From: Terrimicrobiaceae bacterium
Lineage (GTDB): Bacteria; Verrucomicrobiota; Verrucomicrobiia; Chthoniobacterales; Terrimicrobiaceae
Length of the DNA stretch: 50,399 bases
Assembly (NCBI GenBank): GCA_044342325.1
Contig: JBIIPZ010000021.1
Location: 1-50,399 of the forward strand
Direction: 5' to 3'
The notes below the pieces were generated by a model. That model did not search any database. It saw only the letters and a program-made list of their open reading frames with translations, and was not told where the DNA came from. Both the position numbers and the translations under genes were made by a program. Positions 1 to 50,399 of this stretch are shown piece after piece. The number at the start of each line of letters is the position of its first letter. Position 1 is the first letter of the stretch.

Positions 1-2
1 CA

Positions 3-1163
3 AATACCCGCAAAGCGACCCGAATAGGCCGGAATCTGGCCGATGGCAGCATGCCTGTGGCTGAGGCTCTTGAAGAACTGAAACTCCTGGCGAAGCCGAA
101 GTCGGCCATGGTGGGTGTGGAGATGCACACTTTCGAGCAGCTATGGGAATACAAGGCCGAAGACGACTCCAGCACCTTGGTGGGCAATCGCTGGCTGTGC
201 CGTGGCGGCCAACTCCTGCTACTCGGGCAGTCGGGCATCGGCAAATCCTCCTACACCCTGCAACAAGCGATGACCTGGGCGCTGGGCATGCCGTTCTTTG
301 GAATGAAGCCTAAGCACAAGCTCAAGTGCCTGCTCGTGCAGGCTGAGAACGATATGGGCGACATGGCCGAAGTGGTGCAAGGCGTGATGTCTTATGTCGT
401 CGCGCAAAGTAAGATGACGCAGCGCGAGGCGGTGGATATCCTGCGGGAGAATGTCATCGTGGCTCGCGTCACAGCACAGACCGGCGAAGCATTTATCGAG
501 GTGATCCGCGAGCTGATCGTCAAGCACGGCCCGTTCGATCTGGTCTACGGGGATCCGCTGCTGTCATTCATCGGCGACGATATTTCCCAACAGGCTGTGG
601 CATCGCACTTCCTGCGCGAGCTATGCAACCCGCTGGCCTTCGAGCATGGCTTCGCATGGGTATGGAGTCACCACACCGGTAAACCGCAGAGCGACAGCAA
701 GAGCCGGGCGCATTGGAACGCGAATGACTACGCCTACATCGGCCTTGGCTCATCGGAGCTAACGAACTGGGCACGCGCCATCTGTGTGCTCCAGACCACC
801 AAGCACGAAGGAATTTTCAAGGTTCTTTTGGCAAAGCGTGGCAACCGCGCCGCTGTAGTAGACGAACACGGCCACCCGACCACGGACATCATCATCAAGC
901 ACGCTGACAAGGGACTACACTGGGAAGTCGCAGAACTCCCCGAAGAGACCCAAGAAGAGGGCAAGCCACAGGGTAAAGCCGGACGCACGCCAAAGATATC
1001 TGCCCTCGATGAGGCTGAGATCGTGGCAAAGCACGCAGTATGGCCACAAGGCGCTCGGGGATTCTATGCCGAAATGACGGCCAAGTATGGCGTGTCCCGC
1101 GACACTATCGAACGAATTCTCCGCCGGTCCAAGAAGGCCGAGCAATCACTCAAAGCAGCATGA
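3..1163 (+). CDS. Phage replicative helicase, RepA/AAA_25 family (5' truncated by window edge)
   Basis: Walker A GQSGIGKS, then LLVQAEND, LVYGDPL, HHTGK and GSS..TNWAR motifs typical of RecA-fold AAA_25 helicases. The frame is open from base 3, so the true start is probably upstream of the window. C-terminal HTH-like segment. Confidence 0.8.
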   Translation, partial: NTRKATRIGRNLADGSMPVAEALEELKLLAKPKSAMVGVEMHTFEQLWEYKAEDDSSTLVGNRWLCRGGQLLLLGQSGIGKSSYTLQQAMTWALGMPFFGMKPKHKLKCLLVQAENDMGDMAEVVQGVMSYVVAQSKMTQREAVDILRENVIVARVTAQTGEAFIEVIRELIVKHGPFDLVYGDPLLSFIGDDISQQAVASHFLRELCNPLAFEHGFAWVWSHHTGKPQSDSKSRAHWNANDYAYIGLGSSELTNWARAICVLQTTKHEGIFKVLLAKRGNRAAVVDEHGHPTTDIIIKHADKGLHWEVAELPEETQEEGKPQGKAGRTPKISALDEAEIVAKHAVWPQGARGFYAEMTAKYGVSRDTIERILRRSKKAEQSLKAA

Positions 1164-1170
1164 AAATAAG

Positions 1171-1347
1171 TGCCGCAGAATTACCGCAGAATTACCGCAG
1201 AATAGAAATTATGCGGCACAGGATGACTGCCGCAAAATTAGTGCCGCATAATCCCCCCTTAAAGGGGGGGAATTATTCTGCGGCACTTAATTTTTCGGCG
1301 TCGTCATTTCCGTCCTGTAATTGCCGCAAAATAGATTTGTGCGGTAG
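1171..1347. repeat. Iteron-like repeats T(G/A)CCGCA(G/A/T)AA arranged as a large imperfect palindrome; candidate phage replication origin
   Basis: About 9 copies on both strands around the central CCCCCCTTAAAGGGGGGG at 1253-1270, directly after the helicase stop. Confidence 0.6.
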
Positions 1348-1353
1348 CACACT

Positions 1354-1611
1354 ATGAACACCCCCAAAAAACAACACGACCCATACATCGGCTGCCAAGC
1401 CTGCGGCCGCGAATGGCAAGACCACCCAGGCATCACCCACACCTGCCGACTCGCCACCGATCTGGCGACCTACCTCCGCTGGGCCCTCGATCATGTCGAG
1501 CCGCCCGAATACTCCCGCGACATCGGCGAGCAGGAAGTCTACTGGCAATCCGTCGAGGAAGCCCGCCGACTCGTCGTCGAAGCAAGCAATTGGAAAGCAC
1601 GCCAACCATGA
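1354..1611 (+). CDS. Hypothetical phage protein with CxxC motif
   Basis: 85-aa ORF with ATGA overlap to the next gene. Confidence 0.6.
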   Translation: MNTPKKQHDPYIGCQACGREWQDHPGITHTCRLATDLATYLRWALDHVEPPEYSRDIGEQEVYWQSVEEARRLVVEASNWKARQP

Positions 1612-2396
1612 AACCCAAACGATCCGCCAAACCCGAAACGAAACACTCCATCGCAACCAAGCTGGCAGCTGAATTCCATGTCAGCGTTCAGACAGCTACC
1701 CAATGGTTCGATGCCGGTTGCCCGATGAACTACGAGGAGGCCAAGGAATGGAAGCTCCAGAGGCGCGCACAGGCCGCGATTAAGTCCGAGATGGGGTCTA
1801 AGCCTAATAAGCTCGAGAAAGCGTTAGAACAGGCCGCTGCGTGCGAAGAAACGGTCAACTGGGATGCAATGAGCAGTCAGTTTCGCCAGATGTGCGATAT
1901 CGTGGCCGATTTCTACCTGATGGGCATGACGGTCTCAGCCATCAACACAAAGCTGGGAGTCAAACCCGCTGTCATCTCCCGCATCATCGCTAACCACCCA
2001 GACACTAAAGACAAGGAAGCCCAAGTTGCAGCCTCAAGCTGGAAAGATGTCCGCCGCCTGGCAGTCGATGCCCTCCGCGACAAACTCAACGACCCAACCC
2101 AAGTCAGCAAGATGAAAGCCGCCGAGCTCAACTTCGTAGCCGGAACCGCTCAAGACAAGATCCGCGACAGCGAAGGTGGAGCACAGCTCACCATCAACAT
2201 CAACCAGAAGATCAATGCGTTGTCGTTTGAGGAACTCATCAACAGCATCCCCAAGAAGGCCGATGATATCGATGGCGAATTCCAGATCGAGACTCCCTCG
2301 GGAACCAGTAGCGAGGCGGAGACCCCTCCGTCAAACTTGCCGCTCAGTCTCAATAACGGACCCAAAAACAAGGGAATTACTGACGCGTCCGAGTAA
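1608..2396 (+). CDS. Putative terminase small subunit / Nu1-like winged-HTH DNA-binding protein
   Basis: N-terminus LAAEFHVSVQTATQWFDAGCP...EAKEW resembles the lambda Nu1 HTH. C-terminal GGAQLTININ...SFEELI segment is TerS-like. Start placed at the ATGA overlap at 1608. Confidence 0.55.
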   Translation: MKPKRSAKPETKHSIATKLAAEFHVSVQTATQWFDAGCPMNYEEAKEWKLQRRAQAAIKSEMGSKPNKLEKALEQAAACEETVNWDAMSSQFRQMCDIVADFYLMGMTVSAINTKLGVKPAVISRIIANHPDTKDKEAQVAASSWKDVRRLAVDALRDKLNDPTQVSKMKAAELNFVAGTAQDKIRDSEGGAQLTININQKINALSFEELINSIPKKADDIDGEFQIETPSGTSSEAETPPSNLPLSLNNGPKNKGITDASE

Positions 2397-2470
2397 GTCA
2401 CTGCAAATCAACCCAAGCTCACTATCTATAAGAGGCGTTATCAGAAGTTATTAACCAATAATCGCCCGAC

Positions 2471-2541
2471 AGGGGGGGGGAGGGGGTCGGTCCGCTGGCT
2501 CCGCAAAATTACCCCCACTCGTCCAGCTCCCGAAAAATTTT
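2471..2541 (+). other. G-run motif (AGGGGGGGGGAGGGGGTC...ACCCCC...GAAAAATTTT); candidate packaging (cos/pac-region) signal
   Basis: Intergenic, between the putative terS and terL. Similar G-run motifs often flank phage terminase genes (my recollection, not verified). Confidence 0.35.
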
Positions 2542-2820
2542 ATGAAAAAACAGCAACCTAACAAGCAAGAAACAAAACAAGATCAACCGCCTATGCCTCC
2601 TGAGTGGCCGAGAATGGGCAAGGCCGCGCCTGGGAGACAACCGCAGAACCCCCGTGTGTTGAGGGTAGACCTCGACGGCGAAGTCGTGAATGTGCAGGTG
2701 CGGTCGAATACCTATTACCGGGCGAACGAGCCGGTCTTGGTGGGAGTGGACGCCGGAGGTGCGTTGGTGGCAGTGAAGCCGAAGACGAATGCGCTGTTGC
2801 ATGGGGGGTATGAGGGATGA
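2542..2820 (+). CDS. Hypothetical phage protein
   Basis: 92-aa ORF with ATGA coupling to the next gene. Confidence 0.6.
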   Translation: MKKQQPNKQETKQDQPPMPPEWPRMGKAAPGRQPQNPRVLRVDLDGEVVNVQVRSNTYYRANEPVLVGVDAGGALVAVKPKTNALLHGGYEG

Positions 2821-3308
2821 CGCCAAACGAAATGCTTTCTATGATTGCGCAGCTACGGCGCGAGCGCGACGAGGCGAGGGAGGTTGCAAGTGGATTAGCA
2901 ATACAAGAGGAGCGCGTAAATGAGGCTCTAAAAGAACTATCTTCGATACACCAATGGATTGATCGAAATCATCCCGATGGATTTATTGACTCTTTAACCT
3001 ATTTGCAGAATTTAGAGCGAGTTACGGATAACTGGTATGATCGTTTAGACCGATTAGAAGTTGACGCTAATCGATTTGAGAGAGAGCGCGACGAGGCGCG
3101 ACATAAACTTGAGCTTTGCATGGCAGCAAATAGCGATGTTGCAAGAATAGCGAAAGAGCGCAACGAGGCTTTGGATCAAGTCAAAGAGCTGATGTATATC
3201 GCAGAACGCGCTATCGATTTGGCTGAAATAGACTTTGAGAACGACAAATTTGGAGTCGTCTCTGAGCTTCGGGATGGGGTGGAGCGGATCAAGGAGGGCG
3301 CGAAATGA
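2817..3308 (+). CDS. Hypothetical coiled-coil phage protein (ERDEAR repeats)
   Basis: 163-aa ORF with repeated (E)RERDEAR motifs and ATGA overlaps at both ends. Confidence 0.65.
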   Translation: MTPNEMLSMIAQLRRERDEAREVASGLAIQEERVNEALKELSSIHQWIDRNHPDGFIDSLTYLQNLERVTDNWYDRLDRLEVDANRFERERDEARHKLELCMAANSDVARIAKERNEALDQVKELMYIAERAIDLAEIDFENDKFGVVSELRDGVERIKEGAK

Positions 3309-3571
3309 GCGACACACCGGAGACAGACGCAAGTCGTGGATACGCACTTTCCAGCCACTACGGGCGGATTGAGGGGAGCTATCTGCAAATGGATCGTAGC
3401 GGGCCGTTTGTTCATGCAGAAGTAGCTCGCAAACTGGAACGCGAGCGCGACGAGGCGAGGGAGATCGCAGGCAGGTTGGCGCATTTTCTGGAGCGCCCAG
3501 CTTACTCGGTGGATGAGGCAATCGCCCGAATGGAGGCGTTGAATTCTTACAAGAAGCAAAAAAGCCAATGA
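3305..3571 (+). CDS. Hypothetical phage protein (MSDTPETDA...LERERDEAR type)
   Basis: 88-aa ORF, ATGA-coupled, sharing the ERERDEAR motif with the upstream gene. Confidence 0.65.
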   Translation: MSDTPETDASRGYALSSHYGRIEGSYLQMDRSGPFVHAEVARKLERERDEAREIAGRLAHFLERPAYSVDEAIARMEALNSYKKQKSQ

Positions 3572-3828
3572 CCTGCCCGACTTGCCAATCTCCCACCCGC
3601 GTCGTCTCCTGCCGTTCTGTTGGCGATGGGTTCATTCGACGCCGCCGGTGCAGCAACGACCACCGTTTCAACACCGCCGAGGTCTCGCACCTCGGCCCCT
3701 TCCCCTGGGCGAAGAAAACCGCGACCAAGCCCGCCAAGCCCACCAAGCGCCCCAAACGCACCCACAAGGCCAAGCCTAAGCCCTCGGATTGGCTCACCCG
3801 CATCAACGACAAGCTCGCCGCCCTATGA
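3568..3828 (+). CDS. NrdR-like N-terminal zinc-ribbon protein
   Basis: MTCPTCQ..TRVVSCR....IRRRRC...HRFNTAE matches the NrdR Zn-ribbon pattern. No ATP-cone. Basic C-terminal tail. Confidence 0.7.
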   Translation: MTCPTCQSPTRVVSCRSVGDGFIRRRRCSNDHRFNTAEVSHLGPFPWAKKTATKPAKPTKRPKRTHKAKPKPSDWLTRINDKLAAL

Positions 3829-5435
3829 CATTCACGCAAACCGCCCACCCTCTGCTGCCATTTATCCCGCCGGAGCTTTTCGTTGCCGACTTTGAGGCGG
3901 CGAAGGCCCTGCTTGCCGAGAGGGAACGCCGCATTGGGTTGGAAAAAGAGGATCCGATTCGCTACGGCTACGAGCCCGAGCACTGGACCAAGGCCGAAAA
4001 GATCGCCAAACGCTACCGCGACCTGTTGGTGCTGGGCGGCAACCGCTCCGGCAAGTCCACTTGGGCCGGAAAAATGGTGGTTCGCACCCTGCTCGAGAAA
4101 CCCGCGAGCCGCGTGTGGTGCTTCCAGACCACAAACGACAACAGCATCTCGATGCAGCAGCCGATTGTGTGGAATTTCATGCCCGCCGAGCTGCGAACGG
4201 CCAAGCGCAGCAAGATCACCAACATTTCCTACACCCAAAAGAACGGTTTTTCCGAAAATACCGCCGTCCTTCCGAACAAATCGCAGGTCTGGTTCCGCAA
4301 TTACGCCCAGGACATCACGACAATCGAGGGTGGTGAGATAGATTTAGCCTGGTGCGACGAATTATGTCCCCTTGAGTGGCTTGAAACAATCCGATTCCGC
4401 CTTCTCGACCGAAACGGCATCCTCCTCGTCACCTTTACCCCCATCGAAGGCTACTCGCCCACGGTAAAAAACTACCTGCAAGGCGCCAAGACGCTCGAGG
4501 AGTGCGATGCCGAGCTTTTGCCGAGAAAAAGCGGCAAGGGATTTGAAAAAGTCCCCGTCGTGCAGGAATGCGTCACCCGGCACGCCGGCATCATCTATTT
4601 TCAGACCAAAAACAACCCATGGGCAGGCTACGGCCGCATGAAGACCGAGCTCGCCAAGCAACCCCGCGAAAAAATCCTCTGCCGCGCCTACGGCGTCCCC
4701 GTCAAGGCCGCCGCGACGCGCTTTCCCCGCTTCCGTGAGTCGGTGCATGTCGTCAAGGCCGACCAGATTCCCCAGGAAGGCACGAACTACCTCTTCTGCG
4801 ACCCCGCGGGAGGGAAAAACTGGTTCATGCTCTGGATCCGAGTGGACGCCGCCGATCGGGCGTGGGTTTACCGCGAGTGGCCGCAGACCGACACCTACAT
4901 CGAGGGCGTCGGCTACGCCGGACCGTGGGCGATCAGCAGCGGCAAGAAAGCCGACGGCGAAGCCGGTGAGGGGCAGAAATCCTTCGGCTTTGGCCTGCTC
5001 GCCTACAAGGCCGAAATCGAGCGCATGGAAGCCCTCGATGGGGTCAAGATTTTTGAGCGCTGGATAGACTCGAGGTATGCGAACACCACCGTCGCCGGCA
5101 CCCGCGAGCAATCCACCACGCTCCTCGAGGAGCTCGAAGATGTCGGCATGTCCTTCCGATCCTGCCCTGGCGAAAACATCGAAGAAGGCGTCGGCCTCAT
5201 CAACAACGCATTGTTTTATGACGAAGAAAACCCAATCGACCACACGAATGCCCCTCGGCTCTATATCTCCGAGGCATGCACCAACACCATCTGGGCCCTC
5301 AAGGAGTGGACCGGATCCGACGGCCAGAAAGGCGCCAGCAAAGACCCCATCGACTGCCTCCGCTACCTCCTCACTTCTGGAGTCGGCAATGTGGAAGGAG
5401 GTCGGCTCAATGTCACCGGAGGAGGTGCCTATTAA
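3825..5435 (+). CDS. terL: Terminase large subunit
   Basis: Walker A LGGNRSGKS, Walker B DLAWCDE, coupling motif VTFTP, nuclease DP motif (FCDPAGG) and C-terminal KDPIDCLRY. Start placed at the ATGA overlap. Confidence 0.9.
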   Translation: MTFTQTAHPLLPFIPPELFVADFEAAKALLAERERRIGLEKEDPIRYGYEPEHWTKAEKIAKRYRDLLVLGGNRSGKSTWAGKMVVRTLLEKPASRVWCFQTTNDNSISMQQPIVWNFMPAELRTAKRSKITNISYTQKNGFSENTAVLPNKSQVWFRNYAQDITTIEGGEIDLAWCDELCPLEWLETIRFRLLDRNGILLVTFTPIEGYSPTVKNYLQGAKTLEECDAELLPRKSGKGFEKVPVVQECVTRHAGIIYFQTKNNPWAGYGRMKTELAKQPREKILCRAYGVPVKAAATRFPRFRESVHVVKADQIPQEGTNYLFCDPAGGKNWFMLWIRVDAADRAWVYREWPQTDTYIEGVGYAGPWAISSGKKADGEAGEGQKSFGFGLLAYKAEIERMEALDGVKIFERWIDSRYANTTVAGTREQSTTLLEELEDVGMSFRSCPGENIEEGVGLINNALFYDEENPIDHTNAPRLYISEACTNTIWALKEWTGSDGQKGASKDPIDCLRYLLTSGVGNVEGGRLNVTGGGAY

Positions 5436-5601
5436 ACGCCGCACGCTGCGCAAGCGCGATGTCATGGACCTCCTCGGCATTTCGGAGCGCACCTACAAGA
5501 CCTACATCGAGGTTGGCCTCCTGCACCCGATCCCCGCGCCCCGGCAGAAACGCCACACCTTCAGCCTCCCCGCCATCATCAAAAAATTCCAACTCGCCTG
5601 A
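5410..5601 (+). CDS. Small HTH DNA-binding protein (excisionase/MerR-like)
   Basis: LRKRDVMDLLGISERTYKTYIEVGLL HTH pattern. Start may instead be GTG 5425. Confidence 0.6.
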   Translation: MSPEEVPIKRRTLRKRDVMDLLGISERTYKTYIEVGLLHPIPAPRQKRHTFSLPAIIKKFQLA

Positions 5602-5605
5602 CCCT

Positions 5606-5890
5606 ATGTTCAACCTAAAAAAACCCACCACCCGCTACATCCTCCCCGACCGGCTCGACGACGACGACATGACGACCGCGCTCTGCATGCCCGGAACCAA
5701 GCCACTCGTCGTGCAGGCTGTGTTGCAAGTCCTCCGCGACCACATCGACGACTCCGTCGAATTGGTCGGAAGCATCAAGCTTGCCACCGAGCACGGCCAG
5801 CTCGCCCACTGCGCCGGCGCCCTCGACGCCCTGCGCGGCCTCGAGTCCGACCTCCTCCAACGCATCGACGAAGCGAGCAAGAAAATGTAG
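5606..5890 (+). CDS. Hypothetical phage protein (head module)
   Basis: 94-aa ORF (MFNLKKPTT...) with phage-typical C-ending codons. Confidence 0.6.
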   Translation: MFNLKKPTTRYILPDRLDDDDMTTALCMPGTKPLVVQAVLQVLRDHIDDSVELVGSIKLATEHGQLAHCAGALDALRGLESDLLQRIDEASKKM

Positions 5891-5989
5891 AAAACTTTCC
5901 GGCGGTCACTGAGGGCATGCCGTCTCGCCGTTCCCAAGGGGTAAGCGAGGCGACCATGAGCGACCTGAGCCGTCGGACCTTTTTCAGCC

Positions 5990-6028
5990 AAGCGAACCGT
6001 TAAGTAATCCTTAGCGGTTCGCTTTTTT
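5990..6028 (+). terminator. Rho-independent terminator
   Basis: 15-bp stem AAGCGAACCGTTAAG / CTTAGCGGTTCGCTT followed by a T-run. Confidence 0.75.
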
Positions 6029-6172
6029 CTGCCGTTATAGGTCGGTCGATGCCTGTTTCTGCCGCTCTGGGTGCGGCTCTATAGATTTCCAGAATTCTGT
6101 CGTCATTCTGAATTTCAACGAGCCCCTGTGCCGCTCGACCCAAAAGGCGCTGACCCACTTGGTTGGATTACC

Positions 6173-7195
6173 ATGACGACAGACACACAAGACACCCCAC
6201 TACAGCTCTCCGACATTGCGGCCGAAATCGGCTTCGATCTCGAGGAGATAACCCCGCAGGAACAACCCGCCGCCGAGGAGACCGAAGCCGCGCCAGAAGC
6301 GCAGCCAGAGGCCACCGACACGGAGGATGCCTCAGCGGAAACTGATCTTTCACCAGATACCGACGAAAAGTCTGACGACGACAGCGACGCCGAGTCCGAA
6401 GAGGACAAAGACGACGCCGAGCCCGAAGAGGAAAAGAACCCCGTCCCCGAGAAGCTCCTCAAGCGCATCGACAAAATCACGGCCAAGCGCCGCGAGGCTG
6501 AAGAACGCGCCGAGACCCTCGAGAGCGAGGTCAGCGAGCTGCGAGCCAAACTCGACGCCACCGTTCCCATCCAGATCACGCCCACAGCGAGCGACCCGCT
6601 CGCCGATGTGGAAACGCCCGAGCAACTCGAAGACCGAGTTGCCACCGCGAAGAAAATCCGCGCCTGGGCGATCAAGAATTTGGAAGGCGGCACCGTCCAG
6701 AATGCCGCCGGCGAGGATGTCTACTACGAGCCCTCCCAGGTTCGTGAATACCTCGCCACCGCCGACGAGCTCCTCACCGAGCACGCCCCCAAGCGCAAGG
6801 AATGGATCTCGCAGCGCGGTGCCGTCATGCAAGAAGCCAAGGCCGTCTACCCGGCCCTCTTCAAAGCAGGCACCCCCGAGCACGAAAGCCTCGTAGCCAC
6901 GCTCAAAGCGCACCCCTACCTCAAAGGTCTGCCTCAACTCGAGATGATCGTGGGCGACGCCATCGAGGGCCAGAAGCTCCGCTTCGCCCGCGCCGAGGCC
7001 ATGGCCAAAAAGTCCGCAGCGTCCAAGACCGAGTCGAAATCCCCCGTGAAAGCCAGCGCCCCGCCAAGCCCTGCAAAAGGTGCCCGAGTGCCCGCCCAGA
7101 CCATAGCGACCCGCGAAGGAGCAAAAAACCTGTTCTCTCGAGGATCCTCGCTCAAGACCGACGACATCGCGGCGTTCCTCGAAGGAGCGCTCTAA
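6173..7195 (+). CDS. Capsid scaffolding protein
   Basis: Highly acidic N-terminus, coiled coil (KRIDKITAKRREAEERAE), and position directly upstream of the capsid gene. Confidence 0.75.
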   Translation: MTTDTQDTPLQLSDIAAEIGFDLEEITPQEQPAAEETEAAPEAQPEATDTEDASAETDLSPDTDEKSDDDSDAESEEDKDDAEPEEEKNPVPEKLLKRIDKITAKRREAEERAETLESEVSELRAKLDATVPIQITPTASDPLADVETPEQLEDRVATAKKIRAWAIKNLEGGTVQNAAGEDVYYEPSQVREYLATADELLTEHAPKRKEWISQRGAVMQEAKAVYPALFKAGTPEHESLVATLKAHPYLKGLPQLEMIVGDAIEGQKLRFARAEAMAKKSAASKTESKSPVKASAPPSPAKGARVPAQTIATREGAKNLFSRGSSLKTDDIAAFLEGAL

Positions 7196-7231
7196 CCCCC
7201 CAAATCCAAACCAACACCCCCCCTTAACACA

Positions 7232-8251
7232 ATGGCCGCTACACTCATCACCTCCCAAACTGGCATCCGCCAGGATCTCTCCGACCTCATCGCGGTCGTA
7301 GACGCAAAAACCTGCCCCGTCATCTCGATGGCGAAAAAAGGCGCAGAGCCCATCAACCCCCTCACACAATGGCAAGCCGACGCATTCAATGCGGCAACGG
7401 TTCCCGCCGGCGTGCTCTCAAACACAGATGTTTCCTCATCTGATTTCGTCGACAACGCCGCAAACCGCGTGCTCCTCTCGGCCCGCATCCAGAAGTTCCG
7501 CGAAGTCCCATCCGTGGACGACCTCGCGCAGCATGTCTCCGAAGTTGCCGGCATCGGCAAAAAGAAGGAGATGGCCCGCGCCGTCAGCAAATCCCTCGAG
7601 CAAATGAAGCGCTCGATGGAAGCCGCATTCTGCTCCGACCAAGAAGGCGTCGAGCAATCCGGCGTGACCCCTTACAAGACCCGCGGTCTTGGCAAGTGGA
7701 TCCAGAACGGCGCTCAGTCCGACCTCCCCGTCAACTCGGCCTACCGCACACCGACCGCGTCGATCAACACGACCGCCACGGCCAGCCTCACCGAGAACAA
7801 CATCCAAGATATGTTGCAGTCCCTCTACGAGCAGACCGGCAAATCCCAGACCTACAGCCTCGTCTGCGGGCCTGCCCTCAAGCGCCAATTCACCTCGTTC
7901 ACACGCACCCAGTTCGCTTCGACGAATGTCGCCAGCGCCATCCGCGTGTTGAATCAAAAAGACAGCTCCAAAATCGTCAGCTCTGTTGACATTTTTGAAG
8001 GAGATTTTGGCACACTCGAGCTCATCCCATCGCTCTTCCTGGCGAAGGACGCAACCGTCAACGCAGCCGCCGTGCAGAACGGCCGCGGCTATGTCCTCGA
8101 TATGGACATGGTCGAGCTCCGCTACAACCGCAAGCCCCGCTTCCAAGAACTGGAAGACCGCGGCGGTGGACCACGCGGCATCGTGGACGCCATCTGCGCC
8201 CTCTGCGTCAAGAGCCCTCTGGCTCTCGGCAAGTTCGCCCCGACTGCCTAA
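7232..8251 (+). CDS. Major capsid protein (SU10/DUF5309-like)
   Basis: 339 aa with GIRQDLSDLI...TCPVIS, WQAD, KRSMEAAF and FEGDFGTLELIP motifs recognised from this MCP family. Follows the scaffold gene. Confidence 0.8.
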   Translation: MAATLITSQTGIRQDLSDLIAVVDAKTCPVISMAKKGAEPINPLTQWQADAFNAATVPAGVLSNTDVSSSDFVDNAANRVLLSARIQKFREVPSVDDLAQHVSEVAGIGKKKEMARAVSKSLEQMKRSMEAAFCSDQEGVEQSGVTPYKTRGLGKWIQNGAQSDLPVNSAYRTPTASINTTATASLTENNIQDMLQSLYEQTGKSQTYSLVCGPALKRQFTSFTRTQFASTNVASAIRVLNQKDSSKIVSSVDIFEGDFGTLELIPSLFLAKDATVNAAAVQNGRGYVLDMDMVELRYNRKPRFQELEDRGGGPRGIVDAICALCVKSPLALGKFAPTA

Positions 8252-8261
8252 TCCAGCCTCC

Positions 8262-8339
8262 CCCGCATAGGCCCATCGGAGGGGCGCTCACACCCTCCAG
8301 AAATCAAAGAGCGCCCCTCCCAATGCGGGACAATTTTTT
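8262..8339 (+). terminator. Stem-loop after the capsid gene (terminator or mRNA stabiliser)
   Basis: CCCGCAT/ATGCGGG and GGAGGGGCGCTC/GAGCGCCCCTCC pairings followed by TTTTTT. Confidence 0.6.
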
Positions 8340-8341
8340 AA

Positions 8342-8674
8342 ATGTCCGACCTCGCAGTAGAACTCGAAGCCGATCTTGGTGACCTCGCCCCGCTGGTCAC
8401 TGAGGAACTCCGCACCGGCTGGCACGCCTCCATGGTCACCGCCGAGATGCGCCAGCAGCGGATCAAAGCCGCGAGCGACCGCATCGCCGCAGCCCGCAGC
8501 ACGGTGGAAGGCATCGGCCAGCACACCATGAGTGTCGATTTCGACAGCTACATCTACTGGAACAACCTCTACCCCGGTTGCTGGAAGGACAAAGGATTCC
8601 GCGAGGAATTCAAAAAAGCCAACCCCCACACCGTCGTCACCACTACCGCCAAGCCGACCATCGTCGTCCAATGA
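8342..8674 (+). CDS. Hypothetical phage protein
   Basis: 110-aa ORF, ATGA-coupled to the portal gene. Confidence 0.65.
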   Translation: MSDLAVELEADLGDLAPLVTEELRTGWHASMVTAEMRQQRIKAASDRIAAARSTVEGIGQHTMSVDFDSYIYWNNLYPGCWKDKGFREEFKKANPHTVVTTTAKPTIVVQ

Positions 8675-10752
8675 AATCCTCGGACATCTCAGAAATCATC
8701 GGCCTCGTCGAAGAAGCGGAAACCGACGCCGCCAACTACTGGTCGCGCAAGAATCTCAACTACAACCAGCGCTTCTGCCTCTGGCCAGGACAAGACGATA
8801 CCGGCCGCAAATATTCGTCGAACCTCGGCAAAAACGCCTTCCCCTGGGATGGCGCTTCCGACTCCCGAATCCGCCTTTCCGACATGCTCATCAACGAGCG
8901 TGTGCGGTTGATGAAAAACTCCTTCACCCGCGCTCGTCTCGCCGTCATGCCTACCGAGACCACCGACATCCAAGCCGGCCGCAAAGTCGAGACCGTCATC
9001 CAGTGGATCCTCAATTCGCACTGCTCTGCCATGACCAAGCGCGAGATCGAACTCGCCGCAAACATCCGCGAGACCTACGGCCTCGCCGTCATGGGCGTCT
9101 TCTGGCGCCGCACCACTCGCAACGAAAAGCTCACCTTCACGCTCGAGTCCCTCCAGATGCAATACATGGAGACCGGCGACCCCCAGCTCGCCATGATGAT
9201 CGAGGCCATTCTCGATCCCACGCAGGAAGAAGCCGTCGCCCGCGAGATGGATCTCCTGCTCCCAGGCCAAGGCACCGCCGACAATGTCCGCAAACTCCGC
9301 GAGACCGGCGCGTTCGAATACGACTCGCCCTACATCTTCGAGAACCTCCCCGATTGGCAAGCCTACGAGCCCTGGGAGGACATTATTTTCCCTCCGAGCA
9401 CCTACGACCTCCAGCGGGCACCTTTCATTGCCTGCCGCGAACTTCTCCGCGAAGACGAGCTCCGCGAGCGCGAAGTCACCGAAGACTACGACCCACGCTG
9501 GATCGAAGAGGCCGTGAAGCACAAAGGCATCTCCCGCCGCACCGGCCGGAACATGTATCGCATCACCGATACATTCCTGCTCTCCGACGACCGCGACATG
9601 ATCGAGGTCTGGCGCGTCTATCAGAAAAAGTGGAACGAAAAGATCGGCGCCATGGAGGTCTGGTGCACCCACATTCAGCCCAGCGTGGTGGACCGTGTCG
9701 CCAAGTCCGAGGCGATGGGCTACGAGCACGGCCAGTATCCCTTCATCGAGCTACCCCTCGAGCGCACTAGCCGCCCCCTCATCGAGGCCCGAGGCGTGCC
9801 CGAGCTCGTCGCCACCCAGCAGAGCGAGATCAAGGTGCAGCGCGACTACCGCAGTGATCGCGCCTCGCTCACCATTCTCCCACCGCTCAAAGTCCCCGCC
9901 AATCGCGGCAAAATGGAAATCGTCCTCGGCCCCGCCAAGCAGCTCCCAGAGCGTCGCCCCGGCGAATTCCAGTGGATGGCCCCGCCGGTGAATGACATGG
10001 GCACCATCGAAATCGAAGCCGCCACCCGCCGCGATGTTGATGAGTATTTCGGCATTCCCCGCGCCGACATGGCCCCTCAGCGTGCTCTCCTCGCCCAGCA
10101 GGATTTGGTCGATACCTGGCTCGCCGACATGGCCCTCATCCTCGGCCAGACCTTCCAACTCTGTCAGCAATACCTCGACGATATCCAGTTTGTCCGAGTC
10201 GCCGGCGGACTGCCCACCCCCTTCCGCGCCAGCCGCCAAGACATCCAGGGCAAATACGACCTCCGCCTTGATTTCGACGCCCGCACGCTCGACTCCGAGG
10301 CCCTCAAGATCAAGCTGCAAGGGCTCACGCAGCTCATCCCGCTCGACACGCAAGGCGTCATCGACCGCGCCGGTCTCGTCAAATTCCTCTTCGGATCCAT
10401 CGACCCCAATCTCTCCGAGCTCCTCATCCGCGACGCCGAAGCCGCCTCTCAGCAAGAAATCGACGACGAGCAAGTCCAATATACGAAAATCGCCGCCGGC
10501 ACCGAGCCACCTCTTAAGAGCGAAGGCCAAAACTTCCAGCTCCGCCTGCAAACCCTGCAAAACATCATCCAGAGCAACCCCGCCATCCAGCAGCGCCTGC
10601 AACAAGACCAAATCTTCGCCGCCATGCTCAACGCCCGCATGGAGTCCTTCTCCTTCCAAGTCCAACAACAACAAAACGCCCAAATCGGCCGCGTCGGCGC
10701 CCAGCCCGGCCTCCAAAAAGTCGCCGAAGAAATGCAAGGAGGCGCACAATGA
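8671..10752 (+). CDS. Portal protein (podovirus-type)
   Basis: 693 aa with PWDGASD, YPFIE..., GVPELV..QQ..I motifs and a Gln-rich C-terminal barrel-like tail. Located in the head module. Confidence 0.75.
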   Translation: MKSSDISEIIGLVEEAETDAANYWSRKNLNYNQRFCLWPGQDDTGRKYSSNLGKNAFPWDGASDSRIRLSDMLINERVRLMKNSFTRARLAVMPTETTDIQAGRKVETVIQWILNSHCSAMTKREIELAANIRETYGLAVMGVFWRRTTRNEKLTFTLESLQMQYMETGDPQLAMMIEAILDPTQEEAVAREMDLLLPGQGTADNVRKLRETGAFEYDSPYIFENLPDWQAYEPWEDIIFPPSTYDLQRAPFIACRELLREDELREREVTEDYDPRWIEEAVKHKGISRRTGRNMYRITDTFLLSDDRDMIEVWRVYQKKWNEKIGAMEVWCTHIQPSVVDRVAKSEAMGYEHGQYPFIELPLERTSRPLIEARGVPELVATQQSEIKVQRDYRSDRASLTILPPLKVPANRGKMEIVLGPAKQLPERRPGEFQWMAPPVNDMGTIEIEAATRRDVDEYFGIPRADMAPQRALLAQQDLVDTWLADMALILGQTFQLCQQYLDDIQFVRVAGGLPTPFRASRQDIQGKYDLRLDFDARTLDSEALKIKLQGLTQLIPLDTQGVIDRAGLVKFLFGSIDPNLSELLIRDAEAASQQEIDDEQVQYTKIAAGTEPPLKSEGQNFQLRLQTLQNIIQSNPAIQQRLQQDQIFAAMLNARMESFSFQVQQQQNAQIGRVGAQPGLQKVAEEMQGGAQ

Positions 10753-11708
10753 AGGCCACTCCCTACCGCACCGTCCGCGATGGCGTGATCTCCCGCATGG
10801 GCATTGATCCCGACCAGCCGCTCATGGCCTCGCAGGCCACGGCGCTCGCGGAGTATCTCACCACCGCTGCCGCCACCGCTTGGACCTTCTTTGATTGGCC
10901 CGAGGTTTATTTGACTGAGGCCCGAACGCCTGCGGGCGATGGATTCCAGACCGGCGTCTACACCTACGAGTCCGACTATGTGGGAACCACCTCCTATATT
11001 GGCCGCGCTGTGCAGGGCTCGCAATTTTCGGACCCTGTGTGGCGAATCAAGCGCGTCACCACGACCGCTGCGGGCGATCTTCTGAATATCGACACCGCCG
11101 TGAATGTCGCGTGGGACGACCGCACGACCGCGACCTACATCGAGACCAGCGCGAATGAAGCCGCCGAGGATGAGTTCCCCTACATTCCGCTTGTTGCGCA
11201 AGGTCTGAAACCTATCGGAACGGTGCTGAAAATCTACGACCGCAATCCTCACGAATGCGGTTCACAGCCACTCACGAAGACCTTTTGCCATGTCGTCACC
11301 GACGACCGCATCCTCATCACCGATACCAGCTACACGGCGGGCGAGCCGGTCTGGGTCGAGTTCTCACTGCCTCAGCCCCGCTTCATTTCGACCGCTTTCA
11401 ACTCCTCCACCGCCTACTCTGCTGGCGATCTCGTTTACTACAACACCACCGGCGACTGCTACGAAGCCCTCGCCGACACAACCGGCAATCTCCCGACGAA
11501 TGAGGAGTTCTGGCTGCGCCATCGCATCCCCGCCTTCCTCGCTGATTACCTTAAATTTTACGCACTCGCTGAAACCCTTTCCGAGGACGGCCAGATGGAC
11601 AAAGCCAACTACCAGTTCGCCCGCGCCGAAGGCATCTTGCAGCAACGAATGGACGACGCCTGGCTGCGCAAAGGCGAGGTCCGACGCTACTCCGCTTCGT
11701 TCCAATAA
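10749..11708 (+). CDS. Putative head-tail adaptor with inserted accessory modules
   Basis: Follows the portal. Helical N- and C-termini (...AWTFFDWPE; IPAFLADYL...EDGQMDKA) flank two inserted modules. Confidence 0.5.
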   Translation: MKATPYRTVRDGVISRMGIDPDQPLMASQATALAEYLTTAAATAWTFFDWPEVYLTEARTPAGDGFQTGVYTYESDYVGTTSYIGRAVQGSQFSDPVWRIKRVTTTAAGDLLNIDTAVNVAWDDRTTATYIETSANEAAEDEFPYIPLVAQGLKPIGTVLKIYDRNPHECGSQPLTKTFCHVVTDDRILITDTSYTAGEPVWVEFSLPQPRFISTAFNSSTAYSAGDLVYYNTTGDCYEALADTTGNLPTNEEFWLRHRIPAFLADYLKFYALAETLSEDGQMDKANYQFARAEGILQQRMDDAWLRKGEVRRYSASFQ

Positions 11709-11748
11709 TCACCCCCTTGACACCCCTCCCGATAATTAAATTAACGAC

Positions 11749-12045
11749 ATGAGCAACCCCACAATTCAGATCGCCGCACGCAACACCTCGGGCATTGTCC
11801 AGCCCGTCCAAGCCACACCAGATGGGGCTCTGCGGGTGAGCACAGGTTTTCCGACTCCCGCTTATACGAAGTATGAAAATGTTCGTTTCACATCCCCCGC
11901 GACGAACAACACAAGCTATGTCGATTTCACTTTCAACGGCACATCGGTAGCCCGAATCGTGAATACCTATTTCGGAGCAAATCCTCCCACCGCCGACAAC
12001 GCGGAGATCCGCAGCGTCGAGATCAAATTCCCGCCCTACACTTAA
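11749..12045 (+). CDS. Hypothetical virion protein
   Basis: 98-aa beta-rich ORF in the structural module. Confidence 0.55.
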   Translation: MSNPTIQIAARNTSGIVQPVQATPDGALRVSTGFPTPAYTKYENVRFTSPATNNTSYVDFTFNGTSVARIVNTYFGANPPTADNAEIRSVEIKFPPYT

Positions 12046-12311
12046 TGTCGCAGGTTTTTTTCAATCCCTTTTCCGGCGCGGCGCAAAACATCGCTCTGCC
12101 CCAGCTCGACTCAGCGGGCCAGATCAGTGGCTCGATGATCCCTGACGACTTCGACGATGTGCAAGCCTTCCCGACCCTCGAAGACTTCCCAAACCCCGGC
12201 ACCGTAGCCCGCATCTATTTTCCCGCAGATACCAACATCCCCCACCGTTGGGATCCGGACACACTTTCCTACAAACCCATCTCGTCCGACACGGACGGCG
12301 GTGAGTTTTAG
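12045..12311 (+). CDS. Small tail-fibre-associated protein
   Basis: LDSAGQI...IPDDFDDVQAF...FP..G...IY...DTN...RW resembles a common fibre linker module. Confidence 0.5.
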   Translation: MSQVFFNPFSGAAQNIALPQLDSAGQISGSMIPDDFDDVQAFPTLEDFPNPGTVARIYFPADTNIPHRWDPDTLSYKPISSDTDGGEF

Positions 12312-12349
12312 GACAACCCCGCAGAACAACCAAACACCCCCAAAACACC

Positions 12350-13195
12350 ATGCCAAATACCCTTCGCATCAAACGCCGCTTAACCGGTGCCTCAGGCGCT
12401 CCCTCCAGTCTTGCTGTAGGTGAGTTGGCCTATTCAAAAGTAGACAACAAACTTTGGATCGGTCTTGACGACCAAATCAAAGTCCTCGCCGGTGAGGGCC
12501 ATTTTGCCACAAACGCAAACCTCGCCTCCGAAGTCAGCACGCTGAACTTGAGCATCAGCGGTGAAGCCGACCGCGCCACCGCAGCGGAAGCCGCGCTCGG
12601 CGTTCGCATTGACAATGTTCTCAGCAATGTCACTCCCGGCTCGCTCGATTCGTTGACGGAAGTGGTCGCCGCCTTCGAGGCCGCCGACAGCAACCTCAAC
12701 GGTGCGATCACCTCCCTCGCCAACAGCGCCTCTTCGGCACTGAATGCTGAGATTTCCCGCGCCACCGCAGCCGAAGGCGTCATCGCCGCCGGTCTCGCTC
12801 AAGAGCTTCTTGACCGTGCCGCCGCCGACACCACCCTCCAGGGCAACATCAACACCGTTGCAGGCAATCTCTCGACCGAGACATCGGCCCGCCAAGCGGC
12901 TGACACCACGCTCCAGTCGAACATCGACAGCGAAGCCAGCACCCGTGCTTCGGCCATCAGCGCCCTCGATAGCCGAGTGGTCGCGCTCGAAGGTGCCTCC
13001 GCCGACGCCCGCCTCGACGAGGTGGAGTCCGACATTGCTGCCATCGAATCCGCCGCGACAGCCTTGACTGGCCGCGTCTCCAGCTTGGAGACCACCGCAG
13101 CCGGACTCGGCACCATGTCCACGCAGAATGCCAACAATGTCGCCATCACTGGCGGCACCATCGAAGGCATCGAGCTGGACGGCGGCAGCTTCTAA
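12350..13195 (+). CDS. Fibre/whisker-like coiled-coil protein
   Basis: N-terminal IKRR...PSSLAVGELAY module, PGSLDSLTEV motif, E..RA.AAE coiled-coil repeats and C-terminal LGTMSTQNANNVAITGG. Confidence 0.65.
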   Translation: MPNTLRIKRRLTGASGAPSSLAVGELAYSKVDNKLWIGLDDQIKVLAGEGHFATNANLASEVSTLNLSISGEADRATAAEAALGVRIDNVLSNVTPGSLDSLTEVVAAFEAADSNLNGAITSLANSASSALNAEISRATAAEGVIAAGLAQELLDRAAADTTLQGNINTVAGNLSTETSARQAADTTLQSNIDSEASTRASAISALDSRVVALEGASADARLDEVESDIAAIESAATALTGRVSSLETTAAGLGTMSTQNANNVAITGGTIEGIELDGGSF

Positions 13196-13213
13196 AAGCT
13201 CCCTCCCCCCACA

Positions 13214-13244
13214 GCGGCGGTGCGGTTCCAGCCCGCGCCGCCGC
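13214..13244 (+). terminator. GC-rich hairpin
   Basis: GCGGCGGTGCGG / CCGCGCCGCCGC stem. No clear T-run. Confidence 0.4.
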
Positions 13245-13257
13245 AACGGGGCCACTG

Positions 13258-13288
13258 CTTAAAACTTAATCCTTAAAACTTAAAACTT
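13258..13288. repeat. Tandem heptamer repeat CTTAA(AA/TC)
   Basis: CTTAAAA CTTAATC CTTAAAA CTTAAAA CTT. A second copy lies at 16835-16864. Confidence 0.8.
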
Positions 13289-13292
13289 CTCC

Positions 13293-13661
13293 ATGGCCAC
13301 GGTCCTCAAGCTCCTCCGCAGCACGGTAGCAGGCCGAGTCCCCACCGCCGCGCAAGTGGCCGAAGGGAGCCTCGCCCTCAACCTCGCCGACCGGCGCTTG
13401 TATTCCAAGGACCACACCGGAGAAGTCTTCCGCCTCGCCCGCCCCCGCGACCCCAGCGACTACCTGCAACTCTCCGCCACCGATGGCACGACCCTCTACA
13501 TGGGCCGCCTCGCCTGGGCCGACTACCCCGCCACCGGCCCAGCCGAGGACGCCCCATCCTGGACCATCTACCGCATCACCACCGACGCCGCAGGCACCAC
13601 ATCCCAAGAATCCTCCGCCACCGGAGCGTGGTCTTCCAAAACCTCCCTCCAATTTTCTTAA
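13293..13661 (+). CDS. Small fibre-associated protein with T4 gp37-like N-terminus
   Basis: MATVLKLLRSTVAGRVPTAAQVAEGSLALNLADRRLYSKD resembles the N-terminal module of T4 long tail fibre gp37. Confidence 0.6.
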   Translation: MATVLKLLRSTVAGRVPTAAQVAEGSLALNLADRRLYSKDHTGEVFRLARPRDPSDYLQLSATDGTTLYMGRLAWADYPATGPAEDAPSWTIYRITTDAAGTTSQESSATGAWSSKTSLQFS

Positions 13662-13681
13662 ACCTCAAATCCAACACCACC

Positions 13682-13963
13682 ATGATCGCAACCAATCCCA
13701 TCACCATCGACGGCAAAACCTACCCGAAACTCTCTCTCAGTCTGGCCATATCGGGCCGGTATCTGGGCGACGGCTCTTCAGACGCCAATGTCGCCATGCG
13801 CCTCGTCCCGACGCGCATTGAGAATGGCGAGGTCATCACCGCAGACGAAGCCGCAATCGGCATCGCGCTTGGTTCACTCACAGGTGCAGACGAAGCCACC
13901 CAGCAAGCGGTGAGCGCGATCCAATCCGCACTCCAGACCTACATCCAAGCGAAAGGACTCTAA
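13682..13963 (+). CDS. Hypothetical virion protein
   Basis: 93-aa ORF (MIATNPITIDGK...). Confidence 0.6.
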   Translation: MIATNPITIDGKTYPKLSLSLAISGRYLGDGSSDANVAMRLVPTRIENGEVITADEAAIGIALGSLTGADEATQQAVSAIQSALQTYIQAKGL

Positions 13964-13966
13964 GCC

Positions 13967-16288
13967 ATGGCTACCTACTACGCCCGCAAGGCAGGAAACA
14001 TTAACGCCACCGATGTCTGGGCGACCGCGCCCGGCGGCACGGCATCAGCGGTCACATTCGCCAGTGGCGATGTCCTCGTCTCAAACTCCTTTGCCATCGC
14101 CATCAATGTCTCGACCGACCTCGGAGGCTCCGGCCAACTGCGAAACGACACTTTCGGGGGTGCCACAGCAGGCGGCACATTTACACTCGCCGCTGGCTTG
14201 ACTCTGACCGCCAACATTTTGCAAAATAATGTAATCGGCGGAGCGACCGTTGTCACCTGCACATTTAACGCACCGCTTTCCGCCTCGATTGTGGGCAATG
14301 TGACCTCGCCAGTTAATACGAGTGGCAACAACCGCCCGGTAAGCCTTACTGGAAGTGGCACGCTGAATTTTACCGGCAACGCAACGGGGGATGTGCGTGT
14401 CGGCGGCGTAGGCGGGGCGATTGGCAATACCGCTGGGGGAACAATCAATTTTGTCGGCACGGCTACTGGCGGCGGCGGAGCTTCAGGCTATGCACTTGAA
14501 AATGCCGGTGCCGGCACGATCAACATCACGGGCAACTGCCTCGGAGCAACCGGTGCCGCTGTGCAAAACGCCGCCGGTGGCACGATCAACATTACCGGGA
14601 ATGCAACCGGCGGAAGTGCATCAGGTGGCAGTGGCGTAAATAATGCTGCTGGGGGAGTTATTGCCATTACCGGCAATGCAACCGGCGGTGTCTCTGGTCC
14701 TGGCGTCACAAACGCGTCCAGCGGGTCTGTCACCGCCACCCGCGCCGTAGGTAATGGATTTGGCTTAGGCTCGGTCGGTCTCACTGCGGCTCCCGGCATT
14801 GCCAATAGTGGGAATGCAGGAGTAGTCGAGGTCCGCGAATTAGAATATGGCCTCCGCGGGATGTCACCCGTCACCGGATTCGTCCGCCTCAAAAAGGACT
14901 CGCTCAACCAAGCGATTTTTAATTGGGTCGATACCGGCGCTGCAAAAATACTTGTGGACGCAACGCAAGGCGAAATGCCAGCGGTCGGCAATGTCCGCCT
15001 CGGCGTGAGCTACGCGAGCGGCGCGTTGACCGGCACCTGCGCCGTGCCTAGCCCTGCAACGGTGGCAACCGGAGTCCCTATTGATGCCACCGTTGGCACG
15101 GCAGCACTCAGCGTGGGCGATGTTGCCGCAGCCGTGTGGGGAGCGGCCAGCCGCACCATCACCGGCGGAACGGTCGATACCCTCACCAACCCGCCAATCG
15201 TCCCAACGGTTGTCCAAATCCGTGAGGAAATGGATTCCAACTCCACCAAGCTCGCCAACCTCGATGCTTCCGTGTCGAGCCGTTTGGCCTCGGCGTCTTA
15301 CACAGCCCCAGCGAACTCGGACATCTCGGCAATCAAGGCCAAAACCGACAACTTGCCAGCAAGCCCTGCAGCCGTCAGCGACATACCAACCGCCGACATC
15401 GCCGCCATCAAGGCCTCCACAGACAATCTCCCAAGCGACCCCGCAGATCAAAGCCTCGTCGAGTCCGCCATCTCCGCCCTCTCGATCCCGACCGCCGCCT
15501 CGGTAGCCTCAGCCGTCCGCACAGAGCTGACCGAACTCAGCAATCTCGACGCCTCCGTGTCGAGCAGGCTGGCCGGTTCGGCATACACCGCGCCAAGCAC
15601 GCCACCAACAGCCGGAGACATCGCCTCGGCAGTATGGGCCGCCGCAGACAAGACAGGCTACAGCCTCACCAGCGCCGAACGCTCGGCCATTGCCGCCGCC
15701 GTCGAGGCCTCCATCCTCAACGAAGGCGATGGACAAGCCGTTCTGAACGCCATCGTCGCCGCAATCGGAAACAGCAATGTTGACCAGATCGCCCTCGTCG
15801 CCGCGATCCGAGCGGACCTTGAGCGCACCGGCGGCAAGCTCATCAACCTCGATGCCACGATCTCCAGCCGCCTCGCATCGGCAGACTACAATGCACCGAC
15901 CAGCGCGCCAACCGCGGCCAGCGTGGCAAATGCTGTGTGGAGCGCCGCCACGCGCACCACAACCGGCGGCACCGTGGACACGCTCACCAACGCCCCAGCA
16001 TCAGTCACGCCAACTGACATCTGGAGCCACGCCACCCGCACGCTCACCAGCGCCAGCGGCCCGACCGCCATCGAGATTCGCCAAGAACTCGATAGCAACT
16101 CGACCCAGCTCGCAGGGATCAAATCGAAGACCGACAATCTCCCCGCCTCGCCAGCCGCGACCGGAGACATCCCAAGCGCGAACATCTCGGCCATCAAAGC
16201 CAAGACGGATCTGCTCGAGACGACACGCCTCGCGCAATGCTCGACCGTGGCCACCACCGGAGCGCAGCTCGCCGCCGCCCTCAGCTAA
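13967..16288 (+). CDS. Gly/Ala/Thr-rich fibre or adhesin-like virion protein with internal repeats
   Basis: N-terminal GTINITGNATGG beta-solenoid-like repeats. C-terminal repeated AIKAKTDNLP, LDASVSSRLA and VW..A.RT.T motifs. Confidence 0.65.
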   Translation: MATYYARKAGNINATDVWATAPGGTASAVTFASGDVLVSNSFAIAINVSTDLGGSGQLRNDTFGGATAGGTFTLAAGLTLTANILQNNVIGGATVVTCTFNAPLSASIVGNVTSPVNTSGNNRPVSLTGSGTLNFTGNATGDVRVGGVGGAIGNTAGGTINFVGTATGGGGASGYALENAGAGTINITGNCLGATGAAVQNAAGGTINITGNATGGSASGGSGVNNAAGGVIAITGNATGGVSGPGVTNASSGSVTATRAVGNGFGLGSVGLTAAPGIANSGNAGVVEVRELEYGLRGMSPVTGFVRLKKDSLNQAIFNWVDTGAAKILVDATQGEMPAVGNVRLGVSYASGALTGTCAVPSPATVATGVPIDATVGTAALSVGDVAAAVWGAASRTITGGTVDTLTNPPIVPTVVQIREEMDSNSTKLANLDASVSSRLASASYTAPANSDISAIKAKTDNLPASPAAVSDIPTADIAAIKASTDNLPSDPADQSLVESAISALSIPTAASVASAVRTELTELSNLDASVSSRLAGSAYTAPSTPPTAGDIASAVWAAADKTGYSLTSAERSAIAAAVEASILNEGDGQAVLNAIVAAIGNSNVDQIALVAAIRADLERTGGKLINLDATISSRLASADYNAPTSAPTAASVANAVWSAATRTTTGGTVDTLTNAPASVTPTDIWSHATRTLTSASGPTAIEIRQELDSNSTQLAGIKSKTDNLPASPAATGDIPSANISAIKAKTDLLETTRLAQCSTVATTGAQLAAALS

Positions 16289-16290
16289 CA

Positions 16291-16482
16291 ATGGACACGC
16301 ACCAAGCCGCCGCTTCCTTCACCGGCCTCGTCGCTACGGCGACGGGGCTCACGGTGTCGCTGCTCCCGGAGATAGAAGCCTGGCTGCGCATTGCCTCGCT
16401 GCTCATCGGCTGTGCCGTTGGCTTGGCGTCCTTCGCAGTCATCGTCCGCAACTGGACCAAAAACCACCATCCCCATGAATAA
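16291..16482 (+). CDS. Small membrane protein, putative holin/antiholin
   Basis: 63 aa with hydrophobic segments, in the lysis cassette. Confidence 0.5.
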   Translation: MDTHQAAASFTGLVATATGLTVSLLPEIEAWLRIASLLIGCAVGLASFAVIVRNWTKNHHPHE

Positions 16483-16642
16483 CCTCCTCGCCCGTCTCAA
16501 AGAGCCCTCCACCTTTCGCGGCCTTGCCATCCTTGCCGGACTCGGCGGCATCGCCGTTGACCCCGCCCAGGTCAACGCCATCGCGGCCGCCGTGGCAGCA
16601 ATCATCGCGCTCATCGAAGTCTTCCGCAAGGAAACGAAATGA
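16475..16642 (+). CDS. Putative holin
   Basis: 55 aa, RLKEPSTFRG followed by two hydrophobic helices and a basic C-terminus. Confidence 0.6.
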   Translation: MNNLLARLKEPSTFRGLAILAGLGGIAVDPAQVNAIAAAVAAIIALIEVFRKETK

Positions 16643-16803
16643 TCCCTCCCTCCCAGATCGTGACCGGCCTCATTGCGACGGCCTTTGCTGTCGGTGCGCT
16701 CCTGCTTCTGAGCGGGTGCAGCACGCTGGGCATCTCGCTCCAGACGGACTACGGGCAATTCAGCTACACGCTGCCCGAGGTGCCAGCCCTCAAGGATAAA
16801 TAA
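16639..16803 (+). CDS. Small lipoprotein, spanin candidate (absent from the ORF track)
   Basis: Manual translation: MIPPSQIVTGLIATAFAVGALLLLSGCSTLGISLQTDYGQFSYTLPEVPALKDK. Lipobox LSGC and ATGA overlap with the holin. Confidence 0.6.
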   Translation: MIPPSQIVTGLIATAFAVGALLLLSGCSTLGISLQTDYGQFSYTLPEVPALKDK

Positions 16804-16831
16804 CCACAGAGGACACAGAGAGCACAGAGGG
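16803..16831 (+). repeat. Host-type dispersed repeat ACCACAGAGGACACAGAGAGCACAGAGGG inside the prophage
   Basis: Identical 29-mer at 35079-35107 and a near-identical copy at 49184-49211. Confidence 0.85.
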
Positions 16832-16834
16832 AGC

Positions 16835-16864
16835 CTTAAAACTTAAAACTTAATCCTTAAAACT
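16835..16864. repeat. Tandem heptamer repeat CTTAA(AA/TC), second copy
   Basis: CTTAAAA CTTAAAA CTTAATC CTTAAAA CT. Confidence 0.8.
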
Positions 16865-16868
16865 CCCC

Positions 16869-17414
16869 ATGCTCCCCCCGAGCCGCCCACAGCAAGCCAA
16901 ATCCAAGACGCAAGCCCTGCTCACCAAGGCCCGCGTGGATGATGCCGTGGCGCTGGTGGGCATTCGCGGCTACTACCGAGACAGCATGGGAGTCCCAGGC
17001 GAGAACGACCGTGGCATCTACGACGACGCTATTTTCCTCGTCTCCCCAAACGCCTACGCGACCTTTAACGCCAACACCGATCCCTCGATCCGCCGCAAAG
17101 GCATCGCTGTTCTAAAGCCTGGCGTGCATCGCTACCGCAAGGGCAAGCATGGCCTCAGTAAGCCCGGCGGCGGCTATCCTGCCCTGCGCCCCGCGAACCC
17201 CGCCGAAGAACTCCCCGTGACCCGTGACGGCCAAGGCGACAGCATGGGCATCGCCATCAACATCCACAAAGGCGGCTATCGCACCACCAGCAGCGAAGGC
17301 TGCCAGACCATTTACCCCAGCCAGTGGGAGTCTTTCATTTCCCTGGTCTATTCCGAAATGGACCGCGCCGGGCAGAAGACAATCCCTTACCTACTCACCG
17401 AGGAAGAAGTATAA
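16869..17414 (+). CDS. Putative endolysin with L,D-transpeptidase (YkuD)-like His/Cys motif
   Basis: GIAINIHKGG...SSEGCQ motif, located directly after the holin and lipoprotein genes. Confidence 0.5.
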   Translation: MLPPSRPQQAKSKTQALLTKARVDDAVALVGIRGYYRDSMGVPGENDRGIYDDAIFLVSPNAYATFNANTDPSIRRKGIAVLKPGVHRYRKGKHGLSKPGGGYPALRPANPAEELPVTRDGQGDSMGIAINIHKGGYRTTSSEGCQTIYPSQWESFISLVYSEMDRAGQKTIPYLLTEEEV

Positions 17415-18424
17415 TGAAAACATCATGGAGTTCCATAGCCCGCGAGCAAGCGGACAAAGCCCACAAGACAGAAGTCGATGCGCTCAAAGCCAAGCTCGCT
17501 CAATACCAAGCCAGCGTTGAAAGCCTGGAAAAGCAACTCGGCATCGCGCTCTCGCTCGGCAAGACACGCATTCGCCCGCATCCGCTCTCGGTCTCGATGA
17601 ACGACAAGGCCGAAGCTGTCGCCATCGCGCTTGCCAGCGATTGGCATGTTGAGGAGACGGTTGAGGCGGCATCGGTCAACGGCCTCAACGAATACCGCCT
17701 GCCCATCGCCAAGACTCGCATCGAGAAATTTTTCTCCACCATCGCCCGCCTAACGGAGATCGAGCGCCACGGTGCCAAGATCGACGACCTCATCCTCTGG
17801 CTCGGCGGCGATTTGATGACCGGCATGATCCACGAAGAACTCGCCGAATCGAACAGCAAAACCCCCACGCAAGTCATCCTCTGGCTCCAAGACCGCCTCG
17901 CCGACGGCCTCGCCACCCTCAAGCCCCACTTCAAGCGAATCCTCATCCCCACCAGCTACGGCAACCACGGCCGCACCACCATCAAGCCCCGCCACGCCAC
18001 AGGTGCCGCGCACTCTTACGAGTGGCTTCTCTACAAAATCCTCGAAGGCCGCTTCATCGATGACCAGCAGATCGAATTTCAAATCGCCGACAGCTACTTC
18101 AATTTCATGTCCGTCTTCGACCGCCGCCTGAGATTCCACCACGGCGACGGCCTCAAATACCAAGGCGGCATCGGCGGTCTCACCATCCCCACCGAAAAAG
18201 CCATCGCCAGTTGGAACAAATCCCCCAACCGCGCCGACCTCGACCTCTTCGGCCACTGGCACCAATACCAGCAATCCCGCACATGGCTCTGCAACGGCAG
18301 CCTCATCGGCTACAACGCCTACGCCCTCAGCGTTGTCAAGGCCGCCTTCGAGCCCCCCACGCAGACCTACTTCCTCCTCGATAAGAAGCGCGGACGCACC
18401 ATGACCTCCCCCATCTACCTATGA
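17414..18424 (+). CDS. Calcineurin-like metallophosphoesterase
   Basis: All five motifs present: SDWH, GGD, GNHG, HHGD, GHWH. N-terminal coiled coil. Confidence 0.85.
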   Translation: MKTSWSSIAREQADKAHKTEVDALKAKLAQYQASVESLEKQLGIALSLGKTRIRPHPLSVSMNDKAEAVAIALASDWHVEETVEAASVNGLNEYRLPIAKTRIEKFFSTIARLTEIERHGAKIDDLILWLGGDLMTGMIHEELAESNSKTPTQVILWLQDRLADGLATLKPHFKRILIPTSYGNHGRTTIKPRHATGAAHSYEWLLYKILEGRFIDDQQIEFQIADSYFNFMSVFDRRLRFHHGDGLKYQGGIGGLTIPTEKAIASWNKSPNRADLDLFGHWHQYQQSRTWLCNGSLIGYNAYALSVVKAAFEPPTQTYFLLDKKRGRTMTSPIYL

Positions 18425-18861
18425 GCTGGAAATCCCTCGCCAAGCGCACCAACAGCCTCCCCGAAGGCTGGAGCACCCCCGACGAAATCGCCGCCGACCT
18501 CGATTGCGAGCCAAGCGAGGTGCCAAAAATACTCGCCAGCGCGATCCGCGACGGACTTGTCGAAAAGCAAAACTTCCCCCACTGGCAACCCGGCAGCAGA
18601 CAACTCCTCTACCAGACCGGCTACCGGCAGAAAACTGGCAAGGTTATCTCGGAAAAAAGCCCACATATTTCTGACAAAACCCCAGACTCCATCCCCGGCA
18701 TCCCCGCCGATTTGCTGCCCAAGGTTCGCCAAAAAATCCTCGAGCACCCGCACAAAACCGCCAGCGCAATCAAAGACCTGTTTTCCACAAACAACCGCAC
18801 ACGCCTGAGCGTAGCAGCGATCCGCGGCCTACTTGACAAGCATCCGCAGAATAGAAGGTAG
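18421..18861 (+). CDS. Hypothetical protein with winged-HTH-like N-terminus
   Basis: WSTPDEIAADLDCEPSEVPKILASAIRDGLVEK. ATGA-coupled. Confidence 0.5.
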   Translation: MSWKSLAKRTNSLPEGWSTPDEIAADLDCEPSEVPKILASAIRDGLVEKQNFPHWQPGSRQLLYQTGYRQKTGKVISEKSPHISDKTPDSIPGIPADLLPKVRQKILEHPHKTASAIKDLFSTNNRTRLSVAAIRGLLDKHPQNRR

Positions 18862-20763
18862 ATGCCCGATGACCAAACAATCGTAGAAGGCGACGCCGGA
18901 TTCCTCGGCATGGCCTCCCGCCTCAACCCGCTGCAACTCCAGCCGGGCATGGTCCAGTATTGTGAAAACATGCGCCTCGACCGAGGCGTGGCGCAGACGC
19001 GCAAAGGCGCGAAGCGGTTGGGTGATGGCATCTCTGCAGGCACGCAGCCTCTCACTCTCCCATTTGTGCTGGATGCCAATGCCCGCGTGCGCACGATCTA
19101 CAGCGGCGGCATCTTCGCCAGCGGCGTTTTCAGCTCGCCGAACTACGACGACGAGAATGAATACATCGTTCTCTGCGGGCCGACCTCGGCGTTTCTCTAC
19201 CGGCAGGATGAGCCTATCGAGGAGATCAGCTATCCCGCCACCGGCACAGCGTCCGACGAGATCATCGAGCCCACGGACAGCGTTTCGACGATACAGGCTT
19301 TCAACCGTTTCTACCTCCTGCGCGAGGCCGACATGACTCTGCCTGGCTGGGATTGGAAATACACCACCGCCAGCGGCATCGCAGTCTCTGGCACCACGGC
19401 CACCGTCCACATCACCGCCCATGGCCTCGCTGCTGGACAGCGCGTGCGGATAGAGGAGGGGAGCCAAGCGGCATTCCAAGGGCATGAGTATGACATCCTC
19501 GCCGCTACGGCCAATGCCTTCACCCTCGCCGTGCCTGCTGGCACATTGCCGGATGTCGCCGCCGACATCGCAATCCGCCGCGTCAAAGCTCCGCTGTGGT
19601 GGGATGGCTCGACGATGGAATTTCAACGCGCCGCCTCGGGCGTGCCTGCCGAGGGCGTGACCTTCAAGACCCTGCGCTCCGCCGGCTGGGCCAGCTATAT
19701 AGGCAACCGCCTGTGGATCCCCGATGGCCGCGACACCGTGGCCATCTCGGATGTTCTCGACCCCGACCTCTACGACCCGTTTTTCCAATCTTTCCGCGCC
19801 AACCAGGGCAGCAACGACTACCTCGTCGCCATTCACCCATGGGTCGAAGGCCAAGCGCTGGTCTTCCTACGCAACTCGATCTGGCTGGCCAACCTCACCG
19901 ACACCAGCAACGCGACGGGAGACACCTTCACGGTGGACTCTGCCGTTTCCAAGCTCACGCTCCTCACCGATGAAATCGGCTGCGTAGCCCGCCGCTCGAT
20001 CCAGACGGCCGGGCAGTTTGTGTTTTTCCTCAGCGACGCCGGAGTTTACCGCCTCGACACCCAGCTCGACCTCAAGCTCCGCGCAAACACCCAGCCGCTC
20101 TCGGACCCCATCGCCGACCAGATCGACGAGATCAACAGCGATTACGCCCACCTTGCCGTAGGCCGTTGGTGGAATAACCGCTATTACCTCGCGGTGCCCA
20201 TCGGCGAGAACGCCACGGCCAACAACACCCTTTTCCTCTGGAACGCCCTCAACTCGCAGTGGGAATCCCGCGACACCTACGCCATCAACCTCGACGAGCT
20301 CCTCGTCGCCGCCTACTCCAGCCAGCGCCGCCTCTTCGCAGCAAGCCGCGCCGGAACGCTCTTCCTGCTCGATGAACTCGACTACGGCGACGATGTGCCC
20401 TACGCAAACGCGCAAGACCTCTATACCGAAATTCCCTCCGAACTCATTACCCGCCGCTACGGCTGGGGTAGCCTCAATGCCAAGCGCCTGACCCGCGCCA
20501 AGGCCAGCGTGCTCCTGCCGGACGCCTCCGCCTGCACGCTCGATGCCGTGACGACTGACTACGATGCGGACTTCCAAGTCGCCTCACTCACGAACACCAC
20601 CGGCGAGGAGGAAGACTACACGCTCAAAGCCCCCCTGCGCTGCAAAGCCACCGGCCTTGACCTCCGCTTCCGCACGCAAAGCGGCCGCCCCATCCTGCGT
20701 CAAATCAGCGCCGAAGCCACCCGCTCCGCCCTCGACCCCACCGAAACCCGCACCCTCAACTAA
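18862..20763 (+). CDS. Tail nozzle/stabilisation protein (P22 gp10 / T7 gp12-like position)
   Basis: 633 aa, beta-propeller-like motifs (GCVARRSIQTAGQFVFFLSDAGVY; NNRYYLAVP) and an inserted ATVHITAHGLAAGQRVRI module. Confidence 0.6.
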   Translation: MPDDQTIVEGDAGFLGMASRLNPLQLQPGMVQYCENMRLDRGVAQTRKGAKRLGDGISAGTQPLTLPFVLDANARVRTIYSGGIFASGVFSSPNYDDENEYIVLCGPTSAFLYRQDEPIEEISYPATGTASDEIIEPTDSVSTIQAFNRFYLLREADMTLPGWDWKYTTASGIAVSGTTATVHITAHGLAAGQRVRIEEGSQAAFQGHEYDILAATANAFTLAVPAGTLPDVAADIAIRRVKAPLWWDGSTMEFQRAASGVPAEGVTFKTLRSAGWASYIGNRLWIPDGRDTVAISDVLDPDLYDPFFQSFRANQGSNDYLVAIHPWVEGQALVFLRNSIWLANLTDTSNATGDTFTVDSAVSKLTLLTDEIGCVARRSIQTAGQFVFFLSDAGVYRLDTQLDLKLRANTQPLSDPIADQIDEINSDYAHLAVGRWWNNRYYLAVPIGENATANNTLFLWNALNSQWESRDTYAINLDELLVAAYSSQRRLFAASRAGTLFLLDELDYGDDVPYANAQDLYTEIPSELITRRYGWGSLNAKRLTRAKASVLLPDASACTLDAVTTDYDADFQVASLTNTTGEEEDYTLKAPLRCKATGLDLRFRTQSGRPILRQISAEATRSALDPTETRTLN

Positions 20764-20765
20764 CC

Positions 20766-22253
20766 ATGGCAACTCTCACCAAAGGCAAAACCTTCACCAA
20801 CGGCGAACTCGTCACCCCTGCCAACCTCCACCAGATGGTCGATGCCGCCACCGTCGCCAACATTGTCAACGCCGACATCGCCGCAAATGCCGCCATCGCC
20901 GACACGAAGCTGGCCACCATTTCCACGGCAAATAAAGTGTCCCAATCCGCCGTAACCAATCTCACCACCGACCTAGCAGGGAAAGCAGCGTCCATACACC
21001 AGCACGCTATTGCGGATACCACTGGGTTACAGACGGCGCTCGACGGCAAAGCGGCTGCAAGCCACAACCACGATGATCGCTATTACACGGAATCGGAGAT
21101 GAATACTCTGTTGGCAGGCAAGCAAGCGTCTGGAAGCTATGCACCTGCCAGCGGCATCGCGCCAAGCGCCATCACCGGCACGGCAGTTATCACGACTGAC
21201 TCGCGCCTGTCCGATGCCAGGACGCCGACCACGCACACGCACGATGATCGCTATTACACAGAGACAGAGATAGACACAAAACTCTCCGGCCTGCCTGTTT
21301 CTGGCCATACGCACACCATTGCACAAGTGACGGGCTTGCAAACGGCCCTTGATGGCAAGCAGGCGTCTGGCTCTTATGCCGCTGCTGCGCACACGCACGA
21401 CGACCGCTATTACACAGAGTCGGAGATGAATACTTTGCTTGCTGGTAAGCAAGCGTCTGGAAGCTACGCGCCAGCAACAGGTATTGCCGCTACTGCCATC
21501 ACAGGCACGGCGGTCATTACGACCGATTCCCGCCTGTCCGATGCCAGGACGCCGACCACGCACACGCACGATGATCGCTATTACACAGAGTCCGAGATGA
21601 ACACTCTGCTTGCCGGTAAGCAGGCGTCTGGAAGCTATGCCCCTGCAACGGGTATCGCGCCAAGCGCCATCACGGGAACGGCGGTGATTACGACTGATTC
21701 CCGCCTGTCCGATGCTAGGACGCCGATAGACTCGTCTGTATCATTTTCAAAACTTGTCCAAGCAGTTCAAGAAACATTGGTTCCAACTGGTTCCGTTGTG
21801 GCTTTTGCTTTTAATGCCTTCGCAGGCATCCCGGATGGCTGGATTGAATGTAATGGTTCTGCTGTGAGCAGATCGACTTATAGTAATCTTTATAGCAAAA
21901 TTGGAGTTTCTTATGGCAGCGGTGACGGAAGCACCACATTTAATCTGCCTGATCTTCGCGGATACTTTATTCGTGGCAGTGGGACTAACTCTGACGGAAC
22001 AGCTTCCGGGTCATTTGCAACGAAACAAAGCGATGATGTAAAGCCTCATAATCATCCCGTATCTTGGGCCTTTGGAAATTGCGTTTTAAATGTTCATGAG
22101 ACTCAAGGAGGCAGATCAACTGGGTCAGCTACGACTGTTACAGATATCAATGTATCTACTGGATTTCCTAGTGCTTCCATCGCAATACAAACTAATCTTG
22201 GCACAGAAACCCGTCCAAAAAACATCGCAATGATGTATTGCATCAAAACATGA
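20766..22253 (+). CDS. Tail fibre with 57-aa tandem repeats and C-terminal tail-collar domain
   Basis: HTHDDRYYTE and HTHTIAQVTGLQTALDGK repeats. Collar signature PDGWIECNGSAVSR..Y..L...IG..YG.GDGSTTFNLPDLRG.F.RG and terminal ETRPKNIAMMYCIK. Confidence 0.85.
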   Translation: MATLTKGKTFTNGELVTPANLHQMVDAATVANIVNADIAANAAIADTKLATISTANKVSQSAVTNLTTDLAGKAASIHQHAIADTTGLQTALDGKAAASHNHDDRYYTESEMNTLLAGKQASGSYAPASGIAPSAITGTAVITTDSRLSDARTPTTHTHDDRYYTETEIDTKLSGLPVSGHTHTIAQVTGLQTALDGKQASGSYAAAAHTHDDRYYTESEMNTLLAGKQASGSYAPATGIAATAITGTAVITTDSRLSDARTPTTHTHDDRYYTESEMNTLLAGKQASGSYAPATGIAPSAITGTAVITTDSRLSDARTPIDSSVSFSKLVQAVQETLVPTGSVVAFAFNAFAGIPDGWIECNGSAVSRSTYSNLYSKIGVSYGSGDGSTTFNLPDLRGYFIRGSGTNSDGTASGSFATKQSDDVKPHNHPVSWAFGNCVLNVHETQGGRSTGSATTVTDINVSTGFPSASIAIQTNLGTETRPKNIAMMYCIKT

Positions 22254-22651
22254 CCGCGCCCGCCCCCACCATGCTCCGTCCCGAGCCCTACCACGCGACC
22301 AAGCTCGCCGTGCGCCGGTCTCCCTTGCACCGGTGGGGCGTCTTCGCCACGGCCCCCATCGCCAAGCACGAAGTGCTGGAAGAGGCCCCCTACGCCTGCG
22401 TGCCCAAGAAGCAACTTGCCAAAGCCCCCGCCTGCGAGACCTACAGCTACTACCTCGACGACGCCACCAGCATCATCGGCTTCGGCCTCGCCCCCCTCTA
22501 CAACCACCACGACACCCCCAACGCCTGCCATGAGATCGACCAGGTAAACGAACTCATGCGGCACTACGCCCTGCGCGACATCGCCGCAGGCGAAGAGATC
22601 ACCCTCAACTACGGCGCAGAAAACGCCAAGCACTTCTTAGAAAAGGACTAA
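22250..22651 (+). CDS. SET-domain protein (putative protein methyltransferase)
   Basis: SET motifs: SPLHRWGVFA..PI...E, LYNHH..PNA and ALRDIAAGEEITLNYG. ATGA-coupled to the tail fibre gene. Confidence 0.85.
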   Translation: MTAPAPTMLRPEPYHATKLAVRRSPLHRWGVFATAPIAKHEVLEEAPYACVPKKQLAKAPACETYSYYLDDATSIIGFGLAPLYNHHDTPNACHEIDQVNELMRHYALRDIAAGEEITLNYGAENAKHFLEKD

Positions 22652-22655
22652 CCCT

Positions 22656-25355
22656 ATGGCAATGAACATGAGCAACAGCGGCGGAGGAGGGGGAATGTCC
22701 GGCGGAGGAGGAGGCGGTGGTGGCGCGATGAGCGCAGCCATGTCCGACAACAACATGGGCGGCAACAACGCCATGTCAACAGGGTCAGCAATGTCCAACG
22801 CCATGAGCGGCGGCAACAACGCCATGTCCGGCGGAGGAATGTCCACCGGCGGCATGGGCATGGGCGGCATGAGCGCCCCGCCTGCCCCGCAGCAGCGCAG
22901 CCTCGCCGACGAGATGGCCGCGATCTCAGGCTACGCCCAAGCAAACGCCCAAGCGCAAGCCAACACCACCGTTGATACCGCAGACCGCCTCAGCGACCAA
23001 GCCATTGAAAACACCGGCGACATTGCGCAACGCCTCCAAGACAGCACCTACACCGCAGCGGCAAACCAAAACATCCGCGACGCCGGAACCTCGGCCGCCC
23101 AACTCGGGCAAAGCTACAACCAAGTCGGCCAGACTGCCGACCGCGTAGCGGCCTACAACGACCCCGCCCAAGCCCGGCTGAACCAGCTGGCCCTCGGCCA
23201 GCTCTATCGGCCCGACCAGATTTCGTCCCAAAATGTCGCCGCCGACCAGGCGCAAGGTGCTCGCGTAGCCAACATAGGCAACACGCAAACCGCCCAAGTA
23301 GGACCCGTGGTCGATGCTCAAGCAGCCCAAGCCCGAGCTGCTCGCATGGGCCAAGTGCAAAATGTCCAAGGTCCAGCAGGCTATGCTGCCGATCAGGTCC
23401 AGGCGCAACGCATCCTGTCCTCGCAGATGGGCCCAGTTGCCGATGTGCAAGCCGCCCAAGCTGGGCAAGTCAATGATGTCCGCGCCCAGCGTGTCCGCGC
23501 CGCCCAAGGCATCGCCTCGCAAATGGGCCCGGTTGATAATGTCCAAGCCGCTACCACCGGCGCAATCGAGCGCGTCGGTGGAACGCAAGTCGGCGCGGTG
23601 GATCCGATGGAAGCCGCCCGCGTCCGCCGAGTCCAAGACATCCAAGCGCAGAATGTCCGTGCCAGCGCCGCCGAGCGGGGCTTGATGAATGAAGCCCGTG
23701 GCAATGGGCTCCTCGGCCAACTCGAAGGCCAAGCCAGCAACGACCTCGCCCTCGGCCGCTCCCTCTCAGCCGAGCAGAGCCGCGACGCCATCCAATCTTC
23801 CCGCGCCGCCTCATCCGCCCGTGGCCTCGGCCTCGGCCAATCCGCCATGGCCGCCGAGCTTCTCAACCGCGACCGCTTCGCCACCGCCAGGGAAAACGAA
23901 CGCCGCACCTTTGCTGGCAATGTCCTCGGCCAAGGCACTGCTCTTCGCACCTCAGCCAACCAAGCCTACGCCCAGCGGCAGGACGCCAACGCAGGCCGCT
24001 CCCTCCAAGCCGACAGCACAAACCAATCTGTGGCTCAAGCCCGCGCCATGCAGAATGCGCAGTTTGCCCAGCAGGCCCGGCTCACCGATAACCAAAACGC
24101 CCAGCAGCGAGTTCTCGCCGAGGCCGGTTACGCCCAGCAAGCCGGACTCTCGAACCAAGATTTCAGCTTCCGCGCCAATTCCCAAGACGCGCAGTTTGCC
24201 CAGCAAGCCAACCTTGCCAACCAGCAGGCCGCACTCCAACAAGGCCAATACAACGCCAGCAACCAGCAGGCCATGGCATTGGCCAACCTGCAAAACCGCC
24301 AGCAGGCCAACCTCTCAAACCAAGACGCCTTCCTGCGTGCAGGACTTGCCAATCAATCCTCGGGCCTCCAACTCGGTCTCACCAACGCCCAGCTCCAGCA
24401 GCAAGCAGCCCTGCAAAATCAGCAGACCGCTTACAATACCGGCCAAGCCAACGCCCAGCTTGCCCAGCAAGCCGCCCTCGCCAACCAGAGCACAGGTCTC
24501 CAAGCCTCTCAACTCAACCAAGCCGCCAACGCCCGCGCCGCAGAGTTTCAGCAACAAGGCGGCCTTCAAGCCGCCCTCGCTAATCAACAAGTTGGATTTC
24601 AAACGAACCAATTCAACGCAGCCAACCGCCAAGCCGCCAACCTCGCCAACGCAGGCTACGCTCAACAGGCAGGTCTCGCCAACCAAGCCACCGCCCTCCA
24701 GCTCGGCCAGACCAACGCCCAGCTCCGGCAACAAGGCTACCTCACTGATAATTCCAACGCGCAGCAGGCCGCCATGGCCGATGCAGGCTACGCGCAGCAG
24801 GCCAACCTCGCCAACCAATCGGCCAACCTCAACGCCGCCCAATACAACAGCAGCCAAAACCTCGCCGCCCAGCAGGCGAACCAATCGGCAAACTACAACG
24901 CCAACTACGCAAACCAAAATTTCCTGCAAGGCGTCGCCAGTCAGAACTTCAACCAATTTTCGGGCCAGCAAAGCATGCTCGGCAGCCTCTACGGCCAGCA
25001 GGCAGGCATCGCCCAAAACCAATACGCCAACAATCTCGGCCTCGCCCAAGCCAATGTCGCGCTCGACCCCTACCAACGCGCCCTCGGATCCAACATCCCC
25101 ATAGCCAGCCAAGGCAACGCCGCTTCGATGATCGGCCAAGCCTACGGCAACACCATGAACTACGGCAGCGACCTCTTTAATACAAACACCAACATGCAGG
25201 CCAGCATCTACAACAGCTTCCAAAACAACCAAGCCGCTCTGCGCGGAGCGCAAATCCAAGGGGCCGCCACCGCAGGCGCATCGCAAAACTCCATGATGGG
25301 CTCCGGCATGGCCGCTGGCGGCATGGTCCTCGGCATGACCGCTCTTGCTATTTAA
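22656..25355 (+). CDS. Putative ejection/DNA-pilot protein, Gln/Ala/Asn-rich with hendecad repeats
   Basis: 899 aa with a Gly/Met-rich N-terminus, 11-residue periodicity and a hydrophobic Gly-rich C-terminus. Lies after the tail genes. Confidence 0.65.
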   Translation: MAMNMSNSGGGGGMSGGGGGGGGAMSAAMSDNNMGGNNAMSTGSAMSNAMSGGNNAMSGGGMSTGGMGMGGMSAPPAPQQRSLADEMAAISGYAQANAQAQANTTVDTADRLSDQAIENTGDIAQRLQDSTYTAAANQNIRDAGTSAAQLGQSYNQVGQTADRVAAYNDPAQARLNQLALGQLYRPDQISSQNVAADQAQGARVANIGNTQTAQVGPVVDAQAAQARAARMGQVQNVQGPAGYAADQVQAQRILSSQMGPVADVQAAQAGQVNDVRAQRVRAAQGIASQMGPVDNVQAATTGAIERVGGTQVGAVDPMEAARVRRVQDIQAQNVRASAAERGLMNEARGNGLLGQLEGQASNDLALGRSLSAEQSRDAIQSSRAASSARGLGLGQSAMAAELLNRDRFATARENERRTFAGNVLGQGTALRTSANQAYAQRQDANAGRSLQADSTNQSVAQARAMQNAQFAQQARLTDNQNAQQRVLAEAGYAQQAGLSNQDFSFRANSQDAQFAQQANLANQQAALQQGQYNASNQQAMALANLQNRQQANLSNQDAFLRAGLANQSSGLQLGLTNAQLQQQAALQNQQTAYNTGQANAQLAQQAALANQSTGLQASQLNQAANARAAEFQQQGGLQAALANQQVGFQTNQFNAANRQAANLANAGYAQQAGLANQATALQLGQTNAQLRQQGYLTDNSNAQQAAMADAGYAQQANLANQSANLNAAQYNSSQNLAAQQANQSANYNANYANQNFLQGVASQNFNQFSGQQSMLGSLYGQQAGIAQNQYANNLGLAQANVALDPYQRALGSNIPIASQGNAASMIGQAYGNTMNYGSDLFNTNTNMQASIYNSFQNNQAALRGAQIQGAATAGASQNSMMGSGMAAGGMVLGMTALAI

Positions 25356-26449
25356 TGAACCAACACCTGCAAAACCTCGTCGATGAAACCCTGACCCGTG
25401 CCGAGTATTGGCTGCGGGAATTTCGCAACCCCGTCGTCCTCTGGAGCGGAGGCAAGGACAGCACCGCCATGCTGCACATCCTCATCTTCAAGCTCGGCGT
25501 GCGGCTCCCCTGCGTGCAATGGCGCGAACCCCGCTTCCGCCATCGCTACGCCCACAGCGACCTGCTCGCCCGCGAGTGGGACTTGACCCTCTTCGACTAT
25601 GCTCCCGGCCGCATCGCCATCCAGGATGGGTTCGACATCGAGACCGGCCAACCCCGTTTCGATTTCCTCAAGTATTACCAATGGGGCCACCACAGCGCCC
25701 TCGTCCTCAGCCTCGGCACCGAGCACCCCAAGGAAGGCGAGCCCTACCTGTGCGGCCTCACCGATGTCCTCCAGCGCCCCACCGGCTCTTTTAACTGGCC
25801 GTGGGACGCCGCATTCCACGGGCAGAAAAGCGCCGATGTCGATCTGATCAAAGGCGGCGTGCCACTCGCCCAGGATGTGCGCCGCGTGGATGACAGCCCC
25901 ACCCAGCTTTTCCTCATGCGGCATTGGACCGACGACGACATCTTCGACTACCTCGAAGCCGAAGGCGTCCCCATGGACCCCACCCGCTACGACCGCGCCT
26001 CCGGCAAGTGGGGCCACAAGCAGGACAAATCCCACAACGCCGACTACTACCCCATCTGCTGGAACTGCGTGAACCGCCACCTCACCGCCCCCGTGTGGTG
26101 CCCCAAGCTCCGCAGCGAGGTGAACAGCATCGCCCACCTCGCCCCCTACGAAGACAACTCCATCCCAGAGCAAGGCTTCAAACCCACATGGAATCCCAAT
26201 ACGACTGTCAACGGTGTGGCGCATGTTGCTCGCACCGTTGGAGCTGGCCCGTGCTCCGGCGCGACCGCTCCGACGCCACCGGCATCCCTGCCGAATACCT
26301 CCGCACCGACTACCCCCTGCTCAAGACCGACCCCTGCGGACGCTGCATCGCCCTCCGTGGCGAGGTGGGCCGAGGAGTCGCCTGCGCAATATATCATGCT
26401 CGCCCATCCGCCTGCCGGTCCTTCCAGCCTGGCAGCCCACTCTGCATAG
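25355..26449 (+). CDS. PAPS-reductase-like PP-loop (adenine nucleotide alpha-hydrolase) protein
   Basis: VVLWSGGKDSTAML PP-loop, WT..DI..YL motif and a late CWNC...C cluster. The last ~87 codons are low-complexity and overlap the next gene. Confidence 0.75.
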   Translation: MNQHLQNLVDETLTRAEYWLREFRNPVVLWSGGKDSTAMLHILIFKLGVRLPCVQWREPRFRHRYAHSDLLAREWDLTLFDYAPGRIAIQDGFDIETGQPRFDFLKYYQWGHHSALVLSLGTEHPKEGEPYLCGLTDVLQRPTGSFNWPWDAAFHGQKSADVDLIKGGVPLAQDVRRVDDSPTQLFLMRHWTDDDIFDYLEAEGVPMDPTRYDRASGKWGHKQDKSHNADYYPICWNCVNRHLTAPVWCPKLRSEVNSIAHLAPYEDNSIPEQGFKPTWNPNTTVNGVAHVARTVGAGPCSGATAPTPPASLPNTSAPTTPCSRPTPADAASPSVARWAEESPAQYIMLAHPPAGPSSLAAHSA

Positions 26450-26481
26450 AAGCCCGCCAATCCAAAAACCTCCCCACCTAA
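26188..26481 (+). CDS. YkgJ-family CxxCxxCC cysteine-cluster protein
   Basis: CQRCGACC...RCIAL.G.....CAIYHARP.ACRSF signature. Confidence 0.8.
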   Translation: MESQYDCQRCGACCSHRWSWPVLRRDRSDATGIPAEYLRTDYPLLKTDPCGRCIALRGEVGRGVACAIYHARPSACRSFQPGSPLCIEARQSKNLPT

Positions 26482-26485
26482 TCCC

Positions 26486-27013
26486 ATGCCATACAACCCC
26501 ACCGTCAACGACCGATCTGGAGAAATCCTCGCAAATGCCACAGCCAACGCAGCTCAAATCCGCGCCCAAGGCATGATGGCTATGGGCGAAGGAATAAGCG
26601 ACGGCCTCGCCGCAATCGGCGGCGGACTATCTCAAGGCATGACGAAATCCCAAGAAAACCGGATCGCCTCGGACGGTGCCAACGCCAAGTTCGACATGCT
26701 CAAAGGCATGAAAAAAACCGATGACCAACCCCTTTTCAGTCAAGAAACCATCGACAAATTCGACACCATGCCGCTCGGTAAGCGCCAAGCCATTGTGCAG
26801 ACAGCAGAGGCTATTATGGACGACGACCTAAAGCGCTGGATGTATCAGACCCAATACAACGCCCAAGCCAACCGCGTTAACGCGAATATACTCGCCCAGC
26901 AACCGGCCGCAAACCAAGTCCCCATAAACACAAACACTGCCCCCGCAGCGCAACCGCAGGCCAATCCTCCAGCGGCTCCACAAGATTGGCGCAGCATGGT
27001 TCCTCAGCGCTAA
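26486..27013 (+). CDS. Putative ejection (internal virion) protein
   Basis: 175 aa, Ala/Gln/Gly-rich helical sequence, in the ejection module. Confidence 0.5.
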   Translation: MPYNPTVNDRSGEILANATANAAQIRAQGMMAMGEGISDGLAAIGGGLSQGMTKSQENRIASDGANAKFDMLKGMKKTDDQPLFSQETIDKFDTMPLGKRQAIVQTAEAIMDDDLKRWMYQTQYNAQANRVNANILAQQPAANQVPINTNTAPAAQPQANPPAAPQDWRSMVPQR

Positions 27014-27018
27014 TCATT

Positions 27019-27984
27019 ATGACACTGACACCGCAACCCAATCCCACCGCCGAGGACATGGCAGACTTCGTAACGCCCGTTGCAGAAATTCCCGCCCCAC
27101 CGCCACAGCGCCAATCCAAGGGCCTGTCTTTCGATTTCAATGGCCTCATCGGTCGTTTACAGACCGAGGGCTTTGATTCTCTTTCTCGCCCGCAGCAAGA
27201 GCTGCTTTACCATCTCAAGGACAATCCAGACCTCGAAATGAGCCCCGAGCAGATGGCCATGTTCGTAACCGAGACCGACAAAAGACTCCGCGAGCAGGCT
27301 TCTCCAGAAGCTCAAGCACGACTTGCTAACACCCAGCTTGATGTTGCCACAAAGAAAACTGCACTTACTACTGCCGCAAAAGAATCCCAAGAAGACGCGA
27401 AAAAAACATACCAACGCGCATCCAATATGGTCTGGCTCCTTGATAATTTGAGGGGAGGAAAACGCGGAGAGGTTGCAGAAAAAAATGAAAAATGGAGGCC
27501 GCGCGTCGGATCAGTCGATGGTCGTTGGCCATCCTTACTTTCATCCGAAGAGACACTTGGTTGGAATGCTGACTTTAACAGCTTAAAGGGCATGATTAAT
27601 TTGACCGAGGCACAGGCCAACCGAGGGCAGGGTTCGCTGACTGAAGGCGAGCGCACACTTATGGCGCAAGCTGCATCTTTGGGACTAGATCAAGTCCGCG
27701 ACGAGGCAGGATTTAATAAAGCCTTTGAGCGCATGTATGACATGGCCGCCGAAGCTCAACAGTCAAACATGAAAAAACTTTCGGGCGCCGACAAGGCCGA
27801 CCCTTCATCCACGCCCGCACAACAACCCGCAACCACCGTCCCAGCCGCAGCACCGCAACCCCAGCCGCAATTCCGCAGCAAAGAAGAAATCGTCCAAGCC
27901 GTGAACGCCGGCAAACTCACCCGCGAGCAAGGAGTTTCGATCCTCCGCTCCCAGTTCAACAACGATTTCCGATCTGGCCAATGA
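27019..27984 (+). CDS. Putative ejection (internal virion) protein
   Basis: 321 aa, helical, with a GQGSLTEGER motif. ATGA-coupled to the next gene. Confidence 0.55.
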   Translation: MTLTPQPNPTAEDMADFVTPVAEIPAPPPQRQSKGLSFDFNGLIGRLQTEGFDSLSRPQQELLYHLKDNPDLEMSPEQMAMFVTETDKRLREQASPEAQARLANTQLDVATKKTALTTAAKESQEDAKKTYQRASNMVWLLDNLRGGKRGEVAEKNEKWRPRVGSVDGRWPSLLSSEETLGWNADFNSLKGMINLTEAQANRGQGSLTEGERTLMAQAASLGLDQVRDEAGFNKAFERMYDMAAEAQQSNMKKLSGADKADPSSTPAQQPATTVPAAAPQPQPQFRSKEEIVQAVNAGKLTREQGVSILRSQFNNDFRSGQ

Positions 27985-30900
27985 GCGCACTTCTTGACCC
28001 AGAAGCCTGGTTAGACGAGCAACTTGCCACCACAAAGCCCACGGTCGTTTCCAATAAAGAAATGACCTCCGATGAACTTGATGCTCTGGCAGCCGCCGAG
28101 CTGCCGGTGCAGGACGCCCCCATCCCCCCGAACGCCTCTACGGCAATCGCCGCAAGCGGAGCGCCTGAACAGACAGGCTCACCCGGACTGATCACCGGGG
28201 AGGGGGCTCTTCCTGCAAGCGACGATCCACGCATGGATGCCGAAACATGGCTCGACAACGCCATCGCCACAACTCCCACCCCCCGCGCAGTCAAGCTCCC
28301 AAACGGCCGCTCCAGCTACGGCAACGACTTTCTCAAGACCATCGACACCACCAAGCTCACGCCCGAAGAATATCTTTCCATTGAGCCAGATGTGGAGGTC
28401 GTCAAAGGAATGCTGCACAATCCCCAATACACTCCTTCCTTTGAGGAGTGGCAGGATTTGAGCGCTATCGAAAAGCGCCTCGTTGACGAGGGCAAAATCA
28501 AAAAACCCGGCAGCCTTGAGATGGTCGGCAATGCCGTAGGCGGCCTCGTCGTCCTCGCCAGCGACTTCATCTACAACACCGCCATCGATGCAGATGGCTC
28601 CATCACCCGACCAGGCGAAACTATTGACCGCATGCAGCAAGGCACATGGCGCGTTGCTCCCGCCGAAACCCTCGCCCGATCCCCAGCCACCATGGTCTCC
28701 GCTGGTAAGCTCGCTGGCGCTACTTTGCAATATATCGGCCAGATGATCGATGCTGATTGGAACGAACGCCCACAATATGTCGTGAACGAAACCGGCGAAC
28801 TTCTCGCCAGCAGTTCACAGCTTCGCCTCCCGCCCGCAGATATTCTTGCCAAGCAATATGCTGCTCGCGGTCAAACCGTGCGCCCTATCAACGAACAAGA
28901 AGTCCAGCAGTTCGACTACGACCGCTTCGTCCAACGCCGCCAGACACAGAAACTCGAGGATGATGCGCTAAACAATACCACCGCACCCACCGAGTTTATC
29001 ACCATGCTTCTCACTGGGCGCAACCAAGCGGAAAAGCCCATCCAATCGCAAGCACAGGTGGGCGCCACCGCAGTAGACCCATTAGCTATAGGTCCTGTTG
29101 CTTCCGCAGGCACCCGATGGGGCCTTTCAGCTTTTGGGAAAAAAGCCAGCGCCAAGATGCTCAGTGGACTGGAAAAAGCCAGCGGCGGCATCGCCCGCGC
29201 CAATGATGCACTTTTAGACCGCTTCGCCAAAACCGTCTCCGATCAGACCGGAGTCGAACTCAGCACATGGCAGAAAGGAATCGAGGCCACTAAAGATGTT
29301 GCCAAGCGCTCTGTCATTCCAGCATTGGGAGGAGCAGGAAACACAATTTTGGGAGGCGATCCATTTGTTTCCACCGCGATAGCCAGTTCCTACGGCCTCT
29401 ATAAAGGTGGCCTCTTCGTCCTCCGCCGCATCGAAACAGGCTCCCGCGCAGGCAAGACCATCCTTCGCGAATCTGCCGATGCCACAAATGGCCTTGACCA
29501 AGTCGCCCGCCTTGCCGTCGCAGCCAATCCCGCAGTCCCTACCGCAGTCCGCGAAGTATTGGAGCGCCCATCCAACTTCATCCCTCTGGAAAGCACTCCT
29601 GCCCGCATCGCTGCCAACCCTGCCTTCGGCCCCACCACTCGCGCTGTAGCAGATCGCCTTTCAAATCCCCTCGTTGTCCAAGCAGTCCGCAATACCGCCG
29701 CACTCGCCAAAGGCTCTGCCAAAGGAGCCATCGTCAACGCCCCCTTCGCCTACATGTCAGCAAATATGGGCGACCAAGAAGGTGCTGCTGGAGCTATCGG
29801 CTCCGGCCTTGCCTTTGGTGCCGCAGGTGCCGCATTTGAGCGTGTCGCCGGAGTGCGCGACCGTCGCTACCAACAAGCTGTAGGCGACATCGGCCGCATG
29901 CTCGTCGATGTGGAACTCGTCGGCGGCGATGTAAATCACCTCGTCAAAACCCGCGACATGCAGGGACTCGCCGATCTCGCCGCCATCCAAGGCTACTACC
30001 GCAACGGCTTTGATTTCGTCCCGCTCAACAACGCCGATTACAACGACAATCGCCGCGTCAACGGCCAGAAAGACATGGTCTCGCCAAACAAGAAAGGCAC
30101 CGCAGGATATTTTGTCCAGACGGTCCCAGATGGTGGAAAGCCCATCATCTACATGAATCTCGACGCCACCAACCGCAACCCCCTCCCGCACGAGATCGGC
30201 CACCTCATCACCGCAGGCGGCTTGGAGAATCCTCAGAAGATCGCAGCCCGCGCCTGGGTGGATAAAACCTACGGCACCGATGGCATTAAAGCTCGCGGCG
30301 AAGAATACGCCCGCACCCTCATCCAAGCCCGCGCCGATGCCGCCGCCCGCGCCGAAGGCAAACAACCCAAGCCCATCGACATCACTCCCGACATGCTCGC
30401 CGCCGAGATGGATAGCCTCGGACAAGACGGCCTTGTTCGCGGCGATATCACCACCATGGATTGGGCACGCGACGAAATCTTTGCCGAGACCTTCGCCACC
30501 AACGCCGCCACCATGGATTGGTCTTCCATCCGCAGGGGCAATCCCGCCGGCGGAAACTTCCTCACATTCGCCGAAGGCATCCTCGGCGCCCAAGCTCGCG
30601 GCCTCATGGCAGCAGGCGTCCGCATCGATCCTCAAACAGGCACTCCTCTTGACACCCCCGCCAGCCTTTTCAACGAAAACCCCGTCCTCGCCGCCGACCC
30701 CCAAATCATCAAGCAACTCGAGACCTACAGTAAAAACTACCGCTCCTACCTCCTCGCCCCCGAGCAGTCAAAACCACGCGGCGCTCGCGTCGCCCCAAGC
30801 GGCCGCGCCCAAGACATCGCCAACACCGGCCTCGTCAAAAACCACGCCAACGACCAAGGAGGGCAGGAAAACCTTTTTCAAGTCACAGACCCCACCGGCA

Positions 30901-31745
30901 ACACACGCGCCAAAGAACAGAGTGAACTCAATGCCGAGCAAAAACTCCGCTCCGAGCAGGTAGGGAATCTTTTCAAAACCAAAAAACTCAACTCCCCGGC
31001 AGACCCCACCGTCAGTTTGAAAAAACGCACGGACGGAAAGACCGAGGTATTCGGCCGCCGCTTGCCACAGAATTTCTTTTTCTCAAATTCCTTTGGCCGC
31101 CACATCCGCGATTTTGCCCGCGTCTTCGAGGAAGCCATGGACTCTGGTGAGACGCTCAACACAAGCTATTTTGCCCTCCTCACCCGCTCCGACACTGGCG
31201 CTGTTCGCGTCAAAGACCTCGGCAACACCGCCCGCATCGACCGCGAGGTCGTGCCGTTCCAGTGGTTCGTATCCAAACAAAACAACATCCTTGCCGAAGT
31301 CCTCGATGTCACAAAATTCCGCAACCGCTTCAACCGCGCCGTTGCCGATGGCGACGAACCCATCGCACGCCTCTTCGATAACAAATGGGACAACATTGAG
31401 CCCACATTCAAGAAGCTGCTCGACAACCACCGCAACAACCTCCCTGGCGAGTCCGGCCTCGGCGGAAGCGCCGTCGAGAAAAAGGATGTCCTCAACGCCC
31501 TCATCGGTATCGCCACAAACGAAAACCGCTCCCGCAACCCCTACAACGGCCGCTACGGCAGCGGCAGCGCTATTGAAAGATTCCGCCTCGACCGCATCAA
31601 CGACTCCACTAAATCCGGCCGCACAGGCTACCAATTCGACTACCCCAAAGCCGCAGGTAACGCCCTCCCCGACAAGCCAGCCCCCATGCCGGACTTGTCA
31701 AGAGACCTGCCAACGCCACAAAGCCAAGCCATGCCTGCCGAATAG
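27981..31745 (+). CDS. Large internal virion / polyvalent-type protein with HExxH motif
   Basis: 1254 aa, last gene of the prophage. Gly/Ala-rich hydrophobic segments, PHEIGHLI and a downstream DEIFAE. Confidence 0.6.
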   Translation: MSALLDPEAWLDEQLATTKPTVVSNKEMTSDELDALAAAELPVQDAPIPPNASTAIAASGAPEQTGSPGLITGEGALPASDDPRMDAETWLDNAIATTPTPRAVKLPNGRSSYGNDFLKTIDTTKLTPEEYLSIEPDVEVVKGMLHNPQYTPSFEEWQDLSAIEKRLVDEGKIKKPGSLEMVGNAVGGLVVLASDFIYNTAIDADGSITRPGETIDRMQQGTWRVAPAETLARSPATMVSAGKLAGATLQYIGQMIDADWNERPQYVVNETGELLASSSQLRLPPADILAKQYAARGQTVRPINEQEVQQFDYDRFVQRRQTQKLEDDALNNTTAPTEFITMLLTGRNQAEKPIQSQAQVGATAVDPLAIGPVASAGTRWGLSAFGKKASAKMLSGLEKASGGIARANDALLDRFAKTVSDQTGVELSTWQKGIEATKDVAKRSVIPALGGAGNTILGGDPFVSTAIASSYGLYKGGLFVLRRIETGSRAGKTILRESADATNGLDQVARLAVAANPAVPTAVREVLERPSNFIPLESTPARIAANPAFGPTTRAVADRLSNPLVVQAVRNTAALAKGSAKGAIVNAPFAYMSANMGDQEGAAGAIGSGLAFGAAGAAFERVAGVRDRRYQQAVGDIGRMLVDVELVGGDVNHLVKTRDMQGLADLAAIQGYYRNGFDFVPLNNADYNDNRRVNGQKDMVSPNKKGTAGYFVQTVPDGGKPIIYMNLDATNRNPLPHEIGHLITAGGLENPQKIAARAWVDKTYGTDGIKARGEEYARTLIQARADAAARAEGKQPKPIDITPDMLAAEMDSLGQDGLVRGDITTMDWARDEIFAETFATNAATMDWSSIRRGNPAGGNFLTFAEGILGAQARGLMAAGVRIDPQTGTPLDTPASLFNENPVLAADPQIIKQLETYSKNYRSYLLAPEQSKPRGARVAPSGRAQDIANTGLVKNHANDQGGQENLFQVTDPTGNTRAKEQSELNAEQKLRSEQVGNLFKTKKLNSPADPTVSLKKRTDGKTEVFGRRLPQNFFFSNSFGRHIRDFARVFEEAMDSGETLNTSYFALLTRSDTGAVRVKDLGNTARIDREVVPFQWFVSKQNNILAEVLDVTKFRNRFNRAVADGDEPIARLFDNKWDNIEPTFKKLLDNHRNNLPGESGLGGSAVEKKDVLNALIGIATNENRSRNPYNGRYGSGSAIERFRLDRINDSTKSGRTGYQFDYPKAAGNALPDKPAPMPDLSRDLPTPQSQAMPAE

Positions 31746-31861
31746 TCGCACCAAAAAACGGTGTGAATTTTCTGTGGTCACAACCCCCCAAACCTCTCCG
31801 CCTCCGCCTGCGGGTCGCCCGAAAATTGTAAAATTTTACAGGTCGAAAAAAATTGAAAAAA

Positions 31862-31992
31862 TGTCAATGCACCAAAATCATTGACACTTTTACTAGGCGG
31901 TAAGTTGGAGTCAAAACCCACCTTTTTGGCCTTTTTCCCTCTACTGAACGAGTGACGAAAATCCAAAAAGTGTCAATCATTGACATTGACAC
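31862..31992. repeat. Cluster of TGTCAAT/ATTGACA motifs next to the att core (possible integrase arm or Xis sites)
   Basis: Copies at 31862, 31880, 31971, 31979 and 31985. ATTGACACTTTT and AAAAGTGTCAAT form an inverted pair. Confidence 0.5.
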
Positions 31993-32003
31993 AAGGGAAA
32001 CAG

Positions 32004-32031
32004 GTGGGTTCGAATCCCACCTCCTCCGCCA
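32004..32031 (+). pseudogene. 3' fragment of tRNA-Ser (prophage att core)
   Basis: T-arm GTGGG-TTCGAAT-CCCAC, acceptor strand CTCCTCC, discriminator G and CCA. No 5' half upstream. Confidence 0.8.
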
Positions 32032-32263
32032 CAATCCGCGAAGCCCTATGTTTGGAGGGTCAGCGTCCTCGCCTGACCCAAATTTCAAACACGGCTAGAT
32101 CACAAAGTCACGGGGCCGAGACCATCTTCGCAACAAATCCAGCATCCCACGAGAGCGCGTCTCTACGGGAATCCACCTGACCGCTTGCGCGATTTTCTCC
32201 GTCTCTCCAACGCGAACAAAAATGTTGAGTGAAGTTCCAGCGGCATTCAGTCTGTCGGTCGAT

Positions 32264-33454
32264 ATGATTGTCTCACCTAAGATTCGTGGATTCATTTGCA
32301 CCACTGCCCATCCGACGGGATGTGCGAAGCATGTTGCCGACCAGATTGCGGTTGTCAAAAAGCGCGGCCCTCTGGCTAACGGGCCCAAGAAGGTTCTCGT
32401 GATTGGAAGTTCGACAGGCTATGGCCTCGCTTCGCGGATTGCGGCGGCTTTTGGAGCGAATGCTGCCACGATTGGTGTGTTCTTTGAGCGAGGTGCCGAG
32501 GGCGGGCGCACGGCAACGGCGGGTTGGTATAATTCCGCTGCGTTCGAGCGCGAGGCGGCCGCCGCCGGACTTTATTCGCGTTCTTTCAATGGTGATGCCT
32601 TTTCGGACGCCATGAAGCAGGAGGTCATTGCAGCCATCAAGGCGGATCTCGGCCAGGTGGACTGCGTGATCTACAGCCTTGCTTCGCCTCGTCGCACGCA
32701 CCCGAAGACGGGCGAGGTTTTCAAATCCGTTCTCAAGCCGATCGGTGAGTCTTATACGAACAAAAATCTCAACACCGGCAATGGTGAGGTGACTTCGATT
32801 TCGATTGAACCCGCGAATGACGAGGAGATCGCGCACACCACGGCTGTGATGGGTGGCGAGGATTGGGAGATGTGGATGGATGACCTGCTTGCTGCTGGAG
32901 TGCTTGCGCCTGGCGTTCGCACATTGGCTTATTCTTACATTGGACCGGTTCTCACTTGGCCTATCTACAAAAATGGCACCATTGGCCGCGCGAAACAGGA
33001 TTTGGAGCGTTGCTGTGCTTCCCTGAACACCAAGCTCGCACCGCTTGGCGGTAAGGCCTGGGTTTCGGTGAATAAAGCTCTCGTCACGCAGGCGAGTTCG
33101 GCCATTCCCGTGGTGCCGCTCTACATTTCGCTTCTCTATAAAATCATGAAAGCCGGTGGCACGCATGAGGAGTGCATCGAGCAGATGGATCGCCTTTTCC
33201 GCGACCGCCTGTCGAATGCCGAGCCTGCCACGGACAGCGAGGGCCGGATTCGTCTGGATGATTGGGAAATGACAGATGCCGTGCAGAATGTCATCAGCGA
33301 GCGGTGGGATGCCGTGGAGACTTCGAATTTCGCGGAACTCGCGGACTTTGCCGGCTACCAGGAGAGCTTCCTGCGCCTGTTTGGTTTCGGTCTCCCAGGC
33401 GTTGATTATCAAGCCGAGGTGGAGCCTGAAGTGTCTATCCCCTCGCTGGCTTGA
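32264..33454 (+). CDS. fabV: Enoyl-ACP reductase / trans-2-enoyl-CoA reductase FabV
   Basis: [33 protein letters not shown] and TQASSAIP motifs. Confidence 0.95.
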
Positions 33455-33544
33455 AGTTTCCAGACATTGAGCTGATGCCCTTCCGCGCGCCGATTGGATG
33501 TTGAAGTCCCGGCGCGCGACCACTAACTTTTTCTCTCTTAAAAA

Positions 33545-35068
33545 ATGAAAATCCAACGCGCATTGATCTCAGTTTCCGATAAGACTGGGATTGTCGATTT
33601 TGCCCGTGAGCTGCATGCCTACGGTATCGAAATTCTCTCCACCGGCGGCACGGCCAAGGCCCTGCAAGCCGTGGGCATTCCGACCACCGAGGTCTCGCAT
33701 TTCACCGGTTCGCCCGAAATCCTCGAGGGCCGGGTCAAAACCCTGCATCCGAAAATCCATGGCGGACTTCTTTACATCCGAGGCAACGAGGAACATGAGG
33801 AGCAGGCCAAGGCGCATGGAATCCGTCCGATCGACCTTGTGGTGGTGAATCTCTATCCTTTCGAGGCCACCATCGCCCGCGAGGATGTGACCCTTGCCGA
33901 GGCCATCGAGCAGATCGATATCGGTGGACCCTCCATGATCCGCAGCGCGTCGAAGAACTATCAATCGGTTTGCGTTGTTACAGATCCCTCCGACTACGCG
34001 GCCGTGCTGGCCGATATGAAAGAAGAAAATGGCGGCACGACACTCGTCCTGCGCGAGCGGATGGCGATCAAGGCCTTTGCCACGACATCGCACTACGACG
34101 GCATGATTTCCTCCTTCCTCAATCGCGAGCAGCAGACCTGCGGTCGATTCAGCATCGATTACCCGCTCGAAATGCGCCTCCGCTACGGCGAGAATCCGCA
34201 TCAGCAAGCCGAACTCTACGGCGACTTCGGCTCGTATTTCGAGAAGCTCCACGGAAAAGAACTCTCCTATAACAACATTCTGGATATCAGCGCCGCCGCC
34301 GGCCTCATTTCCGAATTCAGCAAACCGACTGTTGCCATTCTGAAACACACGAACCCTTGTGGTGTCGGTAGTGACCCCGACCTGCGCGAGGCTTGGGAAA
34401 AGGCCTTCGCCACTGACAAGCAGGCGCCATTCGGTGGCATCATCATTTGCAACCAGCCGATCACCCTCGCGCTGGCCAAGGCGATCTGTGAAATCTTCAG
34501 CGAGGTCATCATTGCCCCCGAGTTCGATTCCGAGGCCCGCTCGCTACTTCAGAAGAAGAAAAATCTCCGCCTCATGCGCGTGCTCAAGCCGCTCACCCAA
34601 AGTGGACGCGACATCCGCAGTGTGCTGGGAGGTTTGCTCGTTCAGGACTCTGACACAGCCGAAATCCCGGAGCTCGAGCACAAGGTCGTTACCACACGCC
34701 CGCCGACCAAGGCCGAGATCGAGGCGATGGAATTCGGTTGGAAGATCGTCAAACATGTTAAATCCAACGCCATCGTTTATGCGGGCCCCGACCGCACTTT
34801 GGGCATCGGCGCAGGTCAGATGTCGCGTGTGGATTCCTCACGCATCGCCGTGTGGAAGGCTCAAGAAGCCGGACTCTCTCTCAAAGGCAGCGTCGTTTGC
34901 AGTGATGCGTTTTTCCCGTTCCCTGACGGACTCCTCGCAGCCGCCGAGGCTGGAGCCACGGCGGCCATCCAGCCAGGTGGATCGGTGCGCGACCCCGAGG
35001 TCATCCAGGCCGCCAATGAAAAAGGCGTTGCCATGGTCTTCACGGGAACGCGTCATTTCCGGCATTGA
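33545..35068 (+). CDS. purH: Bifunctional AICAR transformylase/IMP cyclohydrolase
   Basis: [38 protein letters not shown] and C-terminal RHFRH. Confidence 0.97.
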
Positions 35069-35078
35069 GGCGGAATTG

Positions 35079-35107
35079 ACCACAGAGGACACAGAGAGCA
35101 CAGAGGG
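35079..35107 (+). repeat. Dispersed intergenic repeat (ACCACAGAG.ACACAGAG..CACAGAG)
   Basis: Identical to the copy at 16803-16831. Confidence 0.85.
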
Positions 35108-35127
35108 TGTAATTTACTCACGGTCTG

Positions 35128-35784
35128 ATGCTCTCGTCCTCGCTCCATTCTCCCAAGCCACTCGCCGTGGTCACCTGCGGTCCGGCTTCTGCGCCGATCG
35201 ACTCGGTGCGGCGCATTACGAATTTTGCGACAGGTGAAATCGGCTCGATTCTCTCCCGAGCTTTTCTGGAGGCGGGTTGGGATGTGATTTGCCTGCGCGG
35301 GGAGGGGAGCACATTTCCTGCGCCAGATGGCATCGATGTCCGTGCGTTTTCGACAAACGACTCGCTGGCCGCCTTGTTTCAAAGCCTACCTGCCACGCCG
35401 AATGCGATTTTCCACGCCGCCGCACTCTGTGATTTTCAGGTCGCATCCATCGAAGGTGGTTCAGGGATGAAAAAAATCCCCACGCGTGACGGGGCGCTCA
35501 CCCTGCATCTTGAGCCTGCGCCAAAAATTCTGCCCCGTTTGCGGGAGTGGTTTCCTGGGGCGTTCATCGTGGGATGGAAATACGAGTTGGACGGCGACAG
35601 GTCTGCGGCTCTTGCAAAGGGGGCGACGCAAATTCGCGAGTGCCACACTAATGCCTGCGTCGTGAATGGTGCGGCCTATGGCGAGGGGTTCGGAATCCTT
35701 CTTCCCGACGACACGCTTACGGAAGTCGCGGATAAGCGCGGGCTGGCTGCCGCGCTTGTGGATTACCCTCCGGCGGCTACTTGA
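35128..35784 (+). CDS. Phosphopantothenate-cysteine ligase-like protein (standalone CoaB/DFP domain)
   Basis: VVTCGP...IDSVR.ITNFATG, HAAALCDF, PKIL and VGWKYE motifs. Confidence 0.8.
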   Translation: MLSSSLHSPKPLAVVTCGPASAPIDSVRRITNFATGEIGSILSRAFLEAGWDVICLRGEGSTFPAPDGIDVRAFSTNDSLAALFQSLPATPNAIFHAAALCDFQVASIEGGSGMKKIPTRDGALTLHLEPAPKILPRLREWFPGAFIVGWKYELDGDRSAALAKGATQIRECHTNACVVNGAAYGEGFGILLPDDTLTEVADKRGLAAALVDYPPAAT

Positions 35785-35963
35785 AGAATCTCGATGCGAT
35801 CGCCCTCTGAGAGGAGACACGCACTCCATTCGCTGCGGATAAGCGCGGTGCCATTGTGCTCGATGAGGACCATCTTTGGCTCAAGGGCGAGGTCGGCAAC
35901 CAGGACCGTGATGGTTTTTGACTCCTCAAATTGGCGTGTCTCGCCATTGATCAAAATGTTCAT
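35763..35963 (-). CDS. thiS: Sulfur carrier protein ThiS
   Basis: 66 aa, ubiquitin-like, C-terminal GG, immediately downstream of thiH. Confidence 0.9.
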   Translation of the reverse strand: MNILINGETRQFEESKTITVLVADLALEPKMVLIEHNGTALIRSEWSACLLSEGDRIEILQVAAGG

Positions 35964-37075
35964 ACCGCGCTGAGAATCGCTTCGTCCCAATCTTTCCAGA
36001 CGGGTTCGAGTCCCATGCGATGAAGGACGCTTTGGATTGTGCGGGGATCCCGGTCGTCGGAGATTGAGAATTGTTCCGTTGCCGCTTCGGCTCCGCTATC
36101 GGGCACAATTTTTCCCTTCACGGTGAGATGAAGTGAGTCGCGGCCTTGGCCTGTGTAGCCGCCGGGTTCGGTATGGCTGCCGGCACTCATCATGGTGACG
36201 CCGAGTGGCGCGATGAGGTCGCGGAGGGGAGCCGGTTCGCGCGTGCTCAAGACAATGCCAATCGCTGGAAATGTGACACGCAGGGCGCAGAGGAGTTGAA
36301 TAAACTCGCGGTCGGGGAGGGGATGCGTCGGCTCGAATTCTCCGGCGGCGGGGCGAAGTCGAGGCATGCTAACGGTGAGTTGGGCCTTCCAGCATACGCG
36401 TTGGAGGTATTCCAGATGTGCGGCAAGCGCCACTGCCTCGTAGCGCCAATCGGCCAGTCCAAAAAGCGCTCCCACACCGAGGCGGCGGAATCCCGCATCG
36501 TATCCCCGCTCGGGGCAATCCAGTCGCCAATCGAAATCCTTTTTCGGTCCAGCGAGGTGAACTTTTGGATAAGTTTCGCGGTGGTATGTCTCTTGATAAA
36601 CCACGAGTCCCTCGGCACCGGCTCGGACGATCGGCAGGTAATCGGCGGTCTTCATCGGTGCGACCTCGATTGAAAGGGCGGGAACCAGCGGACGCAGGCG
36701 CGCCACACACATTTCAAGATAAGGGCCTGAGACAAATTTCGGATGCTCGCCCGCAACGAGTAGGATGTTGCGAAAGCCCTCCTCGGTGAGGTGCCGAGCT
36801 TCAGCGGCGACCTGATCGATTTCGAGGGTCACACGCTGGATGGCATTCTCGCGGGAAAATCCACAGTAGGCGCAGGAGTTGATGCATTCGTTCGAGAGGT
36901 AGAGGGGAGCGAAGAGCCTCATTGTCCGGCCGAAGTGCCTTCGCGTAACCGCTGCGGAACGCCCAGCGAGGGACTCAAGCGCGGCATCGCTCATCGGCTC
37001 CAGCAGGGATTCAAATGCCCGCAGGGTGGGCGATTTGCTGGTGATAGCTTGATTGAAAAAATTGGAAAAACCCAT
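35960..37075 (-). CDS. thiH: 2-iminoacetate synthase (radical SAM)
   Basis: FAPLYLSNECINSCAYCGF, YQETY, PRLRP, SAGS.TEPGGY and QFSISD.R motifs. Confidence 0.93.
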   Translation of the reverse strand: MGFSNFFNQAITSKSPTLRAFESLLEPMSDAALESLAGRSAAVTRRHFGRTMRLFAPLYLSNECINSCAYCGFSRENAIQRVTLEIDQVAAEARHLTEEGFRNILLVAGEHPKFVSGPYLEMCVARLRPLVPALSIEVAPMKTADYLPIVRAGAEGLVVYQETYHRETYPKVHLAGPKKDFDWRLDCPERGYDAGFRRLGVGALFGLADWRYEAVALAAHLEYLQRVCWKAQLTVSMPRLRPAAGEFEPTHPLPDREFIQLLCALRVTFPAIGIVLSTREPAPLRDLIAPLGVTMMSAGSHTEPGGYTGQGRDSLHLTVKGKIVPDSGAEAATEQFSISDDRDPRTIQSVLHRMGLEPVWKDWDEAILSAV

Positions 37076-37217
37076 TCGGTGGTTTGGCGAAGACCTCTTC
37101 ATTAATCAACGAAACGCCGCCCGCCGCAAGCGGCGAGTTCCTGCATGCGAGATCAAGCGCGACCTACGCACATGGCCGCACTTGTTTTTCAAAAATCCGT
37201 GTCTAATTTTTTTATCT

Positions 37218-37724
37218 ATGAAATTCCAATCCATGCCGGTTCGTTTGCTTTGTCTGCCCGTTGCAGCATCCCTCGCGCTGAGCGGTTGCTCGAATCTCAC
37301 GCCCGGTGAGAACGCCGCCGTTGCAGGCGTGGCCACGGGTCTTGCGGTTGGGCTCCCGCTTGCGCTCACAGGCGTGAATCCCGCCGTGACCATCCCTGTC
37401 ACAGCCGGAGCCGCACTTGCAGCCGGTGGCGGTGCTTATTTGATTTCTCGAAACCAAGCGACCAAGCGTCAGCGCCAAGTCGCTGAGGACCGCGCGAGGG
37501 ACTATGTGGCACGCACTGGCGAGTATTCCAAAAAATCCGTCCGCTTCATTGCCGTTCGCACCGAGGATTTCCGCACCCAAGGCAAGGCGCAGGTCATGGT
37601 CTATGACATTCACAGCGGCACAATCGTCAGCGACACCGTTTACGACATGCGCTCGGTGCCGCCGGTCGGTGAGATGGGGGATTTCGGCGGCTATCGCGCC
37701 CGCTACATCGGCACCGGCAGTTGA
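37218..37724 (+). CDS. Hypothetical lipoprotein
   Basis: Lipobox LSGC and a Gly/Ala-rich hydrophobic segment. Confidence 0.65.
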   Translation: MKFQSMPVRLLCLPVAASLALSGCSNLTPGENAAVAGVATGLAVGLPLALTGVNPAVTIPVTAGAALAAGGGAYLISRNQATKRQRQVAEDRARDYVARTGEYSKKSVRFIAVRTEDFRTQGKAQVMVYDIHSGTIVSDTVYDMRSVPPVGEMGDFGGYRARYIGTGS

Positions 37725-37764
37725 TTTTTGAAATCAGATGCCGGACACGGGTGGGCGGATTCTT

Positions 37765-38250
37765 TTATTCTTCCTCTTTTTCCGTCCCGCCTTCAGCGCC
37801 CTCTCCGCCTTCACCCTGCTGGAGGCGCTCGAGGAGGGGGGTCATATCCTCAACCTCATCCCAGACAACTCCGCTTACATAGATCGGTGACTTCTGCAGT
37901 GCGGCCATGGCCATGCAATCACTGGATCGGGCGTCGAGTTCGATGATCTTGCGCTGCTGGAGTTCGTTCTCTGCTGTGATGATTAAGCGGCCGTAATAGA
38001 TGCCATTTCGGAAGTCATTGATGGCGACGCGCTCGACCTTGGCGCCGAGCGAGGTGAGGACATTGGCCAGAAGATCGTGCGTGAGCGGGCGTTCCTTTTC
38101 GGCGCTGTTCAGATAAAGGCTGATCGCTGCACCGATCGCTTGGTCGATGTAGATAGTGAAGACCTTTTCATCATTTCCCAGAAACACGGCGGTTCCCGCA
38201 TTTGTGGGAATGAGCGCACGGATCTGCACCGGAATAGCGGACTTGTTCAC
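37765..38250 (-). CDS. Bifunctional nuclease family protein (DUF151)
   Basis: RPLTHDLL and IDARPSD-like LDARSSD motifs. Confidence 0.85.
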   Translation of the reverse strand: MNKSAIPVQIRALIPTNAGTAVFLGNDEKVFTIYIDQAIGAAISLYLNSAEKERPLTHDLLANVLTSLGAKVERVAINDFRNGIYYGRLIITAENELQQRKIIELDARSSDCMAMAALQKSPIYVSGVVWDEVEDMTPLLERLQQGEGGEGAEGGTEKEEE

Positions 38251-38296
38251 GAGGGGAAACTAACATCCGCCCGCTCTGGCGCAAGCGGCGGGATGC

Positions 38297-38722
38297 TTAG
38301 GTGTTCTTCCCAATGCGGGCCAGGAAAACGATAGCTGCCGCCGCGCCGAGCAGAACGATGTCGCGCCCGATCGCGAGGAGCATTTTCCAAGCTGACGGGG
38401 AATCATCCGCTCCGAAGCAATCGCAGCTTACAATAATGCCGTTCCACAAAGCCCAGGAGAGAAGGGCGATGAAAAGGAGACACAACGCTCCGATCAATGC
38501 GGCCCCGAGAGGAAAAATGCGCGGCAGAAGCAGTAGAAATGCAGCCACGATTTCCGTCCAAGCCAGCGCCAAGGCGAGAGGCATCGTCCACTGCGGGGGA
38601 ACAAATGTGAACGGCAGTAGTGCCATGGCAAACTCCTGGCTCGCGCCTGCTTTCACCGCGCCAGCATAGAAAAACACTGCCGCAAGCGCGATGCGGAGGA
38701 GTAGCAACACAGCCGATTTCAC
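38297..38722 (-). CDS. MauE/DoxX-family membrane protein
   Basis: LRIALAAVFFYAGAVK, four hydrophobic segments and CDCFG. Start inferred at the GTG overlapping the folP stop. Confidence 0.75.
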   Translation of the reverse strand: MKSAVLLLLRIALAAVFFYAGAVKAGASQEFAMALLPFTFVPPQWTMPLALALAWTEIVAAFLLLLPRIFPLGAALIGALCLLFIALLSWALWNGIIVSCDCFGADDSPSAWKMLLAIGRDIVLLGAAAAIVFLARIGKNT

Positions 38723-39636
38723 CGCAGAGCCTCCACTGCGCGAACTCCGAACCATGCCGCTGAGACATTGTGCACGCGGAATATCGCCGCTCCACGAAGA
38801 GCGCCTGCCACGATGCAGGCCATCGTGCCCGCATCGCGGTCGGTAGGTCTTTCGATTCCCAGCACACGCCCGATGACGCTCTTGCGGGAGACGGGCAAAA
38901 GCACCGGGAATCCCTGCGAGGTCAGCCTGCCGAGTTCGCGGAAGATGCGAAGGTTATCATCCACCTGCTTCGCAAAATCTATGCCGGGATCCAGAATCAG
39001 GCTCTCACGCGATATGCCAGCCTCGATGGCTAAGGCAGTCTTCTCTTCAAAAAACTCCAGTAACTCGGCCATGACATCCGGGTAGGTCACATGCGTGTGC
39101 CGCACCTTGGGCTCGCCGCGCGAGTGCATGATCAAAAGCGCGGCGCCAATCTTTGCGCAGAGCCGCGCATTCGTTGGGTCGGGGAGGGCGCTCATGTCGT
39201 TCAGAATATCGAAGCCTGCCTCCAAAGACCCCTCGACAACGCCGGGACGCCAGGTGTTCAGCGAGAGCAGTGGTGGAAAAAGTTGATCCGCATCGCGTGG
39301 AACCGCTGTTTTCATGGCGCTTTGGAAATTCTCCAGAAACGGCCTGACACGCTGAAGTTCCTCCTCCTCGCTGATTGCCTCGCGGTTCGTTCGGGCGCTT
39401 TCGCCGCCTACATCGATGATGTCTGCACCTTCGGCGACCATTTCCAAGGAGCGTGTGAGCGCCCACTCGGTATCGATTTTCCCATCCGAAGAAAAAGAAT
39501 CGTCGTTGATGTTCAGGATTCCCATAACCAGCGGCCTCCGCTGCAGGTTTACGGTCCGTCCGCGAGTCCTCAAGAGTCCCTGTGGGTGGATGTTCTCCTT
39601 GTCTCGACCGGCATTCTTCGTCAGTTTGGAATCCAT
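38719..39636 (-). CDS. folP: Dihydropteroate synthase
   Basis: MGILN...DSFS, IIDVGGES, LDPGIDFAK, SRKS and RVHNV. Start uncertain. Confidence 0.9.
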   Translation of the reverse strand: MDSKLTKNAGRDKENIHPQGLLRTRGRTVNLQRRPLVMGILNINDDSFSSDGKIDTEWALTRSLEMVAEGADIIDVGGESARTNREAISEEEELQRVRPFLENFQSAMKTAVPRDADQLFPPLLSLNTWRPGVVEGSLEAGFDILNDMSALPDPTNARLCAKIGAALLIMHSRGEPKVRHTHVTYPDVMAELLEFFEEKTALAIEAGISRESLILDPGIDFAKQVDDNLRIFRELGRLTSQGFPVLLPVSRKSVIGRVLGIERPTDRDAGTMACIVAGALRGAAIFRVHNVSAAWFGVRAVEALR

Positions 39637-39646
39637 CGCAGCGGGT

Positions 39647-40690
39647 ATGAGGTTCATTGAATCAATTTTTGAGAAAGTCAGGAGACATCCCAAGCGGGTT
39701 GTTTTTCCGGACGGCGAGTTGCCCCGTGTGATAAAGGCGGCAGAGCTTTTTTACCAGAGTCAACTCGGCATACCGATCCTTCTCGGACGCCGTGAAGTCA
39801 TCACGGAAATCGCCCAGCGCGAATCCATCAGCTTGGACCATGTGGCGATCATCAATCCTGAGAAATCCTCTGAGCTTCCGATCTTCTGCCGGAGGTTTGA
39901 AAGGATCGGGCGCTACCGCAAGGTCGAGTTGACGGACAGCCGCGCAGTCATGGTGCGGCCGAACTATTTTGCAGCCATGATGGTCCAATACGGTTTGGCG
40001 GATGCCATTGTTGGAGGAGCCAGCGCCTCGGGCGGGGCTCTGCTGCGGCCGATGCTGCATCTGGTCAAGCCGCTGCCGTTCGCGGATGTGATCTCATCCT
40101 GCACGATTGTCGAACTCCATAACCGTCCTTACGGCGAAGATGGTGTTCTGTTTTTCGCCGACACCGGCGTGGTGCCGGATCCTACGATGGCGCAACTCGC
40201 GACCATCACCGTGCAGGCCGGGTTGCTGGCGCGGCAGGTCTTCGGCCACCGCCCGCGCATTGCTCTTCTGAGCTTTTCCACAAAAGGCAGCGCCCGCACG
40301 GCATCCACAGAAAAAGTCTCCGGAGCGGTGGAACTAGCCCGTCACATCGCAGAAAAATCCGGTGCGGATATGACGATTGATGGCGAGATGCAGGCCGATG
40401 CTGCCCTTGAGCCCTCATTTTCGGATATCAAGCTCGGCGAGAGCCATGTCGGAGGGAAGGCAAACGTCCTTATTTTTCCCGACCTCAACAGCGGGAATAT
40501 CGCTGTCAAACTCACCCGCCTTTTTGCGGACTCCAACACCTACGGGCAGATCCTCATGGGATTCACGCGCCCAGCCGCCGATCTTCCACGGGGAGCCTCG
40601 GCTGAGGATATCCTCCGCATGGCTGCGATAGTCGCTCTGCAAGCCATCGAATACCGCAAACTTTATCCTCCCGACGAAGACGCGGAGTGA
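39647..40690 (+). CDS. pta: Phosphate acetyltransferase (catalytic PTA_PTB domain)
   Basis: RVVFPDG, ALLSFSTKGSA, DGEMQADAA and ANVLIFPDLNSGNI..K. Confidence 0.85.
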   Translation: MRFIESIFEKVRRHPKRVVFPDGELPRVIKAAELFYQSQLGIPILLGRREVITEIAQRESISLDHVAIINPEKSSELPIFCRRFERIGRYRKVELTDSRAVMVRPNYFAAMMVQYGLADAIVGGASASGGALLRPMLHLVKPLPFADVISSCTIVELHNRPYGEDGVLFFADTGVVPDPTMAQLATITVQAGLLARQVFGHRPRIALLSFSTKGSARTASTEKVSGAVELARHIAEKSGADMTIDGEMQADAALEPSFSDIKLGESHVGGKANVLIFPDLNSGNIAVKLTRLFADSNTYGQILMGFTRPAADLPRGASAEDILRMAAIVALQAIEYRKLYPPDEDAE

Positions 40691-40694
40691 GACT

Positions 40695-41801
40695 TTGAAC
40701 ACCGTCACGCCGCGCCTTTTCATTGCTGCAACAGAGCAGGACACAGGGAAAACGACGACATCCCTTGGCCTCTATGCCGCTTTGAGGCAGCAGTTCCCGC
40801 GCATTGGCTACATCAAACCTGTGGGACAGCGTTTCACGGAGGTCGATGGACGCCGCGTCGACGAGGACAGTCTCCTCATGAAGGCTGTGTATAAAACCCT
40901 CGTGCCCATCGAGGATATGAGCCCGATTACGGTCGAGCCGGATTTTACCCGCCGATACATCAATGAGGCGAACCACGACACACTCGTGAAGCGGATCCGG
41001 CATTCATTTGATCGGGCCAGTTGGGAAAAGGACTTTGCCATCATCGAGGGCAGTGGTCATGCCGGCGTGGGGTCTGTATTCGATCTCTCCAACGCCACTG
41101 TGGCGCGAATTCTTGGAAGTAAAGTTTTGCTTGTTGTGCCAGGTGGAATCGGACTGCCGATAGATGAAGGAGCTCTCAACAAAGCCCTCTTCGACCGTGA
41201 AGGGGTGGAGGTTGTCGGCGTGGTGATGAACAAGGTTCGGGCTGAAAAAATGGAGCAGACTGCCGATTTTGCCCGCCGTGGGTTTGCTCGCCTCGGGTTG
41301 GAATTGCTTGGCGTTATGCCCGAGCAAAAAAATCTCGCCGATCCGTCACTCCAGCAAATCGCAGACACGATTCGTGGCACCTTTTACTGCAATGCTCGCT
41401 TCGCCCGCAATCATGCGTCGGATGTCGTGATGGGGGCTGTCAGTGCGGTCAATATCCGCCGCAAGCTTTCGCATGGCACGCTGTTGATTGTGCCCGGCGA
41501 CCGCGAGGACATCGTTCTCGCAGCCATCTCGGAGTCCTCTGAGTTCAGTGAGCGAAGGCTTAGCGGGCTTGTTCTCTCGGATGATCTCAAACCGCACCGC
41601 TCGCTATTGGAAATGCTGCAACAAACCAATCTTCCGGTCGTTTTTTCGTCGATGGATAGCTACTCCATCGCCCAGCGTATTTTCTCTCTCACGATTAAGA
41701 TTCAGCCGGACGACACCCAGAAAATCGAGAGTATTCAAGATCTCGTGGCCCGCCACATCGACATTCCCCGCTTGCTTGAAAAAATCGGAGTCTCCGCCTG
41801 A
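40695..41801 (+). CDS. BioD-like AAA + DRTGG protein (standalone Pta N-terminal region)
   Basis: TEQDTGKTT, GYIKPVGQ, IEGSGH and PGDREDI motifs. Confidence 0.8.
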   Translation: MNTVTPRLFIAATEQDTGKTTTSLGLYAALRQQFPRIGYIKPVGQRFTEVDGRRVDEDSLLMKAVYKTLVPIEDMSPITVEPDFTRRYINEANHDTLVKRIRHSFDRASWEKDFAIIEGSGHAGVGSVFDLSNATVARILGSKVLLVVPGGIGLPIDEGALNKALFDREGVEVVGVVMNKVRAEKMEQTADFARRGFARLGLELLGVMPEQKNLADPSLQQIADTIRGTFYCNARFARNHASDVVMGAVSAVNIRRKLSHGTLLIVPGDREDIVLAAISESSEFSERRLSGLVLSDDLKPHRSLLEMLQQTNLPVVFSSMDSYSIAQRIFSLTIKIQPDDTQKIESIQDLVARHIDIPRLLEKIGVSA

Positions 41802-41804
41802 GTA

Positions 41805-42986
41805 TCAAACCTCCCGTGACACGGCGGCTTGCAGTTTTTTTATGCCTGCCAAGGCCTCCTCAACCGTCCCAGCCATGAGGCACACATGCCCCATTTTTCG
41901 GCCTGGGCGCGCTTCGGATTTTCCGTAGAGGTGGAGCTTGGCGCGAGGGTCGCTGAGCACGGCGCTCCAGTCTGGCGTGCCGTTTTTCCAAAGATCTCCC
42001 AGTATGTTCCACATCACGACAGGCCTCAGAAGCTCAGGAGATCCGAGTGGAAGCCCGCATACAGCGCGGAGTTGTTGCTCAAACTGGCTCGTCACGCAGG
42101 CGTCGAAGGTGAAGTGTCCCGAATTGTGCGGTCGCGGGGCGAGTTCATTGACCAAAAGTTCGCCGTTGGATGTCAGGAAAAACTCCACCGCCAGCAGGCC
42201 GACGACATCGAGTTTGCGAGTAATTTCGGAAGCGAGTTCCTCTGCCTTTTTCAGAATCGGTGCGGCAAAACGCGCTGGCACGATCGAGAGGTCGAGAATG
42301 TGGTTGGTGTGGATGTTTTCCGAGGCTGGAAATGCGGCGATCGTTCCATCCAATCCCCGCGCGCAGACCACTGAAAGCTCGGCCTCGAAGGGAATCCACT
42401 TTTCCAAAACCCCGCGCGGCGCTCCAAACTGTCTCCACACTTCGTCGGTATCGATTTCGCCGGTGAGTTTGATTTGTCCCTTGCCGTCATAACCGAAGTC
42501 AGCCGTTTTAAGCACGGCTGGCGTGCCGATTTCCGCCAGCGCTGCACGCAAGGCCTCGCCGGAATCCACCACGCGGAAGGGAGCGCAGGGGAAGCCGTTT
42601 GCTTGAAGAAAGGTTTTCTCCCGTTCGCGATTTTGGCAGATGTGCAGCACCTCGCCGCGTGGCCTCACAGGGCGAAGCTCGGCCACAGCCTCCACGGCCG
42701 AACGGGGAATGTTTTCAAATTCGAAGGAAATGACATCCACTCCCTCCGCAAAGGCTTTTAAGGCCGCTGCGTCGGTATAGGGCGCATTAACCTCAAGATC
42801 GCAAATCTGGCCCGCCGGGCAGTCCGGTTGCGGTTCGTAGGCGTGCACCCTGTAGCCCATGCGTCGCGCGGCGATGGCCAGCATGCGGCCGAGTTGCCCG
42901 CCCCCGAGTATGCCCACGACGCCTCCCGGTTGGATGGATTTGGTTTCCGTCAGCGTGGGATTCCCGTTAGATAAAGTGTCCGTCAT
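41805..42986 (-). CDS. purK: N5-carboxyaminoimidazole ribonucleotide synthase
   Basis: GILGGGQLGRM, GYDGKGQ, NELAPRPHNSGH and HLYGK...RPGRKMGH. Start uncertain. Confidence 0.95.
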   Translation of the reverse strand: MTDTLSNGNPTLTETKSIQPGGVVGILGGGQLGRMLAIAARRMGYRVHAYEPQPDCPAGQICDLEVNAPYTDAAALKAFAEGVDVISFEFENIPRSAVEAVAELRPVRPRGEVLHICQNREREKTFLQANGFPCAPFRVVDSGEALRAALAEIGTPAVLKTADFGYDGKGQIKLTGEIDTDEVWRQFGAPRGVLEKWIPFEAELSVVCARGLDGTIAAFPASENIHTNHILDLSIVPARFAAPILKKAEELASEITRKLDVVGLLAVEFFLTSNGELLVNELAPRPHNSGHFTFDACVTSQFEQQLRAVCGLPLGSPELLRPVVMWNILGDLWKNGTPDWSAVLSDPRAKLHLYGKSEARPGRKMGHVCLMAGTVEEALAGIKKLQAAVSREV

Positions 42987-44895
42987 GGCAGATCGTCTGG
43001 TTTACATTTTTGCATTGCTCGCACTCGGCTTTATCCGACTCCTGCCGCTCTCCGTATGTTTCGTTTTGGGACAAGCAGTGGGCGCATTGCTCTGGCTCAT
43101 CCTGCCCGGCTACCGCCGCCTCGCAAGGGAAAATCTCAGCGTCGCATTCGGCGAGGAAATGTCCCCGGTAGCCATCCGTGCGCTCACCTTCAAACATTTC
43201 ACCACTCTGGGAGCCAATGTCGCGAGCGCCATAAAAATCCCAACTCTCTCTCAGAAGGACATCGAGCGTATTGCTCAAATCGAAAATCTCGACGCTATCC
43301 GGCAAAACATCGCCAAGGGTCGCCCCGTGCTCCTTGCCATCAATCACATCGGCAATTGGGAGCTCTACGCCCAGCTGGTTTTTCAAGTTCCCGAGGCGCA
43401 TTTTGGAACGGTCTATCAAGCCCTTCACAACAAACTGGTCGATGATCTCGTGAATCGTGACCGCCGCAGGTTGGGGGTTCAGACATTCGATCGCAAGGCC
43501 GGCTTCCAAGGGGCACTGGCTTTGTTGCGTGAGCCGGGAATTCTAGGAGTTCTCGTTGATCAACACGCCGGAAACAGCGGTGTCTGGACGCCATTTTTCA
43601 ACCGCCTTTGCTCGACATCTCCACTCTCGGCCACTCTGGCAATCCGCACGAATGCCGCCGTGATACCAGCCGCCATCTACACAACCGGTTTCGCCCGCTG
43701 GCGCGTAGTGCTCAGTCCCGAAGTCCCATGGTCAGCTGAAAACCCCGAGCAGTTGACCTTGGACATCAACAAAGCCCTCGAAAAACAAATCCGCGTCTCG
43801 CCTGCCGACTGGTTCTGGGTTCACAACCGCTGGAAGACCCCGCTGCCGAATTTCCTCATCAATGAAGCCAAACGGGGTATCTACTTGCCTCCCAACGAAC
43901 CCGACCCCGCACCCTTCCGCATCGTCGTTCGTTCCCCAAACTGGCTCGGCGACGCCGTCATGTCCATTCCCGCAGTGCGATCCTTCAAGCTCGGCCGCCC
44001 CGATGCCCGCGTGGCCGTCCTGTGTCCGCAAAAGCTCGCAGGCCTCTGGCAGAGGGTGGGGGATGTGGACGAAGTGATCGGTATCGAGCCTGGCGAGTCG
44101 ATTTTTGCCACCGCAGAAAAACTGCGAGGCCAGTTTGAAGCCGCCGTCCTACTTCCGAATTCGCTGCGCTCCGCACTCGAGGTCTGGCTCGCTGGCATTC
44201 GGCGCCGCGTTGGCTATGCAGGACACTCGCGCGCTGCATTCCTCGACCAAGTTATAATTCCCCGCAAAAAATCCGCTCCGCTCCACCACGCCGACCGCTA
44301 CTGGCACATCGCCGCCCGTTGCGGAGCGGATGCCATGCCCGCTGCTATTTCTCTCTGGAAATCGAGTGGCAAGGACCGCGTCATCGGCATCTGCCCCGGT
44401 GCGGAATATGGTTCTGCCAAGCGCTGGCCTGCCTACAAGTTCCGCATGCTCATCCAGCAGGTAAACGAACAGTTCGATTGCAACTGGGTCATCCTCGGCA
44501 CGGCGGCGGATTCGAAAATCGCACGCGAGATCTCAAACGGCCTCCCAAATGTCACGGACCTCACAGGAAAAACCACACTCGGTGAGTTGATGGATCTGCT
44601 CTCCAAACTCAGCGGCCTCCTGACCAATGATACCGGCACCATGCACCTCGCCGACTTCATCGGCACACCCCTCGTCGCCATTTTCGGCTCCACCGAACCC
44701 ATCCTCACCGGCCCCCGCAGCCCACGCAGCAAAGTCATTCGACAAAAAGTGGAATGCAGCCCCTGCTTCCTCCGCGAATGCCCCATCGACTTCCGCTGCA
44801 TGGAGGAAATCCCCATGGAAAAAGTCATCGCCGCCGTCCTCGGCTTTTTCAGGCCGGGAGGTGAAGAAGCCTGCCGCATTGGGGGCAGGAAATAA
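42985..44895 (+). CDS. Fused lipid A late acyltransferase (LpxL-like) + heptosyltransferase II (WaaF, GT9)
   Basis: N-half has HIGNWE, LVDQ and WFWVHNRWK. C-half has RSPNWLGDAVM, CPGAEYGSAKRWP, TNDTG.MH and CSPCF.RECP. Confidence 0.85.
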   Translation: MADRLVYIFALLALGFIRLLPLSVCFVLGQAVGALLWLILPGYRRLARENLSVAFGEEMSPVAIRALTFKHFTTLGANVASAIKIPTLSQKDIERIAQIENLDAIRQNIAKGRPVLLAINHIGNWELYAQLVFQVPEAHFGTVYQALHNKLVDDLVNRDRRRLGVQTFDRKAGFQGALALLREPGILGVLVDQHAGNSGVWTPFFNRLCSTSPLSATLAIRTNAAVIPAAIYTTGFARWRVVLSPEVPWSAENPEQLTLDINKALEKQIRVSPADWFWVHNRWKTPLPNFLINEAKRGIYLPPNEPDPAPFRIVVRSPNWLGDAVMSIPAVRSFKLGRPDARVAVLCPQKLAGLWQRVGDVDEVIGIEPGESIFATAEKLRGQFEAAVLLPNSLRSALEVWLAGIRRRVGYAGHSRAAFLDQVIIPRKKSAPLHHADRYWHIAARCGADAMPAAISLWKSSGKDRVIGICPGAEYGSAKRWPAYKFRMLIQQVNEQFDCNWVILGTAADSKIAREISNGLPNVTDLTGKTTLGELMDLLSKLSGLLTNDTGTMHLADFIGTPLVAIFGSTEPILTGPRSPRSKVIRQKVECSPCFLRECPIDFRCMEEIPMEKVIAAVLGFFRPGGEEACRIGGRK

Positions 44896-45553
44896 CGGAT
44901 TTGTCGGAACGCAGGGCCAGACTGGTCTGGGCGGTGATCTTCATGTGGCATCCGGTGCACACATCGTGCTCAACGGAAACGACGGCGCGTGCATTTTTAG
45001 TTTCGAATAGACGCTCGTAGCGCTCGAGAAGTTCCTCATCGATTCCCTCGAGAGCGGCGGCACGGCTCTGCTGGACTTCCTCGATGCGCTTTTTTAAGTT
45101 TCCTTCCTTCTCGCGAAGAAGGCCGATCTGGCCCTCCATGCGTGCTTTTTCGTCGGCGTGGATTTTATCCGCTGCGGCGATTTCAGGTGCCAGGCTGTCG
45201 GCCTCTTCCATGAGGGTGAGCTCCTTGTCTTCGATTCCTGAAATGATCTTCTCAGCGTTCGAGATTTCGTGAGACAGGGCGGTGTATTCCTCGTTTTTGC
45301 GCGTTTGAAGTTGCTGTGTTTTGTAGCGGTTGATTTGGTCCCGCTTGGCAGCAGCATCAATCTGGAGAGATTTTTTTTCGACTTCCATGGCCTTGGCTCG
45401 TGTGCGTGCGAGTTCCAGTCTGGCGGCGGAGTCTGCGATGAGTTTTTGTTTCGATGCGACCTCGTTGGGCACGGCCTGAAGTTCGAGTCGGAGGGTGCGG
45501 AGCTTTTGGTCCCGGTCTTGGAGGGCGAGAAGTTTTTCGATTTCTTCGAGCAT
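44849..45553 (-). CDS. Coiled-coil + C4 zinc-ribbon protein (DUF164/CT398-like)
   Basis: LL.LQ..D start, long coiled coil and C-terminal CTGCH...CPQCGRLL. Confidence 0.85.
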   Translation of the reverse strand: MLEEIEKLLALQDRDQKLRTLRLELQAVPNEVASKQKLIADSAARLELARTRAKAMEVEKKSLQIDAAAKRDQINRYKTQQLQTRKNEEYTALSHEISNAEKIISGIEDKELTLMEEADSLAPEIAAADKIHADEKARMEGQIGLLREKEGNLKKRIEEVQQSRAAALEGIDEELLERYERLFETKNARAVVSVEHDVCTGCHMKITAQTSLALRSDKSVISCPQCGRLLHLPA

Positions 45554-45639
45554 TTGCGGAGCATGGTGTGCTCGTGCGAAATTATCCAGCAATCAAAAGG
45601 ATTTCTTCGAGACTCAGAAGCTGGCAGGGTTTTCGCAAC

Positions 45640-47151
45640 ATGTCTCAAGGAATTTGTTTTCTGGTGGGCGCCGGTCCCGGTGATCCTCTTCTCCTCACGC
45701 TGAAGGGCCGCGCATGCATCGAGCGGGCCGATGTGCTTGTTTATGACTACCTCTGCAATCCTCAGCTTCTCCGCCACGCGCGCGCCGGAGTTGAAAAAAT
45801 CTATGTCGGCAAAAAAGCTGGCGCACACACGCTGAGGCAGGAAGAAATCAATGTGCTGATCGTTGCGAAGACTCTCGAGGGCAAAACAGTGACCCGCCTC
45901 AAAGGAGGGGATCCTTTTTTATTCGGCCGCGGCGGAGAGGAGGCCGAGATGCTTCAAGAGGCGGGTTGCCGGTTTGAAATTGTGCCGGGGGTGACATCGG
46001 CCATTTCGGGGCCAGCCTATGCCGGTATTCCGGTGACGCATCGAGCCCACAACACCATGCTGACCATTTTCACAGGGCATGAGGATCCGACTAAGGCTGA
46101 AAGCTCGATCGATTACAAAGCTCTCGCCTCCACGCCGGGAACCAAGGTCATGCTCATGGGAATCGACCGATTGGCGACGATCACTGCTGGTTTGCACGAG
46201 GCTGGCATGAAAGCCGAGACCCCTGTGGCCTTGGTGCGATGGGCCACAACGGCGAGGCAGGAAACGCTTGTTGGCACGCTCGCTGATATCGCGGAGAAAG
46301 CCGCAGCCGCTTCATTCAAAGCACCAGCGGTAGCTGTTTTTGGCGATGTGGTGTCGCTTCGCGGCAAGCTCAACTGGTTTGAAACCCTGCCGCTCTTTGG
46401 AAAGCGCATCGCCGTGACCCGCACGCGCCAGCAAGCTGGTGAGCTTGTGATGCAACTCCGGGAGCTCGGCGCCGATGCCTTTGAAATGCCGACGATCCGA
46501 ATCGAACCCGCTCCCAACAAAAGAGAGTTCTACGAATCCGTCGCCTATGCCCACGGCTACGATTGGCTCATTTTCACCAGCCCGAATGGCGTGGATGCCT
46601 TCTTCAATGCCTTTTTTGAAATTTACCGCGATGCCCGTGATCTTGGCGCAGTGCGCATCGCAGCCATCGGGCCCGCCACCGCTGCGCGTGTGAACGCCTT
46701 CCATCTCCAAGTTGATGTGCAGCCTGAAAAATATGTCGCAGAGGAAATCATTAAGGCCCTGCAAAAGGAAACGAGCCTCGACAATGTCAAAATCCTACTT
46801 GCCCGGGCGGAAGGTGCGAGGGATGCGCTGCCCAAGGAACTCAGTCGCCTCGGGGCCATCATCGATGAGGCGATCGCCTATCGCACTGTTCCCGAAACCT
46901 CCGACGACTCGGGAGGCATCGAGCGTTACAAAGCGGAGGGGGCGGACATGGTCACTTTCACCAGTTCTTCAACGGCGGAAAATTTTCATGCACTCCAGTT
47001 GCCCCCATGCGATGGCGTGAAATTTGCAAGCATCGGACCAGTCACTTCAAAAACCATGCGCGAGCTGAAAATGCCCGTCGATGTGGAGGCAAAAGTGCAC
47101 GACATCCCTGGGCTGGTTGCCGGAATTTTGGATTTTTACTCAAAAAAATAA
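45640..47151 (+). CDS. cobA: Uroporphyrinogen-III C-methyltransferase / uroporphyrinogen-III synthase fusion (CobA-HemD)
   Basis: LVGAGPGDP, RLKGGDPF.FGRGGEE and VPGVTSA, then VTR, FTSPNGV, IGPATA and FTSSST. Confidence 0.93.
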   Translation: MSQGICFLVGAGPGDPLLLTLKGRACIERADVLVYDYLCNPQLLRHARAGVEKIYVGKKAGAHTLRQEEINVLIVAKTLEGKTVTRLKGGDPFLFGRGGEEAEMLQEAGCRFEIVPGVTSAISGPAYAGIPVTHRAHNTMLTIFTGHEDPTKAESSIDYKALASTPGTKVMLMGIDRLATITAGLHEAGMKAETPVALVRWATTARQETLVGTLADIAEKAAAASFKAPAVAVFGDVVSLRGKLNWFETLPLFGKRIAVTRTRQQAGELVMQLRELGADAFEMPTIRIEPAPNKREFYESVAYAHGYDWLIFTSPNGVDAFFNAFFEIYRDARDLGAVRIAAIGPATAARVNAFHLQVDVQPEKYVAEEIIKALQKETSLDNVKILLARAEGARDALPKELSRLGAIIDEAIAYRTVPETSDDSGGIERYKAEGADMVTFTSSSTAENFHALQLPPCDGVKFASIGPVTSKTMRELKMPVDVEAKVHDIPGLVAGILDFYSKK

Positions 47152-47241
47152 TCTCGGTCGCATCTTCGATGGGTTGAAGTGCGTATTTATTCAAAAGTTC
47201 CACTAATGATATCTGACATCACAGACTCTTCCTTTTCGATC

Positions 47242-47634
47242 ATGGAATCTCCATCACCTTCGCTGACCCTCTCGGCCGCAGAGCGCATTTTTGAAAATGT
47301 CCTTGGCCGCATATCCCAAGAGCCCGCCCGCGTTCGCACGGACGCCGAAGGCAGGATCACCGAGATCAATCCCGCCTTTTCCGGCTTGTGCGGATACCAA
47401 TTTGAGGAAATCCGTGGCCGCAAACCGGGGTCACTCCTCCAAGGGCCAGCCACCACTCCAGAATCTATCCTCGATCTCAGGGAGGCCATTCGTGACCGTA
47501 AAAAATGCTGCGTGGAGATGTTGAACTACCACAAAAACCACAGCACCTACCGAGTCCAAATCGATCTCTCGCCTCAATTCAATATCCTTGGTGAGCTTGA
47601 GGGATTCGAGGCTGTGGAGCACAAGCTCGACTAA
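47242..47634 (+). CDS. Standalone PAS-domain protein
   Basis: TDAEGRI..INPAF..LCGY..EEI.G...LLQGP.T and NYHK. Start may be 47206. Confidence 0.75.
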   Translation: MESPSPSLTLSAAERIFENVLGRISQEPARVRTDAEGRITEINPAFSGLCGYQFEEIRGRKPGSLLQGPATTPESILDLREAIRDRKKCCVEMLNYHKNHSTYRVQIDLSPQFNILGELEGFEAVEHKLD

Positions 47635-47772
47635 TCTCGCTCGCCCGCATCTGGGCTTCTAAAGCGTGCTTGCGGGTGTATCGCTTGCGAAACTCTAGCA
47701 AAATCCTAATTCTTTGTCCGTGCGATTGATGAGCCGCAAACGAAACCCAAGACACTGACCCTTGACGGCACT

Positions 47773-47888
47773 TATACCAAAAGCTGAATGCTTTTGGACT
47801 TACTGTAGCGGCGGTCTATGACCGCCGATGGTTAACTCCGTCGCTCATAGAGACGCCGCTACAAGTGAAAGCGGTTCGCTCAAATTCA
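47773..47888 (+). repeat. MITE/REP-doublet element, copy 1
   Basis: TATACCAAAA..CTGAATGCTTTTGGACT..TGTAGCGGCGGTCTATGACCGCCG...GCTCATAGAGACGCCGCTACA..AAATTCA, similar to 50008-50152. Confidence 0.75.
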
Positions 47889-47933
47889 TACTTCAACTAT
47901 GCGTGCACTCGGAGGGCTCATGCATCGCCTCTG

Positions 47934-48062
47934 CTACGCCCTTAAACATTCGCTCTTTGACTTCAAATATTCGTGGGCAAAATCTGCTCCATTTTCCCAA
48001 GCCAATGTGTGTCCCTCTAATCTGAACCTTTTAAAATAATCAAGATTCTTTAGAGGCTTGCA
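47934..48062 (-). pseudogene. C-terminal remnant of a DUF2442-like gene
   Basis: PLKNLDYFKRFRLEGHTLAWENGADFAHEYL matches the DUF2442 C-terminal pattern. The N-terminal half is replaced by intron sequence. Confidence 0.6.
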
Positions 48063-48522
48063 GAGGTTCGTGGACGAGAAGATCGAAGGGTGGCTGGGGC
48101 TGAAAATCAACCGAGAGAAGACGCGGATCATAAACCTTCGCCAAGAAGGGCAAGTCCTCGACTTCCTTGGGTTCAGCTTCCGATACGACCGCTCGATTTA
48201 TGACGAGGGCAGTCGTTACTGGAATATGTATCCCTCAAAGAAATCGATCGCGCGAGAGCGTGAGAAACTGCGAGGGATGATCAACCGGAAACAAAACCAC
48301 ACGCCATTGCCTGAATTGATCGGACGCCTGAACCGCCACCTCAAAGGGTGGGCCAACTACTATCGGGTCGGCTACAGTCGGCGAGCCTTCAAGGAAATCA
48401 ACTGGTTCGTGCACCAGCGCCTATGGCGGCACCTGCGACGGCGCAGTCAACGCCGCTGGCGATCTGGACCTGACACATCCATCTACTCACAAGTCATTAA
48501 AATGGGGCTAGTCCAACTGTGA
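48058..48522 (+). pseudogene. Truncated group II intron reverse transcriptase/maturase (RT6-7 + X domain only)
   Basis: LGLKINREKTRI, DFLGFSF and LN..LKGWANYY motifs. No YADD or upstream RT domains. Confidence 0.88.
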
Positions 48523-48545
48523 AAGCTTCGCACAAAACACCCTGC

Positions 48546-48650
<105 letters not shown>

Positions 48651-49142
48651 CCCTCTCCCCGGCGCTCACAGAGACGCCGCGCTGCAGCGCGCAGTCCTTG
48701 GAGGGTCGACCTTTGCCTTGCTCGCGCCCTGCTCGCTACGCCCTTCGGGCCATCTGCGATGTGCTTCCTCCGCCCAACCCGGGTCTTCGGTTGGCTTGAC
48801 CCCAATACCAACTCGGAAACCGCCGACACACGCCCGGAAATCACCCCTCCAAATAATCGCCCAGACTATGCCCAGCCCATTCTGAATTCACCATTCTGTC
48901 AACTCTGTTCACCGACGCATTCCGCTCCACTCTGGCAAACTTTATCTTTTTTAGGCGCTCGCCGATTTTGTCCAAAATCGACTCCCTCGCATTTTCTCAA
49001 TAACCGCCCTCCTGCCGCCTTCGTTGCTGTTCCGCTATCACTCCACTGCTTTTAAATAAAAACTCGTTTAACGTCGTTCTGGAGCCCTGTTTTTTGGACC
49101 GATTCTCAAAAAATCCTTGTTTCGCTCCGATATCCTCCCGAG

Positions 49143-49158
49143 CGTTCCACGTGGAACA
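49143..49158. promoter_or_regulatory. parS site
   Basis: CGTTCCACGTGGAACA, a near-perfect match to the ParB-binding palindrome. Confidence 0.8.
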
Positions 49159-49183
49159 ATTTCTGGCCTTCTGAAAAGAACTG

Positions 49184-49310
49184 ACCACCGAGGACACAGA
49201 GAGCACAGAGGAGGATGGCCAGATAAAACAACAAACCGTCATTGCGCTATGCTGTCTACAAAAATGCTACCGAACACCTGTTCTTCCCTCCGTGTTCTCT
49301 GTGTCCTTTG
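49184..49310. repeat. Inverted pair of the CACAGAG-type dispersed repeat
   Basis: ACCACCGAGGACACAGAGAGCACAGAGG (49184-49211) and CCTCCGTGTTCTCTGTGTCCTTTG (49287-49310). Confidence 0.75.
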
Positions 49311-49455
49311 ACTCGCTCGCCCCTCTCCGAGCTGTATAGATCTCCGAGCAGGAAGCCGCTCAGCTCGCCCTCCGGGCCAACCTTCGGTTGCTCTATCTCA
49401 AAGGCCCCGCCCTTTCGATTGTGGTCAATCCCCTACCAACCGCGCCCACCAGAAT

Positions 49456-49911
49456 TCACCTCACGGTGTCGATCTGCCGCTTCGCTTCATAGAGCGCGAT
49501 GCCTACCGATGTCGCCAGATTTAAGCTCCGCGCGTCGGGTTGCATGGGAATCGTCAAACACATCTCCGCATTCGTCCTGAGCAGAGACTCTGGCAATCCA
49601 CGGGACTCCCGGCCGAAAACCAGAAAATCTCCGTCTTGGAAAGCCTCCGTCCAATAGACCTTCGATGTTTTTGTCGTGAAATAAAAGAACCTCCCCGTGC
49701 TCTCGGCGGCTTGTAGCTCCCCAAGGGAGCCCCACCGTTTCACATCGCACAGGTGCCAGTAATCCATCCCCGCGCGGCGAAGCGCTTTTTCATCTAGCGA
49801 GAATCCCAGCGGTTCCACCAGATGCAACCGCGCACCGGCTGCCAGACACAAACGCGCAATATTCCCCGTATTCGGTGGAATCTCCGGTTCGACAAGCACA
49901 ACATGCAACAT
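49456..49911 (-). CDS. trmL: tRNA (cytidine/uridine34-2'-O)-methyltransferase
   Basis: EPEIPPNTGNIARLC, RRAGMDYW, FGRESRGLP and RSLNLA motifs. Confidence 0.93.
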   Translation of the reverse strand: MLHVVLVEPEIPPNTGNIARLCLAAGARLHLVEPLGFSLDEKALRRAGMDYWHLCDVKRWGSLGELQAAESTGRFFYFTTKTSKVYWTEAFQDGDFLVFGRESRGLPESLLRTNAEMCLTIPMQPDARSLNLATSVGIALYEAKRQIDTVR

Positions 49912-49956
49912 CCCTGCACCCTATCCGCGACGGCTACCGGCTGCAATTCTATTCAT

Positions 49957-49972
49957 TGTTCCACGTGGAACA
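49957..49972. promoter_or_regulatory. parS site
   Basis: Perfect palindrome TGTTCCACGTGGAACA. Confidence 0.85.
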
Positions 49973-50007
49973 TCCCGATCTTCTGGGAAGGGCATCCGTC
50001 CGCATCT

Positions 50008-50152
50008 TACCAAAATCTGAATGCTTTTGGACTCCTGTTCTGTTGTAGCGGCGGTCTGTGACCGCCGATGTTCCGCGATTCGGAGCTCATAGAGATGCCG
50101 CTACAAGTGAATACGGCTCGCTAAAATTCAAAACCTAATAGCCATTGGTATA
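50008..50152 (+). repeat. MITE/REP-doublet element, copy 2
   Basis: TACCAA...TTGGTA(TA) terminal inverted repeats enclosing TGTAGCGGC...GCCGCTACA. Confidence 0.75.
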
Positions 50153-50399
50153 ACCCAAATATCCCATCGGAAGACGCAAAACCACTTTCAGGCAGGGCTC
50201 CTCCGCGACAATCAATCACGCAATCATCCCAACAGCCTAATCCTTAAAAAATGATTCTGCTATCCATCATTTTGGTGCGCCAGCACCGCCAACCAAACCA
50301 ATGAAATGAAAAGTGTTCATCATGCGAACTGAGCATCAAGCATGTAGTGAAGCGGGCGGGGTCGGGAGTAATTCCGGCATCGAAGCCCCGTGGAGCGAA

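Follow-up and report, generated by a model that had tools for sequence, protein, structure and literature searches.

A PAPS-reductase-like PP-loop gene among putative ejection-protein genes in a prophage of a Verrucomicrobia-like bacterium

Gene content of the cassette

The window analyzed here is a stretch of 50,399 nucleotides from a Verrucomicrobia-like bacterium, and the cassette lies on its plus strand within a prophage with an SU10-type capsid (a tRNA was looked for at the prophage edge and none was seen). A tail fibre gene (20766-22253, +; 495 aa; Pfam Collar 3e-21 and PTR; PHROG tail fibre families) forms the upstream border of a variable slot. In the window the slot holds a SET gene (22250-22651, +), which overlaps the fibre gene by ATGA and encodes a minimal SET-domain lysine methyltransferase of 133 aa (Pfam SET, 2.1e-13). 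Four nucleotides further, g899 (22656-25355, +) encodes an 899-aa, Q/N/A/G-rich protein assigned to the ejection type by composition. It is joined by a TAATG overlap to the PP-loop ORF (25355-26449, +) for an ATP-pyrophosphatase-like enzyme, which in turn overlaps the YkgJ (CxxCxxCC) gene (26188-26481, +; ATG at 26188; 97 aa; Pfam PF03692, 1.9e-8). After a gap of 4 nt follow g175 (26486-27013, +; 175 aa), for a conserved downstream virion or ejection-type protein, and, from the ORF list, g332 (26986-27984, +; start codon uncertain) and g1254 (27981-31745, +), the giant final gene of the operon, presumed to encode an internal virion/ejection protein. A terminator-like hairpin, detected by consensus scan only, lies directly 3' of g1254 (31746-31766, +), and a promoter/terminator scan within the cassette gave nothing exceeding shuffles.

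A sequence-only reading of this DNA had described the genes and junctions from the fibre gene to g175, and all were found where it put them. It had also ascribed the C-rich codon style of the phage to the three enzyme genes, and this was borne out: the fraction of third codon positions with C is 0.66 for SET, 0.64 for the PP-loop gene and 0.59 for YkgJ, compared with 0.49-0.58 in phage structural genes and 0.29-0.44 in host genes. A comparison with 50,697 phage records gave neither a near-identical nor a protein-level match of the window cassette.

The g899 protein has a G/M/S-rich N-terminus, a conserved C-terminal domain and a hydrophobic G/A/M tail at its end. It contains not a single lysine in 899 residues and also lacks Cys, His and Trp. 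No family was found for it in Pfam or PHROG, and thus it carries no Peptidase_S74 domain. Since it has no lysine, it cannot be the lysine substrate of the SET protein. The latter is a member of the SET family (51 bits, cut-off 22.4) and its best solved relative is vSET of PBCV-1 (3.3e-13 over the entire length). Its NHHDTPN (NH..PN) and EEITLNY (EEIT..Y) segments, which correspond to the NHxxxPN and ExxxxY motifs of SET lysine methyltransferases, align with vSET. Histone H3 cannot be the target of the window SET because the host is bacterial.

The PP-loop protein and its YkgJ neighbor

Against Pfam PAPS_reduct (PF01507) the window PP-loop protein scored 19.9 bits (cut-off 22.5) over its N-terminal 20 residues only, whereas relatives 55-88% identical to it carry the domain and distant family members score 30-58 bits. 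Profile A1 of the family matched CysD (1zun_A) at 1e-11. An AlphaFold2 model (pLDDT 79) had as top Foldseek matches CysD, the PAPS domain of FAD synthase, APS/PAPS reductases, TtuA and TilS (E 3e-6 to 1e-3, TM 0.37-0.45), and both the SGGxDS motif and the alpha/beta fold of the superfamily are present, the motif as an SGGKDS invariant in the family alignment. We assign the protein to the PAPS_reduct superfamily because of the CysD profile match, the fold and the relatives that pass Pfam; the window protein alone falls below the Pfam cut-off, a correction to the sequence-only reading. Four cysteines (C133, C235, C238 and C249) are invariant, and a conserved C-terminal module reads C-x2-C-x10-C-P-K. 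This cysteine set is reminiscent of the Fe-S site in APS reductase and DndC.

A cysH-type role is not supported by these sequence comparisons, in agreement with the earlier proposal that this is no cysH-type sulfur gene. NCBIfam CysD (NF003587) gave 33.5 bits (cut-off 195), none of the NCBIfam CysH models matched, and a distant member (P0143) scored 34.1 against a CysH/CysD cut-off of 154. The analogy with DndC/SspD drawn in the same reading did not hold in the PADLOC and NCBIfam family tests, in which the window protein matched no DndC, SspD, BrxP or QueC family; two distant members gave only fragment matches in PADLOC (E about 0.003-0.008), and TIGR03183 DndC gave a score for only one member, P0148 (15.3, cut-off 290). 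In a protein-atlas look-up the three best clusters of the family were 95-100% viral. The only matches of distant members P0130 and P0143 are "PAPS reductases" of Bacillus phages, 23-27% identical and in other contexts. Some members are fused to other domains: SET in two representative clusters (P0148 and P0155), TPR–GT9 in P0204 and P0257, and Peptidase_S74 in P0217.

The YkgJ protein belongs to PF03692 (35.3 bits, cut-off 23), has the motif CQRCGACC and shows eight invariant cysteines (alignment A3). At E<=0.01 Pfam returned PF03692 alone, without DUF3109, and a sequence search of solved structures yielded no relative at E<=1. According to the accessible part of the FliB study, lysine N-methylation by that enzyme depends on a [4Fe-4S] cluster bound by its Cys motif, and the authors liken the motif to PF03692 (PMC8598068). 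DpdM is described as a YkgJ homologue which, as excerpted, methylates the preQ1 amine in phage DNA (bioRxiv 10.1101/2023.04.13.536721).

The PP-loop and YkgJ genes overlap by 262 nt in the window, the nested overlap of the sequence-only reading, but the overlap is not conserved. Homologues of the PP-loop protein range from 277 to 370 aa and have only residues 1 to about 280 in common. The conserved core corresponds to 25355-26200 (aa 1 to about 280), and in the tail (26201-26449) the YkgJ gene is read in another frame. Among 23 distinct sequences, variation within the overlap was highest at YkgJ codon position 3, which is position 2 of the PP-loop tail (59 changes, versus 34 and 23 at the other two positions); thus, selection is apparent on the YkgJ frame only. 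Judged from these changes, the overlap is an unselected read-through tail. A PP-loop–YkgJ frameshift fusion was also considered and rejected: low-GC relatives stop the PP-loop protein at about 278 aa (in one of them, L099, the YkgJ start overlaps the PP-loop end by 13 nt), tail lengths vary and the tail codons are without selection.

Complex prediction for PP-loop and YkgJ gave 0.05, 0.43 and 0.55 in three runs (median 0.43; best control 0.00), with contact agreement of at least 73% and partner pLDDT of at least 72. Of 157 solved complexes, 116 attain the mark used, as do 2 of 215 mismatched pairs, and with scores of at most 0.60 only 18 of the 157 solved complexes, together with both mismatches, passed. 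These models lend weak support to a putative complex of the two proteins.

Recurrence in viral contigs and cultured phages

Relatives of the PP-loop protein are encoded by 355 viral stretches of IMG/VR in a close scan and by 216 in a distant scan, and the best 80 of each were examined. In 57 of 80 distant loci (best 80 of 216), a homologue of the g899 C-terminal domain lies directly upstream of the PP-loop gene and extends up to its start, and a g175 homologue lies 3' of the PP-loop gene or its SET/YkgJ partner in 38 of the same 80. In the close loci (best 80 of 355), g175 homologues are downstream in most cases and g332 relatives were found. Neighbors of the cassette match the internal-virion PHROGs 342, 511 and 2534; for example, phrog_342 ("internal virion protein with endolysin domain") is matched by counterparts of g1254 in distant loci, and phrog_2534 ("released from the phage upon host infection") by the gene that comes after the g175-like gene in one locus (L137). 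The position of the PP-loop gene between the same two structural genes is fixed across divergence to 30-40% identity. A tight gene order is frequent in the late operons of phages, for interacting and non-interacting products alike. As far as sequence comparison can tell, the hub of the cassette is a virus-specific PP-loop enzyme whose recurrence in viral contigs goes beyond chance, and the idea of a late-operon cassette conserved with ejection-protein genes is upheld by its recurrence in related viral contigs.

A co-occurrence survey in IMG/VR had been proposed as a check on a three-gene "system", and its outcome was divided. YkgJ adjoins or follows the PP-loop gene in all 68 evaluable loci of the window's clade (among the matches listed), and the pairing is kept at 38% PP-loop identity and 58% YkgJ identity to the window. 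SET is facultative, however, occurring in the slot of 10 of 73 close relatives (among the matches listed); outside the clade YkgJ was seen in 1 of 80 loci (best 80 of 216), and in many phages the PP-loop gene is accompanied by neither SET nor YkgJ. A fixed trio is therefore not observed. The suggested link between SET and PP-loop genes gained from the two fusion clusters and from another clade, in which a different SET lineage abuts the PP-loop gene in 24 of 80 distant loci (best 80 of 216, a biased sample). Jackhmmer searches from window YkgJ and window SET did not reach the distant loci and a second SET seed did. A common origin of the window SET and these PP-loop-adjacent SETs was not accepted, the similarity being at superfamily level only (E 0.003).

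In most close relatives the slot holds a GNAT-like gene. Among their small slot ORFs, 52 of 66 form one family, whose model resembles GNAT folds to a middling degree (VIA-align Z 5-7.1, Foldseek E 0.3-1); a sequence search for solved relatives of the slot protein gave none that was meaningful, and the family profile did not match Bcep22 gp69. The N-terminal part of g899, which bears the lysines, varies together with the gene in the slot. In the 10 SET-bearing loci, g899-like proteins of 668-899 aa contain 0-2 lysines, whereas those of 63 SET-less loci contain 1-33. The corresponding lysine densities are 0.08% and 2.0% (p = 5e-7, which is not an independent test because the correlation comes from linked, related sequences). 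A lysine-free protein next to SET is a clean, testable signature.

Similar clusters occur in the cultured phages Bcep22 of Burkholderia (gp69-gp70-gp73-gp74-gp75), JC1 (gp63-gp69) and Eline of Ralstonia (gp49-gp53), where the order is acyltransferase, gp70-like virion protein, PAPS reductase. The arrangement in the window is thus not wholly new. In six cultured phages only, a C-terminal Peptidase_S74 domain of the gp70-like protein alternates with the PP-loop gene: it is present in 4 of 4 reductase-less phages and in 0 of 2 scanned reductase-bearing ones (Bcep22 and Eline). In its accessible part, the JC1 paper reports virion mass spectrometry listing the flanking gp64, gp67 and gp68, with neither acetyltransferase gp63 nor PAPS reductase gp65 in that list; it calls the cassette enzymes morons, tests no function for them and suggests a role in sulfate assimilation for the JC1 homologue of the PP-loop gene (PMC9144972). 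Literature searches combining CxxCxxCC with phage, YkgJ with PAPS reductase, or SET domain, phage and PAPS reductase found nothing, and in a search on podovirus virion or ejection context "PAPS reductase" was absent from the matches listed.

Possible functions and comparison with known systems

Little is understood about the ejection (pilot) proteins of short-tailed phages, and we know of no enzyme that matures them. We tentatively favor the possibility that the PP-loop enzyme and YkgJ carry out assembly-time maturation of the upstream g899-like ejection protein and do not serve sulfur assimilation. The PP-loop enzyme would adenylate a carboxylate of the g899-like protein, most simply its C-terminal end, and the activated group might then be converted, e.g., by amidation, thiolation or ligation. 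The four PP-loop cysteines may bind an Fe-S or Zn center, and YkgJ may be an Fe-S partner or a FliB/DpdM-like SAM-dependent N-methylase. SET could methylate lysines of other co-expressed proteins, the SET-linked g899 variant having purged its own.

A broader proposal, doubtful as a whole, is a post-translational pathway on one ejection protein, which would combine PP-loop/Fe-S activation in trans, amine-directed enzymes and a lysine-purged, SET-linked variant. Activation of the C-terminal carboxylate in trans would play the part that a self-cleaving S74 chaperone domain has in relatives and might yield an amide, a thiocarboxylate or an isopeptide link. The slot enzyme (a GNAT-like acyltransferase or SET) and a FliB/DpdM-like YkgJ would cap or use amino groups, and purging every lysine from the SET-linked variant would keep that protein out of this chemistry.

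It is also conceivable, but unlikely, that all three enzymes (SET, PP-loop and YkgJ) travel in the virion with the ejection proteins and act upon targets in the host right after infection, as do PBCV-1 vSET and T4 Alt, with g899 having lost its lysines to escape SET. PBCV-1 vSET is packaged in virions, and its close match to the window SET, the location of the enzyme genes within the internal-virion block and the lysine-free g899 found only where SET is present are all in accord with co-injection. On the other hand, an ATP- and probably Fe-S-dependent enzyme kept in a capsid would be unusual, and acetyltransferase and PAPS reductase are missing from the JC1 virion list as excerpted, although that phage is of a different clade and low-copy proteins can escape (PMC9144972).

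Action of PP-loop and YkgJ on phage DNA against restriction, by Dnd/Ssp-like sulfur or DpdM-like methylation, is improbable. DndC and SspD are PAPS-reductase-like PP-loop proteins, which was the premise of the sequence-only reading, and late expression would suit modification before packaging; the excerpted DpdM activity on preQ1 also speaks for it (bioRxiv 10.1101/2023.04.13.536721). However, the window protein has no DndC, BrxP or QueC match, a complete 43-kb relative is without nucleotide-metabolism or other modification genes, and the fusion partners of the PP-loop family are protein-modifying (SET, TPR–GT9, S74), none of them DNA-binding. All 5 complete relatives lack TGT/DpdA, and a pathway to 7-deazaguanine in DNA is likewise not supported. 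Very improbable is a set of unlinked morons or auxiliary metabolic genes, with the PP-loop gene aiding host sulfate assimilation and SET and YkgJ as unrelated passengers: database names, the JC1 authors' reading in the available excerpt (PMC9144972) and the facultative SET favor it, but CysD/CysH scores far below cut-offs, the retained ATP-binding SGGKDS loop, an almost wholly viral family, the fixed position between structural genes, the constant YkgJ partner, the SET–PP-loop fusions and the phage-like codon style all argue against it.

Should the broader pathway be real, podophage ejection proteins would have their first described enzymatic route of maturation, and the PAPS-reductase-like enzymes a new, protein-directed class. 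The family lies within the ejection block of hundreds of uncultured phages and of cultured Bcep22-like phages under the name "PAPS reductase", and if it modifies a virion protein, the superfamily would gain a new chemistry directed at proteins, while the annotation of many phages and the tallies of "auxiliary metabolic genes" would be wrong. The alternation of PP-loop gene and S74 is a testable signature, and the cultured JC1, Bcep22 and Eline make the question directly testable.

Among known enzymes, CysH, CysD and DndC share the adenine-nucleotide alpha-hydrolase fold with the window PP-loop protein, and CysD is similar in the N-terminal PP-loop region. Unlike them, it scores far below all curated cut-offs and its family is viral only, with the gene always in a structural operon. 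The minimal size of SET (133 versus 119 aa) and its aligned SAM-binding and catalytic motifs recall PBCV-1 vSET (A612L), but it adjoins a lysine-free ejection protein in a bacterial host. YkgJ shares a Cys-rich metal module with FliB, where, in the accessible text, the SAM-dependent methylation of a primary amine relies on its [4Fe-4S] cluster and the motif is CX4CX3CC instead of CxxCxxCC with eight invariant cysteines (PMC8598068). DpdM, compared by its excerpted description, is a YkgJ homologue acting on an aminomethyl group (bioRxiv 10.1101/2023.04.13.536721). In contrast to both, the window YkgJ (97 aa) is essentially the Cys module alone, and methyltransferase activity is putative.

The closest overall likeness is to the Bcep22-like phages, which have an N-acyltransferase-type gene, a virion protein, a PP-loop gene, further virion proteins and a giant last protein. 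Their virion protein has a Q/A-rich body and a G/A/M hydrophobic C-tail, as in g899; the window tail ...GASQNSMMGSGMAAGGMVLGMTALAI resembles that of Bcep22 gp70, ...AAQNSAGLMGGLGTIAGAGIMAF, and MGGKG..K.P-type N-termini are common to these proteins and many g899-like proteins. BLASTP found no direct similarity between g899 and gp70, and the likeness is confined to compositionally biased termini. The PP-loop proteins of both groups have four cysteines including CxxC, arranged as CC+CxxC in Bcep22-like phages versus C+CxxC+C in the window family, and the kinship of Bcep22 gp73 with that family is only remote, at 33 bits against profile A2 and an hhalign probability of 83% across 67 columns. JC1 gp66 (99 aa, after the PAPS reductase) was considered as a YkgJ and rejected, as it has no cysteine and no profile A3 match. 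Thus, in the window, as in Bcep22, the PP-loop gene directly follows a Q/A-rich, G/A/M-tailed, S74-less virion protein, whereas the window phage differs in its SU10-type capsid, its YkgJ gene, a SET gene replacing the N-acyltransferase directly before the virion protein, and the lysine-free 899-aa protein itself.

The prophage and its gene arrangement

The window is a complete contig of its assembly, in which the prophage occupies positions 1 to ~31.8 kb and the first host gene lies at 32222. The phage part encodes a helicase, the large terminase, an SU10-type major capsid protein and tail fibre genes. A 366-aa gene at 17324-18424, located among tail-related genes midway through the structural operon, matched a PHROG 'exonuclease' family (3e-34). 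Just beyond the last phage gene, a hairpin on the minus strand (31970-32022) resembles the T-arm and acceptor end of a tRNA. ARAGORN detected no tRNA there, and the hairpin may be a tRNA fragment remaining at the attachment site. The host part includes genes for a FabV-type enoyl reductase and PurH, among others, and two short adjoining ORFs at 48058-49055, one of which matched both a group II intron maturase (GIIM) domain and a reverse-transcriptase PHROG; this pair appears to be what is left of a group II intron protein. A close relative was found in a Chthoniobacter MAG, and near-identical relatives are represented by viral contigs of 41-43 kb with completeness ratings of 100%, of which two carry terminal repeats. 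One such complete relative (G002) has genes for an integrase, DnaB, DUF932, HTH regulators, terminase and capsid protein, and polymerase and nucleotide-metabolism genes were absent from it. Neither DNA nor PP-loop protein searches of 50,697 phage records gave a similar record.

The genes and junctions proposed in the sequence-only reading were all as described. The tail fibre gene (20766-22253) is followed by a gene for a minimal SET domain (22250-22651, plus strand), the 899-aa ejection-type protein g899 (22656-25355, plus strand), a PP-loop ORF of the PAPS-reductase superfamily (25355-26449, plus strand), a YkgJ gene (26188-26481, plus strand) and g175, a 175-aa virion/ejection-type protein whose gene starts at 26486. 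The C-rich codon style claimed for all three enzyme genes also matches the phage and differs from the host. The closest solved relative of the SET protein is PBCV-1 vSET (3.3e-13), with which its SAM-binding and catalytic motifs align, and YkgJ (97 aa) passed the Pfam CxxCxxCC model and has eight invariant cysteines.

YkgJ had also been described as nested in the PP-loop gene. The overlap is present, but conservation of the PP-loop protein is limited to residues 1 to ~280 and there is no designed nesting. Its homologues vary from 277 to 370 aa, the extra tails arising from out-of-frame translation of the YkgJ gene. Among 23 sequences, changes in the overlap peak at third positions of YkgJ codons, which are second positions in the tail frame (59 versus 34 and 23). 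The long overlap is therefore due to the lack of a stop codon in GC-rich DNA. We rejected both designed nesting and a frameshift fusion of the two proteins, as the tail is unconserved and variation in the overlap follows the YkgJ frame.

The PP-loop family and its neighbours

An SGGKDS loop is invariant in the PP-loop protein, as are four cysteines (C133, C235, C238 and C249), all of which but C133 belong to a C-x2-C-x10-C-P-K module. Against solved structures, the family profile matched CysD (1e-11) and CysH (9e-4), and the AlphaFold2 model (pLDDT 79) resembled CysD, the PAPS domain of FAD synthase, APS and PAPS reductases, TtuA and TilS (TM ~0.4). The protein fell under every cut-off of the curated CysD and CysH models, and models of DndC, BrxP and QueC gave no match. 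At E<=1e-3, an exhaustive HMMER search yielded 293 clusters, most of them of proteins 260-290 aa long with 30-40% identity, and a protein language-model look-up placed the protein among clusters that are 95-100% viral. In two representative clusters the PP-loop domain is fused to SET, and in other proteins to TPR and GT9 glycosyltransferase domains (P0204 and P0257, 649-659 aa) or to a Peptidase_S74 domain. One family member (P0183, 670 aa) contains an intein, which itself carries a LAGLIDADG domain.

We analyzed gene neighbors in a close clade (best 80 of 355 viral loci examined, 57-100% identity) and in a distant set (best 80 of 216 viral loci), which was ranked against a SET fusion protein and is biased towards SET. 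Within the close clade, YkgJ adjoins the PP-loop gene in all 68 loci with enough downstream DNA. The three-gene system proposed from the sequence did not hold, since SET occurs in just 10 of 73 close-clade loci and YkgJ in 1 of the 80 distant loci. The latter locus (L157) encodes a PP-loop protein 38% identical, and a YkgJ 58% identical, to those of the window. In the SET-biased distant set, a SET gene of a different lineage abuts the PP-loop gene in 24/80 loci (16 directly downstream and 8 directly upstream). Numerous loci have a PP-loop gene that lacks any enzyme partner. Another SAM-related neighbor occurs in one distant locus (L129:7074-7826), where the PP-loop gene is followed, after 330 nt, by a gene for a 250-aa protein containing an S-adenosylmethionine decarboxylase domain (2.3e-13).

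The constant feature of the PP-loop gene is its position. A homolog of the g899 C-terminal domain ends at the start of the PP-loop gene in 57, and a g175 homolog lies downstream in 38, of the best 80 of 216 distant loci, and genes farther downstream match internal-virion-protein PHROGs. Complex prediction for the PP-loop protein and YkgJ gave 0.05, 0.43 and 0.55 in three runs (median 0.43; best control 0.00); at <=0.60, most passes are false unless the pairing was already likely, and the models lend weak support to a putative complex.

The slot gene and the lysines of g899

The slot that follows the tail fibre gene and precedes the g899-like gene, occupied by SET in the window, contains 66 small ORFs in 73 loci. 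Nine are SET, and 52 fall into a single family of ~116-121 aa that lacks a Pfam match (e.g., L010:2528-2893 and L066:4958-5308). The model of this family (pLDDT 89) resembled almost exclusively GNAT N-acyltransferases, albeit weakly (Foldseek E 0.3-1, VIA-align Z 5-7.1); a GNAT-like fold is thus a lead, not proof.

The type of slot gene co-varies with the g899-like protein encoded next. In its 899 residues, g899 has no K, C, H or W, 26% Q plus N and 34 Met, and its N-terminus consists of GGG/AMS/GMS repeats. Its counterparts beside SET have 0-2 lysines in 668-899 residues and G/M/S-rich N-termini; that of L065 has none in 810 residues, though it is just 51% identical to g899. Proteins beside the GNAT-like gene have 1-33 lysines and polybasic N-termini of the MG(G)nSKPKK type, starting with MGGGGGGSKPKK, MGKKKKSKQ or similar, and in the close clade these lysines lie nearly all outside the last 250 residues. 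The association between slot gene and lysines (p = 5e-7) is descriptive only, because the sequences are related and the genes linked. Total loss of lysine from a protein with ~25% Q plus N, in which single-base changes to K are easy, nevertheless argues for selection. Since g899 has no lysine, the window SET cannot act on it and must methylate something else.

Proposed function and Bcep22-like phages

In the cultured phages Bcep22, Eline and JC1, genes for an acyl-CoA N-acyltransferase, a virion protein, a 'PAPS reductase', further virion proteins and a giant DarB-like protein occur in this order. The first virion protein resembles g899-like proteins in its C-terminus (...AAQNSAGLMGGLGTIAGAGIMAF) and, in Eline, in its start, MGGKGGG. 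The PP-loop protein, with cysteines arranged as CC and CxxC, matched the distant-family profile modestly (33 bits; hhalign probability 83%), and the small gene 3' of the JC1 reductase is not YkgJ. PEp14, SopranoGao, PBC5 and Skulduggery have no reductase gene, and in all four the counterpart of gp70 (the Bcep22 virion protein at the position of g899) is longer and ends in Peptidase_S74, a self-cleaving chaperone domain. Pfam detected no such domain in this protein of the two reductase-bearing phages scanned, Bcep22 and Eline (JC1 gp64 was outside the scan). In JC1 virions, mass spectrometry found the flanking proteins, and the acetyltransferase and reductase are unlisted in the part of the report consulted (PMC9144972).

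Position-locked synteny, the partners and fusions (SET, TPR-glycosyltransferase and S74), two co-variations (slot gene with N-terminal lysines, and presence of the PP-loop gene with lack of a C-terminal S74 domain) and the JC1 proteomics, as far as the portion consulted extends, together point to an assembly-time enzyme for the neighboring ejection protein. On this basis, we favor the possibility that the PP-loop enzyme acts on the adjoining ejection protein during assembly. Enzymes of the PP-loop superfamily adenylate their substrates. Here, the substrate would be the ejection protein, the simplest target being its C-terminal carboxylate, and YkgJ might supply or share a metal cluster, or else serve as a FliB/DpdM-like N-methylase. 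Of the original interpretation, the location locked among ejection-protein genes stands and modification of an ejection protein is favored, but the fixed trio is not retained.

That the enzymes are instead co-injected effectors directed at the host appears unlikely, and DNA modification by the cassette enzymes is quite improbable. The JC1 authors, in the part of their report consulted, regarded the acetyltransferase and reductase as morons and assigned the reductase to sulfate reduction (PMC9144972); that the cassette genes are unrelated morons seems to us highly improbable. The window cassette is a variant of the annotated but unexplained cassette of Bcep22-like phages, from which it differs in its YkgJ partner, in having SET in the acyltransferase slot and in its lysine-free ejection protein.

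What the first reader, a model, noticed from the sequence alone, without database searches (positions are those of the whole stretch)
23217..24944. Matched repeat rulers: ~28 pentad/hexad units and ~29 uninterrupted Asn-anchored hendecads
Seen: 23988-24944 is an unbroken 11-residue repeat (NAQFAQQARLT, DAQFAQQANLA, NQQAALQQGQY, NAQLAQQAALA...). 23217-23666 parses by eye into ~28 units of 5-6 residues (QVQAQ, QMGPVA, DVQAA, RVRAA...). Established: phiX174 H protein forms a DNA-conducting tube from 11/3 coiled coils lined with Gln/Asn. Eleven helical residues and five extended residues each span about 16-17 angstroms. Inference: the chain folds back so an extended strand runs along a ~48-nm helical tube, giving an unusually long trans-envelope DNA conduit whose two repeat counts must co-vary.
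Basis: partly seen in the sequence, partly recalled or inferred. Interest (0 to 1): 0.7.

Follow-up and report, generated by a model that had tools for sequence, protein, structure and literature searches.

The report
Length-adjustable phage DNA-injection tube protein
A short-tailed lake phage carries a protein that folds back on itself like a zip, one short extended unit against each 11-residue stretch of helix, and relatives lengthen or shorten both halves in step, which most likely builds a DNA-delivery tube whose length can be set anywhere from about 7 to 54 nanometres.

Summary
Both repeats are real and lie in one 899-aa prophage protein, in the gene slot that P22 uses for ejection protein gp7. 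The predicted co-variation holds almost perfectly. In 98 measurable homologues the helix arm is always a multiple of 11 (4-33 units), and in 97 of them the other arm tracks it at 5.34 residues per unit. All 44 non-zero tree contrasts agree in sign. Indels sit at mirror positions about a fixed 107-aa turn (44 of 46), unit types pair antiparallel, and a natural nested chimera keeps register. A four-copy model (0.75 against controls 0.00) lays each extended arm antiparallel on the neighbour's helix; monomer models did not show this. Best reading: a gp7-like hairpin that forms a Gln-lined helical tube braced by extended strands, about 47 nm here, between tail hub and outer membrane. Kinship with gp7 rests on synteny, architecture and a language-model match; HMM tests failed. 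Tube closure, stoichiometry and location are inferred. My searches found no description of this paired-repeat design; the scan noted a hendecad ejection protein in another genome, and its listing mentions no such arm.

The parts
22656..25355 (+). Whole gene, 899 aa (P0001): gp7-like hairpin ejection protein with a variable-length strand/helix insert
   Evidence: ORF; no Pfam, PHROG, NCBIfam or PDB sequence hit; 173 homologues, 55 viral loci
22656..22874 (+). Gly/Met/Ser/Asn low-complexity leader, aa 1-73, variable among relatives; possibly removed or disordered (inference from the processed N-terminus of P22 gp7)
   Evidence: composition; variation seen
22875..23216 (+). N-terminal arm below the repeats, aa 74-187, probably helical; presumed partner of the C-terminal helix
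   Evidence: low-confidence helices over aa 160-181 and in a homologue; aa 74-156 were not folded; pairing inferred from P22 gp7 topology
23217..23666 (+). Extended arm: 28 units (18 pentads, 10 hexads), 5.34 residues per hendecad, about 3.05 A rise per residue
   Evidence: its last 43 residues contact the neighbour's helix antiparallel in the four-copy model
23667..23987 (+). Fixed-length 107-aa turn block, the hairpin tip; proposed to dock on the tail hub like the gp7 fingertip
   Evidence: 107 aa in 73 of 73 proteins that passed the four-anchor test; its profile finds 1104 clusters at E<=1e-3; docking is inference
23988..24944 (+). Helix arm: 29 in-phase hendecads, about 47 nm; Asn at 1, Gln-rich at 3 and 7, small residues at 5 and 9, Leu at 10
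   Evidence: predicted as long helix; in-register helix-helix packing
24945..25235 (+). Conserved C-terminal segment after the repeats, aa 764-860
   Evidence: conservation; partly helical at low confidence
25236..25352 (+). Gly-rich hydrophobic tip, the only membrane-like stretch (aa 881-899); proposed outer-membrane anchor
   Evidence: hydropathy 1.45; P22 gp7 tip 1.31 and 1.12
18862..20763 (+). 633-aa virion protein in the tail-hub (gp10) slot; assignment by position and size only
   Evidence: weak PHROG virion-structural hits, E 1e-8 and 9e-4; no PDB match; conserved upstream in related loci
20766..22253 (+). Tail fibre / collar protein in the slot of the P22 needle gene
   Evidence: PHROG and Pfam Collar hits
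26486..31745 (+). Three further genes (175, 332, 1254 aa) in the slots of gp20/gp16-like ejection proteins; the 175-aa one has a Gly-rich apolar stretch at aa 30-48, the 1254-aa one several hydrophobic segments
   Evidence: no convincing family hits; hydropathy; conserved order; function inferred

Best explanation
The protein is a P22-gp7-like ejection protein of a temperate short-tailed phage. On infection it leaves the capsid and refolds as a hairpin. The 107-aa turn docks under the tail hub, the hendecad arms of about 10-12 copies line up in register as a straight helical barrel with Gln at positions 3 and 7 facing the DNA, and each extended arm runs back antiparallel in the outer groove between neighbouring helices, one 5/6-residue unit per 11 helical residues, with its Val/Ile seated on small residues. 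The hydrophobic C-terminal tip anchors in the outer membrane and the downstream proteins continue the channel inward. The repeat block is a modular extension (about 1.63 nm per unit, 47 nm here, 7-54 nm in relatives) that carries DNA across a thick surface layer. Length changes by matched gain or loss on both arms, at least partly by nested exchange of the inner cassette between alleles. SHOWN: repeats, one-to-one length rule, mirror indels, antiparallel sequence code, nested chimera, gene order. MODELLED: strand-on-neighbour-helix packing and self-association. INFERRED: closed tube, copy number, lumen side, hub docking, extracellular position, the role of surface thickness.
For: Length rule: 98 of 98 measured helix arms are multiples of 11, and 97 of 98 lie within 1.5 aa of strand = 5.34n - 5.2; r = 0.9999 over 21 distinct length pairs. 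Other clades with their own anchors: slope 5.33, r 0.999 (23 proteins, 17 pairs) and slope 5.10, r 0.993 (16 proteins, 11 pairs). Tree of non-repeat parts, 74 tips: 44 of 44 non-zero contrasts have the same sign, r 0.99994, at least 27 changes of n. Single-gap indel positions agree within one unit in mirror order in 44 of 46 distinct comparisons, against 6 in parallel order and 12.7 expected by chance (comparisons share ancestry). Unit length against hendecad residue: up to 0.59 bits mirrored, at most 0.14 parallel; at mirror offset -1, 0 of 195 hexad pairs have Ala at hendecad position 2. Corrected mutual information forms an antiparallel diagonal. Four-copy model of aa 295-544: score 0.75, best of 3 controls 0.00; the mark was reached by 20 of 30 proteins solved as pairs of one chain and 1 of 23 solved as single chains (rough guide only: own alignment, four copies); runs agree in at least 88% of contacts, pLDDT at least 82; strand-helix pairs 181~282, 184~279 and 173~297 run antiparallel. 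L019 has outer arms 81-100% like one clade (68% in the crossover bin) and an inner cassette 72-100% like another, with 100 strand residues against 19 hendecads. Gene order matches P22 10-26-14-7-20-16. A repeat-free 282-aa relative scores 0.95 (185 features) to a cluster in which 32% of members carry PF25688 P22_gp7. P22 gp7 is a 12-mer hairpin with a hub-binding fingertip and a C-terminal outer-membrane anchor.
Against: No sequence-level link to P22 gp7: hhalign probability about 1% or less; HMM scores no better than shuffles. AlphaFold2 monomers left the extended arm at pLDDT 30-36 with no packing, and in the window's own protein drew parts of it as low-confidence helix. Four copies cannot show a closed 10-12-mer or which face is the lumen. 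Exceptions: P0034 has two hendecads too many; P0091 and P0084 have helix arms 4 residues off phase; a group with an unrelated middle block shows the same 91-aa strand with 293 or 326 helix residues. Within single proteins the mirror signal is modest (mean Mantel r 0.18 against 0.04 parallel; p<0.01 in 5 of 19; offset -1 is higher in most). Some relatives end in a Peptidase_S74 domain, which is typical of trimeric fibres (recalled). No neighbouring gene length tracks n and no host-surface data exist. Hub and downstream gene assignments are positional.
Confidence: 0.68

Rival explanations
1. Same hairpin tube, but it crosses the envelope (outer membrane and periplasm) with its tip in the inner membrane, like phiX174 H or T7 gp15; length then tracks envelope width.
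For: 47 nm equals the whole P22 channel (about 50 nm); Gln/Asn-rich helix like the H tube lumen; the 175- and 332-aa downstream proteins are shorter than P22 gp20 (471 aa).
Against: No hydrophobic belt anywhere in the repeat arms; n ranges from 14 to 29 among phages whose hub proteins are 97% identical to the window's and down to 4-5 in others, which is hard to square with a fixed periplasm; the gene slot is that of gp7.
Confidence: 0.13
2. The strand-in-groove rod is a low-order (3-4 chain) needle, stalk or tether, not a DNA conduit; the extended arms brace a solid coiled coil, like the leash-in-groove hairpins of class I fusion proteins (recalled).
For: Peptidase_S74 domains on some relatives; the model was run with four copies and passed; no lumen was observed.
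Against: A fibre gene already sits upstream; two helix positions are Gln-rich (38% and 60%) and there is no continuous apolar core stripe; membrane-like tip; gp7 look-alike.
Confidence: 0.14
3. The matched counts are a by-product of nested recombination or of two independent spacers spanning the same distance, with no specific strand-helix contact.
For: L019 shows that nested exchange occurs; monomer models show no packing; a few mismatched proteins exist.
Against: Crossovers on the two arms would not mirror each other unless mismatches were purged; residue-level antiparallel code; direct contacts in the complex model.
Confidence: 0.05

Closest known systems
P22 gp7* / Sf6 gp11 extracellular channel (Pfam PF25688, phrog_598; bioRxiv 10.64898/2026.09.03.749273)
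   Same: First ejection-gene slot after hub and needle/fibre genes; hairpin with a central turn; Gln/Asn/Ala/Gly-rich; Gly-rich hydrophobic C-terminal tip; repeat-free relatives are gp7-sized (about 250-310 aa) and resemble gp7 clusters in language-model features.
   Different: gp7 is 229 aa, both arms are helices (24-helix bundle) and it bridges about 6 nm. Here one arm is an extended 5/6-residue repeat locked one-to-one to an 11-residue helix repeat, adding up to 54 nm. No detectable sequence homology.
phiX174 H-protein tube (PMC7354561)
   Same: Amide-rich helical tube proposed to conduct DNA; contains hendecads.
   Different: Decamer of single helices, 170 A, 3 hendecads plus about 10 heptads, no returning strand, ssDNA microvirus; no homology found.
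T7 gp14, DEV gp73, N4 gp52 outer-membrane channel ejection proteins (PMC13434306, passages)
   Same: Ejected, helical, oligomeric channel proteins at the head of an ejection gene cassette.
   Different: Small (N4 gp52 is 150 aa), with no paired repeats or length series in the passages read.
Asn/Gln-zipper, leash-in-groove hairpins of class I fusion proteins (recalled; Duquerroy 2005 seen only as a title in the reference list of PMC8754743)
   Same: An extended chain held antiparallel in a coiled-coil groove, with Asn/Gln side chains proposed to grip its backbone.
   Different: Short, trimeric, non-repetitive, unrelated; structural analogy only.
Tail tape-measure proteins and type III secretion needle rulers (recalled)
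   Same: Protein length sets the length of an injection structure.
   Different: Those measure a separate polymer; here ruler and structure are two arms of one chain and must change together.

Membership tests
P22 gp7 family (PF25688 / phrog_598) | Sequence match to the family profile or to gp7 | tested here: not met
   No PHROG hit for P0001, nor to phrog_598 for any of 50 short relatives, while gp7 itself hits it at 2e-95; hhalign about 1% or less; turn-block HMM no better than shuffles. The Pfam copy scanned here gave no hit; whether it holds PF25688 was not checked.
P22 gp7 family (PF25688 / phrog_598) | Remote likeness by language-model features | tested here: inconclusive
   P0001: 0.91, 154 features, cluster with 13% P22_gp7; repeat-free relative P0179: 0.95, 185 features, cluster with 32% P22_gp7. 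A lead, not an alignment.
P22 gp7 family (PF25688 / phrog_598) | First ejection gene after hub and needle genes, before gp20/gp16-like genes | tested here: met
   Order in window and related loci against P22; neighbours assigned by position, not homology.
P22 gp7 family (PF25688 / phrog_598) | Chain folds back as a hairpin about a central turn | tested here: met
   Mirror indels, antiparallel code and complex model.
P22 gp7 family (PF25688 / phrog_598) | Both arms helical (24-helix bundle) | tested here: not met
   In the repeat region one arm is extended: 5.34 residues span 11 helical residues. Below the repeats both arms may be helical (low confidence).
P22 gp7 family (PF25688 / phrog_598) | Hydrophobic C-terminal membrane anchor | tested here: met
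   Single hydropathy peak at aa 881-899; gp7 has two such helices.
P22 gp7 family (PF25688 / phrog_598) | Dodecamer docked on the hub, ejected on infection | not testable with these tools
   Complex tool limited to four copies; self-association supported.
Microvirus H (pilot) protein | Sequence homology and ssDNA microvirus context | tested here: not met
   No PDB sequence hit; context is a tailed phage with terminase and SU10-type capsid protein.
Microvirus H (pilot) protein | Amide-lined helical tube | tested here: inconclusive
   120 of 319 helix residues are Gln/Asn; lumen side inferred from contact positions.

The most novel reading that the evidence does not exclude
This is a self-ruling, telescoping DNA conduit of an undescribed architecture: a 10-12-helix barrel clad in extended strands by a one-unit-per-hendecad code. 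Its length is a fast-evolving host-adaptation trait (14 to 29 units among phages with hub proteins 97% identical to the window's), reset by nested cassette exchange, and it lets short-tailed phages reach the outer membrane through capsules or O-antigen layers tens of nanometres thick.
Probability: 0.45. Interest if true: 0.88.

Novelty: new variant of a known kind. Interest (0 to 1): 0.78.

Why it matters
How short-tailed phages deliver DNA across surface layers much thicker than the 6-nm gap that P22 bridges is open. This family offers a natural length series (4-33 units) with a numerical prediction, 1.63 nm per unit, that tomography or purified fragments can test directly, and it suggests ejection-channel length as a host-range variable. 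Independently of function, a strand-on-helix repeat code that holds in 97 of 98 measured proteins is a rare, clean case of two repeats in one gene co-evolving unit by unit, and a ready template for length-programmable protein tubes.

Tried and rejected
Family scans of P0001 (Pfam, PHROGs, NCBIfam; alignment A1 against Pfam, weak chance-level hits only). PDB by sequence and by fold: nothing at E<=0.001; weak BFVD rows named 'internal virion protein' (E 0.8-2.8) were not counted. tblastn of the turn block against annotated phage genomes: no match, so no cultured representative was found there. Direct homology to P22 gp7: failed. AlphaFold2 monomers: no strand-helix packing. Correlation of n with the length of neighbouring proteins (hub, fibre, 773-, 181-, 175-, 332-aa, SET, PAPS-like): none, |rho|<=0.33; the 1254-aa protein had too few complete copies to test. 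The N-terminal region length does correlate loosely with n (rho 0.51) and the C-terminal one does not; I read this as lineage, untested. Parallel pairing of the arms: rejected. A DNA-level explanation such as an inverted repeat was dismissed by reasoning only (16 against 33 codons per three units), not searched. Joints have short sides and were not used. Sequencing rows with low word shares were not used as habitat evidence. Literature searches found the P22 structure preprint but no description of paired pentad/hendecad repeats or of gp7 length series; the library lacks most subscription papers and preprint supplements are closed, so fig. S6/S11 of the P22 preprint were seen only as cited text or legend.

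Full report
Setting. The window is a whole 50.4-kb contig of a 2.9-Mb assembly. Bases 1 to about 32,030 are a short-tailed-phage genome (primase/helicase, terminase, scaffold, SU10-type capsid protein, fibres); bacterial genes of a lipid-A-making host follow. Two of three named genome records with a homologue are verrucomicrobial, and 3 of 101 other genomes of the same family carry one, so the host is probably a verrucomicrobium (inference). The five runs that hold most of the gene are lake-water metagenomes, three of them possible sources. Both flagged stretches lie in one ORF, 22656-25355, 899 aa, with no family or structure hit.

The hendecad block is exactly 29 x 11 residues, in phase, Asn first in 23 of 29 units (shuffles reach at most 14). 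The upstream block is 150 residues with a period near 5.4 and parses into 18 pentads and 10 hexads far better than shuffles. A 107-residue block separates them.

Co-variation. I pooled 164 distinct proteins ids and one. Of these, 107 carry the 107-residue type of middle block; 9 lacked an anchor (several truncated) and 98 were measured. All 98 helix arms are multiples of 11, from 4 to 33 units, and 97 fall within 1.5 residues of strand = 5.34n - 5.2. The anchors were chosen after seeing the sequences but lie outside the repeats. On the earlier set of 86 the 21 distinct length pairs give r = 0.9999. Clades with other anchors obey the same rule: 23 proteins, slope 5.33, r 0.999; 16 proteins, slope 5.10, r 0.993; two small groups (9 and 2 proteins) agree. 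The remaining proteins (repeat-free, or without usable anchors) were not measured. On a tree built from non-repeat parts of 74 tips, n changes at least 27 times and all 44 non-zero contrasts of 73 have the same sign. Phages whose hub-slot protein is 97% identical to the window's carry 14, 21 or 29 units, so length changes fast.

The arms pair antiparallel. Among 36 representatives, 64 pairs fit a single-gap model; in 44 of 46 distinct comparisons the gap starts within one unit of the same distance from the turn on both arms, against 6 for parallel order and 12.7 by chance (not all independent; the window's own comparison with the 19-unit allele is two units off). Unit type predicts hendecad type in mirror order (0.59 bits against at most 0.14 parallel), and corrected mutual information runs along an antiparallel diagonal (effective n about 122). 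Within single proteins the signal is weaker. L019 joins outer arms of one clade to the inner cassette of another and keeps 100 strand residues against 19 hendecads, which shows one way matched indels arise.

Structure. AlphaFold2 monomers give the hendecad arm as long helix (pLDDT mostly 70-83) and leave the other arm unresolved. Four copies of aa 295-544 folded together score 0.75 against 0.00 for the best of three controls; the mark was reached by 20 of 30 proteins solved as pairs and 1 of 23 solved as single chains, a rough guide for this job; runs agree in at least 88% of contacts, pLDDT at least 82. Helices pack in register, positions 2, 6 and 10 against 4, 11 and 1 in the best-defined pairs; the extended arm of one copy lies antiparallel on the neighbour's helix, with a unit's Ile against hendecad position 9, where the covariation diagonal also points. 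The same alignment family fed both, so they are not fully independent. Gln-rich positions 3 and 7 lie on the side away from the strand, the natural lumen face (inference). The ratio 11:5.34 gives 3.05 A per strand residue; 29 units give 47 nm; 10-12 helices would have an axis diameter of 28-37 A (arithmetic).

What it is. The gene order hub-slot protein, fibre, small enzyme gene, this gene, then three more large genes is conserved and parallels P22 10-26-14-7-20-16. The P22 preprint (10.64898/2026.09.03.749273; read: abstract, introduction, first results sections, first part of the discussion, keyword passages) shows gp7 as a dodecameric hairpin whose central fingertip grips the hub and whose C-terminal hydrophobic helices sit in the outer membrane; 'repeat' does not occur in its text. 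Our protein has the same plan, with its only hydrophobic stretch at the C-terminus. The turn-block profile finds 1104 clusters, many of them short and repeat-free, and one such relative resembles P22_gp7 clusters by language-model features. Sequence-profile tests of kinship all failed, so I say it works like gp7 and do not file it in that family. phiX174 H (PMC7354561, passages) is an analogy for an amide-lined lumen; its tube is mostly heptads. N4/DEV/T7 channel proteins (PMC13434306, passages) show nothing similar in what I read. The Asn/Gln-zipper analogy is recalled; only the paper's title was seen.

Against. No closed tube, stoichiometry, virion location or host-surface measurement was obtained. 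One protein (P0034) breaks the rule by two units, two are four residues off phase, and a group with an unrelated middle block matches loosely. S74 domains on some relatives keep a trimeric-rod reading alive. Neighbour assignments are positional.

Verdict. Best explanation 0.68; trans-envelope 0.13; solid rod 0.14; no contact 0.05. Nine literature searches found no account of this paired-repeat design. The scan holds a note on another hendecad ejection protein (e1-6292106), read there as stacked helical hairpins and not tested by me, and a note on the enzyme genes around this one (e1-7756498). New variant of a known kind, with an apparently undescribed architecture; interest 0.78.

Noticed in passing
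window 25355-26449; L005:10805-12966 and 11 more loci: The slot after the repeat gene holds either a PAPS-reductase/CysD-like PP-loop gene or a YcaO + TfuA pair, and this goes with the repeat protein's C-terminus: a Cys-Trp-containing extension with YcaO next in 12 loci, the extension with neither in 4, no extension with the PP-loop gene in 27, no extension with neither in 3, and no crossed case among 46. Suggests that these enzymes modify the ejection protein's tip; kin share the pattern, so it is not an independent count.
   Followed up: partly
window 22238-22651: SET-domain gene between fibre and repeat gene, in the slot of P22 gene 14; present in most related loci.
   Followed up: no
P0061, P0089 and others: Relatives carry interchangeable C-terminal add-ons after the hydrophobic tip: Peptidase_S74 (E 2e-10), a Hint-like domain (E 0.013) or the Cys-Trp extension; all may be self-cleaving or processing modules.
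   Followed up: partly
L019:7812-10319: Natural nested chimera: outer arms from one clade, inner cassette including the turn from another, register kept.
   Followed up: yes
P0150, P0169, P0209, P0220: Other members of the turn-block family seem to lengthen the hairpin with helix-against-helix repeats (7- or 14-residue periods on both arms, by eye), a second way to extend the same scaffold.
   Followed up: no
P0077, P0078, P0093, P0097, P0104, P0118 and similar: A second group with an unrelated middle block has the same pentad-before, hendecad-after layout with very regular units; the count match is looser. Possibly an independent origin or a very distant branch.
   Followed up: partly
window 32004-32031; L002:13458-14525: Phage genes end at a short tmRNA-3'-end-like sequence (E 0.0011); viral contig L002 matches the window up to 32031 and continues into a 355-aa ORF that looks like a tyrosine integrase by eye. 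Consistent with a prophage junction; bacterial genes, including lipid A and heptose transferases, follow.
   Followed up: partly
window 25924-26481: A Cys-rich overlapping reading frame (CxxCxxCC-like) at the end of the PP-loop gene; also noted by e1-7756498.
   Followed up: no
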